In this document: positions 1 to 64,000 of the stretch, piece by piece
Layout: each line of letters starts with the position of its first letter
Numbering within the stretch: position 1 is the stretch's first letter
Source of the DNA: a virus
Lineage: Duplodnaviria > Caudoviricetes
Strand: one strand, 5' to 3'
DNA: 64,000 nt
IMG/VR virus record: IMGVR_UViG_3300020112_000604
Location: 96,001-160,000 of that record
The notes under the pieces: generated by a model
Databases searched by the model: none
What the model was told of the DNA's origin: nothing
What the model saw: the letters and a program-made list of their open reading frames with translations, nothing else
Translations under genes and position numbers: made by a program

Positions 1-140
1 TTACTATATCCTTAGCATTGCCTTTTCCGTCAAATACTGTGATATTGAAATCCTTGTCTGTGATCATAGCACGCATGATTGCTGCGTTTGTCTTGTCTGA
101 AGCCTTGTTTGAGTTTGCTTCAGCGATTTCCTTAAGTACT

Positions 141-323
141 TCATTCATCGATTTTACTTCTGCCATTGTCATTTACCTCCTGAATTGTTTGTGATTGTTT
201 ACTTCTATCGAAAAGCTTTTTGACTTTTGATTTGCCATTAGCCTCGATAATCTTATTGAGTTCTTCGGCTGACATTGATGTCAGTTCTTTTAGAAAGGTT
301 TCCTGATTATACAATTCATTCAC
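141..323 (-). CDS. small hypothetical protein
   Basis: 60-aa ORF with a GAAGGTAGGT SD-like sequence and an AACT-N6-TAA motif upstream. Confidence 0.5.
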   Translation of the reverse strand: MNELYNQETFLKELTSMSAEELNKIIEANGKSKVKKLFDRSKQSQTIQEVNDNGRSKIDE

Positions 324-359
324 CTACCTTCTATTATTCAGTAGTTGAATGTACTGTAA

Positions 360-1322
360 TTATTTAAATCCCCATTCCTCACATATACGGGTAGTAGAGG
401 AAGGGTCGACTTCTTTATTTGACGTTGTATTGCTTGGGAGTTCCCAAGTATACTGGATAACGTCAGTTTTAACCTGGTCGATTATTGATTTTGGAATGTC
501 CGATACATCGCATATGTAACCGGCATCAATAAATGGATTCCATATTACAATACGTTTGACATTCTTATAGTGTTCAATACCTGACTGAAGACCCATTACA
601 TACTCTGTAAGAATATGAAGTGTGTCTTTAGAATTAGGCTTTGATTTGGATAAAGAGACTCTGACTAATGCATCATCGCATAATAAGTCAGGACGTCCGC
701 TTGTAATTGTTTCTGAATAAGCAAAGTCATTCAGATACGTTGGATAATTGATAACGTTTAAACGTTCTTTCTCGAAAAAGCCGATTGAACGCATAAGCAT
801 TACCTCTAGGTTTCCTATGTCTTTTAAATCAGCGTTATTATATCTTGATACAACATTCGCTGGTGATTGGTCTAACATCATCTCATATGCCGTGAATGAT
901 GCTAATAAACATATCTGGTCGTGAAAAGATGGTACAGGTGAAATTACTGATTCACATGTATTGTTTATAATCTTTGCGATACCAGATTTACGATTGTTGA
1001 AATACTTTATAGCACCATCCAGGCTCGGTGATGCATCCGGATGACGTTCTGTAATCTTAGTAAGTGTTTTAAGATCTTTGTCAATGCATTTAATGTATTT
1101 GTTTGCCCCGTCAATAGCTGGTGCTAAAACACCATATCGGTCAACAGGTTCTTTTGAACAAAAACAACGTAAGCAATAAACCATAAGCAGCCTCGAAAAC
1201 TGAGGCTGCTTGATAGCTGGTAAATTGCTCGAACAATTGGACACGGTTCTGAATAACGTGAGCGGAATAACCGCTTTCTTATTTGGTGACTTGTATTTGG
1301 CTACTCTCTGTGAAATTGTCAT
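360..1322 (-). CDS. PD-(D/E)xK-fold nuclease-like protein, probably inactive
   Basis: C-terminal SGRPDLLCDDALVRVSLSKSKPNSKDTLHIL..IVIWNP resembles a PD-(D/E)xK core, with RVS where D/E-x-K is expected; AAGGAG RBS. Confidence 0.4.
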   Translation of the reverse strand: MTISQRVAKYKSPNKKAVIPLTLFRTVSNCSSNLPAIKQPQFSRLLMVYCLRCFCSKEPVDRYGVLAPAIDGANKYIKCIDKDLKTLTKITERHPDASPSLDGAIKYFNNRKSGIAKIINNTCESVISPVPSFHDQICLLASFTAYEMMLDQSPANVVSRYNNADLKDIGNLEVMLMRSIGFFEKERLNVINYPTYLNDFAYSETITSGRPDLLCDDALVRVSLSKSKPNSKDTLHILTEYVMGLQSGIEHYKNVKRIVIWNPFIDAGYICDVSDIPKSIIDQVKTDVIQYTWELPSNTTSNKEVDPSSTTRICEEWGFK

Positions 1323-1335
1323 AAGCTTATCTCCT

Positions 1336-1707
1336 TTATAATTTCGCTACATATGCAACGAATTTTTCAGGTTTGACTTCTACACAGTATTCGTCAACAC
1401 CTTTACATGAGCCTCTTAAATTAAGCTGAGCCGTTGATAGATCAAGTGCGCATTTCCACGCATACTTGGTTTTTGTTTCTTCTGACACAAGCATGTCTCC
1501 GTATCCTAAGAATCTAACCGCTTTAAACGATTTTCCGTTCTCGAGGACAACGTTGTACTTAATAGCATCATCATCTTCGTCATAATATGCTTCAATCGAA
1601 TGAAGCTTTAATAACGATGATACGCGGTTTGACTTTGGTGCATGCTTATCGACGTTATGTCTGTCGATTGTGTGGTAATGTGCAGCACCTGTTACAAATC
1701 GTTCCAT
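1336..1707 (-). CDS. hypothetical protein, paralog of 1725..2099
   Basis: Shares YHxIxxHNVD and FLGYG with its neighbour; AAGGAG RBS. Confidence 0.75.
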   Translation of the reverse strand: MERFVTGAAHYHTIDRHNVDKHAPKSNRVSSLLKLHSIEAYYDEDDDAIKYNVVLENGKSFKAVRFLGYGDMLVSEETKTKYAWKCALDLSTAQLNLRGSCKGVDEYCVEVKPEKFVAYVAKL

Positions 1708-1724
1708 ACATAATTACTCCTTTC

Positions 1725-2099
1725 TCATAAGAATGTAATATGAACAGTTTTGGTTTTAGGGTATATCTCAATGATACGTTCGTCACCATCGTTCGATAAT
1801 GCCGAAATGTTATCACGACGAACATTTAAAACTCTCAACAGTTCTTTAAATGTTCCAGTATGGGTTGTAGTCAATACACCTCCATATCCTAAAAACTTCT
1901 GACAATTTAGCACAACTCCTGTATCCAGTCGTACTAAAATTACTCGGTCTCTATTACAACGGTATTCGTTGATGGAGACCACTTTACATACAGGTCTTCC
2001 TTTTTCTCTTTTAAAGGAATTCCTATCGACATTGTGTTGATTGATCTCGTGATATTGACCTGGATCAATATTATATTTACTTCCTTTACGTCTTCCCAT
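1725..2099 (-). CDS. hypothetical protein, paralog of 1336..1707; early gene
   Basis: Shared motifs YHEINQHNVD and FLGYG; early promoter motif at 2148-2155. Confidence 0.75.
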   Translation of the reverse strand: MGRRKGSKYNIDPGQYHEINQHNVDRNSFKREKGRPVCKVVSINEYRCNRDRVILVRLDTGVVLNCQKFLGYGGVLTTTHTGTFKELLRVLNVRRDNISALSNDGDERIIEIYPKTKTVHITFL

Positions 2100-2147
2100 T
2101 GGTTTTCATCCTTTCTATAGATATGAATTGGATTGCTTTCTACATAT

Positions 2148-2155
2148 ATAATATA
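2148..2155 (-). promoter_or_regulatory. early (virion RNAP-type) promoter TATATTAT
   Basis: TTGACTTATATATTATA on the minus strand; the motif recurs upstream of 8 transcription units. Confidence 0.65.
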
Positions 2156-2181
2156 TAAGTCAAAATTCGACAAAAAAAAAT

Positions 2182-2208
2182 AATGGAGAGGTATGTAACC
2201 TCTCCATT
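2182..2208. terminator. intrinsic terminator hairpin
   Basis: AATGGAGAGG-loop-CCTCTCCATT followed by a long T-run on the minus strand, downstream of the dockerin gene. Confidence 0.7.
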
Positions 2209-2238
2209 ATATCCGTGTTAGCGTTTTAGTTTGCGCGA

Positions 2239-3066
2239 TTAAAGACTCATTAAATCAAGAGCTTTCCAGTATGCAGCTGCATCCGGAACTCTGCCGTATG
2301 ATTCGGTCTTATCGTATGATAACTGCGCACCGATTAAGAGATAGTCGTTTCTCAGTGTAGGCTGATATACAGAGGCTGTTACAAGAATCTGTTTTCCATC
2401 CTTGTAAATATTCTGGACTTTGTAATCGAAGCCGACACCGAAGTTTTCGGCGCCACCGTCATAATGAACTACTGTGGAGAGTATGGATACTTCACCATAG
2501 TCATCAGACGTTGCTGTAGCATACTTGTAATCGATGTCTGTGATTGAACATGACGTTGTCATAGGGATATACGCAATGTCACGTTCATCGTAGTTATCCT
2601 CGGTCATTTCATCATGAAATGCCGAGTCGCCATTGAGGTATAAGTAGTTGCCTTTTCTTATACCTTCGAATCTCCAGAATTCACCGGAGCCTTCCTGATA
2701 GATGTATCCGTCTTTTTCGACTATATCTGTATGACTTACTAAGGCTGTGAATTTGTCACACTCCTTTATGTCATAAATCGGGTACTGTGAACGTACCTTG
2801 CTTATAACCTGTCTGAGTGTTGCGAGGTCTGCAAGATTGACTTCGTCATCTCCGTCCATATCGGCTGTGGCTGCATCGATTTTGCTGAAATTGCTATCAA
2901 CGAGTGCGACAGATAATGTGGAAAGATCCGTGATGTCTACCTTACCGTCGCAGTTGACGTCGCCGGTCGAATAATATACGGCGTCCGTCTGTGCTGCTGA
3001 AACGGATGGAATTGCCATTGATACCCCCATTACGATTGCCATTGCTACTGTGATGATTCTTTTCAT
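2239..3066 (-). CDS. secreted dockerin-domain protein
   Basis: Likely start MKRIIT at 3066 (AGGAGG RBS); signal peptide ending VSA/A; paired Ca-binding repeats GDVNCDGKVDITDLSTL and ADMDGDDEVNLADLATLRQ; unknown C-terminal domain. Confidence 0.85.
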   Translation of the reverse strand: MKRIITVAMAIVMGVSMAIPSVSAAQTDAVYYSTGDVNCDGKVDITDLSTLSVALVDSNFSKIDAATADMDGDDEVNLADLATLRQVISKVRSQYPIYDIKECDKFTALVSHTDIVEKDGYIYQEGSGEFWRFEGIRKGNYLYLNGDSAFHDEMTEDNYDERDIAYIPMTTSCSITDIDYKYATATSDDYGEVSILSTVVHYDGGAENFGVGFDYKVQNIYKDGKQILVTASVYQPTLRNDYLLIGAQLSYDKTESYGRVPDAAAYWKALDLMSL

Positions 3067-3137
3067 TTTTGATTTCCTCCTGAAAAATAATATACGGGTA
3101 GACATAGTCTACCCGTGTTTGACGTATTGAAGAGTGT

Positions 3138-3200
3138 TCATCTTCTTGGTCCTGTTGATGTGTCAGCGATAACGCCGATTACCCATAAGATAAAATCCAT
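3138..3200 (-). CDS. 20-aa hydrophobic peptide MDFILWVIGVIADTSTGPRR
   Basis: AAGGAGG RBS 9 nt before the ATG; lies between the two dockerin genes. Confidence 0.4.
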   Translation of the reverse strand: MDFILWVIGVIADTSTGPRR

Positions 3201-3314
3201 GGTGTAATACCTCCTTTTGAATTACACTTACGTGATTACTATCTTTGTTCCAAGAAGACTAAATAATAACAAGTAGGGAGGAGACATTATAGCCTCCTCC
3301 CTTCGATTGTTATC

Positions 3315-4526
3315 TTATCTTACGAACATTGTGTCATCGAACCATGCATCAGATTCAATAATTAAATCAAATACTTCAGCATCTTCGACCTGTAAAATCT
3401 CAGAGTTAAATGAGAACCATCTGTTCTGAGAAGTTACAGTAATTACTTCTTCACCGGTGCAGATTACTGTTGCTGCTCTAACACCGATGAGTTCGAATTC
3501 TTTGCCGTTAAACATGTAGAGTCTTACGGACTTCATACCTGTCTTACCGGCTGTTGACGGGTTGTCAGACGCTCTTGTATCAGCAACCCACATACCTACG
3601 ATATTTCTTTCGGCATCATAGATATATTCAGCGGACTGTTTCCATGTAAGCTTTGTTGTGCCAGGAATGAATGCGATGTTACCAGCATAGTTTGTTGAAA
3701 GCTGGTCCCATGAGAATACAACGGTCTTAGCATCCTGAATTCTTGATGTATTCTTGATGCTATTGACAAAGTCGTTATGCATAATATCCATGTTCTGGAT
3801 ATTATCCGTCAGGTTTCTGTTACCCTCTGTATTCATTGCTGGAGTAACAGTGAATGATTCAGCTGAGCCAGAAGCTGCGATAGCTTTGATTGTTGTATCC
3901 ATATCGTTTCTGAAATCTTTAGATGCAGCTTTCTGTCCGAATGATACGCCCGTAACTTCAGGTTCTGTTGTTGTGACTGCAGTTGTTGTTACAGGTACTA
4001 CTTCTGTTGTAGTAACAGCTGTAGTTGTTGTAGATTCTGTTGTTGTTACAGCTGTAGTTGTTGTAGCTTCTGTTGTAGTTGTAACTGTTGTTGTTATAGC
4101 CGGTGTTGTTACTGCAGGTGTTGTAACGGCTGCTGGATTACCATAGCTATCCTTGATATCCTGAGCAGTTATCTGATGGCAGATAAACTGTCTCAGTATA
4201 GCCAGGTCAACTAATGATATAACACCATCGGAATTCAGATTTCCTACACCGTCTCTTGTGTAGATTTTGAATTCATTAATTGTCGTTTCTTCACCTATAA
4301 GATAGAGTGAGAGATAAGACAGGTCTGTTATGTCAACCACATTGTTTCGGTCGATGTCACCGATAAGCGTCATGAACGTATCGTCAGGCAAATCTGTCAT
4401 GCCTTTCGACATGTTCCACCGACATGTTGCATAATTGAATTCTGCTGCCGCTGGTCTGATGCCTGTTGTTGTTAATGCAGCTATTGCTGCTAATGTAACG
4501 ATTGCTGATGTAAATATTTTTTTCAT
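3315..4526 (-). CDS. secreted dockerin-domain protein with Thr-rich linker
   Basis: Signal peptide ending PAAA; repeats GDIDRNNVVDITDLSYLSLYL and GNLNSDGVISLVDLAILRQF; long TTT(A/E)V linker; AGGAGG RBS. Confidence 0.85.
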   Translation of the reverse strand: MKKIFTSAIVTLAAIAALTTTGIRPAAAEFNYATCRWNMSKGMTDLPDDTFMTLIGDIDRNNVVDITDLSYLSLYLIGEETTINEFKIYTRDGVGNLNSDGVISLVDLAILRQFICHQITAQDIKDSYGNPAAVTTPAVTTPAITTTVTTTTEATTTTAVTTTESTTTTAVTTTEVVPVTTTAVTTTEPEVTGVSFGQKAASKDFRNDMDTTIKAIAASGSAESFTVTPAMNTEGNRNLTDNIQNMDIMHNDFVNSIKNTSRIQDAKTVVFSWDQLSTNYAGNIAFIPGTTKLTWKQSAEYIYDAERNIVGMWVADTRASDNPSTAGKTGMKSVRLYMFNGKEFELIGVRAATVICTGEEVITVTSQNRWFSFNSEILQVEDAEVFDLIIESDAWFDDTMFVR

Positions 4527-4584
4527 AGTAATTTCCTCCTTAAATTTACGGTTAGTATTTATTATTGATTGATTCGAGCTGGGA

Positions 4585-4773
4585 TTATTCCCAGCCCATA
4601 GACTTCATCCATCGGTGACAATCATAGATGGAGCCGGATGAGAACCAGATTTTACCTTCTGGCGTAGGTATTTCATTAGCGATCTTATCATTTTCAACCT
4701 TGTAATACTTGCCTGAGCAAGTCATGCGGAAAACTATAAATGCTTCTGTTTTACTTGTGTGAATTTCGTACAT
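4585..4773 (-). CDS. small early hypothetical protein
   Basis: AAGGAGG RBS; first gene after the early promoter and structured leader. Confidence 0.7.
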   Translation of the reverse strand: MYEIHTSKTEAFIVFRMTCSGKYYKVENDKIANEIPTPEGKIWFSSGSIYDCHRWMKSMGWE

Positions 4774-4799
4774 GGTTAAGTTCCTCCTTTGAACTATAA

Positions 4800-4874
4800 A
4801 TGCCCTGCATCATAGGCGTTTTTGTATTAGATAAGGTGATGCATATTGTTCCTTATCACTATAATAATATACAA
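4800..4874 (-). promoter_or_regulatory. early promoter plus conserved structured 5' leader, copy 1
   Basis: TGTATATTATTATAGTGATAAGGAACAATATGCATCACCTTATCTAATA..CGCCTATGATGCAGGGCAT, near-identical to 24420..24495. Confidence 0.8.
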
Positions 4875-4905
4875 TTGAATATGGTGAGTTTCTCGGGTAT
4901 AGCTG

Positions 4906-4918
4906 AACATCATTATAA
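4906..4918 (+). promoter_or_regulatory. late (non-virion RNAP-type) promoter AACA-N6-TAA
   Basis: AACATCATTATAA upstream of the prohead protease; the same spacing occurs at more than 12 sites. Confidence 0.7.
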
Positions 4919-4947
4919 ATGCACTTAAATAAAGGAGGTATTGCTAT

Positions 4948-5784
4948 ATGAATCCAAAATCGGTCGGTTATATTCTCACTGAGAATACCGTTAATTCTGA
5001 AACGCAGATTATTGGAGATGATAAAAATGGCCGTTTATTTGCTGAAGGCATTATGCAGGATCTCGATGTTGTAAATCGTAACCAGCGTATATATGCTCCA
5101 GAAGATATGGACCCGGATCTTAACTCTCCAAGAATTCAGCAGGAACTTATTCCTACTGGCAATATGAAAGGTGAAGCAAACCATCCTCTTGATAAATCCT
5201 TAGCACGTCAGCAGGTTGTAGATCTCGAGAGATCAGCAGTAGTATATCACAAGTTATGGCGTGAAGGAAATCTTATCAAGGGTCAGTTCTGCGGAACCAA
5301 TAACAACTTTGGTGATTATTTCAACAAAGATCTTGCTTCCGGATATAAGCCATCATTCTCACTTAGAGCACTTGGTTCTATCGAGAATATCGGCGGTAAG
5401 GCTTATGTAAAGAATATCCGTATCATTACCTATGACTGGGTTATTCTTCCATCACATAAGGTTGCTTACACACAGAAGCTTATTGATAAGCCGGATACTA
5501 TGGTCGGAAACATTGTGTCAACAATGCCTGATTCAATGCGTGAAGGTGCATCTCTTCTTACTGAATCAACTATTCCGATTCTTACATCACAGATTCTTGA
5601 CTTCGTTAAGACTGAATCTGCGGATATCAAATCCGTACTCGAAAACTTTGATCTTTCATATGCTTCAGCACAGCTCATCAATGAGGGTGCTTCGGTAGCT
5701 ATGACAGACTCACTTGGTACTACATTCGTAGTAAACATCGAAGACCACATTAAGCGTCAGTTCATGGACTCATTCGTAGACTAA
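4948..5784 (+). CDS. prohead core protease (T4 gp21-like)
   Basis: Motifs NRNQRIY, GEANHP, FSLRALGS and TYDWVILPSH are typical of gp21-family proteases. Confidence 0.9.
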   Translation: MNPKSVGYILTENTVNSETQIIGDDKNGRLFAEGIMQDLDVVNRNQRIYAPEDMDPDLNSPRIQQELIPTGNMKGEANHPLDKSLARQQVVDLERSAVVYHKLWREGNLIKGQFCGTNNNFGDYFNKDLASGYKPSFSLRALGSIENIGGKAYVKNIRIITYDWVILPSHKVAYTQKLIDKPDTMVGNIVSTMPDSMREGASLLTESTIPILTSQILDFVKTESADIKSVLENFDLSYASAQLINEGASVAMTDSLGTTFVVNIEDHIKRQFMDSFVD

Positions 5785-5795
5785 AAAAAAAATAA

Positions 5796-5821
5796 AGTGG
5801 GGACCAATGCGTGTCCCCACT
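5796..5821. terminator. bidirectional terminator
   Basis: AGTGGGGAC-loop-GTCCCCACT between convergent genes, flanked by A/T runs. Confidence 0.75.
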
Positions 5822-5826
5822 TTACT

Positions 5827-6381
5827 TTAAAACGGTCTGATAATGTCATGTCCGACAGCATTTCTTACGTCGACGTTGTTAAACACGGTGTTAACCATAT
5901 CCAAGAACTTCAAGTCATAATCACCCACAGCCGGTGCAATTATAGAATAGAATCTATCCAGGAAGTGCAGCGTGTTCAGCTTAACACGAGTTTCAATTGT
6001 CATCGCGTAAGCCTTATCAGTCGCATACTTGGTTGGATCGGTTTCCAGGATAAGATGGTGCAGTTCATGAACAACGTCATCTATCATGGTTGTTATTAAT
6101 AGCTTCATATGACCTGCCGGATTAGCATCTATTTCGGCTACATATCTGGCTAAGTCTTGAGTAAACGTATAAGAGCGTTTACCGGTATTCTGTGTTATAG
6201 ACCGTTGCCTGAGCAATGTGTACGAATAATTAACACGTTCGTCATTCATAATGAACAGCCTATGGTTAAGATTTCTCTTATAAAAAGATTCAATAAGCGG
6301 TTCAACTACCTGATGCATTTGTGTGTAAATCAATCGGCACTGCTCTGTGCTTAAATCACGGTCTAAGTGGTATAAATTCAT
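5827..6381 (-). CDS. HExxH zinc-metallopeptidase-like early protein
   Basis: Likely start MNLYH at 6381 (AAAGGAG RBS, early promoter at 6406-6413); VVHELHH motif. Confidence 0.55.
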   Translation of the reverse strand: MNLYHLDRDLSTEQCRLIYTQMHQVVEPLIESFYKRNLNHRLFIMNDERVNYSYTLLRQRSITQNTGKRSYTFTQDLARYVAEIDANPAGHMKLLITTMIDDVVHELHHLILETDPTKYATDKAYAMTIETRVKLNTLHFLDRFYSIIAPAVGDYDLKFLDMVNTVFNNVDVRNAVGHDIIRPF

Positions 6382-6442
6382 TTGACCACTCCTTTCTACA
6401 CTATAATAATATATAAACCAAATAACGATTGGAGGTTTTAAT

Positions 6443-7213
6443 ATGAATGAGATGACTAGACTCCTCAACAAGATCGAACGTCGTCTTGGTTTCAAAGCAA
6501 TTAAGCTTCCTGAAGCTATCTCTAAAGATACTTGGTGTGATGAAATCATTGCCGAAGATACAATCCCGACGTTTTCAAGATTCTTCCCTCATTGTCATAC
6601 CATATTCTTAGGAAAGTATACACCTAGGGATAAGTTCGGATATTATCTTATATCTGAAGAGATGGTTGATGGAGCTAAGATACTCGGATTCAAAGATATT
6701 GACTGGCAGAGATTCTCGCAGCCTACATTATCAGGTGCCGCATATGCTTCACTTGGAATCTACGATGAAATCAACTCAATGTCTGATTACACATTCGAAG
6801 ATGTCGGATTAACTCAGTGTACACTTGACCTTAACTCTGTATTCAATACTCAGATTGTACCGGACTTTCAGCAGCCTAACAGAGTTAGATTCATGATGTC
6901 CGGGCAGAGAATCTATGAGATTCCATACGAGCACGTTCCTGTAGAGATACTCGTTGAGCACCCTCTTAACCTTATGACAATTCCACCGACAATGATGGAA
7001 ACGTTTGAAGAACTCGCAATTGCGGATGTCGCTGCAGGTTGTTATGAATATCTCAAGTATTTCGATGGACTTGAAACTGTATTCACAAGCGTTGACCTTA
7101 AGATGGACGACTTACGTCAGAAAGCAGATAAGCGTGATGAAATCATCAACACACTTAAAGAAAGCTACATTTCTCCATCAAACAAGAATCAGCCAATCAT
7201 AATGACGATATAA
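6443..7213 (+). CDS. putative neck/head-completion structural protein
   Basis: GGAGG RBS; N-terminal KIERRLG resembles T4 gp13-like neck proteins; near the prohead protease. Confidence 0.45.
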   Translation: MNEMTRLLNKIERRLGFKAIKLPEAISKDTWCDEIIAEDTIPTFSRFFPHCHTIFLGKYTPRDKFGYYLISEEMVDGAKILGFKDIDWQRFSQPTLSGAAYASLGIYDEINSMSDYTFEDVGLTQCTLDLNSVFNTQIVPDFQQPNRVRFMMSGQRIYEIPYEHVPVEILVEHPLNLMTIPPTMMETFEELAIADVAAGCYEYLKYFDGLETVFTSVDLKMDDLRQKADKRDEIINTLKESYISPSNKNQPIIMTI

Positions 7214-7217
7214 AAAA

Positions 7218-7245
7218 CTCCCGTAGGATTATGTCCTACGGGAGA
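7218..7245. terminator. bidirectional terminator of the GTAG/CTAC family
   Basis: CTCCCGTAGGA-TTATG-TCCTACGGGAG between convergent genes. Confidence 0.8.
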
Positions 7246-7251
7246 TTTATT

Positions 7252-9465
7252 TTAGAATGATACCATGTTTGAATAGTTTACTTCTGTTCTGAGCTGTCTC
7301 TTAAGTCCGATATCATCACACGGGAATGCTTTCATGTTGTCGTTGATGATTTGTGTGTAGTTGATGAATGGAATGCACCAATCCGGAACCACTGAACCTG
7401 ATGGAATACCGATATAAGATATCTCGATATCCTTAGGTTTATATTTTGTATTTGGATTCTTCTTCTCTTTCTGACGTCTGAGTTCCTGCAGATACATCTT
7501 CATATTGTTATATACTTCTGGGAATGTATCCTTGATGTCATCTACGTTTTCTTCGTTGATTATAGTATTAACAAGAAGAATTGTATTACGTTCTGTAAGG
7601 TCGAGAGCTTCATCTGTTGAACGTCTTACAGTATTATACGCATAAGCCGCTCTGAATGTGTACGGAATCTCCTTTGTATAAGAACGCATTGACTTAATTC
7701 TTGCAGGTCTGTAGTAATAAGTATCACCTGAATGCAGTGTGTTATAGATTTCCTTTTCAAGAATACTTAACTTCTCAACGACTCTGAAGATATCCACATC
7801 TTCTGAGTTAAGGATATCAGAATACAGAATAGATTTAACCTTATCCTTAGTTCTCTGACATGTACATGCTTTAGTGATCATCATACCCTTGATATCAAGA
7901 CATGCATTCTCCGGAACAAGACATTCTTCCTGTCTTTCCTGTACTGTTGCATATGTCTTCGAAGTTGTCTTGATAAGTGACTTCTTAAGAGCAAACTCAT
8001 TCTTGAGAATGATAATGCAATCGGAGTCAAGTTTCTTGTTTGTCTTGTTGAAATCACCATCTACAGTATTGAACTGAGCACAATACATCTTCATGTACTC
8101 TTTCTGAATACGATAGATGATATTTGACATGATGTTTGTGATTGTAATCTTTACGCCTCTGTCGGCACAAATCTTATCAGGACGGATTGTTGTATGACGT
8201 TCGATGATTTCGTCTCTATCATAGTCGAATCCTACATTATCAGGGAAGAAGTCCTTTGCATGTGTTGGGTCAAATATATTCTCAGGGAATGCCTCTTCTT
8301 CAGCCTCTTCAGTTTCACCAGTTTCAACGTCAGTCTGAATATGACGTAACGGCATATCCATATCACCAACCATTTTGTTGATGTATCTGTACCAACCCTC
8401 AAGTGATACGAATGTAGAGTCTGTATCTGTTAAGATACTAATGTCTCTAATCATTGATCTACTTCTGTCAGTTGCATCCTGAATGATATATGGATGATAT
8501 ACGTATTCGTGAAGTAAGTTGTAGAACGCATCCATTTCTTCAGATACTTCTTTCGGTATACCGTTTGGATCCATGTATACGGCACTAAACTTACCCATGA
8601 GATTTCTTATCATATTTGTCACATACTTATTGTCACAGAAGTAATACAGATTGTTTCTATAATACAGTCTGTTCCAATCCTGCTGTGATAACTGACCAAG
8701 AATTCTTCTTAAGAGTTTGATATGCTTCTCTGTCGGAATATAGTTGAAACCACATGAAGCTACAAGCTTTGCTAAGCAAAGGTCTAAATCGATATCTTCG
8801 TCTAAGATAAGACTGTCATCATAAGTTCTCTTCTCTGTGCATACATGATGAATGAATGTAACAACCTCATTGAAGTTTTCAAACTTAACGTTGTTCGATA
8901 AGAACTCTTCAACCATCATGATTGCTGATGAAATAAGAGAACGTCCCTGGCCTGTGATTGATGTCGCCATGTAATAGCAGAAGAAGATTGATGTCTCCTT
9001 ACCTGATGCGCCATACATGGCGTTAGCACATATCTTTTCGATACTCTGGAATAGATTGTACTTAGCGAATTCGGATGAACCCTTTGGAAATGCTTTCATC
9101 ATATTCTTATAGTTTTCACGGTTCATGATGAAACCATCTATAAGGTCATAGAATGGATTTGGTACATCACCATGATGCTGAAAGATTGTGCCTGCTGCTG
9201 TAAAGATAGGCTTTCTACTAATAATGTAATTGGCCATCTTTAAAGCTGTTGTCTGTGTAGTTGTGTGAGTATAACTGTTATCCAGTTCTGCTTCTCTATC
9301 TCTAAAGTGTTTTGAAATAGAATCGTCGATTGCAAATAATAAATCGTCCCGAGTATAACCCGGTAACACTCTGTGAAGACAATCATACATCTGTTTCTTG
9401 TATTCAGTGATAGCTTCACTACTTAATATACTATTCATTTCGATTGCCGTGTACTTGTTGTTCAT
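7252..9465 (-). CDS. polB: family B DNA polymerase, catalytic portion (jumbo-phage type)
   Basis: Motif B EKICANAMYG, TGQGR, motif C TDTDS, LKNEF, KTYA, IKG; no recognisable exonuclease domain or DxxSLYP motif A. Confidence 0.85.
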   Translation of the reverse strand: MNNKYTAIEMNSILSSEAITEYKKQMYDCLHRVLPGYTRDDLLFAIDDSISKHFRDREAELDNSYTHTTTQTTALKMANYIISRKPIFTAAGTIFQHHGDVPNPFYDLIDGFIMNRENYKNMMKAFPKGSSEFAKYNLFQSIEKICANAMYGASGKETSIFFCYYMATSITGQGRSLISSAIMMVEEFLSNNVKFENFNEVVTFIHHVCTEKRTYDDSLILDEDIDLDLCLAKLVASCGFNYIPTEKHIKLLRRILGQLSQQDWNRLYYRNNLYYFCDNKYVTNMIRNLMGKFSAVYMDPNGIPKEVSEEMDAFYNLLHEYVYHPYIIQDATDRSRSMIRDISILTDTDSTFVSLEGWYRYINKMVGDMDMPLRHIQTDVETGETEEAEEEAFPENIFDPTHAKDFFPDNVGFDYDRDEIIERHTTIRPDKICADRGVKITITNIMSNIIYRIQKEYMKMYCAQFNTVDGDFNKTNKKLDSDCIIILKNEFALKKSLIKTTSKTYATVQERQEECLVPENACLDIKGMMITKACTCQRTKDKVKSILYSDILNSEDVDIFRVVEKLSILEKEIYNTLHSGDTYYYRPARIKSMRSYTKEIPYTFRAAYAYNTVRRSTDEALDLTERNTILLVNTIINEENVDDIKDTFPEVYNNMKMYLQELRRQKEKKNPNTKYKPKDIEISYIGIPSGSVVPDWCIPFINYTQIINDNMKAFPCDDIGLKRQLRTEVNYSNMVSF

Positions 9466-9606
9466 TACGAATCATCCTTTCTATACGATTAGCTTAAATC
9501 GGTTATTCGAAAGTTACGGTGAGCTTATTATTTAACATTGTATTAATATAGACCATTTACGGGTCTACAATAGTACTATTGTAATAATTCGAAGGAGGAA
9601 ACTACC

Positions 9607-10104
9607 ATGGGAATTTTTTCAGAATCAAGATCATTCATGGCTAACGGTCTTTCAGACGCAGACCAGGCAATGGGTGAAGAATTAACAATCGAAGAAGCTG
9701 CTCACGTAGCAGAATATCTTTTCAATCAGCAGCTCGAAGAAGACCTTTCAACACTTACAGAGGAACAGCAGAAAGCAATCCTCGAATCAGAAGAGTACGA
9801 ACTCCTCTGTGAAACAAAGCACTTCAAGAAGAAGACAATCGTTAAGCTCAACAAGAACGATGACCTCTCAAGAAGAACATCACAGGCTGCTATCGTAATC
9901 GCAGGTGAAAAGAACGACCCTCTCTTTAAGAAGCTTGCTCTTAACAGAATGCAGGAGAAGAAGCTTCTCAAGGCTATCAAGATGAAGTACAAGACTCAGG
10001 CTATAAAGGCTGCTAAGGAGTCACAGAGAGACTACGTAAAGGATGTAAACAAGTCAAAGATGATGACTGTTGCAGACCTCAACAACAGAAACAAAGACGA
10101 ATAA
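9607..10104 (+). CDS. putative head-associated late protein
   Basis: Late promoter at 9534-9546; acidic N-half with ILE/S-type sites, basic C-half. Confidence 0.6.
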   Translation: MGIFSESRSFMANGLSDADQAMGEELTIEEAAHVAEYLFNQQLEEDLSTLTEEQQKAILESEEYELLCETKHFKKKTIVKLNKNDDLSRRTSQAAIVIAGEKNDPLFKKLALNRMQEKKLLKAIKMKYKTQAIKAAKESQRDYVKDVNKSKMMTVADLNNRNKDE

Positions 10105-10259
10105 TAGCACTGGAGATAGGATTATGTCCTATCTCCAAGCTTTTGTCTTTTATACTTTGTAATATTTACCCTATCACATGTCACAATATTTGACATTGTG
10201 TATACTTTTGTTAAGAACAAGGGGTCTTTGTCGTAAAAGTAATAAACTACAACTCATAT

Positions 10260-10560
10260 AACATTTTCGTAATTTATACGAAAATAAGACCTAGACTTAG
10301 TCTAAGTATGACTATGCCTTAGCATAAGTCATACTAAGCTAACTAGTCTAGACCATTTTCCGTATAAACGAAAATCATCCCTATTAACGAAATAAACGCT
10401 TATCCAGTCCTGAGTCAGGACTGGATCTTTTCTTGCGTTTGTAGATAAAGAAGAAGACTGGAGCCAAGGCTTTCTAGGATGAGTTTCAACGAATAGGACT
10501 ACGCTAAGGCTACGTCCTATTCTAGGGACAGACCTTTATACCTGACGTATAATGATCTCC
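10260..10560 (+). other. non-coding structured region: late promoter, ~110-nt imperfect palindrome and further hairpins (ncRNA or origin-like)
   Basis: AACA-N6-TAA at 10260-10272; nested inverted repeat 10263-10375; hairpins at 10402-10426 and 10492-10521; no ORF in the track. Confidence 0.5.
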
Positions 10561-10619
10561 AATTGGTATATAGATACAATCAATTTAACCTACTTATAAT
10601 AAGTCAATAGAAAGGAGAG

Positions 10620-10832
10620 ATGTTTATGAATGGAAGATGTGATATCATAGACGTTGTAGAATATATGAACTACGACTGTCATAACCTAAACTGTTTCAAA
10701 TGTAAGTATTGTTGGTTTGTATCCAGAAGAATGGAAGGACCACTATACAACGTAAAAGATGCGATAGATCCATTTGCGATGATCTATTCAGAAGGAGAAG
10801 TTGTTGACACATCTACGTCAGCAACACATTAA
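10620..10832 (+). CDS. small Cys-rich protein
   Basis: AAAGGAG RBS; CHNLNCFKCKYC. Confidence 0.6.
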   Translation: MFMNGRCDIIDVVEYMNYDCHNLNCFKCKYCWFVSRRMEGPLYNVKDAIDPFAMIYSEGEVVDTSTSATH

Positions 10833-10862
10833 ACACTTTAACAATGAAAGGAAGATCAAGTT

Positions 10863-11579
10863 ATGAAGAAGAAGATTATAGCAGTAGAAGGATTAGACGG
10901 TGTGGGTAAGTTAAAATACTCAAGAACTATAGCTGCATCATGTGCAAACCGCGGTACAACTTGGGTTAAGTTTCCTAGACCAAACTCATATGCTCATCAG
11001 TACATCAAAGAAACCAAACCTAAGGATGTAAATCCAGATTTTCTTATGGAAACGATTATGACAGACATATTAATATATGTCAGGGACTTCACATACAGAC
11101 AGGAAACCATAGGCACACTGGTGTGTAACAGATTTCTCTTCTCCAACTTCTTATATACGTTATCAGGGGTAAGAGAAAATTCAGAAAATGCAATAGATGG
11201 CTGTTCACTGGAGAAGTATAAACAGATGCTTGCAACAACGTGGAAAAAGCTGGTTCCTGAGTTATCTGAAGAAAGCGACATTGACAAAATAATCAATCAT
11301 TTCTTTTCTCAGTTTACTCTGGAAACGCATTTACTTGAAATGCCGGGCACAACAAGATATGCGGTGCTGCTGAATAGATCCAGAGATAGTAAGGAACAGG
11401 ACTTCATCAATACACCAGATTATCAGGACAGACTTGACACCAGATATGACAGACTTCTTAAAGATGAAGAAGTTTGCGAGTTCTTCGGCATAGCCAACGT
11501 TGTTGGTGATTTTGATACTACCAGATATAGTTCATCAGACCCATACTGGATAGCAATTAAAACTCGTAAAGAACCGTAA
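10863..11579 (+). CDS. thymidylate kinase-like dNMP kinase
   Basis: P-loop IAVEGLDGVGK, KFPR, and CNRF at the DRY/F position. Confidence 0.75.
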   Translation: MKKKIIAVEGLDGVGKLKYSRTIAASCANRGTTWVKFPRPNSYAHQYIKETKPKDVNPDFLMETIMTDILIYVRDFTYRQETIGTLVCNRFLFSNFLYTLSGVRENSENAIDGCSLEKYKQMLATTWKKLVPELSEESDIDKIINHFFSQFTLETHLLEMPGTTRYAVLLNRSRDSKEQDFINTPDYQDRLDTRYDRLLKDEEVCEFFGIANVVGDFDTTRYSSSDPYWIAIKTRKEP

Positions 11580-11649
11580 TAATGTACTTTAACGGCTCAC
11601 CTGAATAGGGTGAGCCGAACTTTATATTAATCAGAAAGGAGGAATTAAC

Positions 11650-12381
11650 ATGACTGAAAACATGATTCAGTTGAGGGAAAACAAATTTCCTGATATAGAA
11701 ACCATAAATTATGGAGGAAACCCTACAATCGTTTCACCTAATGCAGACCATTGGATATCTCTTAGACAGACTCAGGAAACGCTGTGCGATGTTGATACAT
11801 ATACAGCATTGATTAAGTCTGCCGTATCACTATTCAGAGGTTCTAAATTCTATAAAGCATATAAAGCACATCTTGCTGACCTCGGGTTAAACCGTTGTCA
11901 ATATCTTTCTAATCTTCCAACCGCGGGACCTGATGATAAGGCTCCGCCAATTACAATCGAAATGAATCATGTCATACTTACAATATTTGACATAGCATTG
12001 ATAATTGCTGAACACACACTCAGGACATATGGTTCTATTAGCACCTGTGAATTGGTAATGCTGATTGAACAGGAACACGCTGAACACAGAATACCAATAG
12101 TAATGATGAGTAAGTCTGTTCACGAAGCTTATCATTCAGATCCGATGTTTTTCGTGCATCCGAACTTAGTATTTGGTAAGTGGTGGGAATTCCTCCAAAG
12201 ATATCAGTTAGGTATCATGCCAGATACTGCTGCTAAGATAAAATACTATATAGATAAAGCTGAAGAAATGAACCATTCAACTGACAATGGATTACTTCAG
12301 ATTGCCGATAACGTAATTGACTGGGGGAATAAGAATGCTGGATATATTAATCTTGACGATAGTTTTTACTCTAATTTCTAG
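11650..12381 (+). CDS. conserved jumbo-phage protein with HNH-like His motifs
   Basis: IEMNH..EH..SVHEAYH; late promoter at 11618-11630. Confidence 0.5.
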   Translation: MTENMIQLRENKFPDIETINYGGNPTIVSPNADHWISLRQTQETLCDVDTYTALIKSAVSLFRGSKFYKAYKAHLADLGLNRCQYLSNLPTAGPDDKAPPITIEMNHVILTIFDIALIIAEHTLRTYGSISTCELVMLIEQEHAEHRIPIVMMSKSVHEAYHSDPMFFVHPNLVFGKWWEFLQRYQLGIMPDTAAKIKYYIDKAEEMNHSTDNGLLQIADNVIDWGNKNAGYINLDDSFYSNF

Positions 12382-12748
12382 TTGTGCCTTATCATGGTTC
12401 ATTGCTGTGAACAAGGTTAGACTCGATAGAGATAAATACAATCTTGACAAATACGATTTGAATATCAATACTGATATAAAGATGGGACAACTCGATGAGT
12501 TCCTCGAATCTATAATGAACGAATACATTGCTACACATATCAGCCCGAATGAATACATTGACAATCCATCAATGAAACTCATCATGCGTGAATGTGTATC
12601 TATAATTGAAAAGAGAATGACTCAGGCTCTTAGAGATCAGATGAGCGTGTTCTACAATGAATCTGAACTGAATGATATCATTGTAAACAAAGTATTCATC
12701 TACATATCATCATTTGTCAGGGAGAAGAACGCTAATACACTGATTTAG
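12335..12748 (+). CDS. membrane-anchored protein
   Basis: Likely start MLDIL at 12335; N-terminal hydrophobic helix. Confidence 0.6.
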   Translation: MLDILILTIVFTLISSCALSWFIAVNKVRLDRDKYNLDKYDLNINTDIKMGQLDEFLESIMNEYIATHISPNEYIDNPSMKLIMRECVSIIEKRMTQALRDQMSVFYNESELNDIIVNKVFIYISSFVREKNANTLI

Positions 12749-12766
12749 TAGCCAAGGAGGTGCATC

Positions 12767-15115
12767 ATGGATCAGCCAAAAATGCAATATTCGGATAATC
12801 CATATATTGATGCCATCGTGTACTATACGAAATATTTGATTACAAACTCCGTCTTGAAAGATGAGGTCGAAGCGGATAACAACGAAACGTTGTTATCCAT
12901 CAAACGTGGCGGAGAATATGTACGAAAGATAAAGTATGACCACGAAGACGATCCGGATTATATCGAAATTAACCCATATTACTCCACGTTGTGGGGTCAG
13001 CCGACTGTACCTACTATTGCCGAGATACAGGCTGTGTTTGCACATGTTCAGGATACAATGGATTTAGACTCAATAGATCCTACTATATATGCCGACATGT
13101 ACTATATTTCAATGAATCAATACGAGTTCATGATTCCGTCCGGAGTAGAGCTCGATTTGAAGAATAAGTTCTTGCATACTCTTACCGAAACCGAAGTTAT
13201 GATGTGTGAATCCTGTGGAATTATGGATGCTGTACGTAATGATTACGGTTCCGATCCTCACTACAAGTATATTGAATTCGTTGGTCATAAGATTGACCCG
13301 GTAATATCAAGAACTGCAAGCAAATTTCAGTTATTATATGTGCCACCGTTACCAGACGATGACTATAACGACTTGAAATCTAAGTTTGAGATTATATTTG
13401 AAAAGAACAAGAGATACGTTATGAGTGCTATATACAGTGATGCTATGGCATTCCAGAACGTGTACTACGATAAGTTCATAATTATTCTTCTTAAAGTCAT
13501 GACTATGATGGACATGGTCAATGACGTATTTGACTATCTGATTCATAAGGATGTCTTCGATTCAAGAACCATACGTTATCTGTTTGAATCATATGGTGTT
13601 GAATACTATTCTGAGATTCCAACAAAGTATCAGATAGCAATGATTAAGAATATGAACACTCTTCTCAAATACAAGTCAACTAACCGAAATATCGTAGACA
13701 TATGCAATCTGTTCGGATTCCCGAATGTAACAGTATTCAAATACTATCTTCTTAAGGTTCATGACCCTGAGAGCGGGTATAAATTCAATGCCGACGGAAC
13801 AGAAGACTTCTCTGAAGGATATGACCTCGAATTCGTCAAAGTACCGATTGATGGTAAACTTGATGACTATATCAACAATCCTGACTATAGAGAACCGTAT
13901 GACGACATTGCCGGAAATGACCCATTCTGGATTGCAATCAATAACAACCAGACTGACGTATTCAAGAATGCTGACGTTAATGCTCTCAAGTATGACGTTC
14001 GCCAGCAGATTATCAATACTGACTTTACTTGTGAAGAAACTAAGTATTTCTCTATTGATAGTACAGAAGACGTGGCGGCATCGTCTATCGACTTGTGCTA
14101 CTTCTACAACATGATTTACGATGGCATCATAGAAGATTTCACAATAAAGCTTCCTGATAGCATATCTGTAACACCAGTTCCGGTAGGTCAGGTATTTGCA
14201 TATATGACAGCATTAGGATATGTCTATAACGGCGTGGAAGATGACATCATTGCTGCAGACATGGAGAAGAATCTGTATATTCATGGATTCAACTTCGACT
14301 ATACGGATATTGATGCTCTTCTTATTCAGATACGTCGTGAACACACCACAATACGTGATAACTTTGATAGTCTTGATACCGGCGGTAATATGGCTATTGT
14401 CGATAACTTTGAATGGCCACCAACTGGATCATCCGGAATAGAATACACTTACGAGATATTCGAAAGAGTATTTCTCAAGGACAGAGAATTCCACGACAAG
14501 CTTCGTGAAGCCATGAAAGAGACTGATAACTATCATGTGTACTCAGGTTATGAGAAAGTGTACGACACTCTTATGACCACAAAGAATACTCTGAAGTACT
14601 TCACAAAGTTATACTTTGCTGAAGACCCAACCGCCGAATGGGATTGCTCAATCACATATACTAAGTGGTTTGACAGAGTAAACTACTCATTAGCAAAATC
14701 AATAGCCGATTGCAAGGCTATAACTAATACAGAAAAACGTACAGCCACAATATCGAATATCTTCGATGAATGTGTGTACGCTCTCAAGGATGTATTCACC
14801 AATGAACGTTTCGCAAACATATACAATGTGTTGCCGACAAAGAGTGCAGACTTCCTCATCAGCTGTATCGTTAAAGTAATTAACTTCTTCAAGTCATATA
14901 AGGCTCAGTTCATTTCATCCAGTTCAATGTTTATACTCAAAGATGATGACCAGGAAACCGGATTCCTTGAAGATACTGCTGAGAGATTTACCCTTGTATT
15001 GCCACAAACGATGTCTTTCCTTGAAGATATGGGTATAACGTACAAGGATGCAATATATGAAAAAGAGACTCTCGGTGCTCTCGAAAAAGTGTATGTTAAG
15101 GAGACAACTAATTAA
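12767..15115 (+). CDS. large virion structural protein (baseplate-wedge-like)
   Basis: 782 aa in a late operon; LLKYKSTNRNIVDICNLFG resembles the KGT-type wedge motif. Confidence 0.5.
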   Translation: MDQPKMQYSDNPYIDAIVYYTKYLITNSVLKDEVEADNNETLLSIKRGGEYVRKIKYDHEDDPDYIEINPYYSTLWGQPTVPTIAEIQAVFAHVQDTMDLDSIDPTIYADMYYISMNQYEFMIPSGVELDLKNKFLHTLTETEVMMCESCGIMDAVRNDYGSDPHYKYIEFVGHKIDPVISRTASKFQLLYVPPLPDDDYNDLKSKFEIIFEKNKRYVMSAIYSDAMAFQNVYYDKFIIILLKVMTMMDMVNDVFDYLIHKDVFDSRTIRYLFESYGVEYYSEIPTKYQIAMIKNMNTLLKYKSTNRNIVDICNLFGFPNVTVFKYYLLKVHDPESGYKFNADGTEDFSEGYDLEFVKVPIDGKLDDYINNPDYREPYDDIAGNDPFWIAINNNQTDVFKNADVNALKYDVRQQIINTDFTCEETKYFSIDSTEDVAASSIDLCYFYNMIYDGIIEDFTIKLPDSISVTPVPVGQVFAYMTALGYVYNGVEDDIIAADMEKNLYIHGFNFDYTDIDALLIQIRREHTTIRDNFDSLDTGGNMAIVDNFEWPPTGSSGIEYTYEIFERVFLKDREFHDKLREAMKETDNYHVYSGYEKVYDTLMTTKNTLKYFTKLYFAEDPTAEWDCSITYTKWFDRVNYSLAKSIADCKAITNTEKRTATISNIFDECVYALKDVFTNERFANIYNVLPTKSADFLISCIVKVINFFKSYKAQFISSSSMFILKDDDQETGFLEDTAERFTLVLPQTMSFLEDMGITYKDAIYEKETLGALEKVYVKETTN

Positions 15116-15127
15116 GGAGGTACTACT

Positions 15128-16111
15128 ATGAATTTGAATATAAAAGATATTTCTACCGTTGAAGACTCTGTTCAGTCTAACGGTGATTATAAAGCTCACG
15201 GTCATGTACAGAAGACTCGAGTTATAATCCACGAAGTTCTTCCAAGCGGAAGAAAGATATTCAGAGAACTTGGTGAGAACAAGGTAATCGTATCAGGCTC
15301 TGAATTCCATGCAAGAAAAGACTTCAATTTCGGCACAGGTACTTGCTACACTGTAGGCAATAAGGATTCATCTGGCTTCTATAATAAGCTGCCAAATATT
15401 CCTACATACGATGACGAACTCGATGCTAAGTACACATCAACATTTCCTGCAGGTGCCACAGTATACACTGGTGGACAGATGTCAGCCGAAGAAGCTCGTA
15501 AGATATATCTGTTCGGTGTAGGTATCGATGGATGTGGAATCGAAGCATCAAGACGTTTCGTTGTTGCTAAGAACGACTGGATTAAGCCATACGGTCCTGC
15601 ACCGGATGCTCTTACTCCAGAAGGCACAGAAGTTTCTACATGTCTTATCCCATTCAGATGCGTTGATACTGAAACACCAAAGTCCCCTGCTGCTATGGTA
15701 AACTCACATTACCATGGTGCATATCAGGATACAGAAAACGGCAAGACACTTTACTTCTTCAAGGAATTCGATAACGCACCTGTACTCGATTGTACAGCCG
15801 GCGGAGTTCCGATATCTGCTATCACAGGCGGCAGTATCTGGAAGTATAAGACATCAGGTGCCATTGAATGTACTGTTAAGCTTACACTCTCTGTAACAGC
15901 TGAAGACGTCAAGGAGTGGTTTGCTCTGCATGGCGAAGAATCTACTTCTAAGATTAACACAATTTCACTTATCTCTGCGGTTCCATATCTTGATTCATCA
16001 GATAATCTTTGGTATAAGGACTACCGTCCGGTTACCAAGTACAACATGACAAACAAGCCGCTCTCAGATCCAAACTCTGGACTTGAAATCACATACATTC
16101 TGTACTATTAA
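15128..16111 (+). CDS. virion structural protein (baseplate/tail-collar-like)
   Basis: ENKVIVSG, LFGVGIDG, INTISL and terminal EITYILYY; last gene of the late operon. Confidence 0.5.
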   Translation: MNLNIKDISTVEDSVQSNGDYKAHGHVQKTRVIIHEVLPSGRKIFRELGENKVIVSGSEFHARKDFNFGTGTCYTVGNKDSSGFYNKLPNIPTYDDELDAKYTSTFPAGATVYTGGQMSAEEARKIYLFGVGIDGCGIEASRRFVVAKNDWIKPYGPAPDALTPEGTEVSTCLIPFRCVDTETPKSPAAMVNSHYHGAYQDTENGKTLYFFKEFDNAPVLDCTAGGVPISAITGGSIWKYKTSGAIECTVKLTLSVTAEDVKEWFALHGEESTSKINTISLISAVPYLDSSDNLWYKDYRPVTKYNMTNKPLSDPNSGLEITYILYY

Positions 16112-16117
16112 AATACA

Positions 16118-16153
16118 AACCGTAACTCCTAGTGAGTTACGGTTTTATTTTTT
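16118..16153 (+). terminator. intrinsic terminator
   Basis: AAACCGTAACTC-CTAGT-GAGTTACGGTTT followed by a T-run. Confidence 0.8.
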
Positions 16154-16700
16154 AACAATGCTATAACTATATAGTAAAAAATATGACATTAACTTTAATT
16201 ATAGATGATGTACCTCCCATGCCCTCATATCCAGGAGACATGACAATTCTCCTGGATGTGAAGGTCTACATCACATATAACTAAATAGTAATATAAAATA
16301 GATATTTTCACCATCTTAAAGAATTGAAGCATTCCTTTCTGGTTCTGTAATCGGAGCTGTGACACAAACCATAGCTCCGAATATCAGAATCCATCACTAA
16401 CGAATTTTTCAAACTTTAGGTTTTCATAATTTTTTCACTCTTTTCTTCTCTATGCTAGATGTGAAAGCTCATACATCAATGAGCTTTCCTTACCTAGCAT
16501 AACAACTAAAGACATTTTCAGAAGTAATCCTTTTCCTTCACTTCTTTCTTTTCTTTCCTTCCTCAGAGAGCTATGGCCTTCGGCTTTACATAAACTTGAA
16601 GGCTACTACCTCTGAATAACAAATGACATTTTCATCATTTCCTTTCTATAAAAATAAATTAGTAAACTGGCTCACCCTAATCGGGTGAGCCGATTTACTT
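16154..16700 (+). ncRNA. putative small-RNA array of five ~110-nt units (motif, anti-RBS tract, two-tier hairpin)
   Basis: Late promoter AACAATGCTATAA at 16154-16166; GACATTTTCA-like motifs at 16185, 16301, 16402, 16511 and 16625; hairpins at 16206-16273, 16340-16393, 16451-16501, 16563-16615 and 16661-16699; no ORF of 60 aa or more. Confidence 0.6.
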
Positions 16701-16754
16701 GCAACTTGTATGTAAGACATAATCCTGTGTCTTGGAGGACGGATGACATAAATA

Positions 16755-16781
16755 TCCCGTGACGAGCATATCGTCACGGGA
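16755..16781. terminator. terminator hairpin
   Basis: TCCCGTGACGA-GCATA-TCGTCACGGGA at the end of the RNAP gene and the array. Confidence 0.75.
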
Positions 16782-16794
16782 AGTATTTTGTCTT

Positions 16795-18027
16795 TTACTC
16801 GTCTGGGAATGCTTTGTCTAAGTCTATATCTGTATACTTAACAACACCATCGTGGAAAGCTTTCATGGCGATATTCTTAATCTTGGACTGCATTTGTGCT
16901 GTAGCAATACCAACGGCACTCATTCCAATCATATAGAAGTAGTCGCCGATACATTTATTGCAGAACTGATGAGATGGTCCAATACCTTTGCACATAGAAC
17001 AATATCTCATCTTGACGGTCTTACCCTTATATTTATCGACAGTTGTGGAATCGAGTCTTACCAGATTCTTGCCGTCTACGATATATGAGTACATCATCTG
17101 TGATAAGTACTTTCCTTTGAGTGTAACCTCGATTGTTTCTGTAGTTCCACAGTCTGAACCTTTAGGACCAAGTACCAGGTTCTGGAATGAAAGAACGTAT
17201 TTCTTTTCGTTATAACCACCGGTCATTGTCTTTCTTGCACGAGCGTATGGACCTGCAGCAAGCGAGTTGGCCATGGCAGCATATTCATCTTTGCTAACTC
17301 CATCAACGTAGTTTGACAGCATAACGTTGTACTTACCTGTGATAGGGTCTTTAACAGCTCCCTTCATAACGTATGTGTTCTTGAAGTTGTTACCCCATGA
17401 ACCTACACCGCAATCGTAGTAGTCCATAGCAGGGTCATCCTTAAAGTATTCCTTAGCATATTTAAGAAGCTCGTTTTCGAGTTCAACGCCGGCAAGTGGG
17501 TCACCTGCAGCTATTCTGTCTTTATACTTTGGAAGAAGTTCTTTCTTCTTCTTGTTTATAGGTTCGGAAGCGTTAAACATTGCTTCTGTTGTTGAAACCG
17601 CAATAGCCGATGTATAAGACATAAACTTCTGCTGCTTCTGTAAGAATTCAAGTTCTACTTCGATAGGTATCTTATCTTCGTTTACCGCGTAAGCAACCTG
17701 TTCCGATATCTTACCGATATTCTTTTTGGTAAGGTCAAAGTTTACGTAACCAACTACGTCGGTTAACTTCTCTTCGATAAATGCTTTGTTGAAAATGAAT
17801 CTGCCTACAGTTGTAAGCACATCATTCTTGTTTTTGTGTCCTTCAGGACCAAAAGTTCCTGCAGGAATTGTCATGATATCGTATGTGTTGAATCTAGGAG
17901 GCTTACCCTCGAAAGATGCAAACAAGTTCATGAAGACAGACATCTTACATGCTTCATACGGAGTGAGTTTAAGTAATTCGTCCTGTTCTTCCTGAGTGAT
18001 AACTCGAGATATTCTTTTATTATTCAT
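16795..18027 (-). CDS. rpoC: RNA polymerase beta' C-terminal fragment (virion RNAP)
   Basis: Bridge-helix-like ARARKTMTGGY, SDCGT, zinc site RYCSMCK..FCNKCIG, trigger-loop-like MKAFH; late promoter at 18047-18059. Confidence 0.85.
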   Translation of the reverse strand: MNNKRISRVITQEEQDELLKLTPYEACKMSVFMNLFASFEGKPPRFNTYDIMTIPAGTFGPEGHKNKNDVLTTVGRFIFNKAFIEEKLTDVVGYVNFDLTKKNIGKISEQVAYAVNEDKIPIEVELEFLQKQQKFMSYTSAIAVSTTEAMFNASEPINKKKKELLPKYKDRIAAGDPLAGVELENELLKYAKEYFKDDPAMDYYDCGVGSWGNNFKNTYVMKGAVKDPITGKYNVMLSNYVDGVSKDEYAAMANSLAAGPYARARKTMTGGYNEKKYVLSFQNLVLGPKGSDCGTTETIEVTLKGKYLSQMMYSYIVDGKNLVRLDSTTVDKYKGKTVKMRYCSMCKGIGPSHQFCNKCIGDYFYMIGMSAVGIATAQMQSKIKNIAMKAFHDGVVKYTDIDLDKAFPDE

Positions 18028-18181
18028 GGTGTCGACCTCCTTTGTATTATTTTATTGTTCTAATAACACATATATAACTTAACTTTAACCTTATAGAATG
18101 CATGGTGAGTTCCGTTTCGGAACCCACTTTTGTAGTCGGTTTTTGACTTATATATTATAAGAGTGAAAGGAGTGAACGCTA

Positions 18182-18661
18182 ATGGCAAAGTTAAACCTTG
18201 GTGATTCAAAAGAAAAACCGGTAGAAGAACTGCCGGAAGAATCAACACCGGAGGTTTCAACACCTCCAATTAGCAGAAAGCATGTAAAACGAACCATCGC
18301 TAAAGAATCGGCAATCATTGTCGAAGACATAACGTTGGTAATCACACAGAGAGGAGAAGAAACGCCATCGATATCTTTCCAGGTTACAATGGCACCATTT
18401 GAAGATGGTACTGTACCAGAAGTATTGATAACAACACCAATCACATTAACAGATAACGGATTCAGAAAGGGTATCATCTTAGGATGCATTTCTAACGAAA
18501 TGACAACCAAGTATCCGGATAGATACATATCTGATCCAACCGTGGTTGTTAATAATTACGCAACAGAAATTAGAAAGGAAGTAGACAAGTTCGATACGTT
18601 TAAAGATGATGTGCTGTACACATTACAGTACACATTCCAGTTAGACACCGACGTAGAGTAA
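18182..18661 (+). CDS. early hypothetical protein
   Basis: Early promoter at 18151-18158; AAAGGAG RBS. Confidence 0.7.
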   Translation: MAKLNLGDSKEKPVEELPEESTPEVSTPPISRKHVKRTIAKESAIIVEDITLVITQRGEETPSISFQVTMAPFEDGTVPEVLITTPITLTDNGFRKGIILGCISNEMTTKYPDRYISDPTVVVNNYATEIRKEVDKFDTFKDDVLYTLQYTFQLDTDVE

Positions 18662-18673
18662 TAGGAGGAAAGT

Positions 18674-20281
18674 ATGAATATTACTGAACAGGATATTGTG
18701 GATTACAGAAGTACGATCCGATTCACATATGCGAATGACCCACATTATGACACAGACGTTCATGTCGAGATACTCAATCTTGATGAAGAACGAGTTAAAG
18801 ACATGAACACAGGTAAGGGCATGCTTATTACACATAAGCAGTCTCTTAAGGCTAATGTCGAGAAGAATAGAAACTCTATCTTCTCATCTTACTTCTTCGG
18901 TAAGAATCTTGGTGACGTTGGTTCACCACTTGAATCAGAATACAAATGTCCATGCGGATATGTATCAGGACATCTGTATAACGGTTCTATCTGTCCTAAA
19001 TGCAGACAGAAAGTACGTAAACTTGAAACAAGCTTTGATAAGTATGGATGGATAGTAATCAGAAATTATTATCTGATTCATCCAAATTTATACAGAGCAC
19101 TCGAAACCTTCTTAGGTGCTAAGGTTCTTAACGATATATGCATGCCTCTTATCGATCTTGATAAGAACGGTCTCACAATCGTAAAAGAACAGATGCTTAA
19201 ACAGGTTGCCAAATCAGGTAAGAAGAAACTGACGAGAGAAACTAAAGCTTCACAGGAGAACCCATTCATCGGTATAGGTATGATTGAGTTCCACGATCGT
19301 TTCGATGAGATAATGAAGTATTACTACAGCAAAGCTTCACGTTCAAAGAAAGAATTGTACGAACACATAATGAATAACCGTGACAAGTTATTCACGTCAT
19401 CAGTTCCGGTATATTCACTTCAGTTACGTCCATATGAGATAACCGACAACAAGTTCGTTCTTGAATCTGTAAACAAGAACTACAACATGATGGCATCGCA
19501 TGCTAACTATGTTAACAAACAGGACTGTGCATTCCAGAATAACCGTAAGAGTAAATCGGTTCTTCTTTACAAGATGCAGCAGTGCTGGAATGATATCTAT
19601 TGTCTTACAGAGAAACGTCTCTCTGGTAAGAAGGGAGACATCAGAGAATGCATGTCATACCGTTCTAACTTCTCTATTCGTAATATCATTACTCCTGCAG
19701 TAGATCTCGAAATAGATGAAGTAAGATTACCATATGCTGCATGTATCGAACTTCTCAGATTACAGCTTATCGCTATTCTTCAGAAGACACACGGCTATTC
19801 TTATGCACAGGCCTATGCTGCTTGGTATAACGCAAAGCTTGTGCCTAATAAAGAAATGAAGAATCTTATGATGAGCATTATTAATGATTCACCATATGGT
19901 GGACTCCCTTGTTTGCTCAACAGAAACCCAACTATCAGCTTTGGTTCTATCTTATTCGTTAAGTGCGTTGGTATCAATGATAACTACGCATGTTCGGTAA
20001 GTAACCTCATTCTGAAATTGATCGCAGGTGACTTTGACGGCGACACAGTAACAATCTTGTATCTTATGAATCATGACATTATTATGAGAAGCATGATCAA
20101 CCTTAGCCCTATGAATGCGATGGTTATCAGTAAGAATGATGGCATGTTCAATGACGATGTAAATCTCCAGACCGAGGCTATTATATCTCTTAACAGCTTC
20201 AGACGTCTTGCTACACAGTACACCGAAGACGAGGAAGAAAACATTGCTCATCTCTTAACATTAAGACCTGAAGAAGAATAA
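18674..20281 (+). CDS. rpoC: RNA polymerase beta' N-terminal catalytic fragment (non-virion RNAP)
   Basis: Zinc ribbon CPCG..CPKC, GKKGDIR, NRNPTI, catalytic GDFDGD; in an early operon. Confidence 0.9.
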   Translation: MNITEQDIVDYRSTIRFTYANDPHYDTDVHVEILNLDEERVKDMNTGKGMLITHKQSLKANVEKNRNSIFSSYFFGKNLGDVGSPLESEYKCPCGYVSGHLYNGSICPKCRQKVRKLETSFDKYGWIVIRNYYLIHPNLYRALETFLGAKVLNDICMPLIDLDKNGLTIVKEQMLKQVAKSGKKKLTRETKASQENPFIGIGMIEFHDRFDEIMKYYYSKASRSKKELYEHIMNNRDKLFTSSVPVYSLQLRPYEITDNKFVLESVNKNYNMMASHANYVNKQDCAFQNNRKSKSVLLYKMQQCWNDIYCLTEKRLSGKKGDIRECMSYRSNFSIRNIITPAVDLEIDEVRLPYAACIELLRLQLIAILQKTHGYSYAQAYAAWYNAKLVPNKEMKNLMMSIINDSPYGGLPCLLNRNPTISFGSILFVKCVGINDNYACSVSNLILKLIAGDFDGDTVTILYLMNHDIIMRSMINLSPMNAMVISKNDGMFNDDVNLQTEAIISLNSFRRLATQYTEDEEENIAHLLTLRPEEE

Positions 20282-20291
20282 CGCAATAAAT

Positions 20292-20318
20292 GTCCGGTAG
20301 GGTAATTCCCTACCGGAC
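20292..20318. terminator. bidirectional terminator of the GTAG/CTAC family
   Basis: GTCCGGTAGGG-TAATT-CCCTACCGGAC between convergent genes. Confidence 0.8.
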
Positions 20319-20327
20319 TTTATTTTT

Positions 20328-21131
20328 TTATCGGATTGAGCAGAAGTTGTAAGATTCTTCTTTAGAGTCAGATTCGTCAAGATCTTTCGCTTTAGCCTTA
20401 GTGTCGATATGCTTAGCAACGTATTTCAATACGGTAATATCGTTGGCGTTCGCGTTAAGATATGCCGTCCACATAACTATATATGCACGTATTACCTTGG
20501 TCATCTTTGTCTGCATATCTTTAGTGACTTCATCTTCGTTAACAAAGAATGAACCACTTTCTACTTTCTTTATAAATTCCTTAGCAGACTTAATCTTCAG
20601 TTTATCATATCGTATCTCTGATGCTTTAGATGTATTATGATGAAACTCGAAGAAGTACTCGTCTATGTCTAAATCCGAATACTTAATGTTTCTTGTTACT
20701 GAAAGATCCATAGAGTTAAAAAGGTCAGCAACTGCAACTATTGCGTCAGAAGGTTCTTCAGCGTAACGGTTTTTCAATTCGTCGACATAATTGTAAATTA
20801 CTTCACTTAGACTGTGATGAGCCGCGAGTTCATCGTACGTATCATGTAGTTGATCTACTTTTTCTCTGAATCCTGGGGTACCGGCTGGTAACTTCTTAAG
20901 ACCCGTAATAGTTCCGTCTTCACCCTCTTTGGTGAGCTTAAAGGCGTGGCTCGATATCTTTTCATACAGTTCTTTGTATTTCTGGTCTTTTAACTTAGCC
21001 ACGATCGCCTGAATTCCATCAAGTATAATCTTAAGACGGTCAACCAGTTTCTTAAGCACGGCTTTGAACGCTTCTTTAATGCGTCCTTCGTTGACTACTG
21101 TATAGTCGAATGATTCTAAGCATATATCCAT
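20328..21131 (-). CDS. tagged paralog family member (putative internal head protein)
   Basis: N-terminal MDICLESFDYTVVNE, C-terminal KEESYNFCSIR. Confidence 0.7.
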   Translation of the reverse strand: MDICLESFDYTVVNEGRIKEAFKAVLKKLVDRLKIILDGIQAIVAKLKDQKYKELYEKISSHAFKLTKEGEDGTITGLKKLPAGTPGFREKVDQLHDTYDELAAHHSLSEVIYNYVDELKNRYAEEPSDAIVAVADLFNSMDLSVTRNIKYSDLDIDEYFFEFHHNTSKASEIRYDKLKIKSAKEFIKKVESGSFFVNEDEVTKDMQTKMTKVIRAYIVMWTAYLNANANDITVLKYVAKHIDTKAKAKDLDESDSKEESYNFCSIR

Positions 21132-21144
21132 ATATGTAGCTTCC

Positions 21145-22334
21145 TTATCTGATTGTACAGAAATTGAATGATTCTTCTTTGATCGAATCTTCCTTTTCTT
21201 TGTATATTTCGCACAGAGTATTTTTCCAAGCTTTTTCTAACGCATTACTTATATCATAGTAGAACAATGTACACGTATGTGCACGGCGTAATAAAATAAG
21301 CGCGTCTGTAGCTATTCCGTGAAGATATAAGTAATTGTCCTTTAAAAAATCAGCACATGCATTGTCGGTAATTTGCTCACGTATGCTTTCTACACTTTTT
21401 TTGCACTTGTTTATTGCTTCGTCAAGCTCGTCTGCCATACGTGTTACTTTGGGTGATTTTATATAATATGGTATGTCGTTATCACAATACTTCATTGTGT
21501 CTATACCTTTGCTAAATCCGTAATCGTATATGATTTTGGTCAGTTTATTATCGCGGATATCGTCGTACGAATACTCAGCCTTGTTGCTCTCATTAAATTT
21601 ATCTAAAGCATTTTCAGCATCGTTAAGTGTAGTAATTTTGCTATCCGAATAATTGCTAGCAATCTTAATTAAAGTGCTTACGTGTCCATCGATGACGGAC
21701 TGACGAGCATTGCCAGATACAATAGCACACACCGCTGAAATGATGGATATAACGTCTTTAGATACATCTTCGTAATGGTCATGAAAGTATTCCATCTTTT
21801 CGATAGGCAAACAAAGTTCAATTGTCATATTCTTAAGATAATCGTCCATATGCTTGCGTATTTCTGATTCAGATGTGCTGCGCATAATCTTTACGTACTT
21901 ACGTTTAGCTGCATCGGTGTGAGTAAACACGTTATTATCGCCGTCGCCCATATATGTAGGCATGTTAGCCAAAAGCTTTTCTTCCTCCGGAGTAGTATGT
22001 GTCTGTTTAGGCGCATCATCCCTGTTTTCGTTGTCGTTGGTTTTTGCTTCTGGTGCAGACTGCGTCTGCTTAGACTTAGTCTCTTCGGTATCATTACCGT
22101 TGGATTTAGTAACTTCAGGCTTAGATGCAGAAGTTTTATTTTCACTAGATGTATTAGTTTTGGCGTTGTTCTCTTCAGATTTTCTACGTTTGTCAAGCTT
22201 CTCGCGTATCTTAGCGAACGCGGACTTTATCTTGTCGAGCAGGCCAGAAGAGCACTTTTGATCCTAGAGACAATACTTCCAATTTTACCTTCGTTGACTA
22301 CAGTATAGTCAAACGATTCTAAACATATGTCCAT
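21145..22334 (-). pseudogene. tagged paralog family member interrupted by a 1-nt frameshift near 22245
   Basis: The ATG at 22334 gives MDICLESFDYTVVNEGKIGSIVSRIKSALL; a shifted frame continues GLLDKIKSAFAKIREKL into ORF 21145..21972, ending IKEESFNFCTIR; colinear with paralog 22348..23430. Confidence 0.75.
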
Positions 22335-22347
22335 ATTATAACCTCCA

Positions 22348-23430
22348 TTATCTGATTGTACAGAAATTGAATGATTCTTCTTTGATTGAATCTTCTTTCT
22401 CGTGATATATATCAGCTATTGCTTTTTTGTAACCTGTCGCAAAAACTGCGGAAAATGACATATAATGTGTAGTAGAAGCATAGCAACTGGATAAAATGTG
22501 TAATGCCGATGTTGCTATATCGGATAAAAGCTTGAATGATTCCGTTGAACGTTCGTCCGCAGCGTCAACTTTGGCTTCTATACTTTTTATCGATGCTTTA
22601 CATTCATCCAAACATTTCTCACATTTGCCAAGCATTGCATCATTTGTATTTAGAGAACTGCAGTACGATATATCAGGTTCTCCTGCGTTATATTTTAATT
22701 TCGTAACATCATGACAATCATGTTCATATATGGTTTTATACAACGAACTGTTTTTAATTTCGCTTGCTTTGTATGTGGTCCATTTGTCATCTTCCACGAA
22801 TTTCTTCAGAGCAGTCGCAGCGTCTTCGAAGTTATTTATACTTGAATCAAAGTCACGAGCGCCGTGTATAATAGCTCCCATCATATGTTGTTTTAACCCA
22901 GCGCCAGCGCCGCTAGATAAAGCCATCGAAACCGATTTTACGATTCCTGTTACAGAGTAGCATATCTTTTTATAATTATCATGGTAGTATTCCATTTTAT
23001 CTATTGGAGCACTTAGTTTAATGTCTACTTCGTCAATGTATTTGTTTGCTCGTTTTATTATTTCTGAATCAGGGGTACTATTCATAATCTTAACAAATTT
23101 TCGTCTTGCAGTTTCCGAAGTTAAATCTAAACCGCCGTGAGATGCGCCGAATCTAATTCTTGGCACAAGACTAAGCAGCTTCTCTTCTTCGGCGGTAAGC
23201 TGTACCTGTTTAGGATTAGATTCACTATCCGATTTACCAGAAGGTGCTGTTGAATTTTCTGGTGCAGTCTTCTTCTTAGATAATTTCTCGCGGATTTTAG
23301 CAAATGCAGCTTTAATCTTGCCGATTAAAGATAATAAGGCTTCTTTTATCTTAGTAATAATACTGCCAATCTTACTTTCGTTAACTACATCGTTGTTGGT
23401 GTAGTTGAATGATTCTAAACATATGTCCAT
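22348..23430 (-). CDS. tagged paralog family member (putative internal head protein)
   Basis: MDICLESFNY..VVNE and C-terminal IKEESFNFCTIR. Confidence 0.75.
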   Translation of the reverse strand: MDICLESFNYTNNDVVNESKIGSIITKIKEALLSLIGKIKAAFAKIREKLSKKKTAPENSTAPSGKSDSESNPKQVQLTAEEEKLLSLVPRIRFGASHGGLDLTSETARRKFVKIMNSTPDSEIIKRANKYIDEVDIKLSAPIDKMEYYHDNYKKICYSVTGIVKSVSMALSSGAGAGLKQHMMGAIIHGARDFDSSINNFEDAATALKKFVEDDKWTTYKASEIKNSSLYKTIYEHDCHDVTKLKYNAGEPDISYCSSLNTNDAMLGKCEKCLDECKASIKSIEAKVDAADERSTESFKLLSDIATSALHILSSCYASTTHYMSFSAVFATGYKKAIADIYHEKEDSIKEESFNFCTIR

Positions 23431-23454
23431 AATATATAACCTCCTTAAGTATTA

Positions 23455-24351
23455 TTAATCTGTGTCAGTGAATCGCCCACTTGACACGTAGTATTCACCG
23501 TTAGTTTTTGACTTCTTGGTAACGACTCTATAACACGCTATCATAATAACAGTAATATTCTTTGCATATTCTGCCACGCGTGAAAAAGTTTGTTCAGCAA
23601 AAAACTGAGTATTGGTGACATACGAGTTCAGCATAGACATGTTAGATGTAGGGATTTCTTTGTTCTTATGTTTAGCCTTTATCTTTTCGGCTTCAACAAT
23701 AAATTTATCGATACTTGATTTGACCGTAGCTTCAATCTTATCTACATGTGCGAATGAAAGCTCACGTTTATTATATTCATTGAGGTCAACAATCTCACTC
23801 AGTTTAGCACCATTTTTGAACTGAGATTCTGACCAATTAGCGTGGTCTTCGAATATGCGGTTGAATTCATCTCTTGGGTCGTCATTACTGAGACCCAATA
23901 CTGTACCACTTCCGAATTTGTCTTTGAACCATTCATTTAAGAATCCCATACGAGTAGTTGCTACAAATTTGTCATCTGACAATGTATAATTGTCAAAATA
24001 TTTATCCATATAGTCGTTTATCTCTAACAAATCCGTGCATAATTTTTCTATACCACCATTACGCATTATTATAGGACTATAAGCTGTGATGTACTTTATA
24101 GTGATATCATCATATTTATTAGGGTTTTTAAAGTATTTATTAACAGCAGCTTCAATATCTTTGCGCTGAATATTCTTAACCAAGCCATCAACTTTTGATT
24201 TGAGTTTAACAAACAATCCAGCAATCTTTTCACCAAGGTCTTTTAAAAACTGTATGAACTTAGCGAAAATGCCGTCTAAAACTTTTCCGGCCTTTTCACC
24301 AAGACCTTCGTTAACTACAGTGTAGTTAAACGATTCTAAACATATATCCAT
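23455..24351 (-). CDS. tagged paralog family member, N-terminal tag only
   Basis: Likely start MDICLESFNYTVVNE at 24351; late promoter at 24383-24395. Confidence 0.75.
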   Translation of the reverse strand: MDICLESFNYTVVNEGLGEKAGKVLDGIFAKFIQFLKDLGEKIAGLFVKLKSKVDGLVKNIQRKDIEAAVNKYFKNPNKYDDITIKYITAYSPIIMRNGGIEKLCTDLLEINDYMDKYFDNYTLSDDKFVATTRMGFLNEWFKDKFGSGTVLGLSNDDPRDEFNRIFEDHANWSESQFKNGAKLSEIVDLNEYNKRELSFAHVDKIEATVKSSIDKFIVEAEKIKAKHKNKEIPTSNMSMLNSYVTNTQFFAEQTFSRVAEYAKNITVIMIACYRVVTKKSKTNGEYYVSSGRFTDTD

Positions 24352-24419
24352 AATATACAACCTCCTTAAGTATTCAAATACGTTATTAAAAAGTTGAAGT
24401 GGAAAGTTACGTATTTCAG

Positions 24420-24495
24420 TTGTATATTATTATAGTGATAAGGAACAAGTGCATCACCTTATCTAATAAATTAAATCGCCTATGATGCAGGGCAT
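24420..24495 (+). promoter_or_regulatory. early promoter plus conserved structured 5' leader, copy 2
   Basis: Near-identical to the reverse complement of 4800..4874. Confidence 0.8.
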
Positions 24496-24519
24496 ATATG
24501 TACTTAGGAGGTACTAATA

Positions 24520-24789
24520 ATGAAAACAGCTATCAACAACTACATGAAGAAGAATAACATCTACGGCGCTATTGCTCACTCAGAACTGAGCACCGTAAAC
24601 AAGGTGCTCGGCTGTATTTATACAGCCGTTGGTGCCGCTACAATCGGTGCAGCCATTGGCTTCATCGAAAGTGATGTACTCACAAATGACGGTAAAAACG
24701 TCAAGGCCGTTGTACATAAGACTAAGGTTATGTGCAAGAAAATAGCACAGACTACTGTAGAATACGCTAAGGAAATGAACAGAAAGTAA
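24520..24789 (+). CDS. small early membrane protein
   Basis: AGGAGG RBS; hydrophobic segment VLGCIYTAVGAATIGAAIGFI. Confidence 0.7.
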   Translation: MKTAINNYMKKNNIYGAIAHSELSTVNKVLGCIYTAVGAATIGAAIGFIESDVLTNDGKNVKAVVHKTKVMCKKIAQTTVEYAKEMNRK

Positions 24790-24802
24790 GGAGTGTCATA
24801 CT

Positions 24803-25175
24803 ATGAAAGTAAAAATATTCACAACAAGTTCTTGGAATGCGTCAAATCTCGAAAGCGAGGCTAATCGTTGGCTCGAAAAAAAATGATGTCGACATAATCG
24901 ACATCAAAATTGCAGGAACTCAGGATAGAGCCATATTTGTATTAATGTACGAAGAGAAACCAGCAGCCTCAATGTCGGTAGAAGAAGCCATGATTGAAGC
25001 GGCACGTGCAGGAGCAATATTGACAAGGAACAATGACGTTCCGAAAGAATCACCAAAACCAAGTCCGTGCGGATTTTGTTCTCTCTGCCCGGCAGACTCA
25101 AACGTGTGTCCGATAACCGGAAAGGATATCAACAAAGTCGACACGTGTTCTGAAAAGAAAATCGACATAAAGTAA
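24803..25175 (+). pseudogene. Cse60/DUF2758-like protein with Cys-rich tail, frameshifted at an A8 run (24876-24883)
   Basis: The ATG at 24803 (AAGGAG RBS) gives MKVKIF..LESEANRWLEK; removing one A continues NDVDIIDIKI..IFVLMYEE..CGFCSLC. Confidence 0.6.
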
Positions 25176-25305
25176 ACACAAAACGCAGAAGAACCGGGAT
25201 ACCTATCTAAGGTATCCCGGGTGTCTTTTGTGATATTATTTTTTTTATTTCAGCATTGTTGTGAGCTAGTCTCACATGTCATTTCCGTAATTAGAACAAT
25301 CAGAA

Positions 25306-26271
25306 TTACGCTCGATAAAAATGGTTGTACCATCCATCGCCCCACCATGAATCCGCTCCGGTTTCCCAATATCCAGAATCCCAGAAACCAGATTCTCCGT
25401 ATGTGAAGTAATAATCGATCGCGTCGCTCATAGATGAAGCTGCGACACCGCTATAATATGTGTATCCTGGGGTATATCCGTATGGTACACATGCCGTATA
25501 TATAAAAGCCTCTATAGACCAGCCATTTCTGTTACATGCGTTAAATGTTGCAGCAACAATCTTAGCACGTTCCACAAGAGACGCGCTTCCATATTCGTTA
25601 GCTATAAGACCACATAATAAGTTGTATTCGTAATCAGACATGCTAACGTTTCCACTTATATTAACCGGTTCCGGAACCGGTTCGATATATTCTATGTATC
25701 CTTCACACTGCACACCACATTCTGTGCAGAGTCTTGCTTCTAATCCATCCGCATTATCTATTTTATATGCATCGCCACAATTCCAGTGACATGTATTCTT
25801 GTGAATATAATGTGTACTTGGTTTGTATACCAAGTATTCTTCTACGATTGGTGCCGGTGTAGTCTCTTCTACGTTTCTATCACATGGTTCTGGAAGTGGC
25901 TCAGGCTTCGGAACCGGTGTAGGTGTAGCTTCCTCTCTCACCGTAGGAATATTAGTCGTAGGAACTTCTTCCTTAGAATCAGCAACAGTGGATGCTACAG
26001 CTGTTGTTGAAGTAGTAACTGCTGAGTTGGTTGTAATGCTTGTTGTTACATAGGAAGTAGTTGTTTCTTTCATTGTTGTTGATGAAGAACTTGTAACGAG
26101 ACTACCGTCGTCAGATACTGTAGTAACAGCTGTTGTTACAGTGTTACCCTTGGCACACTCTGTTGATCCGTTCTTCTTGGTTACACCTATAACAACACAA
26201 AGTATTGTTATAAATATAATTGCTGAAATAGTTATCACCTTGACAATTTTAGAATTACTACTAGATTTCAT
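25306..26271 (-). CDS. membrane-anchored cell-wall-hydrolase-like protein (SleB-like C-terminus)
   Basis: N-terminal TM helix, S/T/P-rich linker, H-xxx-C..CxxC module, and C-terminal EYNLLCGLIANEYG resembling the SleB catalytic-Glu helix. Confidence 0.55.
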   Translation of the reverse strand: MKSSSNSKIVKVITISAIIFITILCVVIGVTKKNGSTECAKGNTVTTAVTTVSDDGSLVTSSSSTTMKETTTSYVTTSITTNSAVTTSTTAVASTVADSKEEVPTTNIPTVREEATPTPVPKPEPLPEPCDRNVEETTPAPIVEEYLVYKPSTHYIHKNTCHWNCGDAYKIDNADGLEARLCTECGVQCEGYIEYIEPVPEPVNISGNVSMSDYEYNLLCGLIANEYGSASLVERAKIVAATFNACNRNGWSIEAFIYTACVPYGYTPGYTYYSGVAASSMSDAIDYYFTYGESGFWDSGYWETGADSWWGDGWYNHFYRA

Positions 26272-26363
26272 TATAAACCTCCTTCTATCCCTAGGATCCT
26301 CCTAGCGATTATAGACTAGTTAGGTTTATAGTTAAAAAGTAAAAATATTACACGTTAAACTAT

Positions 26364-26487
26364 AACATTTAAAATAAGAGTGCTAGAATCTTCTCTAAAT
26401 CTCTGTTATTTCTCCAAATTTGTGTTCGGTTTCATGTAATTCCTTTCCTATGGTCCCAGTACGATTATATCGTACTGGGAATCTTTT
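26364..26487 (+). ncRNA. putative solo anti-RBS small RNA
   Basis: Promoter-like AACA-N7-TAA; GGTTTCATGTAATTCCTTTCCT (complement of an RBS plus ATG); terminator TCCCAGTACGA..TCGTACTGGGA. Confidence 0.4.
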
Positions 26488-26494
26488 GCGAAAA

Positions 26495-26526
26495 AGACCC
26501 CGTAGGCTATATTGGCCTACGGGTCT
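26495..26526 (-). terminator. terminator of the GTAG/CTAC family
   Basis: CCCGTAGGC-loop-GCCTACGGG with a T-run on the minus strand. Confidence 0.75.
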
Positions 26527-26549
26527 CTAATAGATGCTGTTATTTGTTT

Positions 26550-27386
26550 TTAGTTACCACTCAGGATGTCTTCACGATGTTCGTTAAAGTCCATCACTGA
26601 TGAAAGAGACATGGCTCTATCACCAACTCGCTCTTTGATAGATAAAAGTTCTTCTTTGGTCTTTTTATCCAAGAATGTGAGATAAACAAAACCTACGGTT
26701 TCACTGTTTTCGTTATAAACGGATACTGCAACTGCTGCATTAAATCCGTCTCGTTTTAACCTGGCTATTGCCATAGGGAATGCATATTCCAATGACACCA
26801 AGTCATCAATAACGAATCCACCGTCTTCGTTGATTGACGTAGATGAAAGTTCATCCATTACTGATAGTGGAACGCCTTGCTGTTCCGCGATTCTAGGAGT
26901 AACCTGTTTTTCTCTTCTTACAATTTCCTGGATACATGTATACTTATAGAACGGTAATCCATGTGATGAATGTGTACCGTTGTGGAATACATAAACTGAT
27001 ATTCTGTCTGCATCAAAATCATCTTTAGCTTTTAATAGCATTGGACGTATAGCTTTAGATATCTTATTGTAATTCGAAAGAATATCTACATTCTTTCGAG
27101 TCTCATCTTTGAATACTTTGGCAGTTTCCGCATGGACAATTTCTTCGATAAAGTGTTTAAGCTCTTCTCTAGTCATTGGTTTTTCACCATTGTCTCTAGT
27201 ATCAGAAGTCTTCGAAAGCTCGTCGAGCTTACTCCACAATCTGTCCTGCGTTTTAGTATTCTGTTTTACAAACCAAAATATACCAAATATGAGTACTACA
27301 CAACAAATAGTACCAAATCCATAACGTTCAAATACTTCGGCAAAACCTCCTAGTTCGTCGGGTGACATCATTTTTTCTATCAGCAT
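26550..27386 (-). CDS. holin-like membrane protein with GAF-like domain
   Basis: Single N-terminal TM helix; GAF-like ADRISVYVFHNG..AVAVSVYNENSETVGFVYL; last gene of a late operon. Confidence 0.55.
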   Translation of the reverse strand: MLIEKMMSPDELGGFAEVFERYGFGTICCVVLIFGIFWFVKQNTKTQDRLWSKLDELSKTSDTRDNGEKPMTREELKHFIEEIVHAETAKVFKDETRKNVDILSNYNKISKAIRPMLLKAKDDFDADRISVYVFHNGTHSSHGLPFYKYTCIQEIVRREKQVTPRIAEQQGVPLSVMDELSSTSINEDGGFVIDDLVSLEYAFPMAIARLKRDGFNAAVAVSVYNENSETVGFVYLTFLDKKTKEELLSIKERVGDRAMSLSSVMDFNEHREDILSGN

Positions 27387-27405
27387 GATTTAAAATCCTC
27401 CTTTA

Positions 27406-30400
27406 TTAGAATTCAGCCAACCATGAGTCGTCATCACTAGATACGAAATCTAGAAGAATTGCATTCTTTACAGCATCTTTAGAAATTCTATTTGGAAATA
27501 CTTCTTCTTCATCACCTGAAGGTTCAGTATTTGTGTCCATCAGCCAATCGAGTACTTCAGGTTCTTCCGGAACCATGTCGTCTAATTTAGACGGTGCGTA
27601 TTCGGTTAACTGATAGTCTTCGTTGGTATATAGGTAACGATAAACTTCCAGAGACAGCTCCATAGAGGCTGGGTTAGGATATTCATCTGTTACTTTAACG
27701 ATGTCTGATGAAATATCCTTTACATCATCATATGATATTTTTCTTCCATTAACAAATACAAATGATGAGTTTCTGGATATTCCTGTCTTAGTATGTGTCT
27801 TGTCGATCTTTATATAACCAGAGTTTGTTTCTGGTGTACGTTTTATAACCGATTCGTTGAAATCGACGTTCATTTCATCCGGCACATAATATATGTCAAC
27901 TACGTCACCTATTGCTAATGTAATGTTTGAATAGAATGTAATATGTCCTACCGGGTTAGATCCATGGTAATCGGCTTCAACCCAATAATATTCATGTGTT
28001 TCTGTGTTTTCTTTTGCTAAATAATAGTGATTCTGTAAGAATCCGTCGGCATCATCACCGAGATAATGATATGTCTTACCTACCATATCTGCTGTAGGAG
28101 TTGTAAGCATAACCTCTACATTTATTGGTTTGTTAACTCCAACACTTGGGGCAATAACGACATAACTTCTTGGCAGGCAACGCTGGTTAACAAACACCAT
28201 GTACTGTCTTGGGTTAGTACAGAACTTGAATGTCTCATTAAGTGAAACAGTTCTTGCTCCGAGAATCTCAATAGTAGTTCTCTGATGTCTGAACTGTCGT
28301 CTCGATGTAGTCCATCCGTTAGCATTATCCCAGAATAAGAGGTCTGATGGTGTGAGTTCAAGCTTATACATTTCCGGGTCAGGAATCAGATACCAGTCTG
28401 TTGTAGGCTCTGGATCTGGTTCTTCTGGTGGATCGTCGCCCTCCTCTTCTAGGCTATATTGATAGATGGCATCCATCAATTCCTGAATTTTGTCAATATC
28501 AGTATCTTGCACGGAGAATGTATCTGAAAGGTGAGATCTGAGCGATAATTCCGAATACATATTACTCTGGTCTGACAGACTGAAGTATTCAACCCAATTA
28601 GCCGATGCCGAGTTATACTGATAATGACGTCCGTGCTTGAATGACATATAATCATCGCCGACAAAGAATATAATCATTCCGTTAGTTGGGTCAGTTGGTA
28701 ATGAAGCATAGCTAGCTACTACTGTAGACTTAGGGAAGTCTGTCTCGTAAGCTGCGGTTGCGGCATCATGTAATATGGCGTTGATTTCCGAATCGCTGAT
28801 GTAGGTATCGATCATACCTTCAACTGCTGCTAATCCGGCTGGAGTTGTAATATTAACGAAAGCATCATAGCCAATATCAGAATCATCGAAATGAATTACT
28901 GGACCATTGATGAATTCAACACCTCCACCACTAGGCAGCGGAGTTACACCATGTCCTCTAACCCATGGGTCGGTTATGGTAAACGGAACCTGATATACCT
29001 GGTCCTGATGGTCCACCCTACCTTCCGGTGTTATATCGGACCATAACTGTACTTCAGGTTTATCATACAGGTACTTACATGTGACAACAGAGTCGTTTAT
29101 CTTTAACGGCATTATTGTATTATTGCAGTACAGATAAAAGACGATTTCAATCTTGTCTTCGTTGGCACAAATGAAGTTTGGTACCTTGAAGTATCTGTCG
29201 TGGTATGTAATCTTGTCTGCATTGGCATACAACTCACCATTTACGAAAATCATTACGTAATTCTCTCTATGGTTGGCAGGTCCACATACCATTTCAAGTG
29301 CACCTTCTGTATTGATGAAACTCTGAATAGCTTCGCCGGTAGTAACAGCACTGAACTCGAATCTAGGTAATCCACATTCAAGTTTATCTGAATCATAATT
29401 AGCAATGTATGCTATGGCAGCTAAGAAGTTTTCTTCGTAAGACTTAGTATCATAAAATACGAAGTCGAATGAATCATTGATTCCTCCCATGCCATGGAAG
29501 AATCTCGGATCTTCTTTTTCTTCATGTGAAAACATTTCCGGAAGATTCTTTCTGAGAATCCATTCATCATTATTGATGAGTCCGTCGTATTCTTCCTGAT
29601 AAGCTTCATCAACTATTCCCTTCATAACGTCACGGACTTCTTGAACGTCCTTCTCGAATATTTCTGAAATAAGATGATATAAAGCTTTCTTGGTGTCTTC
29701 GTTAGTATAAGTGATGATTTCATCCCACGGTGTAGGATATTCTTCAGCATTGTCGATATGAACGTTATGGAATTGGAATCCATACTTATCACTACGTGCT
29801 GCCATTCTATATATTTCGTCGATGAAAGTTTGGCAAGATAACTCAGTGTCATCAAGGAAGTCCTCGAATGCTGAGCCAAGTGTTTCAACGACACTATGTG
29901 CGAGTCTTAATGTATTGTCTTCGGTGTATTCAACCCTCTTGGATACTACAACCATAGCTCTAGAGTCTTCGTCAAATTCCTGATATCTTACGGAGATGAT
30001 ATTGAAGTTTCTACAGTCCACTTCAGCATCTCTGATGAGACGACCATTCTGAAAACAATATACACAATTTGGTTTTACTTTATTCTTGTAGTGTAATCCT
30101 TCTACTCTTTCGAAAAACATGGTGCCATATGTACCACGATGTGTTTCAGGATCGACAAACATTTCTTTCGAAAATACCAAAGGATCGTTGGAGTATACAT
30201 GGAAACGACGCATATCTCCTTCGGATGTAGGTGCGGAAGTAATGGAACCGTTTCCGTCGAATGTAAATATCTCGTGCTCTGTAGGTACAGGTGATAAATA
30301 TCTGTACTGAAGCATATCGAGTCTAGTGTAGTCTCTAATTAAAGTATCTCGGTTCTCCATCCAAGAAATATCAAGTAAAATATAATCATTGTATAAATCG

Positions 30401-30909
30401 GTTTTCATGCGGGTATATTCTATTGGAACGTATAACCCGTCTAGGAAGCACATAAAAGGTCTGATAATTCCGAGCTTAATTAAGTTCGGTAATGTTGCTT
30501 CCAATGTCGTGTCAATAACAACACCGTAGACGCTGGTATTAGCGTCTACAGTGATGTCTGAAGGAAATTTGTCACGATTAACTGCCATAAGAGCGGCAAC
30601 CGGAATAGAAGTGATAGCTGATATGTCATTGAACGTTTCGTTCACTTTACCCTGTAAAGTGATAGTGTTATCAATAACACTACGCTGTCTGTCCGGCATA
30701 TTGTTGAATAGTATCGATTCCGTCTGGAATATACGAACACTTGCACTTGAAGATAACACGTAGTCATCTTCAAATACATGTGTAGTAACAGGTTGAGTTG
30801 TAACACCGTCTATAAATTCAGGGACGAAAGCCTTACCCAGGCATCTGTTGACAGAGTCGGTCCTGGATCTAAGGTACTCGACCCGTTCTTTATAAGGTGG
30901 TATTATCAT
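27406..30909 (-). CDS. large virion structural protein
   Basis: 1167 aa with repeated (V/I)FVNG-type beta motifs; late operon. Confidence 0.6.
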   Translation of the reverse strand: MIIPPYKERVEYLRSRTDSVNRCLGKAFVPEFIDGVTTQPVTTHVFEDDYVLSSSASVRIFQTESILFNNMPDRQRSVIDNTITLQGKVNETFNDISAITSIPVAALMAVNRDKFPSDITVDANTSVYGVVIDTTLEATLPNLIKLGIIRPFMCFLDGLYVPIEYTRMKTDLYNDYILLDISWMENRDTLIRDYTRLDMLQYRYLSPVPTEHEIFTFDGNGSITSAPTSEGDMRRFHVYSNDPLVFSKEMFVDPETHRGTYGTMFFERVEGLHYKNKVKPNCVYCFQNGRLIRDAEVDCRNFNIISVRYQEFDEDSRAMVVVSKRVEYTEDNTLRLAHSVVETLGSAFEDFLDDTELSCQTFIDEIYRMAARSDKYGFQFHNVHIDNAEEYPTPWDEIITYTNEDTKKALYHLISEIFEKDVQEVRDVMKGIVDEAYQEEYDGLINNDEWILRKNLPEMFSHEEKEDPRFFHGMGGINDSFDFVFYDTKSYEENFLAAIAYIANYDSDKLECGLPRFEFSAVTTGEAIQSFINTEGALEMVCGPANHRENYVMIFVNGELYANADKITYHDRYFKVPNFICANEDKIEIVFYLYCNNTIMPLKINDSVVTCKYLYDKPEVQLWSDITPEGRVDHQDQVYQVPFTITDPWVRGHGVTPLPSGGGVEFINGPVIHFDDSDIGYDAFVNITTPAGLAAVEGMIDTYISDSEINAILHDAATAAYETDFPKSTVVASYASLPTDPTNGMIIFFVGDDYMSFKHGRHYQYNSASANWVEYFSLSDQSNMYSELSLRSHLSDTFSVQDTDIDKIQELMDAIYQYSLEEEGDDPPEEPDPEPTTDWYLIPDPEMYKLELTPSDLLFWDNANGWTTSRRQFRHQRTTIEILGARTVSLNETFKFCTNPRQYMVFVNQRCLPRSYVVIAPSVGVNKPINVEVMLTTPTADMVGKTYHYLGDDADGFLQNHYYLAKENTETHEYYWVEADYHGSNPVGHITFYSNITLAIGDVVDIYYVPDEMNVDFNESVIKRTPETNSGYIKIDKTHTKTGISRNSSFVFVNGRKISYDDVKDISSDIVKVTDEYPNPASMELSLEVYRYLYTNEDYQLTEYAPSKLDDMVPEEPEVLDWLMDTNTEPSGDEEEVFPNRISKDAVKNAILLDFVSSDDDSWLAEF

Positions 30910-31859
30910 ATCAGACTTCCTCCTGTTTTAATAATTTCCTTGGCGAGCATAACCATGTTTGGACCGCAGATCTTCTCGATGGTCTTCTGGTTATTGATGT
31001 AGCATCCGACATAAGCATCTGTTACCATAGCTGCAAGAGCCGGCCAGTACTCTGTAGCGAATGCTGTCTTTGTTCCGTATATGAATAGCCATCTTTCGAT
31101 AAATGCATCGAGAGACAGTGTTGGTATCTTGAGAACGTGACCAACGAACGAAATGAATGTCTTGATATCCTTAAACGGATTAGGCATATCGCTTGTTTCG
31201 ATATACTTTTCGATGATGCCTTCTTCACGGTCTGAGAGTCCAGTCCATGATAATGCAGCATGTCTTAACTTCTTATATCCGTCTTCGATACCGCTCATAT
31301 TCTCAGCAAAGTACATGCAAGCCATAAGCTTACATCTTGCGGTGAGGTTCTTATCGAGACTTATCTTGTGAAGATAATCAACGATGTTTGTGAAGAGCGA
31401 TGCCCAGCACTGCATAGACATAGTCCTTGCTTTAGCTGTACAGATAACGGATCTGAACTTCTCATCTGAGAAAGCAAAGTTTTCTGTAGCCGCGATAAGC
31501 TGAGCTATAAGCTGGTCGATATCAACGCATTTGTATTTACCAGCAATATTGTCATAACGGATAACTCTTGACACGTCCATGAATACCTTCTTAGCATTGC
31601 CCGACTTCACATCCTTAGCAACGAATACGTTGAACTGTGTTGGAAGTGAAACCTCTGGAGCAAGTAAGATGCAGTTCTTACTCTGGAAGATAGTAATCAT
31701 CCAGTTATCCATCTGGCGATGTTTGAATTCATTTATAATGTCATCAAACTTAGGATCATTCTGATTAAGCCTTTCAGCTTTAAGCATGCATTCTACGATC
31801 TTCTTCTCGTATTCTGGATTCATAGTATACAGATACGATTCAGAATATTTTGTAGCCAT
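30906..31859 (-). CDS. hypothetical protein
   Basis: 317-aa ORF with AGGAGG RBS, overlapping the next gene via ATGA. Confidence 0.75.
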   Translation of the reverse strand: MATKYSESYLYTMNPEYEKKIVECMLKAERLNQNDPKFDDIINEFKHRQMDNWMITIFQSKNCILLAPEVSLPTQFNVFVAKDVKSGNAKKVFMDVSRVIRYDNIAGKYKCVDIDQLIAQLIAATENFAFSDEKFRSVICTAKARTMSMQCWASLFTNIVDYLHKISLDKNLTARCKLMACMYFAENMSGIEDGYKKLRHAALSWTGLSDREEGIIEKYIETSDMPNPFKDIKTFISFVGHVLKIPTLSLDAFIERWLFIYGTKTAFATEYWPALAAMVTDAYVGCYINNQKTIEKICGPNMVMLAKEIIKTGGSLI

Positions 31860-31902
31860 ATATATGTACCTCCTTTAGTAGTAAACATTGTTACTTGAAT
31901 GT

Positions 31903-33645
31903 TTAGAATTCCATCTTTTCGTTTAGTTTAGAATCCCATTCATTGTCAGGACAGTTTGTAAGAGTATAAAGACAGAGAATACCTTCTTTAGATATACTCT
32001 TAGCAGAGTTACCATCAAGACTATGTAAGCATCCCTTAGAATGCAAGAACTTCTTGAGTTCATTGTTGGCTTCAAGTGAATATACAGGCTTGCAAGTTAC
32101 CGTGTCGCCGTCAAAGTCGCCCCCGGCACATCCGATAGTAGGGTTGGAGCCCGTGATTGTGTCGTTGAATAATGTAGATGTATTCTTACCGATCATTGAT
32201 GCGTCGATGTCTGGATACCATCTATAATACTTGCCGTTTACGATACGCGGTGTTGTTGTAGCTGTAGTTCTTACACGAACCATCTGAGGGAACTGGTTGA
32301 AGTATGAGTCCATAGGGAATCGTGTAAGTACAACACATTTATCCTCAGTCATCTCGACTGCAGCCTGATACAGTAAATCTGCCCAAGTCAATGGACGATT
32401 TGAAATGCTTAAAGCCTCACGTTCTGCTCCGCTCATATTCTGCCAGTCTTTGAGTTTGATAGATTTATCGAGACCCTTAGAAGTCATAGCCATATAAACG
32501 TTTCCGCTCTTATTGACAGACTTAATAATACCAGCTTCATCAGCCATTTTAGTAAGAGCGGCTTTGTCCACTGGCACTGGTACAGGAATAAGACGATTGA
32601 AACGACCCTTAACGAAACGGTCTATCTGTGATTCCAGATATGCATCTGAAAACATAACCTGATAATCCTGTATAGGTACGGAGATAACCTTTACTCCATC
32701 CTTGGTCTGAATCTGAATAGGATAGAAATTACGTCCAGCGAATTCGTTCTCGAAGAAGTTTCTTAACCAGAACATGATGAATGGCTTAAAGCATGTAATA
32801 GCAATCGCTAATGGGATTGCTGCATGGTCCATGTCAACAAACATGTCGTCAAGGTCTTCACACTTATTATCTGGAGCTGTGATTACAGAACGACAACAGA
32901 AGTCTGTTGTCTTAGACATGATACCACGTCTGATAATACCTGTCTTACCAGGAAGATTCTTTGAAGTCTTTTCGGAACCAATTGTTGTACCGTTACCGAA
33001 CCAGTCGAATATCGATACGATTGTGTCCTGAATACGTCCAGCAGATGTGTCTAATAATGTAAGACCATAATCTGCAGACTGTTTGTACTGATTAGTAGCC
33101 ATTATAAGCTGTTGATACAGTGAGTTAAGTTCACCAATACCAACACCCTTTGCTGTTGTAACAACGTCACGATATCCCGGAGGAATTACCGGAAGCTTTG
33201 AAATCCAGAGTAATTTCTTCTTGTTTATCATGTCGATGAATGCAGCCTTATCTTGAGCTGCTTCTGTTGTGGAGTTAGTCCACTTGATTTTATCGAAGTT
33301 TTTACGGAGCCATTTGATACCGGTTCCGCCATTATCGTCTTCAACAAGATTTCCATTTTCATCTATAGAAAACTGCTGAATGCCATGAACAATCGCTCTA
33401 ACCTTTCCGTTAATGCGACATAAACTTTTATAGCATAATGGATTCATGAATTCGCCGCCGAGATCGATGTAAGCGTATATTCCGTATCTTTCCGAATGTG
33501 TTATACCAAAGATTTCATCAGACAGAAGACCGTCTGGTGTAGGTTTATTGGAATTGAGGAACACTACCGGATTGGTAATGCACTTACAATCATTGACTTT
33601 AACGAATCGATCGACATCCATTATTGTACCATTAAATCGTTTCAT
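31903..33645 (-). CDS. rpoC: RNA polymerase beta' N-terminal catalytic fragment (virion RNAP)
   Basis: GLLSDEIFG, LPVIPPGYRD, GKTGIIRR, RSVITAP, TRFP and catalytic GGDFDGD; late promoter at 33669-33681. Confidence 0.9.
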   Translation of the reverse strand: MKRFNGTIMDVDRFVKVNDCKCITNPVVFLNSNKPTPDGLLSDEIFGITHSERYGIYAYIDLGGEFMNPLCYKSLCRINGKVRAIVHGIQQFSIDENGNLVEDDNGGTGIKWLRKNFDKIKWTNSTTEAAQDKAAFIDMINKKKLLWISKLPVIPPGYRDVVTTAKGVGIGELNSLYQQLIMATNQYKQSADYGLTLLDTSAGRIQDTIVSIFDWFGNGTTIGSEKTSKNLPGKTGIIRRGIMSKTTDFCCRSVITAPDNKCEDLDDMFVDMDHAAIPLAIAITCFKPFIMFWLRNFFENEFAGRNFYPIQIQTKDGVKVISVPIQDYQVMFSDAYLESQIDRFVKGRFNRLIPVPVPVDKAALTKMADEAGIIKSVNKSGNVYMAMTSKGLDKSIKLKDWQNMSGAEREALSISNRPLTWADLLYQAAVEMTEDKCVVLTRFPMDSYFNQFPQMVRVRTTATTTPRIVNGKYYRWYPDIDASMIGKNTSTLFNDTITGSNPTIGCAGGDFDGDTVTCKPVYSLEANNELKKFLHSKGCLHSLDGNSAKSISKEGILCLYTLTNCPDNEWDSKLNEKMEF

Positions 33646-33717
33646 ATCGACACAGCACCTCCTTATTATTACATTAAAGTTCCCGGCAGGACCATATCCT
33701 GCCGGGACTGTAATAAT

Positions 33718-34035
33718 TTATATTATATCAGTGTCTATCATTGAGATTATGTACCGGTCGTTTTTGACAGATGTCTTAACCAGTATATTTCTTCCATAAG
33801 CCATTACCACAGGAACTGTTAGTGCAGCTTGGATGTATTCTTTGAGTTTAGCATCTATACCAATGATAATGTATTCGATACCGCCCGTATCGCATATATT
33901 AACACCGATTGATGCTGGTGCATTTTGACCGAGTAAATCGTACAGTATTACTGTTTCCGGCATATGGTTATGTAAGTAATCCGGAAATGTCATATTGTTT
34001 AATTGCAATCTTCGGCCGAAATCAACAAGAGTCAT
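33718..34035 (-). CDS. hypothetical protein
   Basis: Likely start MTLVDF after AGGAGG. Confidence 0.6.
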   Translation of the reverse strand: MTLVDFGRRLQLNNMTFPDYLHNHMPETVILYDLLGQNAPASIGVNICDTGGIEYIIIGIDAKLKEYIQAALTVPVVMAYGRNILVKTSVKNDRYIISMIDTDII

Positions 34036-34051
34036 ATTATGCCCTCCTTTC

Positions 34052-34234
34052 CTAGAATCCCTCCATAGCATCTTGAACGGCTTCTGAGGCAGCTGCATCT
34101 TGTCCCTCTTTAGACTTTAATGCAGTGAGAGCATCATGGAATAGTTTACTGAGCATACCAGCAGGTAGGTTCATCAACTCTAAGAAAGATATGCGGGCTT
34201 TGTAAAACCCGCTTATACTTTCACAGATATTCAT
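34052..34234 (-). CDS. small baseplate-hub assembly-like protein
   Basis: ISFLELMNLP; coupled to the upstream hub-like gene. Confidence 0.4.
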   Translation of the reverse strand: MNICESISGFYKARISFLELMNLPAGMLSKLFHDALTALKSKEGQDAAASEAVQDAMEGF

Positions 34235-36021
34235 GAGTTCATCAAACGAACGAGCTGGTAACGGGTAAAAAGCATTGACGATGGATCTGCGTACATCTTT
34301 TCAATTTTCTTTTTACACTTTGGACAGATAGCTGATGGGTAGATGTATCTGATTGCATCTGTTGGTCTGTCATAGTCGTCAGTCTTCTTAATGAGAACTT
34401 CTCTCTGGTCATTTGTAAGAGAAGTCTTAATGATATTGCCGAGGTCACGGAGACGGCTCTTAGCAGCCTTACGAGTATCGTCTGGATATTCCTTGAACTT
34501 AACCGGAACGAGTGAGTTTGAAGCCTTATCAATATAGTATACCTCGTAGATGTACTGTGTGATAGAGATAAGGTCCATATACTTGTTAGCAAAGTCCATA
34601 TCGAGAGCTGCAATTTCGGCAATCTTTTCGAGTGTTGGTGCACCCATTGTGACAGCGTATTCTGCAGAAATCTGAACAAGGTCTCTCTGTGGTTCGAGAC
34701 AAGCATCTGGATTGAGATGCATAATCTGATCGAAGCGTTCTTTCCACTGTGGGTCGTCGTCGCTGAATTCGATCATTTCTTCAACGTTCTTGATTTCCGG
34801 CCATACTTCCTTACACTTATCCTTATCGTTGTTGCATTCGTATGAAAGGATATTACCTACCTGGCCATATGTAGCCTTATACGCAGCGAAGATAAGGTCA
34901 TCAACGTCTGCCCAGTATATAGTCTTAGTCCATTCATTGAATGTAGACGGCTTAGGTGAAACGATATGGTTGTATATCATTTCAAGTAAAGATACGTAGT
35001 AAGCGAAAGTAGAGATTGTAAGAGCTGTCTGTCTTGCATTGCCTCTGTAGTTTCTGTTTGTAATGTACTTTAACTGTTCGAGGTAACTAGGATCGAAGCT
35101 AGCGATCTCCGGACCGTCAAATGCAGTTAAAGTGATTGCACGTCCTGATGTAAGGAGTGCGTGTGTAGCAGTGGTTGTAGGAATCTTTGTGTATCCTGCA
35201 GCCTTTGATGCTGACATAGTTTTTGTTGAGATAGACATTTTTGAAAGGTCAACGACATCGTTCTCAGGAATGATATTGAGAAGAGACTTAACCTCACTGA
35301 TATATTTCTGTTTACGAGCTTCGAATTCTTCTTCGCTTTCTTCCTCGTCCTCGTCTTCAGATTCTTCTTCGTCGTCGAGGTCAGCAAAGTCACGTTCATC
35401 CATTTCGAAGTTAGGGTTTACAGCATCTCTTACTGGAAGTTCTTCAAGCTTCTCTTCAGATTCAGTTTCTTCGGCAGGAACTGGTTCTGGAGCAGGAGTT
35501 GGCTCGAATGTCTGGCCAGGAACGAATTCGTTCGGATCATCTTCTTCAGGTTCAACTTCTTCTGGACGTTCTGCTGCTGCCGGTGTAGCCGCCTGTGGAA
35601 TAGATGGTGCTGCTGATGGCTTTGTCATTCCAGGAACGAATTCAGCCTGACGGTTTTCAACTTCTGAATCGAGGTTTGGGTTGAAATTCATTGCATGCTT
35701 TTCAAGTTCAGCATCAGTGATATTTCCTTCAGCTCTGAGTTCTTCACCTTTCTGCTTAATCTGAAGCAGCTCTGCGTTGAATCCTGTGAGAGCAACGTCC
35801 ATTGTGTCCATGGCTTCAGCAACCATGGCATTGCTTGTCATTGTTGCGGGTTCATCTGCTTTATCTGTGACGATAACTTTTTCTTTTACAGCGTCACCGC
35901 TGAGGATGTCTCCAAATCCGCCTGTAGGTACTGCCATTACTAAATCTCCTTCTGCAGGTGCAGCAGGTGTTGTAACAGCTTCTTCTGTTGGTTCAATACC
36001 TTTTAATTCGTCGAGTTTCAT
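34231..36021 (-). CDS. baseplate hub assembly-like protein with acidic N-terminal extension
   Basis: DVDDLIFAAYKATYG..YEC and terminal CPKC, similar in layout to T4 hub-assembly chaperones; next to a gp25-like gene. Confidence 0.5.
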   Translation of the reverse strand: MKLDELKGIEPTEEAVTTPAAPAEGDLVMAVPTGGFGDILSGDAVKEKVIVTDKADEPATMTSNAMVAEAMDTMDVALTGFNAELLQIKQKGEELRAEGNITDAELEKHAMNFNPNLDSEVENRQAEFVPGMTKPSAAPSIPQAATPAAAERPEEVEPEEDDPNEFVPGQTFEPTPAPEPVPAEETESEEKLEELPVRDAVNPNFEMDERDFADLDDEEESEDEDEEESEEEFEARKQKYISEVKSLLNIIPENDVVDLSKMSISTKTMSASKAAGYTKIPTTTATHALLTSGRAITLTAFDGPEIASFDPSYLEQLKYITNRNYRGNARQTALTISTFAYYVSLLEMIYNHIVSPKPSTFNEWTKTIYWADVDDLIFAAYKATYGQVGNILSYECNNDKDKCKEVWPEIKNVEEMIEFSDDDPQWKERFDQIMHLNPDACLEPQRDLVQISAEYAVTMGAPTLEKIAEIAALDMDFANKYMDLISITQYIYEVYYIDKASNSLVPVKFKEYPDDTRKAAKSRLRDLGNIIKTSLTNDQREVLIKKTDDYDRPTDAIRYIYPSAICPKCKKKIEKMYADPSSMLFTRYQLVRLMNS

Positions 36022-36036
36022 GTGTACTTTTCCTCC

Positions 36037-36414
36037 TTAAATTAATGAATCGAGAGTCTTTCGGGTGTTCTCATCCACGAGAACTTTCATTGATGACATC
36101 AGAGATGACACCGTAATTTGTATTGTGTTTGTGTTGTCCAGGTTCTTGATAATGGTTACGTGAACCTGAGGATCTATCAGATGCGGCATAAACCGCTCAA
36201 TCTGACGTTTAATGTCATTTGCCAATGAAGCCTTTATAGCTTCACAGTCTTTGTATCGGTATTTAGATACCAAGCCAACACCCAATGTAGGATGTGATGG
36301 ATAGGTTCCCGGTTCCATCATTATAAGTCTTACGATATTGATTTTATCGCCCTCAATACCTTCGAAAACCTTAGCTTCCTGTTTACGAGTAACACTCAAT
36401 ACGTGCTCGTCCAT
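36037..36414 (-). CDS. gp25-like baseplate wedge protein
   Basis: LIMMEPGTYPSHPTLGVGL..IKRQIERFMP; late promoter at 36442-36454. Confidence 0.65.
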   Translation of the reverse strand: MDEHVLSVTRKQEAKVFEGIEGDKINIVRLIMMEPGTYPSHPTLGVGLVSKYRYKDCEAIKASLANDIKRQIERFMPHLIDPQVHVTIIKNLDNTNTIQITVSSLMSSMKVLVDENTRKTLDSLI

Positions 36415-36542
36415 ATGAAGCCCTCCTTTCAAATATTGCTATTAATTACTTGTTTGTTATGGTGTAATGTTCTATGGGTAAATTTTTACATAGGCTTATA
36501 CGAAACATTTACATAATCTTGTACGAAAGGAAGGTGATTACA

Positions 36543-37970
36543 ATGGGCAGAAAATACAGATGTGTTTACTGTCAGAAGCCGTTAGAACGTGCAGATCTTA
36601 TCAAGCATATTGACAGAAATCATATGGACATGGTACCAAAAGAGTACCCTGTTGAAAGGCTTGTGTTTGATATTTGCAATAATAAAGATGTCGGACATGG
36701 TCACGGCATCTGTAATATATGCAAAGGTCCTACTGAGTGGGATGACAAATCTGGACGATATAAAGTATACTGTTCGGATAAATGCCGTTCAATCATGAGA
36801 GAGAACGCCGTCAAGAATATGATTAAGGTACATGGCAAAAGCACACTTCTTAATGATATAGAGCATCAGGAGAAGATGCTTGCTGCAAGAAAGATATCTG
36901 GTAAATACAAGTTTACTGATGGTGGCGTATGTACTTATACCGGTTCGTATGAACACAAGCTTCTTGAATTCATGGACAAAGTACTTCATATTACATCTGA
37001 TGACTTAGTTGTGCCAGGTCCAGTAATAGAATATGACTTCAAAGGTGAAAAGAAGAAATACATCACAGATTTCTTCTACATTCCATACAATCTTATCATC
37101 GAGGTTAAAGACGGTGGTGACAATCCGAACAAGGCTGTTGACCAGTCTGAAGTGCGTGAGAAGACTCATGCTAAAGAAGATGCAATTGTTAAACTCGGAA
37201 AGTATAACTATCTCCGTTTAACAAACAACAACTTCATGCAGCTTCTTGATACATTCATCGAGCTCAAAGAAAAGTCTATTGACAACGATGAATCCAAGAC
37301 ATATTCTATCAACGAATACTGTGCCAATACTCCAATGGTTGGATTCAATGGCCCAGTGCAGCAGGACGTACTTGCACGTCCATTATTCATAACACATTGC
37401 TTTGATGCTGAAGTCAAGAGAGACCAGTATCTGTTATCTAACGACGTTGTTAGCCCGAATGTAATGTGTGTTAATGATGACGGTAAACTTGAAAAGAAAC
37501 CATCATCAGAATTCAAAAGTTCCCGTTGCAATATCTACAAGTATGTCGGCAAAAAGTCTGCAGACATTCTCTCGGAGGTATATGCTGCATATAAAAACAA
37601 TACTCTTGTGAAAGAAAACTATCTGGCTGAACTAGTTACAGAATCTTTAATCCTTGAACCAGATCAGCTTAAGTGCTGTGCTTTGCTCGAGGAAGTACAG
37701 CTGGTTAGTGATTCAGCAAATAGCAGTATGACTACATTCTTAACAGAAGCTGCTAGACTGAAAGATTCTAACAAAGTTGTAGATTTCGCAGTATTGGATG
37801 TCAACCTTTATGACATCAAGAATGCAATGCTTGAAAACTACGAGAATATTGACATACGGGAAGATGTTAATGGATACTTCGCAGTTAACACCAAGACTCA
37901 CTGTAGAACTATAAGTGTAAGAGACTTTGATTCTATCAGTGAATCTATGATCAATTCCATAGTTTTATAA
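36543..37970 (+). CDS. zinc-finger plus TnsA/gp4-like PD-(D/E)xK endonuclease
   Basis: C2H2 finger CVYC..HIDRNH, CNIC..CSDKC, GSYE..YITDF..IIEVK; late promoter at 36504-36516. Confidence 0.7.
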   Translation: MGRKYRCVYCQKPLERADLIKHIDRNHMDMVPKEYPVERLVFDICNNKDVGHGHGICNICKGPTEWDDKSGRYKVYCSDKCRSIMRENAVKNMIKVHGKSTLLNDIEHQEKMLAARKISGKYKFTDGGVCTYTGSYEHKLLEFMDKVLHITSDDLVVPGPVIEYDFKGEKKKYITDFFYIPYNLIIEVKDGGDNPNKAVDQSEVREKTHAKEDAIVKLGKYNYLRLTNNNFMQLLDTFIELKEKSIDNDESKTYSINEYCANTPMVGFNGPVQQDVLARPLFITHCFDAEVKRDQYLLSNDVVSPNVMCVNDDGKLEKKPSSEFKSSRCNIYKYVGKKSADILSEVYAAYKNNTLVKENYLAELVTESLILEPDQLKCCALLEEVQLVSDSANSSMTTFLTEAARLKDSNKVVDFAVLDVNLYDIKNAMLENYENIDIREDVNGYFAVNTKTHCRTISVRDFDSISESMINSIVL

Positions 37971-37983
37971 AGGAGGACATACT

Positions 37984-38496
37984 ATGAACTTATTTGCATT
38001 TAACGTAGCTGACCTTTTAAAGAAGGCTGCTGAATCTGATGGTTCAGCTCAGGACTCAGTATGGACAGCTGATATCAGAAAGAACTTCCAGGACACACTC
38101 GCAGGATTCCCAACTGTAGCTAAGTGCTGCAAGGAATCATTCAACTGGACACCAGAAATGGTACCTGTAATCTGTGCAGAAAACATCGAAGAAAGCACAG
38201 AACCGAAGACTGAATACTATGTAGAACTCGAAATGGTTGCTAAGCTTGCTGACTCAAAGCAGACAGGCATTGCAGAAGCATTCTTCATGGTTCAGAACTA
38301 CATCGAAGAACAGGCTGGTGAAGAGGCTGCTAACGAAACATACCTCGTTATCAGAAACGAATCAGAAATGCTTCTTCAGGAAGCTGCTGACGCTGCTGGT
38401 TCAAGACTTGAAGACATCAAGTACAACGGACTTAAGGCTACAACAGATATCCTTAACGACCTCGTAGCAAAGGCTGTACCGATTAAGACAATGTAA
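37984..38496 (+). CDS. acidic late protein, probably virion/head
   Basis: AAGGAGG RBS; late operon. Confidence 0.65.
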   Translation: MNLFAFNVADLLKKAAESDGSAQDSVWTADIRKNFQDTLAGFPTVAKCCKESFNWTPEMVPVICAENIEESTEPKTEYYVELEMVAKLADSKQTGIAEAFFMVQNYIEEQAGEEAANETYLVIRNESEMLLQEAADAAGSRLEDIKYNGLKATTDILNDLVAKAVPIKTM

Positions 38497-38507
38497 TCAC
38501 AAAAGAT

Positions 38508-38533
38508 TCCCCGTAGGATTAATCCTACGGGGA
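38508..38533. terminator. bidirectional terminator of the GTAG/CTAC family
   Basis: TCCCCGTAGGA-TTAA-TCCTACGGGGA between convergent genes. Confidence 0.8.
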
Positions 38534-38543
38534 GTTTATTTGT

Positions 38544-39353
38544 TTACTTGATATCCGGCATTGGAGCACCGTTTTCTGAACCTCGTACTGCAATATAGCA
38601 ACCCTGTAATACCTGTATCATTGCTGTTATATATTCATTAGCAAATGCCATAGGACTAAATACTATTGTGTATATAGATGTCAAGAATGTTTCCGTGAAT
38701 AACGGCATATCTAAATCATCCGTTACGTTGAGCTTACGAAGCTGGTCAACTATCTTACCAGCTCTGTCGTTAGCTGCTTTGTACCAAGTAGATAGCTTGG
38801 TGCTATAATCTTTTCCAGCTTTTTCGGTTATGTTAGAAAAGCATTCTGCCTTAATAGCTTCAGCTAAGTCGACACGGCGCTCTTTAACGTAAAACTGATT
38901 GCATAATATATCTATTCTGTTGATACTAGCACCGGCACGTTTAGATATAAGACTGCCATTATATTCAGCTTTAACTAAAGATTCGAGAGCGTCTATACCG
39001 TTATATTCGGTATTGTTCTTAAGACTATCTACTACCTTATCCATAATATCAAGACCCTTATCTGCTACACCGGTAACATGGTCTAAGTCCATTATAGGTT
39101 TATTAAATACAGTAACTTTAAGCGTACTTTCATACTTACCAGGATCCGTTTTGTATTCATTATACGCTTTTTCTAATGCAGTCATCTTTTCCTTGTTCTT
39201 ACCAAAGAATTTTTCGATTATTTTAAGAACCTTTTCTCGGGCCTTATCGAATAACTCCATGAGCTTTCCGAAAATCTTGATAACTTTCTCTTTGATTTTC
39301 TTTATATCAATTGATTCGTTAACGGCGAATGCGTCGACACTGAAATCTATCAT
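38544..39353 (-). CDS. divergent tagged paralog family member
   Basis: MIDFSVDAFAVNES followed by the same Lys-rich amphipathic helix (KIKEKVIKIFGKL). Confidence 0.6.
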   Translation of the reverse strand: MIDFSVDAFAVNESIDIKKIKEKVIKIFGKLMELFDKAREKVLKIIEKFFGKNKEKMTALEKAYNEYKTDPGKYESTLKVTVFNKPIMDLDHVTGVADKGLDIMDKVVDSLKNNTEYNGIDALESLVKAEYNGSLISKRAGASINRIDILCNQFYVKERRVDLAEAIKAECFSNITEKAGKDYSTKLSTWYKAANDRAGKIVDQLRKLNVTDDLDMPLFTETFLTSIYTIVFSPMAFANEYITAMIQVLQGCYIAVRGSENGAPMPDIK

Positions 39354-39415
39354 AATATAAAACCTCCTTTACAAATAAAGAGTCTGTACCATTTAGGTAC
39401 AGACTCTTGTATTAA

Positions 39416-40309
39416 TTACTTGTTACGATTTTTCTTGTTCTTCTTGTTACCGTTGCCGTTGTTGTTAGGCTTAACTTCCTCAGAAGCAGCTTCTTCAGAT
39501 ACATCGTATTCTTTAACAGTTCCTGTCTCAGGTTCCACGGTTTCTTCTTCAACAGCATTTTCTTCACCTGATGATTCCTCAACTGCCGGTTCTTCGATAG
39601 TTGGAGCATCAGTTTCCGGCTCAGGTTCTGGGTCAGATACTGTTTCAGTTGGCTTATTCTCTTCAACTGTTCCGTTATAGTAGTCATGAATGATTGAACG
39701 CTTAGCAGCTTCAACAAATCTTGTGATTCTTGAAGCGAGTGTTCCGTCTTCAACTGTAACAGCATTGAATGCAGAAACGATATTGTTTATTGTTTCAGCA
39801 TCTGTTGTTCTGCTAGCAACAGCACGCATTACGATTGATTCGTACTGCATAACGATCTGCAGCTTGTTTGTAACTGTTTCGTCAGTGATGAATTCAATTA
39901 CCTTAGCGTAGTCATTGATATCAGATACAGACTTGTCGTTTGTGTTGTTAGGAATCTTATCAGCCGGTGTTAATGTGCTATGGCAAAGCTTGTTACCAGC
40001 AAACACTTCTTCAGCCTCATCGATGTAACCAACGTTGATTGTCTTGAGGAATTCAAGATGCTTGTCGCTGAATACCTTGTTAGCTGTGTTTGTCATAAGA
40101 GCAATCTTTTCGGCTGAACGAACGCCTTCAGGTAATTCGTTTACTTTGATTCCATTACGGAGACATCTTGTGATGTCGTTAACTGTAGTACGAACCGGAA
40201 CAGGTTTCATACCACTGATTTTTCCTGTAGAAAGAGCAATTGTTGCTCCACAAGGATTGATTTCTACAAACTTGTTAGTTGTAGTTTTAAGAATGATTTT
40301 CTTCTGCAT
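39416..40309 (-). CDS. hypothetical protein with acidic and basic tail
   Basis: 297-aa ORF with GGAGG RBS. Confidence 0.7.
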   Translation of the reverse strand: MQKKIILKTTTNKFVEINPCGATIALSTGKISGMKPVPVRTTVNDITRCLRNGIKVNELPEGVRSAEKIALMTNTANKVFSDKHLEFLKTINVGYIDEAEEVFAGNKLCHSTLTPADKIPNNTNDKSVSDINDYAKVIEFITDETVTNKLQIVMQYESIVMRAVASRTTDAETINNIVSAFNAVTVEDGTLASRITRFVEAAKRSIIHDYYNGTVEENKPTETVSDPEPEPETDAPTIEEPAVEESSGEENAVEEETVEPETGTVKEYDVSEEAASEEVKPNNNGNGNKKNKKNRNK

Positions 40310-40324
40310 TGTGTTAACCCTCCA

Positions 40325-40678
40325 TTAAAATTCGTTTGCGGCTTCTTCGTATTCTTCCCAGGCGTCAAGTTCAGATTCTACATCTGTATCGTCACCTGCA
40401 TCAGCGATTGAGTCAACAGCATCGTCGTCGAATTCGTATTCGTCATCGATGTTATCGTCATCACCCTGTACGTATTCGTTCTCCATATCTTCCGGAGAAA
40501 CGTCTGCACCGAATGAAATAGCTGAGTCAATATCAGAACCGTTAAGGCCTTCAACTGTATCAGATTTGAGTGTAGCTCTAGCAGCTATACATGCTTCTTC
40601 AACCGCATTTTCGAGATACGCACACTCTTCGATGGAAGCGTGTTCGCTATCGTTAATGATATCAAAAACATTTTCCAT
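40325..40678 (-). CDS. highly acidic small protein
   Basis: D/E-rich 117-aa ORF with GGAGG RBS. Confidence 0.7.
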   Translation of the reverse strand: MENVFDIINDSEHASIEECAYLENAVEEACIAARATLKSDTVEGLNGSDIDSAISFGADVSPEDMENEYVQGDDDNIDDEYEFDDDAVDSIADAGDDTDVESELDAWEEYEEAANEF

Positions 40679-40680
40679 GG

Positions 40681-40899
40681 TTATACCTCCTCATCAAGTC
40701 TTTCTCTTAATTCACATATAAGTTCGTCTTTGGCAGTTTTTTCTTTTACACCGAAAAGATCAGCTGATTCTGTTACAGAACCAGATTCTGCTTCTTCAAT
40801 AAGTGAATCGACACAGTCAATTCTATCTACAGCTCCCAAAGCATCTTCTACTTCAAAGTCATGTATGCTTTCGGAAAGTACTTCATCAACAGTCTTCAT
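40681..40899 (-). CDS. acidic small protein
   Basis: AAGGAGG RBS; AACA-N6-TAA upstream. Confidence 0.7.
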   Translation of the reverse strand: MKTVDEVLSESIHDFEVEDALGAVDRIDCVDSLIEEAESGSVTESADLFGVKEKTAKDELICELRERLDEEV

Positions 40900-40925
40900 A
40901 GTATGGTACCTCCTTATTATTTTTA

Positions 40926-42155
40926 TTATGATGTTTTGGTAATTCTGTTTAAGTAATACTTCAACACGTATACAAGTATAGGTATATAGTAGAAGAAGTC
41001 CTTATTTGCCTTGAATTTAATCTTCTGAAGCACATCTAAGGTGTTAGAATCAAGTTCTTCTTCGTTGAAATATGATGTAATCGGATTGTACATAGAGTAT
41101 TCTTCCTGAAGAATATAATGGCAGCCTTCCTGAGCGGACGCAACCATTACACTAGGTATTGGCTGGAATAATCCGAACATACATGGCTTATCATATATTA
41201 CAGCATAGTATGTCTGAGGCACTGTAGCAAACAGTGTATTTACATTGTCTATCATCTGACCATAAGCCTGCCTATCTGTAAATGCCTTAAGGTCCTGCAT
41301 CTCGATAGCACGGAATACCGATTCCATATAATCGATAGCAAATGTCTTAGGCATCGGAAGTTCGTGGTGAATATGAATGTATTCTGAGCAGAATCCGTTG
41401 AATACTTTATTACGAATCAGGAATTCAATAAGATATGGGTCATAGTAGAATCCCATAGCTGTACTGTATGTAAATGTCTGAAGAGAATTATTCCAGAACA
41501 GTCCCTTATAGAAGTCAATGATGTCTCCGATTACCGTATCAAGTGTGGAAGCAAGCTGGTTATCTTCTTCGGTCATTACACACTTCATATCTGTGCCGGA
41601 ATTGTCGATGTTCATAACGAATGTACGAACAACCTGACGTTCAAGAGATTCGTAATCTCTTCCGTGAGTTGAATACAGATGACAACGAATACGATATGAG
41701 TTAGCATCGTTTTCAAATGTATCTATAACGACTTCATCAACAATGAAGAGATAGCCCTTTGTCTTAGGGTTCTGTTCCAGCTGGTCAAAGATGATGAATG
41801 AGTTTGGATATGGTTCAAATGTATTCGGAATGACAACCAATTCGAATTCGACTGGTGTTGTTTCCAATCCGTTTTCGCCATAGTCCATATTAAACAAAAC
41901 TCTTAAATCCTGACCATAGAGTGTAGCGTTCTTAATCTTATTGTATCGGAACGGTGACTCTTTACCAAGTACGGCGAATTCTGTTATAGTACCGGTGTCC
42001 CATGTAGAACCTGTCTTGTCTATATTATAGAAAGTCAGGTTTACCGGTTTAAGATTGTTATACATATAGTGGTTATTGGTAACCACTCTTTCATTAGCGT
42101 CCGAAATCAGTGTTGAGACTGACTCGGCGTAATTTGATTTAACAAACGTAGCCAT
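40926..42155 (-). CDS. putative virion structural protein
   Basis: 409 aa with ESPFRYNKI, IPNTFEPYP and YDPYLIEFL; function not resolved. Confidence 0.5.
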   Translation of the reverse strand: MATFVKSNYAESVSTLISDANERVVTNNHYMYNNLKPVNLTFYNIDKTGSTWDTGTITEFAVLGKESPFRYNKIKNATLYGQDLRVLFNMDYGENGLETTPVEFELVVIPNTFEPYPNSFIIFDQLEQNPKTKGYLFIVDEVVIDTFENDANSYRIRCHLYSTHGRDYESLERQVVRTFVMNIDNSGTDMKCVMTEEDNQLASTLDTVIGDIIDFYKGLFWNNSLQTFTYSTAMGFYYDPYLIEFLIRNKVFNGFCSEYIHIHHELPMPKTFAIDYMESVFRAIEMQDLKAFTDRQAYGQMIDNVNTLFATVPQTYYAVIYDKPCMFGLFQPIPSVMVASAQEGCHYILQEEYSMYNPITSYFNEEELDSNTLDVLQKIKFKANKDFFYYIPILVYVLKYYLNRITKTS

Positions 42156-42168
42156 GATGTATCTCCTT

Positions 42169-43209
42169 TCACATTATAGAATAATGGCTGTCCTGAATAT
42201 GATCAGCCGTAACGCCATAATCTTTCTCTCCTGGATAAGCATTACGATGACAAGTTATGCTATCTACAATCGGAGCAATCTTACGAACAACGCTCTTTAC
42301 CGAACGGTCGTCGACATCGGCGTCTGGATATAAATGTACATTTGCCATTACGAAAGGATACGCTGACAATACGTACTCAACAGCTTCAGAATATGACTTT
42401 CCGAAACCTGCGATTACTACATGGTTACCATTTGTATCACCATGCAATACGTTAAAGAAGATGCCTAATGCATCCATAAATCCCTCACAAACATGAATGT
42501 TTACTGGGACTATTGTATTCAGATTAGTTGGTATTACGTAATACTTATCCGTATTCATGTTGTCATTGACTACATAGTTTACGTATTTCTTACCTAATAA
42601 GTCATACTTAGGAAGATTGTTTCCCTTTTTGTAGGTAAGATTACGAAGTGAAATCATATTATTGTTTGCGCCAATGGCTCCGATAAAATACTTATCCAGA
42701 GTTTCCATATCACGCATGTTTCTTGTATATGACTTAACCTCGTTACCATTAAGTACATCTGATATATTTAAAACAAGTTTTAACCGAGTAGCATCATCAT
42801 ACGAAAGCTGAGTGCCAAGTCTTCCATTGATGTACTCTAACTTGTGTCTTGTCAATTTATTATCGGTCACTTTAGTTGGACCTAAATCCAATACTGTACG
42901 TCCAGTTATTCTCTTAGCTCTAAAGCCAGACTTATCTTTAGATACAGAATTGAATCCCTCTGGCATCCAGAGATTGTATCCATTTAACCAGTTCTGATTT
43001 ACAATACCAGACTTCATCGGATTGTGTGGGTCACAATGAAAACAGTTATGCATTACCGGAACTGTGTCATCGTTAAATGGGCCTATATAACAATGTCCAG
43101 ATCTATCTCCGCAATATGGACATATACAAACAATTTGTTCTCCACCCTTAGCTGTTCTAGCTTCAGGTAAGATATTCAGTAAGTAATCTTTAAACTCTTC
43201 TCTAGTCAT
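42169..43209 (-). CDS. DNA primase
   Basis: Zinc-binding CPYCGD..HCY..CFHC, TOPRIM VCEGFMDA, YPDAD, terminal EKDYG. Confidence 0.85.
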   Translation of the reverse strand: MTREEFKDYLLNILPEARTAKGGEQIVCICPYCGDRSGHCYIGPFNDDTVPVMHNCFHCDPHNPMKSGIVNQNWLNGYNLWMPEGFNSVSKDKSGFRAKRITGRTVLDLGPTKVTDNKLTRHKLEYINGRLGTQLSYDDATRLKLVLNISDVLNGNEVKSYTRNMRDMETLDKYFIGAIGANNNMISLRNLTYKKGNNLPKYDLLGKKYVNYVVNDNMNTDKYYVIPTNLNTIVPVNIHVCEGFMDALGIFFNVLHGDTNGNHVVIAGFGKSYSEAVEYVLSAYPFVMANVHLYPDADVDDRSVKSVVRKIAPIVDSITCHRNAYPGEKDYGVTADHIQDSHYSIM

Positions 43210-43224
43210 TATAATCTCTCCTAA

Positions 43225-43479
43225 TTACATAACTCCGGTTATCTTTCCATCAGATGTCATCATTATAATTGTTGGAGCTTTCTTTTTCTTTAACTCCACC
43301 GTGTACCCTAGCGAATCAGCGTATATTAGGAAATCTTCTAAAGATGTGAATTTGTCATTCTCAATATTGGCAATCTTTGCAACACTCAGACCAGACGCCT
43401 CGGACATTTCTGCCCGAGACTTCATGGCTTGATTGCGAATCTTTTTAATATCTGCCGCCAATAGACTTTTAACTGTCAT
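43225..43479 (-). CDS. XRE-family HTH regulator
   Basis: IKKIR..SRAEMSEASGLSVAKIANIEN. Confidence 0.8.
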   Translation of the reverse strand: MTVKSLLAADIKKIRNQAMKSRAEMSEASGLSVAKIANIENDKFTSLEDFLIYADSLGYTVELKKKKAPTIIMMTSDGKITGVM

Positions 43480-44362
43480 ACGAGTCTCCTTCGTCTCCAG
43501 AGAAATTGTATGAATTTGTAGTATCCTGGATAAGTGACACTACCGATGAACACAGCCCTCTGGATGGCAATTCTTTAAGAAGTTCTTCCGCTAATTCTGC
43601 ACGTTCTTCTGGTGCAGCTAAGGTAATTGACCTAAGTACGACTAATGTTGCAATATCAGCATCGCCTTCGGTAAGGTCGGTTAATTTATCAGCTCCGGAT
43701 AATTCAATCAGACAATCTACAACATTGTCCACAGAAACTGGAACACCTTCGAAGTATTCGTCTACTGCATCGGTTATACGTTTATCTTCGCAGCTCTCCG
43801 CTACTTTGAACCAGTCAGCAATAAGGTCATCATAGTCTGTGTGGTTTAATGAGTCTACAAACGATGCAACCTGGTGGTTGATTTCTCTCCATTCTTCGAT
43901 GCTCTTTTCACTGACAAAGTCAGCAAGACCGTACATTGTGTTAGGTCTAGCACTTGTTCTTTCAAAGAGATTGTACTGCAGCTTGATATTTGAATCTCTT
44001 CGATCAGCCTGCATCTTTTCAACAAGATATTTAGCATTCTCGGATATATTTCCATATCCACGAGCCTTATAGTCTTTGGCTATAGCGCAAACGAACTCAA
44101 TATCCATATCAGTAAATTTAGGACAGAACGTATCAGAACGTTCTACCACTCGGATTTGGTTAATCACATCTTTGCTCGGTAATACATATAAGAGTCTCTT
44201 AGGATATTCTATTACGTCGTATGATTCTATCGACATAATTGTCACTTTTCTAAATCCAACCTTGAGGATTATACCTAAGATAGTACTCTGGTATTTGGAT
44301 TGTTTGAGAGTGTTAAGCGGGTCGACGATGACCACATCTCCTCGTTTGAATTTCATAATCAT
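43469..44362 (-). CDS. hypothetical protein with N-terminal SH3/KOW-like motif
   Basis: FKRGDVVIV at the N-terminus. Confidence 0.6.
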   Translation of the reverse strand: MIMKFKRGDVVIVDPLNTLKQSKYQSTILGIILKVGFRKVTIMSIESYDVIEYPKRLLYVLPSKDVINQIRVVERSDTFCPKFTDMDIEFVCAIAKDYKARGYGNISENAKYLVEKMQADRRDSNIKLQYNLFERTSARPNTMYGLADFVSEKSIEEWREINHQVASFVDSLNHTDYDDLIADWFKVAESCEDKRITDAVDEYFEGVPVSVDNVVDCLIELSGADKLTDLTEGDADIATLVVLRSITLAAPEERAELAEELLKELPSRGLCSSVVSLIQDTTNSYNFSGDEGDSYDS

Positions 44363-44733
44363 TCCTCCAGTATAAAGTCTTTGATTAGTTCGAATGTACC
44401 GATGTTGAATCCTTCATCGGTAGCAACGTATTTCTTTGTGTCGGTTTTTAAAAGGTCTTGCACTTGGTCTATAGATACTCTGTCACCATCGATGACACTA
44501 CGAGCAGGTACAACCAAGAGATTGTGCCTTACATTTAAATAGTTTGTAAGTCTTTCAGAACTGAATATTTTAAGTATAGTAATGAAAGATTTCTGTACGG
44601 ATTTTCTAACTGCTGAGTCTGACGCATCTTGGTCAAGAACTGTCACTTTGTCACTAAATCCCTGCACAAAGTCTTCAGATATCGCTAACGGATGCATCAA
44701 TAATAAGTAATGATCTTCGCTGCTTTTGTTCAT
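44359..44733 (-). CDS. hypothetical protein
   Basis: AAGGAGG RBS; AACA-N6-TAA upstream. Confidence 0.65.
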   Translation of the reverse strand: MNKSSEDHYLLLMHPLAISEDFVQGFSDKVTVLDQDASDSAVRKSVQKSFITILKIFSSERLTNYLNVRHNLLVVPARSVIDGDRVSIDQVQDLLKTDTKKYVATDEGFNIGTFELIKDFILEE

Positions 44734-44822
44734 CTGAACAAGACCTCCTTTATATAATTTACTCTGATGTTGAGCTAGGCGTTAAATAAAAATCCGGAGT
44801 AGAAAATCTACTCCGGATGAGT

Positions 44823-45383
44823 TTATTTTTTAGTAGTTGTAAATATAGGTACAGTCGAAGTTGTGTGTTGGAAAAACTTACCGTTAGACATGCCAATGGT
44901 GCCAGATGGATTGTATGCATAAACGTCATAAGGATTGTCTTTACCGTATGAATCTTTGAGTACTTCAACGACGTCTTTATACGAATCGACTTCGTGTAAT
45001 CCTTGGTGTTTTCTCCACGATGACTCGAACCAGTATTGTTTACCATCAATAGTTATGATTGAAAACGTATGAGTTACGATATCATCAGGATTATTGCTCT
45101 TCTGCATTACGAACATATATGACTTGTCTTTAACCCGCATTTTAGTAAATGCGTCATGCTGATAGTTTACAAAGTCCCAACATATGCCGGCATGATATTT
45201 ATTCATATCGGATAACGAATGCATCCGGTATTGGGACCAGTCTACTTTATCCGGATCGGTTATCAGCTTACCGTTTATCAGAACACCATATTTCCATTTG
45301 GAAAGCTTCGAATTCAATTCTTTAACTTTAGTAAGTTTATCGGTATTGTTAAATGCTTCTAGAATGAATGATACGTCACTCAT
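44823..45383 (-). CDS. transglutaminase/papain-fold enzyme with a head-protein-like leader
   Basis: Cys-His-Glu triad-like GICWDF..THTF..YWFE; N-terminal SFILE/A. Confidence 0.65.
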   Translation of the reverse strand: MSDVSFILEAFNNTDKLTKVKELNSKLSKWKYGVLINGKLITDPDKVDWSQYRMHSLSDMNKYHAGICWDFVNYQHDAFTKMRVKDKSYMFVMQKSNNPDDIVTHTFSIITIDGKQYWFESSWRKHQGLHEVDSYKDVVEVLKDSYGKDNPYDVYAYNPSGTIGMSNGKFFQHTTSTVPIFTTTKK

Positions 45384-45397
45384 AACGTATCCCTCCC

Positions 45398-46441
45398 TTA
45401 TCGTACATTACAGAAATCATATGACTCTGTAACTGAGTTACCGCGATACTTTTCGGCAATAGCGTGGCGAACACTGGCATTATTAGTCATTACGTCGACT
45501 ATAGCCTCGTCAATTATTTTAATGTATTCTTTGGTTACTTCGTAAACTGATGCCGCCATCTTTAAATAGTACGTTGTCATAGCCGCGAAAACGACACTCC
45601 ATTTTGATACTATCTGTTTGACAGCATCTGCGGCTGCAACAGAATCATTGTCAAGACGTTCAACGAATTTATTCATAGCAGCTTTACCAGATTCAATGCT
45701 TTCACCGACACTGTCACGAGAATATATGCTAAAATGTATATTGGCTGCAGATACAGCAAATTCAAGCATATCCGGTCTGAATCCAAACCCTTTCAGATTG
45801 TTCATAGTATACAGATATATCTCAGACTGTAAGCATTCTTCGAGCGTGTGAGTACCGCCAGTAACCATATCGCTTAACTTGGATGCAAAATCGTCATCAC
45901 CCATTGAACCTATACCAAGAGCTTCAACCTTGGACAGTGTTTTTGATGATGATGCAATAATGTACGCAATCGGATCTTTTTCATTTTTCAGTTTATCGAC
46001 GGATATGCCGAATAGATCGTTGAATAATACTGATTCAATGTCGTATATGATAGCACCCACATCATCAAGACGTTTTTTCGATAACTCAGGATATACGTTC
46101 GATAACTTAATATCCCCGGCTTTCTGGTTTACCAATTTGATAGCCTCGTCTTCGGCCAGTTTGCCATATGTGTGTATTTTTAACCGGTTCGACAATATAT
46201 CCTTCATAATTTCGTCATCGGTTGCTTCTTTAGATTCCGGTTCAGGTTTAACGTCTTCCAGCTTCGTGTTAGGTTTCTTCTTACCGAATCGTTGATTCAG
46301 CTTCTTTAATGCTGCGACAAACTTCTTAGCAACGTCTACGATTTTATCAATTATAGCTTTGAAGATCTTTTTGAACTTCGCTTTGATATCGAGGCCTTCG
46401 TCAATGACATCGTAGCTAAACGATTCTAATGCGATATCCAT
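45398..46441 (-). CDS. tagged paralog family member
   Basis: MDIALESFSYDVIDE and C-terminal VTESYDFCNVR. Confidence 0.75.
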   Translation of the reverse strand: MDIALESFSYDVIDEGLDIKAKFKKIFKAIIDKIVDVAKKFVAALKKLNQRFGKKKPNTKLEDVKPEPESKEATDDEIMKDILSNRLKIHTYGKLAEDEAIKLVNQKAGDIKLSNVYPELSKKRLDDVGAIIYDIESVLFNDLFGISVDKLKNEKDPIAYIIASSSKTLSKVEALGIGSMGDDDFASKLSDMVTGGTHTLEECLQSEIYLYTMNNLKGFGFRPDMLEFAVSAANIHFSIYSRDSVGESIESGKAAMNKFVERLDNDSVAAADAVKQIVSKWSVVFAAMTTYYLKMAASVYEVTKEYIKIIDEAIVDVMTNNASVRHAIAEKYRGNSVTESYDFCNVR

Positions 46442-46455
46442 ATTACGTTACCCCC

Positions 46456-47580
46456 TTATCTTATTGAACAGAAATCGTATGACTCGTGCTTCAGGTATGA
46501 AAATACGCCGGTTTCGTTTTTATATTCATCAACCAGTTTCTTCTGAAATTTAGTGTCATTGTTAAGCATATCATCGTATGCGGAATCAAGCAGATTTTCC
46601 ATTGTGGTAATAAAATTATTTTGAACCGTGTACATTCGGACGTGTGCAGATGCGAGCACTGTGACTGCAGATACGATGTCCTGCATATGTGCCACAATTT
46701 TATCAAACTGTGAAACCGAGAATGGAGACAACGAAGTTATTTTGTGTGACATGAGTTGAATAAACGTGTCCGCATTCTCCTTAATAGTGGAACTCTGGAA
46801 CTTTCCGTCGCTTTCATAGATAACCGCAAATCCAAGTGTGTCACCACCGTAAAGATGCACGGCATCAGCGCCGCTTCTTGCTACCGAGCCGAGATCTTTT
46901 TTAGCATACTCAAACCACGTTTGGAATTTTTCATATTTCATGCATTCAGCAACAGACACTTTTTCGGTTTTAACGAGTTCTTTAATATCATTTACAGGAT
47001 CATCTGTATTTGGTAATATCGGTGAAACTCTTTTAGCTAACTCAGAGTCTAAACGTTCAATAATTTTCGTAAATCCGTCTTCAGCGTCGTCTATGTACGA
47101 AAAATCATCAAAAAGGAAGAATGCCGATGAACACGATGTGTAGTTCCGCAATTCGTTGACAATGTTGCCGATGTGTTCTTTACCGTATAACGGCAAAGCT
47201 ACATTGTCAATCATAACAGAATTGAAATTCTTTTTAGCATGTTCAACAATGTCATCCATGTACGCGCGCTTTATAAACGTTGCATGACCTGTGCGTTTTA
47301 CGAAGTCTAGCGATTTATTAAAATCATCGGCAGCTTCAGCTGCAGCTCGTTCTTCCGCTGACGGTATATGAATAGTTTTTACTTCACCCGGTTTGTCCTT
47401 ATTGGCTTTAGCAGCCTTTCGTTTTGCCATGATTTTCTTAACAAAATCTGAGATTTTTGTCCATAAATTTATGATAGCGTTTACGATTTTACCAACAACA
47501 GTTTTGATTTTAGACATAATTCCGCTTGTTGACACTTCATTTACTACATCATAGTTAAATGATTCTAATGCAATATCCAT
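46456..47580 (-). CDS. tagged paralog family member
   Basis: MDIALESFNYDVVNE and C-terminal KHESYDFCSIR. Confidence 0.75.
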   Translation of the reverse strand: MDIALESFNYDVVNEVSTSGIMSKIKTVVGKIVNAIINLWTKISDFVKKIMAKRKAAKANKDKPGEVKTIHIPSAEERAAAEAADDFNKSLDFVKRTGHATFIKRAYMDDIVEHAKKNFNSVMIDNVALPLYGKEHIGNIVNELRNYTSCSSAFFLFDDFSYIDDAEDGFTKIIERLDSELAKRVSPILPNTDDPVNDIKELVKTEKVSVAECMKYEKFQTWFEYAKKDLGSVARSGADAVHLYGGDTLGFAVIYESDGKFQSSTIKENADTFIQLMSHKITSLSPFSVSQFDKIVAHMQDIVSAVTVLASAHVRMYTVQNNFITTMENLLDSAYDDMLNNDTKFQKKLVDEYKNETGVFSYLKHESYDFCSIR

Positions 47581-47595
47581 AATTCATATCCTCCT

Positions 47596-48087
47596 TTATC
47601 CATGTTTATGCTTTCGCCAAGAGTACACATACATCTCAGCCTGTTTGTTGTCATCACATTGCTCAAATCCTAAAGACTTGTATAGTTTCTGAGCCTTTGT
47701 GTTTGTGTATGATACCTGGAGTTTAATTTGAGTGTGTTTACTCATAATGTCTTTCAGTATCTTGGTTCCTAAGCCGGACCCACGATATTCGGGTTTAAGG
47801 AATATCTCTCCGATATACCACCAAGCACCACCGTCTATCGAACACTGAGTAAGCATTCCTGCAGATTTGTCATCTCCAATGACAATCATTTGTGTATCTT
47901 TAACTGATTCTTTAACGTCATCACGGATAGCTTTCTGAATCCACGCTTTGTCACGCTGTTTAGGTGATATGGAATCCATTTCCATATCGTACATTGTATC
48001 TTCGTCTTTAGTAGTAGCTCTACGTAATGTATACGTCATAGCAGCTTCGTTAATTGAGAACACTGACATATTGAAATCCATAGACAA
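47596..48087 (-). CDS. GNAT acetyltransferase with a head-protein-like leader
   Basis: IFLKPEYRGSGLGT and NTKAQKLYKSLGF; N-terminal MDFNMSVFSINE/A; late promoter at 48107-48119. Confidence 0.85.
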   Translation of the reverse strand: MSMDFNMSVFSINEAAMTYTLRRATTKDEDTMYDMEMDSISPKQRDKAWIQKAIRDDVKESVKDTQMIVIGDDKSAGMLTQCSIDGGAWWYIGEIFLKPEYRGSGLGTKILKDIMSKHTQIKLQVSYTNTKAQKLYKSLGFEQCDDNKQAEMYVYSWRKHKHG

Positions 48088-48167
48088 TTCACCTCCCTAA
48101 GCTCTGTTATAAAAAAGTTGAGAAAAAAAAATAATGGGGAGCTTTTTAAGCTCCCCATACAAGTGGT

Positions 48168-49736
48168 TTAAATCATAAGAATGTACTGCAGATATTCTCT
48201 GATAATCAGTTCGCTCTGCTCTGTCGGAATCCTGATGTCGTTGATTTCGTTTCTCGGGTCAACGATGTATATCTCTGAAGACAACAGTGATGCGATCGTT
48301 TCGATAACGCTGTTCATTACCTTCGGAGACATGTACTTCTTCTGTACAGCCTGGTATTCTTCCATCTGTTCCAACCGCACTGAATCCTTACGATTGATGA
48401 ACGACTTTGCCGCAAGTTTGCTGATTCGTCCTGAAATGATGTAAGGGAATATCTTGAGATTTGCATTCAGCAATCTTTCCTTTGCAAGAATGATTAACGC
48501 TACATAATCTCTTATCGTGATTTCACGAATTGATGCTGTATCACCAAATTCTGCATTCCAAAGATTGAGAATCATTCTTCTCTGGAAACCATCCTTTGGC
48601 TGAAGCTGCTGATTATTTTTGGTTAACTGAGCAATGTAGTAGTTTACTTCATCTACCGTAGGTCTACGATATTTGTTGTAAATTGTTTCCATTGTGTACT
48701 CACAGTTAACCTGATTCTGAATCATTAATCCGATATCAGCCTTTTCACGCTGCATCTCAAATCTGTCGAGAGGTGTAGAATTATCTTCACCATCTCTCTT
48801 CGATGAGTCGTGAATAATGAAGTCGTACTCATAGGATATATCAGTAATCTGATGTCCTATTGAGTTCTTAATAACCGCGATATTATAGTTTAACGGATTG
48901 TCGTTATAAGTGTACTTAGGGAATGATGACAAGAGAATAGTTGACACAGTTGCACAAGTATTTGTGATTGCGTCAATGCCTCTTATCTGACATGTGTCCC
49001 AAAGTTTCTTGTCATTCTTCGCAAGACTTGAAACGATGGTCATAACGGTTTCCTGAATCTTTGCGTGGATGTCGATTGTTGGATACAGATCCAGTATCAT
49101 CTGTACAATTTGACTTAAAAACGCATTGAAGTCCGTCTGCTTACTTACATACGCATAGTGAGCAACGATTGGAAGTAAGATGTCCATGATTGTAGACATT
49201 TCCATCATTGTCATTACGTGTACCGTGTCGTAACAGAGTGCGTCATTTGTTGACGCATACGGTTTAACCAATTTGTTGTTAAACTGTTCCTGATTAAGCT
49301 GTCTCATCTTAGATAACAACGTTGGTTTGTTTGGATTCAATGTCAGGAAGTAACGCTGAATGTCGCACTTAAACATGTCTACGGTGTACTCTTCCTTTAA
49401 GATTAAATCACACTGAGCTTTGATATTAGCATATACCAATATCAATTCTCTATCCGGGTCATAGAACTTCTCGAAGTAGTTGATGTACTTGAAAAGCTTT
49501 GGCTTGATACCGTCAAGGTATCTCTTCTTTGATTTCAGGCAGAATGAATCAAGCTCGAAGCTTGCTTCTTTCATACCTAATGCATAACTGACTGGTGCCA
49601 TGATTGTGTCCTTAGTATATGTGATTAACATATCATTCGGACCCGGTTGCCAATCGTCAATTGGCCATCTCGTATTGTTAACCTGAGCTAATGTTGGTCT
49701 CTTTCCTATCCACTGTTCTGGTGTATAGAATTCCAT
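48168..49736 (-). CDS. putative non-virion RNAP promoter-specificity subunit (AR9 gp226/phiKZ gp68-like)
   Basis: 522-aa ORF under an early promoter (49784-49791), two genes from the chaperonin as in AR9 (g226 and g228); inferred from size, synteny and promoter class, not from a sequence motif. Confidence 0.55.
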   Translation of the reverse strand: MEFYTPEQWIGKRPTLAQVNNTRWPIDDWQPGPNDMLITYTKDTIMAPVSYALGMKEASFELDSFCLKSKKRYLDGIKPKLFKYINYFEKFYDPDRELILVYANIKAQCDLILKEEYTVDMFKCDIQRYFLTLNPNKPTLLSKMRQLNQEQFNNKLVKPYASTNDALCYDTVHVMTMMEMSTIMDILLPIVAHYAYVSKQTDFNAFLSQIVQMILDLYPTIDIHAKIQETVMTIVSSLAKNDKKLWDTCQIRGIDAITNTCATVSTILLSSFPKYTYNDNPLNYNIAVIKNSIGHQITDISYEYDFIIHDSSKRDGEDNSTPLDRFEMQREKADIGLMIQNQVNCEYTMETIYNKYRRPTVDEVNYYIAQLTKNNQQLQPKDGFQRRMILNLWNAEFGDTASIREITIRDYVALIILAKERLLNANLKIFPYIISGRISKLAAKSFINRKDSVRLEQMEEYQAVQKKYMSPKVMNSVIETIASLLSSEIYIVDPRNEINDIRIPTEQSELIIREYLQYILMI

Positions 49737-49806
49737 AATTGATGTCCTCCTTTTCCGAGCAGACTTCTATCTACTTCACCCTTATAATATATAAGTGTTT
49801 TTCTGA

Positions 49807-50574
49807 TTAACGTTTACGGGTTTTACCAACGGTTTTGGTTGTCTTAGTTTGTCCGACGGTACGAGTTGTTTTGCTCTTTCCGGTAGGCTTTGATGGATTA
49901 ACCGTGTTGACAATCTTGTCAACTGTATCCTGAATCTCTGATGGAAGCTTCTGAATCTTCTTTTCAACCTTACGTTCAAATCGGTTTATCTTATTTGTCG
50001 TATCGATCTTGTGTCTTACTGAGGCATCAGTATGAATCTTGCCATTTATGATAATCTGACTGTACTTTGCCGGATGCATCATAGCGATATTCTCTTTATT
50101 GAAGAGATTGAGTTTATGCATTACGAGATATGCGAAGTAAAATGACTTGCACATTCTCAGATTATGGTCTGGATTAGTATGTACCGGTTCCTGTTTAAGA
50201 GCCAGTTCATTAAGCTTGAACTTGAGAGAATCGATAAGCATGTTCTCCTTATTGAAACACCAGCAATAGTAATAGATGAATCCTGGGTCATTCGAGAAGA
50301 ACTTAACTTCGTATTCGGATATTGTCTTGTTTGTAATCTGCTTATCGTTCTTAGGGATAAACTGAAGTACTACGTCATACTTAACGTTCTTTAGTTTAGC
50401 GTCAGGAATGTAGAAGTAGAACCAGTATTCATCTCCCTTTGTATATATAGCCACTTCGGGCATCTTGTTTTCTCTGATAATGATATCGTTAAGCTTGTTA
50501 GAGTAAGACTGCATCAGTTCTCGGTTAGTCTGATTAGCAAGCTTAGGATCGTTAATGTATTCTAATAAAGTCAT
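49807..50574 (-). CDS. hypothetical protein with basic C-terminus
   Basis: Likely start MTLLEY after AAAGGAG; YDVVLQF and KFFSNDPGF motifs. Confidence 0.65.
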   Translation of the reverse strand: MTLLEYINDPKLANQTNRELMQSYSNKLNDIIIRENKMPEVAIYTKGDEYWFYFYIPDAKLKNVKYDVVLQFIPKNDKQITNKTISEYEVKFFSNDPGFIYYYCWCFNKENMLIDSLKFKLNELALKQEPVHTNPDHNLRMCKSFYFAYLVMHKLNLFNKENIAMMHPAKYSQIIINGKIHTDASVRHKIDTTNKINRFERKVEKKIQKLPSEIQDTVDKIVNTVNPSKPTGKSKTTRTVGQTKTTKTVGKTRKR

Positions 50575-50660
50575 AAGAACTTTAGCTCCTTTCTTCTTAA
50601 CGTAAAAGGCGGAGTCAGAATAATCTGACTCCGTCAATTACAAGAATTATATATAGGAAA

Positions 50661-52430
50661 TTAGAGGTCTTCTGGTTCTGGTCCGTAAGATGTGTAGTTC
50701 ACATCTGAAAGGATGAACTGGTTTGATGTGAAGATGAGCATAAGAATCTTTGAAATTGTCTTAAGGATGCAGATATCTGTTTCGATAGATGACAGCACCT
50801 TTCCGTCGAAGTCCTTAGTTCTGAGGTTGAATGGGCAACCCTTTTCAAGTGATTCGTTTGCGAGTTCTTCAGCCTTTGCATCGTCGCCGCTTACGGATGT
50901 GATGTAAAGTGCCTTTGTAAGTTCACGATAAGCAGTCTTAATGATACCGAGAATCTTCTGTGTTTCTTCATCATCAGAAGTTCTTTCTGTAACTGCACGG
51001 AATGCTTCGAAGTTAGCACCGAAACCTACACCGTACTGTGATGCTGAACGAGCGTTGAGTACTGCGTCATCAAGTGCGTCGAGTTCCATGTCTCTATCCT
51101 GTGCAGAGATACCGCCGTATGAAATCTGAACCATACGTCCCTTAAGGCCGTTAATTCTCTTTTTATAATTGAAAGTATCTGTGAGTGGAGCACCGTCCTT
51201 AGACATTTCCGCATACTTAGCTTCGAGTTCACGGAGCTTGTTTGAGTATATATCTGTAGGTGTTCCATCTTCGTTGTACATGCATGCAGGTGAGTATGCC
51301 TTGCATGATGTGAATGTAGCTTCAACAGCTGCAGCATGACCTGCAAATGATCTGAAGTTAGCCTGTGTAACAGCCTTACCTGTCTTTTCCATGTACTTCT
51401 TGTTTTCGGGGTCAAGGTACTTGCAGATGTGCTTACCGCCTGACATTGTGCAGAGGTCATCCATAGATGGCTTATCAACTGAAGTTACGTTTGGAATAAG
51501 GAGGAATGGAGGCTTCTGGTCGTAAGGGCAAGCAGCCATCATTTCTTCTACCTGTGCAAGGTATGCTGAATAGTCCGGTGTGAAGTGTGGGCAGATAACT
51601 ACTGTAGGTGTGTACTTACGTTCAGCAAGAAGCTTTTCGCTAGGTGTCTTACCCGCAGCAATAAGTCTGTCGCATTCTGTCATTGCAGCGATTGGCTTAG
51701 CAATGTTTTCGTTGAATATAATTTCGAATGTGTGAAGCTGTTCAGCATTGTCAATCGGATCATCAAAGAAGTAGATTTCCGGATTTTTGATTATGCATGT
51801 GTTTCCAGGTCCGTTTACGTATACGCCGCTCTTGAAGCCTTCGAATATCATCATACCGTCAAAGTCAATGATTTCTGTTTTGCTGTCTGAAGAAGCGACT
51901 GTTTCGATAAGTACATCAAGACCGTACTTGTCGTACTGATCCATGATAAGGTTAACGAGATCTTCTCTGCCGTTTGTTGAGATATAGCAGATGTCTCTGA
52001 TGAGTTCCGGTGTAGCATCCTTGGCATTCTTCTTGATGTCTTCGCAAAGCATGTCGATTACTTCACCGAATTTTGTCATGATGCCCTGACGGTCGTATTC
52101 ACGATCAGCCGGATACATCTTGTTGAGCTCGTTGAAGAGCAGATAAGAAAGCATTACGATTGAAGTTGTAGCATCGCCGACTACCTTAGCCTGCTGCTGA
52201 CACTGTGAATCGATATCTGCTTTGATTGAGTTTTCAATTTCGCCGCTGAAATTAATCTCTCTTACTACAGAGAGACCATCCTTTGTGAACTTCGGGAACA
52301 TGTTTGGCTTGTAAATGTTTGTAACAGAGCCATTCGGTCCGAATGTTCTTCTGAGTGCTTTGTACATCTCCTTGAGAGTTGCGAGCTGTACACTTCTTAA
52401 TACTACTGGTCCTACAATATTTGTTTTCAT
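50661..52430 (-). CDS. groEL: GroEL-like phage chaperonin
   Basis: TFGPNG, TKDGLSV, GDATTS, DDAVLNARSA..GVGFG. Confidence 0.9.
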   Translation of the reverse strand: MKTNIVGPVVLRSVQLATLKEMYKALRRTFGPNGSVTNIYKPNMFPKFTKDGLSVVREINFSGEIENSIKADIDSQCQQQAKVVGDATTSIVMLSYLLFNELNKMYPADREYDRQGIMTKFGEVIDMLCEDIKKNAKDATPELIRDICYISTNGREDLVNLIMDQYDKYGLDVLIETVASSDSKTEIIDFDGMMIFEGFKSGVYVNGPGNTCIIKNPEIYFFDDPIDNAEQLHTFEIIFNENIAKPIAAMTECDRLIAAGKTPSEKLLAERKYTPTVVICPHFTPDYSAYLAQVEEMMAACPYDQKPPFLLIPNVTSVDKPSMDDLCTMSGGKHICKYLDPENKKYMEKTGKAVTQANFRSFAGHAAAVEATFTSCKAYSPACMYNEDGTPTDIYSNKLRELEAKYAEMSKDGAPLTDTFNYKKRINGLKGRMVQISYGGISAQDRDMELDALDDAVLNARSASQYGVGFGANFEAFRAVTERTSDDEETQKILGIIKTAYRELTKALYITSVSGDDAKAEELANESLEKGCPFNLRTKDFDGKVLSSIETDICILKTISKILMLIFTSNQFILSDVNYTSYGPEPEDL

Positions 52431-52487
52431 GTTTAGTCCTCCTATATATAATTTTATATACTTAATAGTTATGAATGATGTATTATT

Positions 52488-53348
52488 TTACTTGGCATAT
52501 GCGTTGTATGAGCCAACCTGACAGTTGAGTGTAACCATCGCGAATAACAGATTCTGATCGATATTAACGTAGTTTTCTTTCATCATATTCCTTGACCAGT
52601 TTGGAACAAGAATTGATGTATTGGTTAAAACGTTAATATCTTCGCCATCTGCTACAAGTGACAGGCCATCCTTTAAATCGTCAATATTTTCGATGTAGAC
52701 TTCGTCTGCTCCCGATATATCGCCGATGAGAGTGGTCTTTCCCGACATCATCGTAGTAATTTGTGTATTACTATCGGGATATGTCTTTTTAAGTTCAGCA
52801 AGAACTCGGTTGAATACATCCGCCTTGATAGAAGCAATGTCGTTGTTTTCTGAACGACAAAGTATATCGATAGTAGCCGATGTTTCAGACACGAGCTTTT
52901 CAAAGAACGCGAAGATTGATGTCTTAAAGAATGATGCCGATATAAGGACATCTCGCATAACCTTAACGTTATTGGTGATGTCGTAATACAGCTCATCAAG
53001 TTCTTCAGGGTCTGTAGAGATATCGTAATTGCGTATCGGATTACGATTCTGTCTGTCTCCGAGTAATGCTCTAAACATTTCTGTATTAGGAGCATCAACG
53101 TGAGTAAGCTGCCATGCCCAGTGTGTCTTGTCGTTGGATACAGCTAAGGCTAAGTAAGAGCCTATAGCTACATCTATATCGAACAGACAATCAAAGTCCA
53201 TGACGATATGTGTTGTTTTCGTAAATGCCATTTTAAACTCATCCTCCGTAGCGTTGAGATAATCTTCAATCTTAGCAGGTTTAGAATGAAGTCTAACCAA
53301 CTTAAGGCTCTTCTCCGATATCCTTAAGCTAAAATCTACGCTTTCCAT
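52488..53348 (-). CDS. HAD-like hypothetical protein
   Basis: IVMDFDCLFD resembles HAD motif I. Confidence 0.45.
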   Translation of the reverse strand: MESVDFSLRISEKSLKLVRLHSKPAKIEDYLNATEDEFKMAFTKTTHIVMDFDCLFDIDVAIGSYLALAVSNDKTHWAWQLTHVDAPNTEMFRALLGDRQNRNPIRNYDISTDPEELDELYYDITNNVKVMRDVLISASFFKTSIFAFFEKLVSETSATIDILCRSENNDIASIKADVFNRVLAELKKTYPDSNTQITTMMSGKTTLIGDISGADEVYIENIDDLKDGLSLVADGEDINVLTNTSILVPNWSRNMMKENYVNIDQNLLFAMVTLNCQVGSYNAYAK

Positions 53349-53360
53349 AAATAATCCTCC

Positions 53361-53546
53361 TTATTCGTTATCGTCGTCATTTCCGACGCACATACAAAGA
53401 AATATAAGCAACAGACATAATCCGTATGCTAATATTCCTCTGAATGATAATAACACGGCTGTTGGTACAGTAAATACAAACCAGACTATCATAAGTCCGG
53501 CTATTATGACGAATTTACCTAAATCAGATTTAAAGAAACGTTTCAC
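53361..53546 (-). CDS. small two-TM membrane protein
   Basis: Two hydrophobic segments. Confidence 0.65.
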   Translation of the reverse strand: MKRFFKSDLGKFVIIAGLMIVWFVFTVPTAVLLSFRGILAYGLCLLLIFLCMCVGNDDDNE

Positions 53547-53558
53547 ATATGACGCCCC

Positions 53559-53744
53559 CTATTCGGTTGCGGTCAAATGAAAACGAATTTCATCAATATC
53601 CGGGTTGGTTTCTTTCATGTGTTTTGACCATTCGGTAGCTTCTGTTCCTGATGTACACCGAAATGTTCCATATGTTATTGAACCGTTCTTTTTGATGTAT
53701 TCGATGACATACACCAGCACCTTATTTTCGTTTGAATCAGCCAT
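53559..53744 (-). CDS. small hypothetical protein
   Basis: AGGAGG RBS. Confidence 0.65.
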   Translation of the reverse strand: MADSNENKVLVYVIEYIKKNGSITYGTFRCTSGTEATEWSKHMKETNPDIDEIRFHLTATE

Positions 53745-53757
53745 GAATCATTCCTCC

Positions 53758-53901
53758 TTAACAAAATCTTACACCATAATCTTCCATGGACCAAACATCA
53801 TTACCATACTTAATCTGCCCATCTCTGATTACAAGCCATTCGTCCATTTCGCTTACAAGCACATTTTCTCCAGTCTTTTTATTGAATATTTCAAATCTCA
53901 T
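53758..53901 (-). CDS. small hypothetical protein
   Basis: Likely start MRFEIF after AGGAGG. Confidence 0.6.
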   Translation of the reverse strand: MRFEIFNKKTGENVLVSEMDEWLVIRDGQIKYGNDVWSMEDYGVRFC

Positions 53902-53994
53902 ATTCAATTCCTCCTTAACAAAAAAAAATAATACGGTGACAGATGCTTGTGACATCCGTCACCATCCCGTATTATTTTTTAGTTTCGGCCGCTG

Positions 53995-54210
53995 TTATTT
54001 TTTATTCTGGTCATCATATTCTTTTGCAACAGATTTGACGCCGATGGCTTCAAGTGTTGTTGAGATGATGCACATGATTACCAGTGCCCATGTGGATGAT
54101 GTGTTTGGAATGCCAAGTTTAATAAGAATAGCAACTGCGATCCATATCGCTACATTCATCGGAATACTCCAACGACATGTTTTGAGAATGTACTTTGTTT
54201 TCTTACTCAT
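53995..54210 (-). CDS. small two-TM membrane protein
   Basis: Likely start MSKKTK after AGGAGG; two hydrophobic helices. Confidence 0.65.
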   Translation of the reverse strand: MSKKTKYILKTCRWSIPMNVAIWIAVAILIKLGIPNTSSTWALVIMCIISTTLEAIGVKSVAKEYDDQNKK

Positions 54211-54224
54211 AATGCATAGCCTCC

Positions 54225-54404
54225 TCACATCTTAGTACATGATAATGTACTTACGATTAGACATGCGAGCGATATTACTGATGCCGGGGTTTCAGGAAGG
54301 ATACCCTTACATGCAGCAAATACAGAAATAACCGACATCAGTATTGCAACTGATGCCAGAATAATCATTGAAGTTTTTGATGTTTCTTTCTTTGGCGTAG
54401 CCAT
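54225..54404 (-). CDS. 59-aa two-TM membrane protein (not in the ORF track)
   Basis: GGAGG RBS; MATPKKETSKTSMIILASVAILMSVISVFAACKGILPETPASVISLACLIVSTLSCTKM. Confidence 0.65.
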   Translation of the reverse strand: MATPKKETSKTSMIILASVAILMSVISVFAACKGILPETPASVISLACLIVSTLSCTKM

Positions 54405-54407
54405 ATT

Positions 54408-54644
54408 TCATTCCTCCGTTTTATACGTGTTGTTGATTGCCTCAATAGCATCACAAAGTATGCACAGACATGCCAAGAAGACGATTCCGCATATAAAATA
54501 GCGGAACCATCCTGAATGACATTCTATTACACATACCTGAAATGTACCAATCATAATTCCTGAAAAGAATGCGTATGTCAGTACCTTAATGATTATTCTT
54601 TTTATTCTTTGCTTCAGTTTCTGCAGAGACTGGGAATGGGTCAT
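54408..54644 (-). CDS. small two-TM membrane protein
   Basis: AGGAGG RBS; two hydrophobic helices. Confidence 0.6.
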   Translation of the reverse strand: MTHSQSLQKLKQRIKRIIIKVLTYAFFSGIMIGTFQVCVIECHSGWFRYFICGIVFLACLCILCDAIEAINNTYKTEE

Positions 54645-54915
54645 TAGTCATCATCCTCCTATCATCCTTGTCATCCGAAAATCCTTCTGTAATTCTGATC
54701 ATGTCGTCGAAGAGCTTGTGTCTTGCTTCAACGTTGTTTACAGCTGCCTTGAATGTCTTGTCATCATTCGGTGTCATAAATTCGTTAAGCAGATTGTAGA
54801 GAATAAGGGTTCCCACAAGCACACAAACGAATCCTATGATTGACTGCGGGTCAAAGATAAGAGCTATTGTGATTGCGATTGCTGCTGATGCTGAATTCTT
54901 AACAAACTTTCTCAT
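54586..54915 (-). CDS. two-TM membrane protein
   Basis: N-terminal hydrophobic hairpin; GGAG RBS. Confidence 0.65.
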   Translation of the reverse strand: MRKFVKNSASAAIAITIALIFDPQSIIGFVCVLVGTLILYNLLNEFMTPNDDKTFKAAVNNVEARHKLFDDMIRITEGFSDDKDDRRMMTNDPFPVSAETEAKNKKNNH

Positions 54916-54930
54916 TGTTATTTCCTCCCA

Positions 54931-55797
54931 TTATTCAAAAGATGCTTCTCTTACAACTGGAATAGCGTCTTCTGGTATTATATTCCAATCTTCTTCATGC
55001 CAGATGATTTCGCCATTTTCGTCAAATTCGAAAACGTCTTCACCAACGACTCTTGTATATGCAACTTCAGGTTCCTTCTCAACTTCAGCTTCTGTTACCA
55101 GAGCTGTCTCGATTTCTTCAACCTCAACTTCAGTTACCGGAGCTACTTCTGTTTCTTCAACTTCAGATTCAACAGTTTCTTCAGCTGCTGCGTCTTCTGT
55201 TGTACATGTTGTCATCTTGGTAATAAAGTTATTACCAACTGGTTCGGATACCTTGTTGTTACCACCAACGTCTCCGAATTCTCTGAATCGTACCTGAGGT
55301 TCTTCTGGTGATTCAGTTGTTATGGATTCCACAGTCTCATCAATAGATGCCTGGATTCCTCTCTGAATCATACCTCCAGTCTGGTAGTCCTTAACCATTA
55401 TACCAAGGACTACCATTCCTACCCACATAGCTAACCAAGGCCAAGCCTCGCTTGACTTGCAGCCTTCGCTGTGATTCTTCTTATCAACCATCATCGCATT
55501 CTTTGTGTTGTTCGCGATGAGAAGTAATATACCGAGCGGAGTGATTGCGATTTCAGTTAAGATAACGAGAAGCCATACAAGCCCAAGTGTGCCGCGCTTA
55601 CGTACTTTATCGCGTGAAAACTCTGTAGCGGCTTCATGTGACTCGTCAAAAGGCTTAGGCCAATTCCAAATTGTTTTTCTTAAACGTCTCCACTTTTCCG
55701 GAGTACCAACAAGTTTTGACTGGTACTTCTGTGGCTTTGTTGGTGCTGGTGTTGTTTCCTTTGTACTTCCAAATCCAAGTAAGTTTCTGATATTCAT
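54931..55797 (-). CDS. membrane protein with acidic C-terminal domain
   Basis: Two TM regions and an E/T-rich tail; AGGAGG RBS. Confidence 0.7.
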   Translation of the reverse strand: MNIRNLLGFGSTKETTPAPTKPQKYQSKLVGTPEKWRRLRKTIWNWPKPFDESHEAATEFSRDKVRKRGTLGLVWLLVILTEIAITPLGILLLIANNTKNAMMVDKKNHSEGCKSSEAWPWLAMWVGMVVLGIMVKDYQTGGMIQRGIQASIDETVESITTESPEEPQVRFREFGDVGGNNKVSEPVGNNFITKMTTCTTEDAAAEETVESEVEETEVAPVTEVEVEEIETALVTEAEVEKEPEVAYTRVVGEDVFEFDENGEIIWHEEDWNIIPEDAIPVVREASFE

Positions 55798-55832
55798 AAT
55801 TTTTCCTCCTCATACGTTGAGTTCTTTTCTTC

Positions 55833-57050
55833 TTATCTTACGAACGCTTCCCATGATTCTGGGATAGGTTCATACTGCCCGCTGTTTCCGGTGAGATTTA
55901 CTAAGCCATTGTAAGCCTTAGCGAAATCCGGGAACAGTGTTATTATTAATTCTTCATCAGAGTTTGATTCAATCAAGCTCTTCATGTTTGTGATTGGACG
56001 AATGTTTGATGACTCGCCTAATCCGGTTTTGTAAATGTCCATACCGTTTGTGATGATTTTCATAAGTTCGTCGTTAACCGGATTGGCAACTTCCGGAACG
56101 ATCGACTGAGGTTCTGGTTCTGGTACGAATGGTTCTTCAAACGCAGCTTCAGTTGTTTCCTCAGGTGTTGTTTCTTCGATAGTAGCTTCTTCTGTCATTG
56201 GGGTATCTCCTCCGTCGACGGAATCGATTCCACTATCTTCTGAAGTGTTATCCTGAACCGCCTCCACATTCTCCTCTTCTGGACGAATGTCAGGCTCTTT
56301 AATATTAGCTTCTTCACCCTCACCATAGTCTGATGAATCGGCCTCGTCTGCCGATTTGTCTGAGGGTGTTGTCTTGTCAAAGAAGGCGTCGTCCTTGTTG
56401 TTTGTATAAAACTTTTCCGGAAGACCAAATCCTGCTGCTCCGCTTCTGAATGTCTGTGCGATACTTTCAACTTCCCATACAAACAAGTCGTTGTACTGGG
56501 TGAACTGATTATCGACAAGCGTCTTTGTCATGATGACTCCGATTGAGATGTCCTGAATGTCGTCAACCCCAAACAGAGTGCAGGTTCTGTTGACGAGAGA
56601 TTTGCAGAGTCCGTATTCTGGTCCTGCACAAATGTGCCACCAGAATGTCTCGTTACTTGTGACGTCCTGGATGACACGTACGGCATCCGATACACGTTTA
56701 AAATTACATGTCTGAATCGAATTAAAATCGAAATCAGACATCTGAAGCTCATATGTGAATTCATCTTCCGGCTGTTCTATTGATTCGGAAACGCGTGCTT
56801 CCGCATCATAGAAAGCTGTCTCAAAATCTGAGTCTTCATCTTTCTTGTCGTTTGTTAACTGTGAGAATGCGTCTGCAACAGCCTCAAAGGCTGCTACAGT
56901 ACGGATACCCTTTACGTTAAAGGTGTTGCTGATGTTGTTCAGCACACCTCCAAGTCTCTTGAGTTTTTTGTGAACCTCTTCCGGTGTTCTCTTATCAACA
57001 TCGAGTTCGAGTATTTCTGCAATTTTCTTAAGCTGGTCTGACTTAGTCAT
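55833..57050 (-). CDS. acidic hypothetical protein
   Basis: 405 aa; AGGAAAGG RBS. Confidence 0.7.
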   Translation of the reverse strand: MTKSDQLKKIAEILELDVDKRTPEEVHKKLKRLGGVLNNISNTFNVKGIRTVAAFEAVADAFSQLTNDKKDEDSDFETAFYDAEARVSESIEQPEDEFTYELQMSDFDFNSIQTCNFKRVSDAVRVIQDVTSNETFWWHICAGPEYGLCKSLVNRTCTLFGVDDIQDISIGVIMTKTLVDNQFTQYNDLFVWEVESIAQTFRSGAAGFGLPEKFYTNNKDDAFFDKTTPSDKSADEADSSDYGEGEEANIKEPDIRPEEENVEAVQDNTSEDSGIDSVDGGDTPMTEEATIEETTPEETTEAAFEEPFVPEPEPQSIVPEVANPVNDELMKIITNGMDIYKTGLGESSNIRPITNMKSLIESNSDEELIITLFPDFAKAYNGLVNLTGNSGQYEPIPESWEAFVR

Positions 57051-57071
57051 AAGTATAACTTCCTTTCCTTA

Positions 57072-58808
57072 TTAAGCCTTGAGGTCATCTGCTGTGATAA
57101 CCTTCCATGAATGATTTCTGAAATCTGCTTCTACACTATCCTGATTCATGATATTGATATTAGCAAAGATTTCGTCTACTGATGCCTTTGGATGATCGAG
57201 AATCCACTGCTGTGAATCACTATTGCATCCCGCATTGATGTAGCAGCGTGTGTAAAGGATGATTGCATCCTCATCTGTAACGCCGGCTTCCTGAGCTTTC
57301 TTGATTGCTCGTGAGATTACATTACAATCGAATCTCCACTGTGTATCAACAGCCCAATCCTGAATAAGAAGTTCTGATATGAATCTTTCATCATCAGTGC
57401 CTTCTACAAGATAGAAGTTTTCCCAATAGTCATCAAGTTCTGGATCTGAGAATCCAGTATACTTAGCGAGTATTGAATTGAATCCTTCAGGGTTCTCGTC
57501 TCTTATCTGTTCGATAAGTTCTCTTCCGAGTTCTCCTCTAGCCTGAATTGCACCGAGTGAGCATGCACCGTTGTCATTCAGGTTTATAGTGTTGGCCTTT
57601 CCATAGGCGCCGATTTCAAACCATTTGTTAAATGAGAGACACTTCTGAATAAGTTCCATCGATGGTTCAGAAACGGATCCGGTGTTGGATCCGGCTGAAC
57701 TGGGTGTAACGTTTTCAGGTTTTACAGGTCCAACCATTTCTTCTGGTTCTGGTTCTGTGTTGACATATACCATTCCATATTCGTTAGGAATGTCTATGCC
57801 GATTTCAGGGTCGAGACAATTTACCGGACAACCGTTGTCTCTGATTTCATAGTGACAGTGGTCACCTGTTGATGAACCGGTAGTTCCTTCGTAGCCAATC
57901 TTCTGTCCCGCTTCTACGTAATCGCCTTCTGATACGTAGATTTCAGACATATGACCATAGTAGTACCAGTAGCCGTTATCTCCAACGATCTTTACATACT
58001 GACCGAATCCCTGATATGGGTCGTAAGGGTTTTCCCAGTCAGCATATTCTACATATCCTGGATGTGTTGCAAAGATTGTGTAGTCGCCCTGTGAGCACAG
58101 GTCAACTCCCCAATGGTAGATATTGTCTCCTCTGTATTCACCATAGATTGATGATACATAGAAGTCGCAATTGAAAGGCATCTGAGTCTTGCACTCTCTT
58201 GAGTCAGTTGCTTTGCCGCCGCCATCATTAGATGTCTCTAACGTAACTGTATAGATTGCATCTTCTGACAGGACATATTCTTTACCCTTAGTATCTATAA
58301 ATACCATATCCGAAATACTGAGGCTTGTACCTGTGCACCATGTAAATTCAAGTGTCATGGTATTGTCATCATCGACCCACATGTTAAGTGGTGATGACTT
58401 GGTTCCGATTGAATATGTAGTCCTTACGGACTGTTTACCTGCGACTTCTTTGTAATCTTTGCTGTCTACAGGAACACAATCGCAGAATGTTCTTGTAGCT
58501 TCTTCAGAGTTCTTATCTTCATATGTAAGGATACCCTGTGTACAGAATGCCTTATATTCAGGAAGTTCTGATGTGTTGACATCACAAGTGAACTTGATGC
58601 TTGCGATATCGATAGGTTTCGGATTTGCTGTTGGACATATTCCGCCAGTTGCGAAGAATGCCTCGTCAAGATCGATTACTAATGGATAGTATCCAATTTC
58701 TCCATCCATGTATTCACTACTTCCGTTGTAGTTACATACGTTGGATATCATTGTTAATCCCGTGATAGCTGCTGTTACCACACTAATTCTGTTCTTTGTT
58801 ACTGCCAT
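57072..58808 (-). CDS. secreted M23 peptidase with C-terminal lysozyme-like domain
   Basis: Hydrophobic N-terminus; M23 motifs HWGVD, YGHM and TGSSTGDHCHYE; C-terminal FEIG..NDNGACSLGAIQ lysozyme-like motif; early promoter at 58883-58890. Confidence 0.8.
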   Translation of the reverse strand: MAVTKNRISVVTAAITGLTMISNVCNYNGSSEYMDGEIGYYPLVIDLDEAFFATGGICPTANPKPIDIASIKFTCDVNTSELPEYKAFCTQGILTYEDKNSEEATRTFCDCVPVDSKDYKEVAGKQSVRTTYSIGTKSSPLNMWVDDDNTMTLEFTWCTGTSLSISDMVFIDTKGKEYVLSEDAIYTVTLETSNDGGGKATDSRECKTQMPFNCDFYVSSIYGEYRGDNIYHWGVDLCSQGDYTIFATHPGYVEYADWENPYDPYQGFGQYVKIVGDNGYWYYYGHMSEIYVSEGDYVEAGQKIGYEGTTGSSTGDHCHYEIRDNGCPVNCLDPEIGIDIPNEYGMVYVNTEPEPEEMVGPVKPENVTPSSAGSNTGSVSEPSMELIQKCLSFNKWFEIGAYGKANTINLNDNGACSLGAIQARGELGRELIEQIRDENPEGFNSILAKYTGFSDPELDDYWENFYLVEGTDDERFISELLIQDWAVDTQWRFDCNVISRAIKKAQEAGVTDEDAIILYTRCYINAGCNSDSQQWILDHPKASVDEIFANINIMNQDSVEADFRNHSWKVITADDLKA

Positions 58809-58968
58809 GATTTGGCCCTCCTTGATAAAAATGATTTAGATTATAGTGCATATGCGATTTCCTTGAACACATATACACTGTAATAATATACAAATGAAAT
58901 TTTGACATGAAAAATAAATTCCCCATAAGGGGAGGCCATCGGAAACAATTCCGATGACCTTTGTTTTA

Positions 58969-59328
58969 TTACATATTCTTTGATGTAAGGATACCCAAAT
59001 TAGTACCTCTTACATCCGCACTGTTATGTTCGAATACAGATTTGTCGTCATATGCATCAGTTGTATTGTTGTTTACAATCTTTCTGAGCATTTCAGTCAT
59101 CGTTTCAGAATTAGTGTATGTATTGATACGCAGCTCAGCAGCCTTTTGAACAAACTTCATAGCCACGTCCGTAAACTTACGACAATTCTCGAAATCGATG
59201 ATGAGAGCTTTGACATCAGATGTCAAGAAACGTAAATGCTCTGGATTACTGATATTGGCACTGATTCTGATGAATGGTTTTGACTTAAGGTTTTCCATTG
59301 TTCTGCCATTGATAAGTGAAATATTCAT
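58969..59328 (-). CDS. hypothetical protein
   Basis: Likely start MNISL after GAAAGGAAG. Confidence 0.55.
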   Translation of the reverse strand: MNISLINGRTMENLKSKPFIRISANISNPEHLRFLTSDVKALIIDFENCRKFTDVAMKFVQKAAELRINTYTNSETMTEMLRKIVNNNTTDAYDDKSVFEHNSADVRGTNLGILTSKNM

Positions 59329-59357
59329 ATTGAAACTTCCTTTCTTAACCTGCAGAT

Positions 59358-59903
59358 TTATCTGCATGAAGTTGAACCAAATCCTCCGACTCTTGATGCT
59401 GTTACCGCGAACTCGTCAACACAAAATACTTCTTCGAAGACACCCTGGCAAATAGGTTCGTTAACTTCGAATGACTTGTGTTCTTCAAGTCCATTAGGTG
59501 TTAAGCAGATGTAGATATGACCTTCGTTATCCGCATCAGCATAATCGCTATCTACAATTCCTGTAGAATTCGATAATACCCATCCTTTCTTTGTACCAGT
59601 GCTGCTTCTTACGAAAAGCTTAAGTACGAAGAGTCTTAAATTGCCCATAGAATCTGTAACAGGATACGGAACAAATCTGAGTCCTGTCGGGAGTTTAATC
59701 TGACCCTTAACCATCATGCCTGGGTAAACGTCATATGGAACCGCAATGTCGTAACCTGCTGAACCAGCTGTTGCTCTTGTCGGAATTACGATGCTATCGT
59801 ATTCCTGACGAATTCTTCCATCAGTGATGCTAGGGTCCATCTTTCTTCTTGCTTTCTTGTACTCATTAAGAGTAACCTTTTCAAATCTTCCTACACTAAT
59901 CAT
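59358..59903 (-). CDS. dut: trimeric dUTPase
   Basis: All five motifs present: SAGYD, RSS, GIVDSDY, ICQG, RVGGFGST. Confidence 0.95.
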   Translation of the reverse strand: MISVGRFEKVTLNEYKKARRKMDPSITDGRIRQEYDSIVIPTRATAGSAGYDIAVPYDVYPGMMVKGQIKLPTGLRFVPYPVTDSMGNLRLFVLKLFVRSSTGTKKGWVLSNSTGIVDSDYADADNEGHIYICLTPNGLEEHKSFEVNEPICQGVFEEVFCVDEFAVTASRVGGFGSTSCR

Positions 59904-59916
59904 GGTTTAGTCCTCC

Positions 59917-60471
59917 TTAAAATGGTATACGGAATTCATCGGGTATCTTGGCAATCTCCACTCTAGGGATTCCTGTACCAAAGTACCCACGGTCGGTTAA
60001 TAAATCTGTCAGGTCTTTTACAAAGTACCCGAAGATATACGGTAATGCAAATGATGGGTGTAAATTAGAATCTCTCTGTTCAATCAGTTTATGATAGTAC
60101 TGAATGGCAGGTGAATCCTTATTACCCAGGTCGCTGTAATCAAGCATCGTATCTAACAGATTAGGATAATCCCAATAGTCTGTTAAAAACTTTTCGATTG
60201 ACTCAGACATGTCATCTGTAATCTGTGCACACAGATTACCAATTTTGTAATAGCACGTCTTATCCCAATGCATCTGTGCTTCACTACGTTCTGCCATAGA
60301 TGATGAGTAGCTATAGAATGTTTCGGGATATTCAGATGCTAAACGAATCGATGCAGATTCGCTCATTGCTGAGATTAGAAATTCTACAATATCAACCTCG
60401 GTGAGATCGACGTCAATTTTACAGTGGTTCATAAGGTGATCCACTAAATAAAAATATTCCGGACAGATCAT
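59917..60471 (-). CDS. early hypothetical protein
   Basis: Early promoter at 60498-60505; AGGAGG RBS. Confidence 0.7.
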   Translation of the reverse strand: MICPEYFYLVDHLMNHCKIDVDLTEVDIVEFLISAMSESASIRLASEYPETFYSYSSSMAERSEAQMHWDKTCYYKIGNLCAQITDDMSESIEKFLTDYWDYPNLLDTMLDYSDLGNKDSPAIQYYHKLIEQRDSNLHPSFALPYIFGYFVKDLTDLLTDRGYFGTGIPRVEIAKIPDEFRIPF

Positions 60472-60568
60472 AATTCAATCGTCCTCCTTTCACTATTATA
60501 ATATATAAGTGAAAAGCTGACTAAAATAAGACGGGAGTACCGTTAAGTACTCCCGCAAAAGGTTGTTA

Positions 60569-61351
60569 TTAGAATGGTGATTCGTCGTCAAAATCTCCTA
60601 AGAGAGCTGATACGTCGTCGATTTCTTCTGGTGCTGAACTTGCACGTCCGCTGTTGCTGCCGCCGCTTGGGTTCATGTTGAAGAATGATGCGTTAGACTT
60701 GGATGCTTTACCGCCTGAAGAAACTCCGAGTTTGCTTGCGATATTGTTGAGTGTTTCATATGTGTGCTTTGAACTGCTGAAGTACATAGCATCAACAACT
60801 GAGTATGCTGTAGCTGAGCATGAAGCCTTGTAGAATTCATAGAGATTTGTCTGAAGCATTCTGAGTTCAAATGCTGCATCCATGTCCTCGGTGCTGAATG
60901 TGTTTGTGTCAAGATCGAAGTTTGTAACACCCTTATAGAATCCTGTTGAGAATTCGTATGTAACGATTCCTTCGATTCCGGATGGTGAAGCGTTGCCGAT
61001 TACGAGAAGATAAGCATCGCCCTTCTTTGTGATAGTGATGAGTCTTGTATCGTTTGATACTGTTACGCCGTATGATGAGAAGTCACCGTTGATAAGCTTG
61101 TCAATACCGTCAGCAAGGAGCTTTGCCTTTGCCGGTGTAACGAAAGCGTAGTTGCCGTTCTTGTCGTCATACTTAACGAAGTTCTGTGAATTGTTTTCAT
61201 CCTTTGGCTGGATGTGGAGCTTCATAAGACCTTTCCAGTATGTGATAGCAATTCTGGATGCACCTGAAGCTGCTGCAGGATTTGCGAATGAGTAACCGCC
61301 GTATACGGTTGGTCTGTAGTCCTTTTCTGTGTTGTTTGAATTAAAAGCCAT
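60569..61351 (-). CDS. putative single-stranded DNA-binding protein
   Basis: Likely start MAFNS; G/S-rich linker and SSB-like acidic tail DFDDESPF. Confidence 0.55.
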   Translation of the reverse strand: MAFNSNNTEKDYRPTVYGGYSFANPAAASGASRIAITYWKGLMKLHIQPKDENNSQNFVKYDDKNGNYAFVTPAKAKLLADGIDKLINGDFSSYGVTVSNDTRLITITKKGDAYLLVIGNASPSGIEGIVTYEFSTGFYKGVTNFDLDTNTFSTEDMDAAFELRMLQTNLYEFYKASCSATAYSVVDAMYFSSSKHTYETLNNIASKLGVSSGGKASKSNASFFNMNPSGGSNSGRASSAPEEIDDVSALLGDFDDESPF

Positions 61352-61475
61352 AGTAATGTACCTCCTAAGATTTTTCATATATGATTAAAAAGATTCGATT
61401 ACATAATCTATGTAATTACTTTATAGTTTACACTGGTGTAAATTTTAACTTTTATATAAATTGGAGGTGGGCATT

Positions 61476-63683
61476 ATGATGCAATTGCAGACACAGATGG
61501 CCGTTGACCCTCGGTTCGCACAATGCGCTACCTGGACAGCGGACTATTCTACTAGAAATAAATCTTTCCTAGCTATGCACTTCTACTTAAAGAAGAAGGG
61601 TCTGAAGAACAACAACTTCATGCTTATGCTTTTTGACCAGGGACTGATCGGAGTAGATCCGTTTGATCCGAATCTTTCCCCGCAGTTTAAAGCTAGAATC
61701 CTTATAGAGGTTCAGCGTAACTTCTGGTACTTTATACGAGAAGTAGTTAGAATGATCAGCGCCGGTGGTGCGCCGTGTTCATTCCGTCTTGACCCAGCCA
61801 ATATGGCTATGTCATACTTATTACAGTATTCAATCAATGTATACGAAGAGATCCCTCGTCAGTGCGGTAAAACACTTCTCGTTGCTGCTTGGTATCTATG
61901 GATTTATAACTTCCGTTCACGTTCATCGAATATAGTATTCCTGAACAAGAAGATGGAAACGACAAAGGAAAACTTGGAACGTCTTAAGACTCTGAGAGAC
62001 AACCTTCCAGACTATCTTAAGATGGATGCGGTATACGACGCTCAGGGTAAGCCATTAAAGGCTGCCAGCACCGTAGAATATATCAAGAATCCTATCAATA
62101 AGAATATGATTAAGTGTTTACCATCAGCTACATCTGATGGTGCAGCTTCAAACCTGCTTAGAGGTAAATCTCTTTCAGGTCTGTGGATCGATGAAGCGGC
62201 CTTCATTCCACATCTTAGAACTATTCTTATCAACGGTATGCCGGCCTTACGTACATCTATGGACCAGTGTGCTATGAACGGTGCACCACACGGTATCATA
62301 TACACATCGACACCGGGTTCTCTTAAGGACGAAAACGCTGCATACTTCAACGACTTACGTCTTAGTATGACACCATTCCAGGAAGCATGGTATGAACTTC
62401 CAGCAGAAGAGCTCTTCAATATCATCAAATGCAATACGAAGAGTTCATTCGTTTACGTTAAGTTTGAATACCAGCAGCTCGGTAAATCTGAACAGTGGTT
62501 CAAGGATAACTGTAAGGAAATGTCTTATGACTATGCAGGTATCCGTCGTGAAATTCTGCTTATGTGGGAAGCTGCTTCGGATAACTGTCCATTCAGCAAG
62601 GAACAGCTCGATATCGTTCAGCAGTATACAAGAACTCCTACTAAACAGATGCTCGTATTTAACCGATATGCTATCAACTGTTACAAGGAATTCAAGTCTC
62701 AGTTTGAATTATACAACTCACAGTTCGTAGTAGGTTGTGACGTTGCTGCAGGTACACAGCGAGATGCTTCTACAATGGTAGTACTTGATGCAAGAACAAG
62801 TGAACTCGTACTTGAATTCAACTGTAACTACATCAGCACCATAGAGTTTGCTAAGGTTATCATAGAAGTCGTCTCGCATTGGCTTCCTATGGAACGAACG
62901 TTGGTTACTGTCGAACGAAACGGCGTCGGGCATGGTGTATTGGCGAAACTTATTAACTCGCCGATTAAACGATGTCTATACTATGAAATCAAAGAAAAGG
63001 TTGTTGAAGAACGTGGTGATGCTGGAAGAATGCGTAAGTTCTCTGAAATGGTTAAGTCATATGGTCTATACAACGTTAACGAAGTTCGTTACGACTTAAT
63101 GGACTTACTTGCTAACAGAATCGAAAACTATCCGCATCTTATCACTTCTAAGATAATGCTGGACGAAATTCGCGGACTTGAACGTAAGAAGGGTGACAGA
63201 ATAGAGCACTCTAACGTATCACACGACGATACATTATTCGGATATCTCTTAGCGTTATATCCTCTCTACTATGGTAAGAAGGTTGCTGAACGTTGGCACT
63301 TACCACCGGCTAGATTTAAGACCCTCGACCCAGAAGGCGAAGATATGATGCTTGATGATGAAGAGACCGCAACAGAGCGGTTCTGTGTTGCTCAAAAACT
63401 TGCCGAGGACGCAACTCTCGATAAGTTCGAGCATCTTAATCTCAAAGAATCAATCGAATACGTTAAGGGTCCTAAGAGTATGTCAATCGCCGAATACACC
63501 GCTCAGCAGCGAGCAGCTGATGAAGAAGATATTCGTCGTCAAGTTTCTACTAAGCTTGGACGACAAGCTTATCAGAATACATATCATATATCAGACGATT
63601 GTATGACTGCGCAGTATGGCGATGTAAACAATCAGTGCATTCCTATGGACATATTCACCGACTTCTATAAGTATAACGACTAA
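61476..63683 (+). CDS. terL: terminase large subunit
   Basis: Walker A PRQCGKT, Walker B WIDEAAF, coupling motif TSTP, nuclease motifs GCDVAAG, VERNGVG and HDD; late promoter at 61447-61459. Confidence 0.92.
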   Translation: MMQLQTQMAVDPRFAQCATWTADYSTRNKSFLAMHFYLKKKGLKNNNFMLMLFDQGLIGVDPFDPNLSPQFKARILIEVQRNFWYFIREVVRMISAGGAPCSFRLDPANMAMSYLLQYSINVYEEIPRQCGKTLLVAAWYLWIYNFRSRSSNIVFLNKKMETTKENLERLKTLRDNLPDYLKMDAVYDAQGKPLKAASTVEYIKNPINKNMIKCLPSATSDGAASNLLRGKSLSGLWIDEAAFIPHLRTILINGMPALRTSMDQCAMNGAPHGIIYTSTPGSLKDENAAYFNDLRLSMTPFQEAWYELPAEELFNIIKCNTKSSFVYVKFEYQQLGKSEQWFKDNCKEMSYDYAGIRREILLMWEAASDNCPFSKEQLDIVQQYTRTPTKQMLVFNRYAINCYKEFKSQFELYNSQFVVGCDVAAGTQRDASTMVVLDARTSELVLEFNCNYISTIEFAKVIIEVVSHWLPMERTLVTVERNGVGHGVLAKLINSPIKRCLYYEIKEKVVEERGDAGRMRKFSEMVKSYGLYNVNEVRYDLMDLLANRIENYPHLITSKIMLDEIRGLERKKGDRIEHSNVSHDDTLFGYLLALYPLYYGKKVAERWHLPPARFKTLDPEGEDMMLDDEETATERFCVAQKLAEDATLDKFEHLNLKESIEYVKGPKSMSIAEYTAQQRAADEEDIRRQVSTKLGRQAYQNTYHISDDCMTAQYGDVNNQCIPMDIFTDFYKYND

Positions 63684-63693
63684 AAAAAATAAA

Positions 63694-63720
63694 GTAGGGT
63701 AGGCTTGTAGCCTACCCTAC
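63694..63720. terminator. bidirectional terminator of the GTAG/CTAC family
   Basis: GTAGGGTAGGC-TTGTA-GCCTACCCTAC between convergent genes. Confidence 0.8.
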
Positions 63721-63725
63721 TATTA

Positions 63726-64000
63726 TTAGTCTAACTGTTCGAACACGTGGTCGTCATTAACGATGACATGGTGTTCGCAAATCCTGATGATTTCTGGACG
63801 GTGGGTGATTACAAGTAAAGTATTCTTGCAATTCTTATCCAGAAGATTTACAGCAATCTTTTCCGTTGCATCATCGAGGTTTGATGTAGGCTCATCGAGA
63901 ATGATGAGACAATCATCGTCGCATTCGCGCATCTTAAGGATTGTACGAACTATATTTATCCTCTGCTTCTGTCCAGACGATACTTTGCTGCCTCTTTCGC
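63726..64000 (-). CDS. ABC transporter ATP-binding domain (C-terminal part; continues past the window)
   Basis: ERGSKVSSGQKQR signature, Walker B IILDEPTSNLD, H-loop ITHR. Confidence 0.85.
   Translation of the reverse strand, partial: ERGSKVSSGQKQRINIVRTILKMRECDDDCLIILDEPTSNLDDATEKIAVNLLDKNCKNTLLVITHRPEIIRICEHHVIVNDDHVFEQLD

Follow-up and report, generated by a model that had tools for sequence, protein, structure and literature searches.

Putative exported dockerin proteins in a hypervariable island of an AR9/PBS1-like jumbo phage

The window, the whole 64,000-nucleotide stretch analyzed here, covers positions 96,001 to 160,000 of an IMG/VR virus record (IMGVR_UViG_3300020112_000604). Near its start lie two minus-strand genes, D5 and D6, each predicted to encode an exported protein with a dockerin module and a C-terminal cargo domain. 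The earlier note on this DNA had reported two ORFs here, and both are present. Of the six dockerin genes (D1–D6) in a 12-kb island, D5 and D6 come last; D1–D4 lie just upstream of the window, and the island reaches 7.5 kb beyond the window edge. The features, in window coordinates, are as follows.

2180..2210, minus strand: intrinsic terminator after D5, a 13-bp stem followed by a T-run
2239-3105, minus strand: D5 ORF of 288 aa, from the ORF list
2239..3066, minus strand: D5, putative exported dockerin protein of 275 aa counted from Met14, stop codon included
2242..2790, minus strand: D5 cargo domain, predicted beta-rich, paralogous to the D3 cargo
2791..2979, minus strand: D5 dockerin module, residues 43-105 of the 288-aa ORF, 36.2 bits in Pfam
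3087..3094, minus strand: TATATTAT core motif, 5 nt before the D5 ribosome-binding site, extended flanks absent
3275..3302, minus strand: intrinsic terminator hairpin after D6, an 11-bp stem with 7 GC pairs, then a T-rich tail
3315..4526, minus strand: D6, whole gene, putative exported dockerin protein of 403 aa
3318..3950, minus strand: D6 cargo domain, residues 193-403
3951..4130, minus strand: D6 Thr-rich linker, residues 133-192
4173..4376, minus strand: D6 dockerin module, residues 51-118, with an inter-repeat linker longer than usual
4443..4526, minus strand: D6 signal-peptide-like N-terminus, residues 1-28, ending AAA|E (heuristic scan and sequence)
4585..4773, minus strand: 62-aa ORF, in the same position in relatives L008 and L010
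4857..4874, minus strand: early-type promoter TTGTATATTAT-N6-G, upstream of the 62-aa ORF and D6

D5 most likely starts at Met14 (window position 3066). The upstream ATG sits inside a hairpin, and both P0001, which shares 96% identity across the searched cargo region, and an Atlas record begin at this methionine. D6 orthologues are 49–93% identical, are confined to related phage contigs and differ in the length of the Thr-rich linker, which in D6 is encoded by 33-bp tandem repeats at 4001-4100. The 62-aa ORF, which returned no Pfam or PHROG match, is probably co-transcribed with D6; D5 and D6 form separate transcription units, each with its own intrinsic terminator. Both genes had been described as lying downstream of an early promoter. 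This held for D6 together with the 62-aa ORF: TTGTATATTAT-N6-G fits an extended motif common to 18 sites in the record, and it also fits the experimentally defined early promoter consensus of AR9, AAATATATATTAT-N6-G (PMC5312081). That consensus belongs to another phage, and early-type function in the present one would follow by analogy. The description did not hold for D5, which has the TATATTAT core only. Because the bare 8-mer is not enriched (33 found versus ~28 expected in the genome), a D5 promoter is doubtful, and the promoter comparison was confined to the extended motif. A late-type AACA-N6-TA faces the protease gene, in the layout seen in AR9, and other island genes lie behind late-type motifs, as judged from motif matches and AR9 analogy.

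A dockerin repeat was taken as ~22 residues comprising a 12-residue loop with D/N at positions 1, 3, 5, 9 and 12, followed by a helix. Both loops are present in all six island proteins (DVNCDGKVDITD and DMDGDDEVNLAD in D5; DIDRNNVVDITD and NLNSDGVISLVD in D6, whose second loop has N at position 1 and S at position 9), in agreement with the paired calcium-binding repeats ascribed to D5 and D6. The motifs D-I-T-D-L-S and L-x-D-L-A-x-L-R-Q, also read previously, occur in both proteins. With a gathering cut-off of 22.9 bits for Pfam Dockerin_1 (PF00404), the proposed assignment was borne out for D5 (36.2 bits); D6 scored 22.4 bits for the first repeat alone and 30.9 bits with the second repeat in frame. 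On the Pfam single-stretch score, the D6 dockerin is borderline. A profile of the phage dockerins matched solved type-I dockerins at E-values of 1e-13 to 1e-7, ahead of calmodulin EF-hands; for 1OHZ/2CCL and 2VN5, the range was 1e-9 to 1e-7. Judged by sequence, the D5 and D6 dockerins are genuine and type-I-like. The residues at the putative recognition positions are identical in D1, D5 and D6 (I-T in the first repeat, R-Q in the second), and this points to a shared cohesin target.

In a heuristic scan, both N-termini open with a K/R-rich stretch, continue through a hydrophobic core and close with an A-x-A site, matching the signal peptides that had been claimed, and both proteins are predicted to be exported via Sec. 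The same scan placed 7 of the 13 signal-peptide-like N-termini of the 184-kb record within the 12-kb island. The C-terminal domains are unrelated, as the earlier note had it (hhalign probability 0.2%), which rules out paralogy of the two cargos, and the long Thr-rich linker attributed to one of the proteins is that of D6. Only five relatives of the D5 cargo were found among 1.84 billion cluster representatives, all five with the same architecture, and PDB profile and ESM Atlas searches with it were without match. For the D6 cargo, Pfam, PDB and distant-homologue searches all returned nothing. Word-indexed and exhaustive sequence searches with either cargo recovered relatives from the same phage group only, and by these searches both cargo families are restricted to that group. 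Neither D5 nor D6 gave a match to a CAZyme or CBM family; the carbohydrate-active enzyme or CBM cargo that marks a cellulosomal or amylosomal protein is not seen. ESM Atlas hints of CBM27, CBM65 or CBM30 in the D6 cargo (0.78–0.81) were at noise level and were not used. A weak T4_Spackle match (E = 0.021) was sub-threshold and covered the signal peptide only, and sub-threshold matches to RecG_dom3_C and DUF5926 were discarded. Homology to known superinfection-exclusion proteins (T4 Sp/Imm, T5 Llp) was not found, nor was any PHROG match. AlphaFold2 models were of low confidence for both proteins (mean pLDDT 42 for D5 from a 7-sequence alignment; 33 for D6 from a 3-sequence alignment), and deeper homologue searches yielded no larger alignment. 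Elsewhere in the island, D1 and D2 are transglutaminase-like Cys-His-Asp enzymes with dockerins, and D4 is a bare dockerin.

The record (184 kb, ~75% complete) derives from an AR9/PBS1-like jumbo phage. PHROG matches to the beta subunit of a split multisubunit RNA polymerase occur at three loci, and a divergent family B polymerase (divDNApol) is present; these features, and a size compatible with the genomes above 200 kb typical of such phages (184 kb at ~75% completeness, with a relative's contig reaching 268 kb), place the phage in the AR9/PBS1-like (phiKZ-related) group. Among isolates, AR9, PBS1 and Staphylococcus jumbo phages come closest, at ~25% identity. No integrase was found in the phage record. 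This is a lytic-type AR9/PBS1-like jumbo phage, most likely of gut Gram-positive bacteria, in line with the lytic-type jumbo phage originally proposed.

The prohead protease, the divergent polymerase and split RNA polymerase subunits lie on one side of the island, and a giant M23 protein directly adjoins the other; GC content stays even throughout. In contigs of 268 kb (ERZ1767606 NODE_5), 189 kb and 31 kb that come from other samples, the island is found at an identical location, and only one further fragment of this phage group occurs in IMG/VR. Between phages, the polymerase and protease show 98–99% protein identity (dN about 0.006), whereas identity falls to 59% for D5, 68% for D6, 78% for D1 and 41% for D3 (dN 0.13–0.6, dN/dS 0.12–0.4), and D2 and D4 are replaced outright in relatives. 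Since the D6 dockerin is 88% conserved in relative L008 despite saturated dS, it is under strong purifying selection; the cargo is 55% identical in the same comparison. A hypervariable island within a backbone that is 98–99% identical fits a role in host-surface interaction.

We propose that D5 and D6 are members of a conserved, fast-diversifying "secretome island" whose products plug into host cohesins and remodel the infected-cell surface, a reading that we rate slightly better than even. The genes would be expressed as short transcription units, D6 from an early-type promoter that the virion RNA polymerase would recognize and other island genes from late-type promoters. The host Sec pathway would export the products, the signal peptide would be removed, and the calcium-loaded dockerin would plug into cohesins of the host surface scaffoldins. 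The infected-cell surface would then display phage-specific cargo, namely the D5 and D6 domains and the transglutaminase-like enzymes of D1 and D2. Early products may occupy or modify the scaffold layer, so that superinfection is blocked and progeny do not adsorb to debris, and late enzyme-bearing members may loosen the same layer for release. The modules, the phage origin, the pattern of conservation and the absence of a cohesin from the phage record are observed; we infer export, cohesin binding, and the timing and biological role (receptor masking or egress) of the proteins. The earlier interpretation is in this sense partly supported: receptor masking, displacement of host enzymes and altered fibre adhesion are candidate roles, and the scaffold targeted may be a cellulosome, an amylosome or another one bearing cohesins.

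Nine candidate-type bacterial genomes, selected for the best dockerin matches or for transglutaminase-dockerin relatives, bear on the partner: seven contain 2–16 cohesin matches each, and cohesin is absent from one of the five with the best dockerin matches and one of the four with transglutaminase-dockerin relatives. The two exceptions lend some weight to an alternative in which the phage modules are dockerin-like but work free of cohesin, as calcium-dependent stabilizing, carbohydrate-binding or wall-binding parts of ordinary secreted accessory factors. Non-cellulosomal dockerins are widespread, many dockerin proteins occur in organisms without matching cohesins, and endolysins in IMG/VR carry a dockerin beside LysM, in the manner of wall-binding modules. 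We nevertheless consider cohesin-free action unlikely. Putative recognition positions are kept in three paralogues and purifying selection on the D6 dockerin is strong, both of which fit a specific protein partner, and the closest full-length bacterial relatives, transglutaminase-dockerin proteins of rumen and omasum Oscillospiraceae MAGs, reside in cohesin-rich genomes (5–16 cohesin matches).

Phage-like dockerins were found in 134 of 401 sampled genomes of Oscillospirales (best ~49 bits), none of which carried the phage signature. Bacterial relatives of the transglutaminase core, with 26–51% local identity over short stretches, came mostly from gut Clostridia MAGs. Of 301 sampled genomes from one cohesin-rich family, 54 contained DNA resembling the Thr linker; across the 301 genomes, island DNA matched only at Thr-linker repeats and ribosome-binding-site/start regions, and no CRISPR spacer or recent DNA match to the island was found. 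The earlier suggestion that the genes point to the host lineage therefore stands in a broad form, for gut Clostridia/Oscillospirales, but Ruminococcus is not singled out given the spread of phage-like dockerins through the order. The host is most likely a cohesin-bearing Gram-positive gut anaerobe of the Oscillospirales.

Within the phage itself, cohesin (PF00963) had no match in the 184-kb record even at E ≤ 1, and in three relatives the 20-kb syntenic loci carried no gene annotated as a cohesin. Because the phage record lacks a detectable cohesin, a host-borne partner is the simplest reading, and host scaffoldins are taken as the target. Incompleteness of the record (~75%) means that a phage cohesin could sit in the missing part, or it could be too divergent for PF00963; the island also adjoins a giant virion-type M23 protein. 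The dockerins might in that case bind a phage-encoded cohesin-like protein, the complex standing on the cell or on released virions. However, signal peptides would part these proteins from cytoplasmic virion assembly, and with the cohesin searches empty we give such a self-contained arrangement little credence. Host contamination or chimeric assembly, raised in the earlier note and implying bacterial dockerin DNA misjoined to a phage contig, is so improbable that we exclude it, because although dockerins are typical of bacteria and the D5 dockerin matched only one of 50,697 GenBank phage records, the island is syntenic with identical flanks in four independent assemblies from different samples (the record and at least three others), with phage genes on both sides, even GC content, phage-type promoter motifs and terminators between the genes, and cargo families confined to these phage contigs.

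Docking onto host cohesins is the reading we favour. Its most novel form, in which a jumbo phage clade uses the host cohesin scaffold as a display rack, with a conserved plug and swapped, fast-evolving phage-specific cargo serving as an extracellular, modular means of superinfection exclusion, receptor masking or cellulosome-layer dismantling, is tentative, and we would sooner expect it to fail than to hold. The coupling of cohesin to dockerin is regarded as a means by which bacteria and archaea build enzyme complexes on their surface. If the proposal is true, a lytic phage uses the plug half only and loads its own proteins onto the host scaffold, which would constitute a new class of phage–host surface interaction, a natural source of orthogonal dockerins and, in gut communities that degrade fibre and starch, a new way for phages to rewire the cell surface. 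It would also provide a handle for phage–host pairing, with the binding cohesin identifying the host, and could explain how phages get through the thick cellulosome layer on their way into and out of the cell. As lineage-specific orphans under selection, the hypervariable cargo families are good candidates for new surface-active functions.

Type I dockerins (PF00404), such as those of C. thermocellum Xyn10B (PDB 1OHZ/2CCL) and C. cellulolyticum (2VN5), resemble the phage modules in having two 12-residue calcium loops with a helix, in being secreted and in their Thr-rich linkers. In contrast to cellulosomal and amylosomal type I proteins, the phage dockerins come from a lytic-type jumbo phage with no scaffoldin encoded alongside, D3, D5 and D6 carry the dockerin at the N-terminus of the mature protein, the repeats are asymmetric, and the cargo is not carbohydrate-active and has no relatives outside the phage group. 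Ruminococcus flavefaciens encodes 180–223 signal-peptide dockerin proteins per strain, among them putative proteases, serpins, LRR proteins and unknown modules (PMC4081043). D1 and D2 are like R. flavefaciens-type proteins as transglutaminase-like enzymes with dockerins, whereas the phage copies are shorter and D5 and D6 have no bacterial counterparts.

T4 Spackle and Imm are exported phage superinfection-exclusion proteins. The T5 lipoprotein Llp is reported to block the FhuA receptor (bioRxiv 10.1101/2022.06.28.497910). The island proteins share with all three a phage origin, predicted export and a proposed action at the surface, D6 lying in addition behind an early-type promoter; they are unrelated in sequence, and the proposed anchoring of a dockerin in a host cohesin is undescribed for such proteins. 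A dockerin has been annotated on a putative ANME-2 virus contig, with a possible adhesion role discussed (PMC13452462), and in a brine-pool jumbo phage (bioRxiv 10.1101/2024.01.25.577265). Both are isolated annotations that were not analyzed further, with neither a multi-gene island nor conservation or divergence data, and the hosts are unrelated. In the open-access literature, we found viral dockerins mentioned only in passing, and phage proteins on a host cohesin scaffold were not found described. GH25 endolysin-dockerin (Dockerin_1) fusions on two other IMG/VR contigs (L112 and L116) differ from the island proteins in having no signal peptide and a known muramidase cargo, and in being single genes on unrelated, smaller contigs. 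They likewise carry a Dockerin_1 module in a phage protein, presumably for reaching the host surface, and indicate that phages do use dockerins as targeting modules.

The two secreted dockerin proteins proposed in the earlier note were recovered as the open reading frames D5 and D6 on a linear IMG/VR virus record of 183,720 bp (estimated completeness 75%; the window is its bases 96001–160000). Searching the entire record with Dockerin_1 placed them in an island of six dockerin ORFs within 12 kb, four of which (D1–D4) lie just upstream of the window:

2239–3105, minus strand: D5, ORF of 288 aa
3315–4526, minus strand: D6, ORF of 403 aa
88549–94304 of the record (6549–12304 of L007, a piece of it), minus strand: D1–D4, four further dockerin genes
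93650–95597 of the record (L007 11650–13597), minus strand: duplicated module of GNAT-like acetyltransferase and small secreted protein

D5 and D6 each contain two 12-residue calcium loops and share the repeat motifs quoted in that note, VDITDLS after loop 1 and L-x-DLA-x-LRQ after loop 2. Against Pfam Dockerin_1 (cut-off 22.9 bits), D5 scores 36.2 bits and D6 22.4 bits with repeat 1 alone or 30.9 bits with the in-frame repeat 2. Among solved structures, a phage-dockerin profile retrieved type-I dockerins of C. thermocellum, C. cellulolyticum, A. cellulolyticus and others (E 1e-13 to 1e-7), with calmodulin ranking well behind. Both N-termini look like Sec signal peptides by heuristic call (MKK/MKR start, hydrophobic core, then VSA|A or AAA|E). 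The unrelated C-terminal domains (cargo) were borne out, as was the long Thr-rich linker, which in D6 spans 60 residues encoded by 33-bp repeats (3951–4130, minus strand). D5 most likely starts at Met14 (3066), judging from an upstream ATG that lies inside a hairpin and from relatives' gene calls, which begin at the same Met. AlphaFold models of both proteins were poor. Of 301 genomes sampled from a cohesin-rich Clostridia family, 54 contain Thr-linker repeats similar to the D6 linker DNA, at up to 82% identity across some 100 nt; the resemblance is one of low complexity and no evidence of gene transfer.

D1 (352 aa) and D2 (380 aa) are paralogues (31% identity), each running from a signal peptide through a transglutaminase-like core, its Cys-His-Asp triad intact, to a dockerin at the C-terminus. 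In D3 (284 aa), a D5 paralogue, the dockerin is N-terminal and the cargo is related to that of D5. D4 (99 aa) consists of a signal peptide and a bare dockerin, and its recognition residues, W-A and A-R, are unlike those of the other dockerins. Interspersed among these genes are two small secreted proteins (101 and 111 aa), each accompanied by a GNAT-like gene (147 and 157 aa) whose Pfam hits fall below threshold. D4 is inserted between the two copies of this module, whose copy number varies among related phages. By a crude heuristic, the island holds 7 of the 13 signal-peptide-positive N-termini of the 184-kb record. Between the D6 terminator and D5 lies a 20-codon ORF (MDFILWVIGV...; 3138–3200, minus strand) with a strong AAAGGAGG ribosome-binding site, letter-for-letter identical in three close relatives (L010–L012) and missing from a 268-kb relative.

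The surrounding DNA is that of a phage. Among the window's products are a prohead protease (S77), virion proteins, GroEL, an M23 peptidase, a divergent family B DNA polymerase and three split RNA polymerase beta-type subunits. GC content is uniform throughout the region, and a search for an integrase found none. By polymerase, the closest isolated phages are AR9, PBS1 and Staphylococcus jumbo phages (~25% identity), all infecting Bacillota, in keeping with the lytic-type jumbo phage originally proposed. Host contamination, raised earlier as a possible source of the segment, and chimeric assembly are excluded for practical purposes because the island occupies the same place, between the protease/polymerase block and a giant M23 protein (~4,150 aa), in 268-kb and 189-kb ENA contigs, in JGI and Logan fragments, and likewise in a more distant 31-kb Logan contig. 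The M23 domain of the giant protein is carried in relatives. The window's own M23 protein (578 aa; 57072–58808, minus strand) has a hydrophobic N-terminal segment and may therefore be a signal-anchored lysin.

Promoters, like signal peptides, were called by heuristics. D6 follows a 62-aa ORF preceded by a putative early promoter, TTGTATATTAT-N6-G; this is one of 18 extended-motif copies in the record and agrees with AAATATATATTAT-N6-G, the AR9 early promoter established by experiment (PMC5312081). The ORF faces away from the protease across one region:

4774–4947: divergent intergenic region, early-type promoter on the minus strand, late-type motif on the plus strand

On the minus strand, the early-type promoter is followed by a structured leader (ATAAGG...GCATC...CCTTAT) common to other early genes. 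The plus strand carries AACATCATTATA at 4906, which is directed toward the prohead protease and matches AACA-N6-TA, the AR9 late consensus; the divergent early/late layout is likewise AR9-like (PMC5312081). The early promoter claimed previously is supported, by analogy with AR9, for D6, behind the 62-aa ORF, and not for D5, which is fronted by the 8-mer core TATATTAT, not enriched by itself. A 10-bp GC-rich hairpin (3094–3116, minus strand) ends at this core and encloses the upstream ATG of D5; it may serve as a terminator/attenuator or be a promoter-proximal structure. Terminator hairpins lie 3' of D6 and of D5, and late-type motifs precede D1 and the S1–D3 block, at an estimated chance rate of ~9% per upstream region. 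Given this rate and the unenriched D5 core, expression timing is a prediction, probably mixed across the island.

Relative to the 268-kb relative, backbone DNA is 92–94% identical and the polymerase and protease 98–99% identical in protein (dN about 0.006). Identity falls to 78% for D1, 68% for D6, 59% for D5 and 41% for D3, and the D2–D4 segment is unalignable. Since dN/dS of the dockerin genes is below 1 (0.12–0.4), they are functional genes, either quickly diverging or exchanged as cassettes. Within D6, conservation is 88% over the dockerin, although synonymous change is saturated, and identity is 55% over the cargo; genes that face the host surface typically combine a constant anchor and variable cargo in this way. 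A search of 1.84 billion cluster representatives with the D5/D3 cargo profile matched 5 proteins, every one of the same architecture, and the D6 cargo matched 8 proteins, all on related contigs; both families are confined to this phage group. In the 189-kb relative (L010 17512–18571), the D1 orthologue is split into ORFs of 188 and 138 aa, either a frameshift/pseudogene or an assembly error.

The best-supported reading is that the host Sec system would export these proteins, that their dockerins would dock into host cohesins, and that the infected cell would thus present phage cargo on its scaffold layer. At the putative positions that usually set cohesin specificity, D1, D5 and D6 are identical (I-T at loop positions 10 and 11 of repeat 1, R-Q at positions 17 and 18 of repeat 2) whereas D2, D3 and D4 differ, which suggests one main cohesin target plus others. 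The scaffold may be occupied or masked by early members and by bare D4, an effect that, by analogy with T5 Llp, would prevent superinfection and protect progeny. To aid release, the transglutaminase-like members may cleave or cross-link components of the surface. One alternative is a phage-encoded partner not yet seen; the phage record (184 kb, ~75% complete) yielded no cohesin, even at E ≤ 1. Another is that the dockerin-like modules work without any cohesin.

The genes point to a host lineage only broadly, within gut Clostridia/Oscillospirales. Phage-like dockerins are not diagnostic, because 134 of the 401 genomes sampled from one Clostridia order have them. The phage signature occurs in none of the best matches, and most of these have symmetric repeats where those of the phage modules are not. 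Cohesins are present in four of the five genomes that hold the best dockerin matches. Relatives of the transglutaminase core come mainly from gut Clostridia MAGs (Oscillospiraceae, Acutalibacteraceae, Ruminococcus) of ruminant, rabbit, horse and human origin. Full-length transglutaminase–dockerin relatives occur at only two loci, in a rumen Oscillospiraceae MAG (16 cohesin matches) and a buffalo-omasum MAG (5). Across 301 genomes, the island DNA matched nothing but Thr-linker repeats and regions of translation start, and no spacers were among the hits.

A survey of phage catalogues found a D5 dockerin match in only 1 of 50,697 GenBank phage records and at least 10 other IMG/VR contigs with similar dockerins, including unrelated ones:

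L112 5329–6357 and L116 4966–6171: GH25 muramidase (endolysin-type)–Dockerin_1 fusions, one also with LysM
L117: 89-aa secreted bare dockerin on a 106-kb contig
L111: one protein combining LRR, transglutaminase core and dockerin

In a search of about 8.4 million open-access papers and preprints, viral dockerins receive passing mentions only, on an ANME-virus contig and in a brine-pool jumbo phage. What sets the present island apart is that it is dockerin-only, multi-copy and hypervariable, and belongs to a Bacillota-type jumbo phage.

Follow-up and report, generated by a model that had tools for sequence, protein, structure and literature searches.

What does a jumbo phage keep in a 683-nt space between two convergent genes, where boxes and hairpins recur at near-regular intervals? 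The DNA analysed here, the window, is a 64,000-nt stretch (bases 96001–160000) of a 183.7-kb viral contig estimated to be 75% complete. Within it, a gap at 16112–16794 separates a virion protein gene (15128–16111, plus strand) from a gene for a piece of the RNA polymerase beta subunit (16795–18027, minus strand; phrog_2962). A second beta-subunit match follows at 18674–20281 on the plus strand (phrog_2987), and a virion structural protein (phrog_20751) is encoded at 12767–15115 on the plus strand. These flanking genes indicate a jumbo phage with split multisubunit RNA polymerases, and the source is a rumen jumbo phage of the AR9-like type. We propose, with a probability of about 0.8, that the gap is a functional RNA locus read from the plus strand.

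A gap with repeated boxes, tracts and hairpins

By size, the gap ranks second among the ORF-free gaps of at least 250 nt listed for the contig. An initial annotation of the window had described about 550 nt here with no long ORF, and the longest ORFs in the gap do have just 33 aa on the plus strand and 46 aa on the minus strand. The 33-aa ORF (16183–16284) was rejected as a gene, being frame-shifted in one related contig (L064) and without its start in another (L187); comparison with relatives revealed no conserved plus-strand ORF in the gap. A tRNA scan of the window and of the related contig L008 found nothing, as did Rfam searches of both at gathering and at permissive thresholds. The segment 16050–16850 gave no relevant Rfam match at E up to 10, and BLAST against deposited phages gave no match. 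The annotation, too, had recognised no described family, and within the window every Rfam family stays below its gathering score. We regard the RNA of the gap as a real, previously undescribed non-coding RNA candidate.

Exact copies of the motif GAYATTTTCA (box b) start at 16301, 16511 and 16625, all on the plus strand and within 334 nt; they are the sole exact copies on both strands of the 64-kb window, where 0.71 would be expected. The box at 16402 (GAATTTTTCA) has two mismatches, and the copy at 16185 is weak. Spacings of 116, 101, 109 and 114 nt, from which five units had been proposed, were reproduced from the sequence, and all five of the two-tier hairpins described with them are present (H1 spans 16194–16285; H2–H5 are in Table 1). 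The gap region folds more stably than shuffled sequence, with z = −12.5 on the plus strand and −10.1 on the minus strand.

Pyrimidine tracts between boxes and hairpins differ in sequence from unit to unit and are conserved between phages. The tracts and the CCUCCC of H1 have predicted probabilities of being unpaired of 0.54–0.94 (0.94 for CCUCCC itself), compared with 0.22–0.37 for the stems. With the exception of H1, the tracts carry UCCUUUCU and not full CCUCC. The H1 5′ motif (ATAGATGATGTACCTCC in the three-way alignment described below) is 100% invariant and is unique in the 183.7-kb genome. CRISPR arrays have near-identical direct repeats of about 24–48 nt and unique spacers of similar length; here the shared box covers about 10–20 nt at 73–85% identity and the units measure 101–116 nt, which sets the locus apart from such arrays.

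Table 1 Features of the gap, in window coordinates
Feature	Position	Strand	Observation
T1, intrinsic terminator of the virion-protein gene, 12-bp stem and T-run	16117–16151	+	Terminator at the same position in L187, L064, L069, L070 and L006–8
P1, two overlapping late-type motifs: AACA-ATGCTA-TA (16154–16165) and AACT-ATATAG-TA (16165–16176, box a1)	16154–16176	+	Segment 80% invariant
b0, degenerate box b (GACATTAACT)	16185–16194	+	GAnATT kept in L187, L064 and L066; weak
H1 5′ motif ATAGATGATGTACCTCCC, exposed CCUCCC, anti-Shine–Dalgarno-like	16201–16219	+	17/17 invariant in three lineages
H1 inner hairpin, about 17 bp	16220–16266	+	Different hairpin at the same place in L066
H1 3′ motif GGTCTACATCAC and box a2	16263–16292	+	93% invariant; 45-nt run identical to L064
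P2 (box a2), AACT-AAATAG-TA	16279–16290	+	Late promoter motif
b1, GATATTTTCA	16301–16310	+	Exact GAYATTTTCA
t1, CATTCCTTTCT tract	16328–16340	+	Same 11-mer at the same place in L187 and L064; P(unpaired) 0.54
H2, two-tier hairpin	16340–16393	+	25% invariant across lineages; L187 and L064 also have a hairpin there
b2, GAATTTTTCA, degenerate	16402–16411	+	Two mismatches to GAYATTTTCA
t2, GGTTTTCATAATTTTTTCACTCTTTTC tract	16419–16446	+	80% invariant in three lineages; P(unpaired) 0.68
H3, two-tier hairpin	16451–16501	+	14% invariant across lineages
b3, GACATTTTCA	16511–16520	+	10/10 invariant
t3, long pyrimidine tract	16521–16563	+	Sequence
H4, two-tier hairpin	16563–16615	+	Fold
b4, GACATTTTCA	16625–16634	+	Exact GAYATTTTCA
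t4, TCATTTCCTTTCTATA tract	16635–16650	+	GACATTTTCATT..TTTCCTTTC conserved in L187 and twice in L064
H5, terminator-like hairpin closing the main unit	16661–16699	+	Four strain SNPs keep pairing
P3, AACT-TGTATG-TA, possible third late promoter	16703–16714	+	Third box a at the analogous place in L064
h6, small hairpin of the short last unit	16713–16734	+	Fold
T2, bidirectional terminator common to the RNA polymerase gene	16755–16790	Both	Loop inverted between strains

Late-type promoters and terminators

In AR9, the late promoters used by the non-virion RNA polymerase read AACA-(6N)-TA/G (PMC5312081). Upstream of the genes of our contig, AACA-N6-TA has 23 matches in sense orientation and AACT-N6-TA has 20, against 4–6.5 expected and 5–6 in antisense for each; AACG-N6-TA and AACC-N6-TA are not enriched there. 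The predicted late promoter consensus of this phage is AAC(A/T)-N6-TA, the AACT form being as common as the AACA form (20 versus 23). Motif and spacing are thus those of AR9, except that position 4 is T as often as A. The copies in the gap differ further in adding an extended conserved box (TATAACTATATAGTAAT), which is absent elsewhere in the genome. Box a is conserved in relatives, and its AACTATATAGTAA is the AACT form of the late promoter. We had considered box a as a locus-specific operator and dropped this idea, AACT-N6-TA being as enriched upstream of genes as AACA-N6-TA; a collection-wide scan with box a was also discarded, the motif being too degenerate and its matches chance AT-rich sequence. 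Box-a-like promoters lie 50 and 65 nt upstream of the minus-strand genes 60569–61378 and 83963–84619, and beyond the window the box recurs between genes as AATGACATTTTCACTTGACATTTTTTAA, on the plus strand at about 13886 of G000:C1 (window coordinate −82114).

Four late-type motifs occur in the gap on the plus strand (16154, 16165, 16279 and 16703) and none on the minus strand; nine related gaps together hold 24 on the plus strand and 2 on the minus strand, with about 3.5 expected per strand. The window, L187 and L064 all have AACA and TATAAC unchanged, while the four bases in between vary, the signature of a two-element promoter. A late promoter directly behind a terminator had been claimed for this locus, and we find a terminator at 16117–16145 with its T-run, then the AR9-type motif AACA-ATGCTA-TA; AR9 late promoters can also drive non-coding or antisense RNAs (PMC5312081). 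The promoter at 16154 therefore stands, but the idea that it alone serves the array does not, given the four plus-strand motifs and two or three transcription units. Transcription would start, as we infer from the motifs, at 16165 and 16176 from P1 and at 16290 from P2.

Intrinsic terminators, scored as a hairpin with a U-run, number 5 against 0.4 expected and comprise T1, H5 and T2, some on both strands. A GC-rich hairpin with a direct U-run is found in T1 and T2, weakly in H5 (whose U-tract on the plus strand is poor) and not in H1–H4. P3, just past H5, could start a short RNA, about 77 nt long and with a single small hairpin, that ends at T2; this RNA contains GGAGGACGGATGACATAA, a Shine–Dalgarno (SD) sequence with a two-codon ORF. 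Between near-identical strains, the T2 loop (16766–16770) and its closing base are exact reverse complements (GAGCATATC versus GATATGCTC), a hairpin-loop inversion polymorphism.

Early promoters of the phage have a different form. The core TATATTAT lies within a long box, TC..TTTTCAnTTATATATTATwAnnGTG, upstream of at least 16 genes, and this box resembles the AR9 early consensus (PMC5312081). Examples are at 18151 (plus strand), 60505 and 58890 (both minus strand). In several copies an AAGGAG-type ribosome-binding site directly follows the box on its 3′ side, which implies very short leaders on those early mRNAs. Scanning the gap with a matrix built from 16 real early promoters of the phage found no early promoter: the best scores were 2.3 and −0.9 (genome-wide ranks 27 and 38), and both sites are without TATATTAT, the core found unchanged in all 16 training copies. 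The idea of decayed minus-strand early promoters as the origin of the units, which a likeness by eye in TGAAAATGTC..TATATTAC had suggested, was rejected with matrix scores near 0.

Homologous arrays in related phages

Relatives were recovered by protein searches with both flanking genes, which gave contigs at graded distances. The initial annotation had called for a search for homologous arrays, and these were found in the same slot in L064/L188 (polymerase piece 85% and virion protein 67% identical to those of the window), L066/L189 (polymerase piece 72%) and L187 (virion protein 67%). More distant members (65–69%; L006–8, L069 and L070) have one-domain versions in which one promoter box leads directly into a long-range stem that closes off a domain of about 130–190 nt, beyond which lies the GAYATTTTCA box again. 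The four closing stems of these relatives differ in sequence and all pair.

Identical runs between the window and the L064 gap reach 45, 18 and 16 nt, compared with maxima of 17 and 26 nt in the coding flanks (66–76% nucleotide identity). In a three-way alignment of lineages, the invariant fraction was 80% for the promoter with box a1, 94% for the 3′ arm of H1, 93% for GGTCTACATCAC with box a2, 80% for t2 and 100% for b3, but only 25% for H2 and 14% for H3. Every phage nevertheless has a hairpin at the corresponding place, and the period of the units persists (101 and 100 nt in L187). Invariant linkers beside divergent hairpins at fixed places suggest that the linkers are selected for their sequence and the stem-loops for pairing only. 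The proposal of a repeat–spacer logic conserved in structure and not in sequence thus describes the hairpins well, their position and pairing being kept at 14–25% invariance; the tracts keep their sequence between phages. The H4 unit has no counterpart in L187, where box-b units number three. A strain SNP in H4 (16584 C>G) turns a C.C mismatch into a G–C pair; an apparent compensatory pair at 16588/16591 was discounted because it would close a 2-nt loop.

L187 has its array next to the virion gene, while in that sample the polymerase gene adjoins a different neighbour. An apparent absence of the array from the closest relative, L065 (74-nt gap), was set aside: L065 has an unrelated gene as neighbour, and its sample does contain the array, next to the virion gene of L187. 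On this basis we assign the array to the side of the virion gene.

The slot can also have other contents. In L002 (47% identity; 3956–5642, strand equivalent to the window plus strand) it holds four tandem paralogous small genes of 62–84 aa. Three of the four proteins share C(S/T)MVVIPYQ near the N-terminus and the fourth has CSMVVIPAVQ; each gene is preceded by a conserved hairpin, AGAGAGTGAG..CTCACTCTCT; three are followed by AAGAAGCTTATATATAAGT and the fourth by a variant. Late accessory modules seem to have a hot spot in this slot. Elsewhere, in L067 (440–1300; 77% identity), a GIY-YIG/NUMOD3 homing-endonuclease-like gene lies directly upstream of the polymerase beta piece.

Another account of the gap is that stacked hairpins and terminators act in cis, protecting the 3′ ends of two convergent units and stopping polymerase collisions, with no trans-acting product. 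The position between convergent genes, the excess of terminators (T1, H5 and T2 score as such, some on both strands; 5 versus 0.4 expected) and the freedom of the hairpin sequences to evolve would all suit such a buffer. It leaves aside, however, the conserved promoter motifs downstream of T1 and the linkers and H1 motifs that are more conserved than the coding flanks; H2–H4 lack U-tracts, and L187 keeps its array without the polymerase gene as a neighbour. We consider this account quite improbable.

Strand of transcription

The initial annotation had taken G–U pairs in the stems as a sign of plus-strand RNA. The window alone does not bear this out, with three G.T and three A.C wobbles, but the argument holds once relatives are included: local GC-containing stems of seven gaps have 26 G.T and 13 A.C wobbles, where composition predicts 17 (p = 0.005). 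These stems replaced an unrestricted census (128 versus 157), in which long-range stems formed at random by AT-rich sequence overwhelmed the count. In six of six sequences H1 is more stable as plus-strand than as minus-strand RNA; an A–U pair of H1 has become G–C by compensatory change in L187, and L064 has three one-sided substitutions that give G.U. In the H5 stem of near-identical strains, all four substitutions keep pairing, through plus-strand G.U or a change to Watson–Crick. Promoter orientation, wobble bias and the pairing evidence from H1 and H5 together indicate that the plus strand is the transcribed, functional one, and we predict it as most likely so. The description of a promoter-driven, plus-strand non-coding array is in this way upheld by promoter statistics, homologous arrays and strand-biased wobbles.

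Two other readings bear on this point. In one, the minus strand does the work and the tract complements are real ribosome-binding sites of tiny genes or leader peptides (MKMSFVIQR, MSLVVML..., MKT). In unit 5 and in L064, AGAAAGGAAA on the minus strand does have an ATG at a good distance, MKMSF is common to three ORFs, and the region is purine-rich on the minus strand like the neighbouring minus-strand gene. Yet the peptides have 3–39 aa and are unrelated beyond 4–6 codons, with at most MKMSF or MK in common; ATA replaces ATG in several box b copies (window 16301, L070 and L006), and the SD-to-ATG spacing at t1 is 1 nt. The gap has no minus-strand late-promoter motif and a best early-promoter matrix score of about 2 on either strand, two terminators separate the polymerase gene from the array, and the stem wobbles favour the plus strand. 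We judge this reading very improbable.

In the other, the locus works as DNA, the 10-bp boxes being protein-binding sites (of a replication origin, or a packaging or partition site) and the palindromes forming cruciforms. The repetition of boxes at 100–116-bp spacing, the 10-bp palindrome in the ACTATATAGT core of box a and the rank of the gap in size speak for it. Strand-biased wobbles and compensatory changes, though, point to a single-stranded plus-strand molecule, and box a fits the phage promoter consensus. The global extremes of cumulative GC skew are far from the gap, the nearest local extreme lying near 15000, just before the gene-strand switch. A DNA-level element has, in our view, very little probability indeed.

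Predicted pairing with translation-initiation regions

The initial annotation read the tracts as complements of translation-initiation regions. The tracts that it quoted are present and their complements are SD-plus-ATG-like. Against 147 initiation regions of the phage, the tracts pair at −9.6 to −13.4 kcal/mol, compared with −6.1 to −8.7 for internal coding windows. For four of the five tracts this pairing is better than that of shuffled tracts, by a modest z of −2.0 to −2.9; t3 does no better than shuffles against the same regions (z −0.1). SD-complementary sites are about twofold commoner than in shuffles. A preference for genes behind early promoters is faint and uncorrected (t2, p = 0.011; t4, p = 0.025).

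Within the 75%-complete genome, no initiation region of the phage matches a tract over an extended length, and an approximate search of the whole contig gave generic SD-like matches only. The best candidate came from H1, whose motif UGAUGUACCUCC (16206–16218) is complementary over 12–13 bp, with one G.U, to the SD-to-AUG region (12755–12769) of the virion gene at 12767–15115 (−24.6 kcal/mol). It was rejected: the relatives L188 and L189 keep the H1 motif and not the target sequence, so this pairing is probably coincidence. Comparison of phage initiation regions with relatives gave no specific conserved mRNA target. The anti-initiation reading thus survives as a general complementarity, without a particular target that is conserved; generic anti-SD or decoy action fits the data better than guide-like targeting of particular genes. 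A mechanism directed at translation initiation (anti-RBS) is, on this evidence, a tentative proposal that we think somewhat doubtful.

The same structural and promoter evidence would fit equally a structured plus-strand RNA whose linkers bind or titrate a protein or act as a decoy, or which serves as a scaffold, with an RNA chaperone, ribosomal protein S1, or an RNase or toxin recognising the 16S 3′ tail as candidate partners. Short conserved single-stranded motifs between hairpins are the layout of a protein-sponge RNA, a parallel drawn for LhrC (PMC4132741), and the lack of a conserved mRNA target among the phage initiation regions agrees with it. Set against this are the order-dependent complementarity of the tracts to initiation regions and a candidate list from which no binding protein has been identified. 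We find protein titration unlikely.

Proposed mechanism

The locus is predicted to be a phage-encoded structured regulatory RNA, for which anatomy and conservation are well supported. More specifically, we suggest, at rather less than even odds, a late-expressed, plus-strand, modular riboregulator or decoy RNA locus of an AR9-like jumbo phage, with linkers acting on translation initiation. Two or three late-type promoters (16154/16165, 16279 and 16703) would fire just past the virion gene terminator. From P1 would come the highly conserved H1 element, exposing CCUCCC, and from P2 an RNA some 400 nt long that repeats one module four times (GAYAUUUUCA box, then pyrimidine tract, then two-tier stem-loop) and ends at H5. 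The stem-loops would be structural spacers and stabilisers, under selection for pairing only, and the single-stranded linkers, whose sequence is kept between phages, would be the working parts. Resembling the 16S rRNA 3′ tail, the linkers could base-pair with the SD and start regions of mRNAs, or they could titrate a factor that binds such pyrimidine-rich RNA; either action might damp translation initiation late in infection.

Cleavage in or close to the box may also divide the transcript into pieces of about 100–115 nt that have a seed at the 5′ end and a hairpin at the 3′ end; the initial annotation had likewise thought of a precursor that is cut, naming RNase III as an example. Only the architecture hints at such cleavage, through the conserved box after every stem-loop and through H2–H4, which lack U-tracts; the missing U-runs also make the ends of any unit-sized products guesses. 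We hold such processing to be unlikely. In its fullest form, the proposal is of a polycistronic riboregulator, a late transcript cut at GAYAUUUUCA boxes into sibling sRNAs of about 100–115 nt, with a 5′ pyrimidine seed mimicking the 16S tail and a 3′ hairpin, which would jointly shut off translation initiation of early phage or host mRNAs; we think this unlikely, though it has a real chance of being right.

Comparison with known systems

The nearest known logic, by analogy, appears to be that of the LhrC sRNAs. An LhrC sRNA measures about 110 nt, and every copy is encoded by a gene of its own, complete with promoter and terminator. In Listeria monocytogenes, LhrC1–5 are sibling sRNAs in which redundant CU-rich motifs in loops and single-stranded stretches bind the G-rich SD region and block translation (PMC4132741). 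The phage array is alike in having sibling units with redundant pyrimidine-rich motifs in parts predicted to be single-stranded. It differs in that the four box-b units appear to share P2, with no promoter motif between units and no U-tract at H2–H4, and in its motif, which is UCCUUUCU or GAYAUUUUCA, a UCCC-like CCUCCC being found in H1 only. The phage locus is moreover late (by motif), phage-encoded and without sequence similarity to LhrC, and it has no Rfam match at all.

Sponge RNAs of the CsrB/RsmZ type also have many stem-loops with a short repeated motif and work by titration, the motif being GGA in hairpin loops of the transcribed strand. The array shares the many stem-loops and the short repeated motif, but its transcribed strand is pyrimidine-rich with GGA on the opposite strand, and its conserved motifs lie between hairpins and not in loops. 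Intergenic and 5′UTR-derived sRNAs, function unknown, have been described in the Pseudomonas jumbo phages 201phi2-1 and phiKZ (PMC11512511). These are likewise jumbo phages with their own multisubunit polymerases, and one of the sRNAs is position-conserved beside a structural gene across genera; the sRNAs are, however, single, shorter than 250 nt and found through premature termination, and none is described as a repeated hairpin–linker array (PMC11512511). Hosts and phage lineages also differ from those of the array.

Significance

Jumbo phages with their own RNA polymerases switch transcription from early to late genes, and control at the level of translation is much less clear. If our reading is right, a conserved RNA driven by late promoters and mirroring ribosome-binding sites would be a concrete candidate for RNA-level translation control by an uncultivated rumen phage. 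Its gene layout would be unusual: one transcript would carry several regulator modules, and selection would act both on the sequence of the linkers and on the shape of the hairpins. In the polycistronic form, if true, structure would be what maintains the logic of repeats and linkers, and jumbo phages would have a new, multiplexed class of translational silencer. Even with another function, the locus would define a new RNA family that can be searched for in metagenomes by its clear signatures of promoter, motif and structure.
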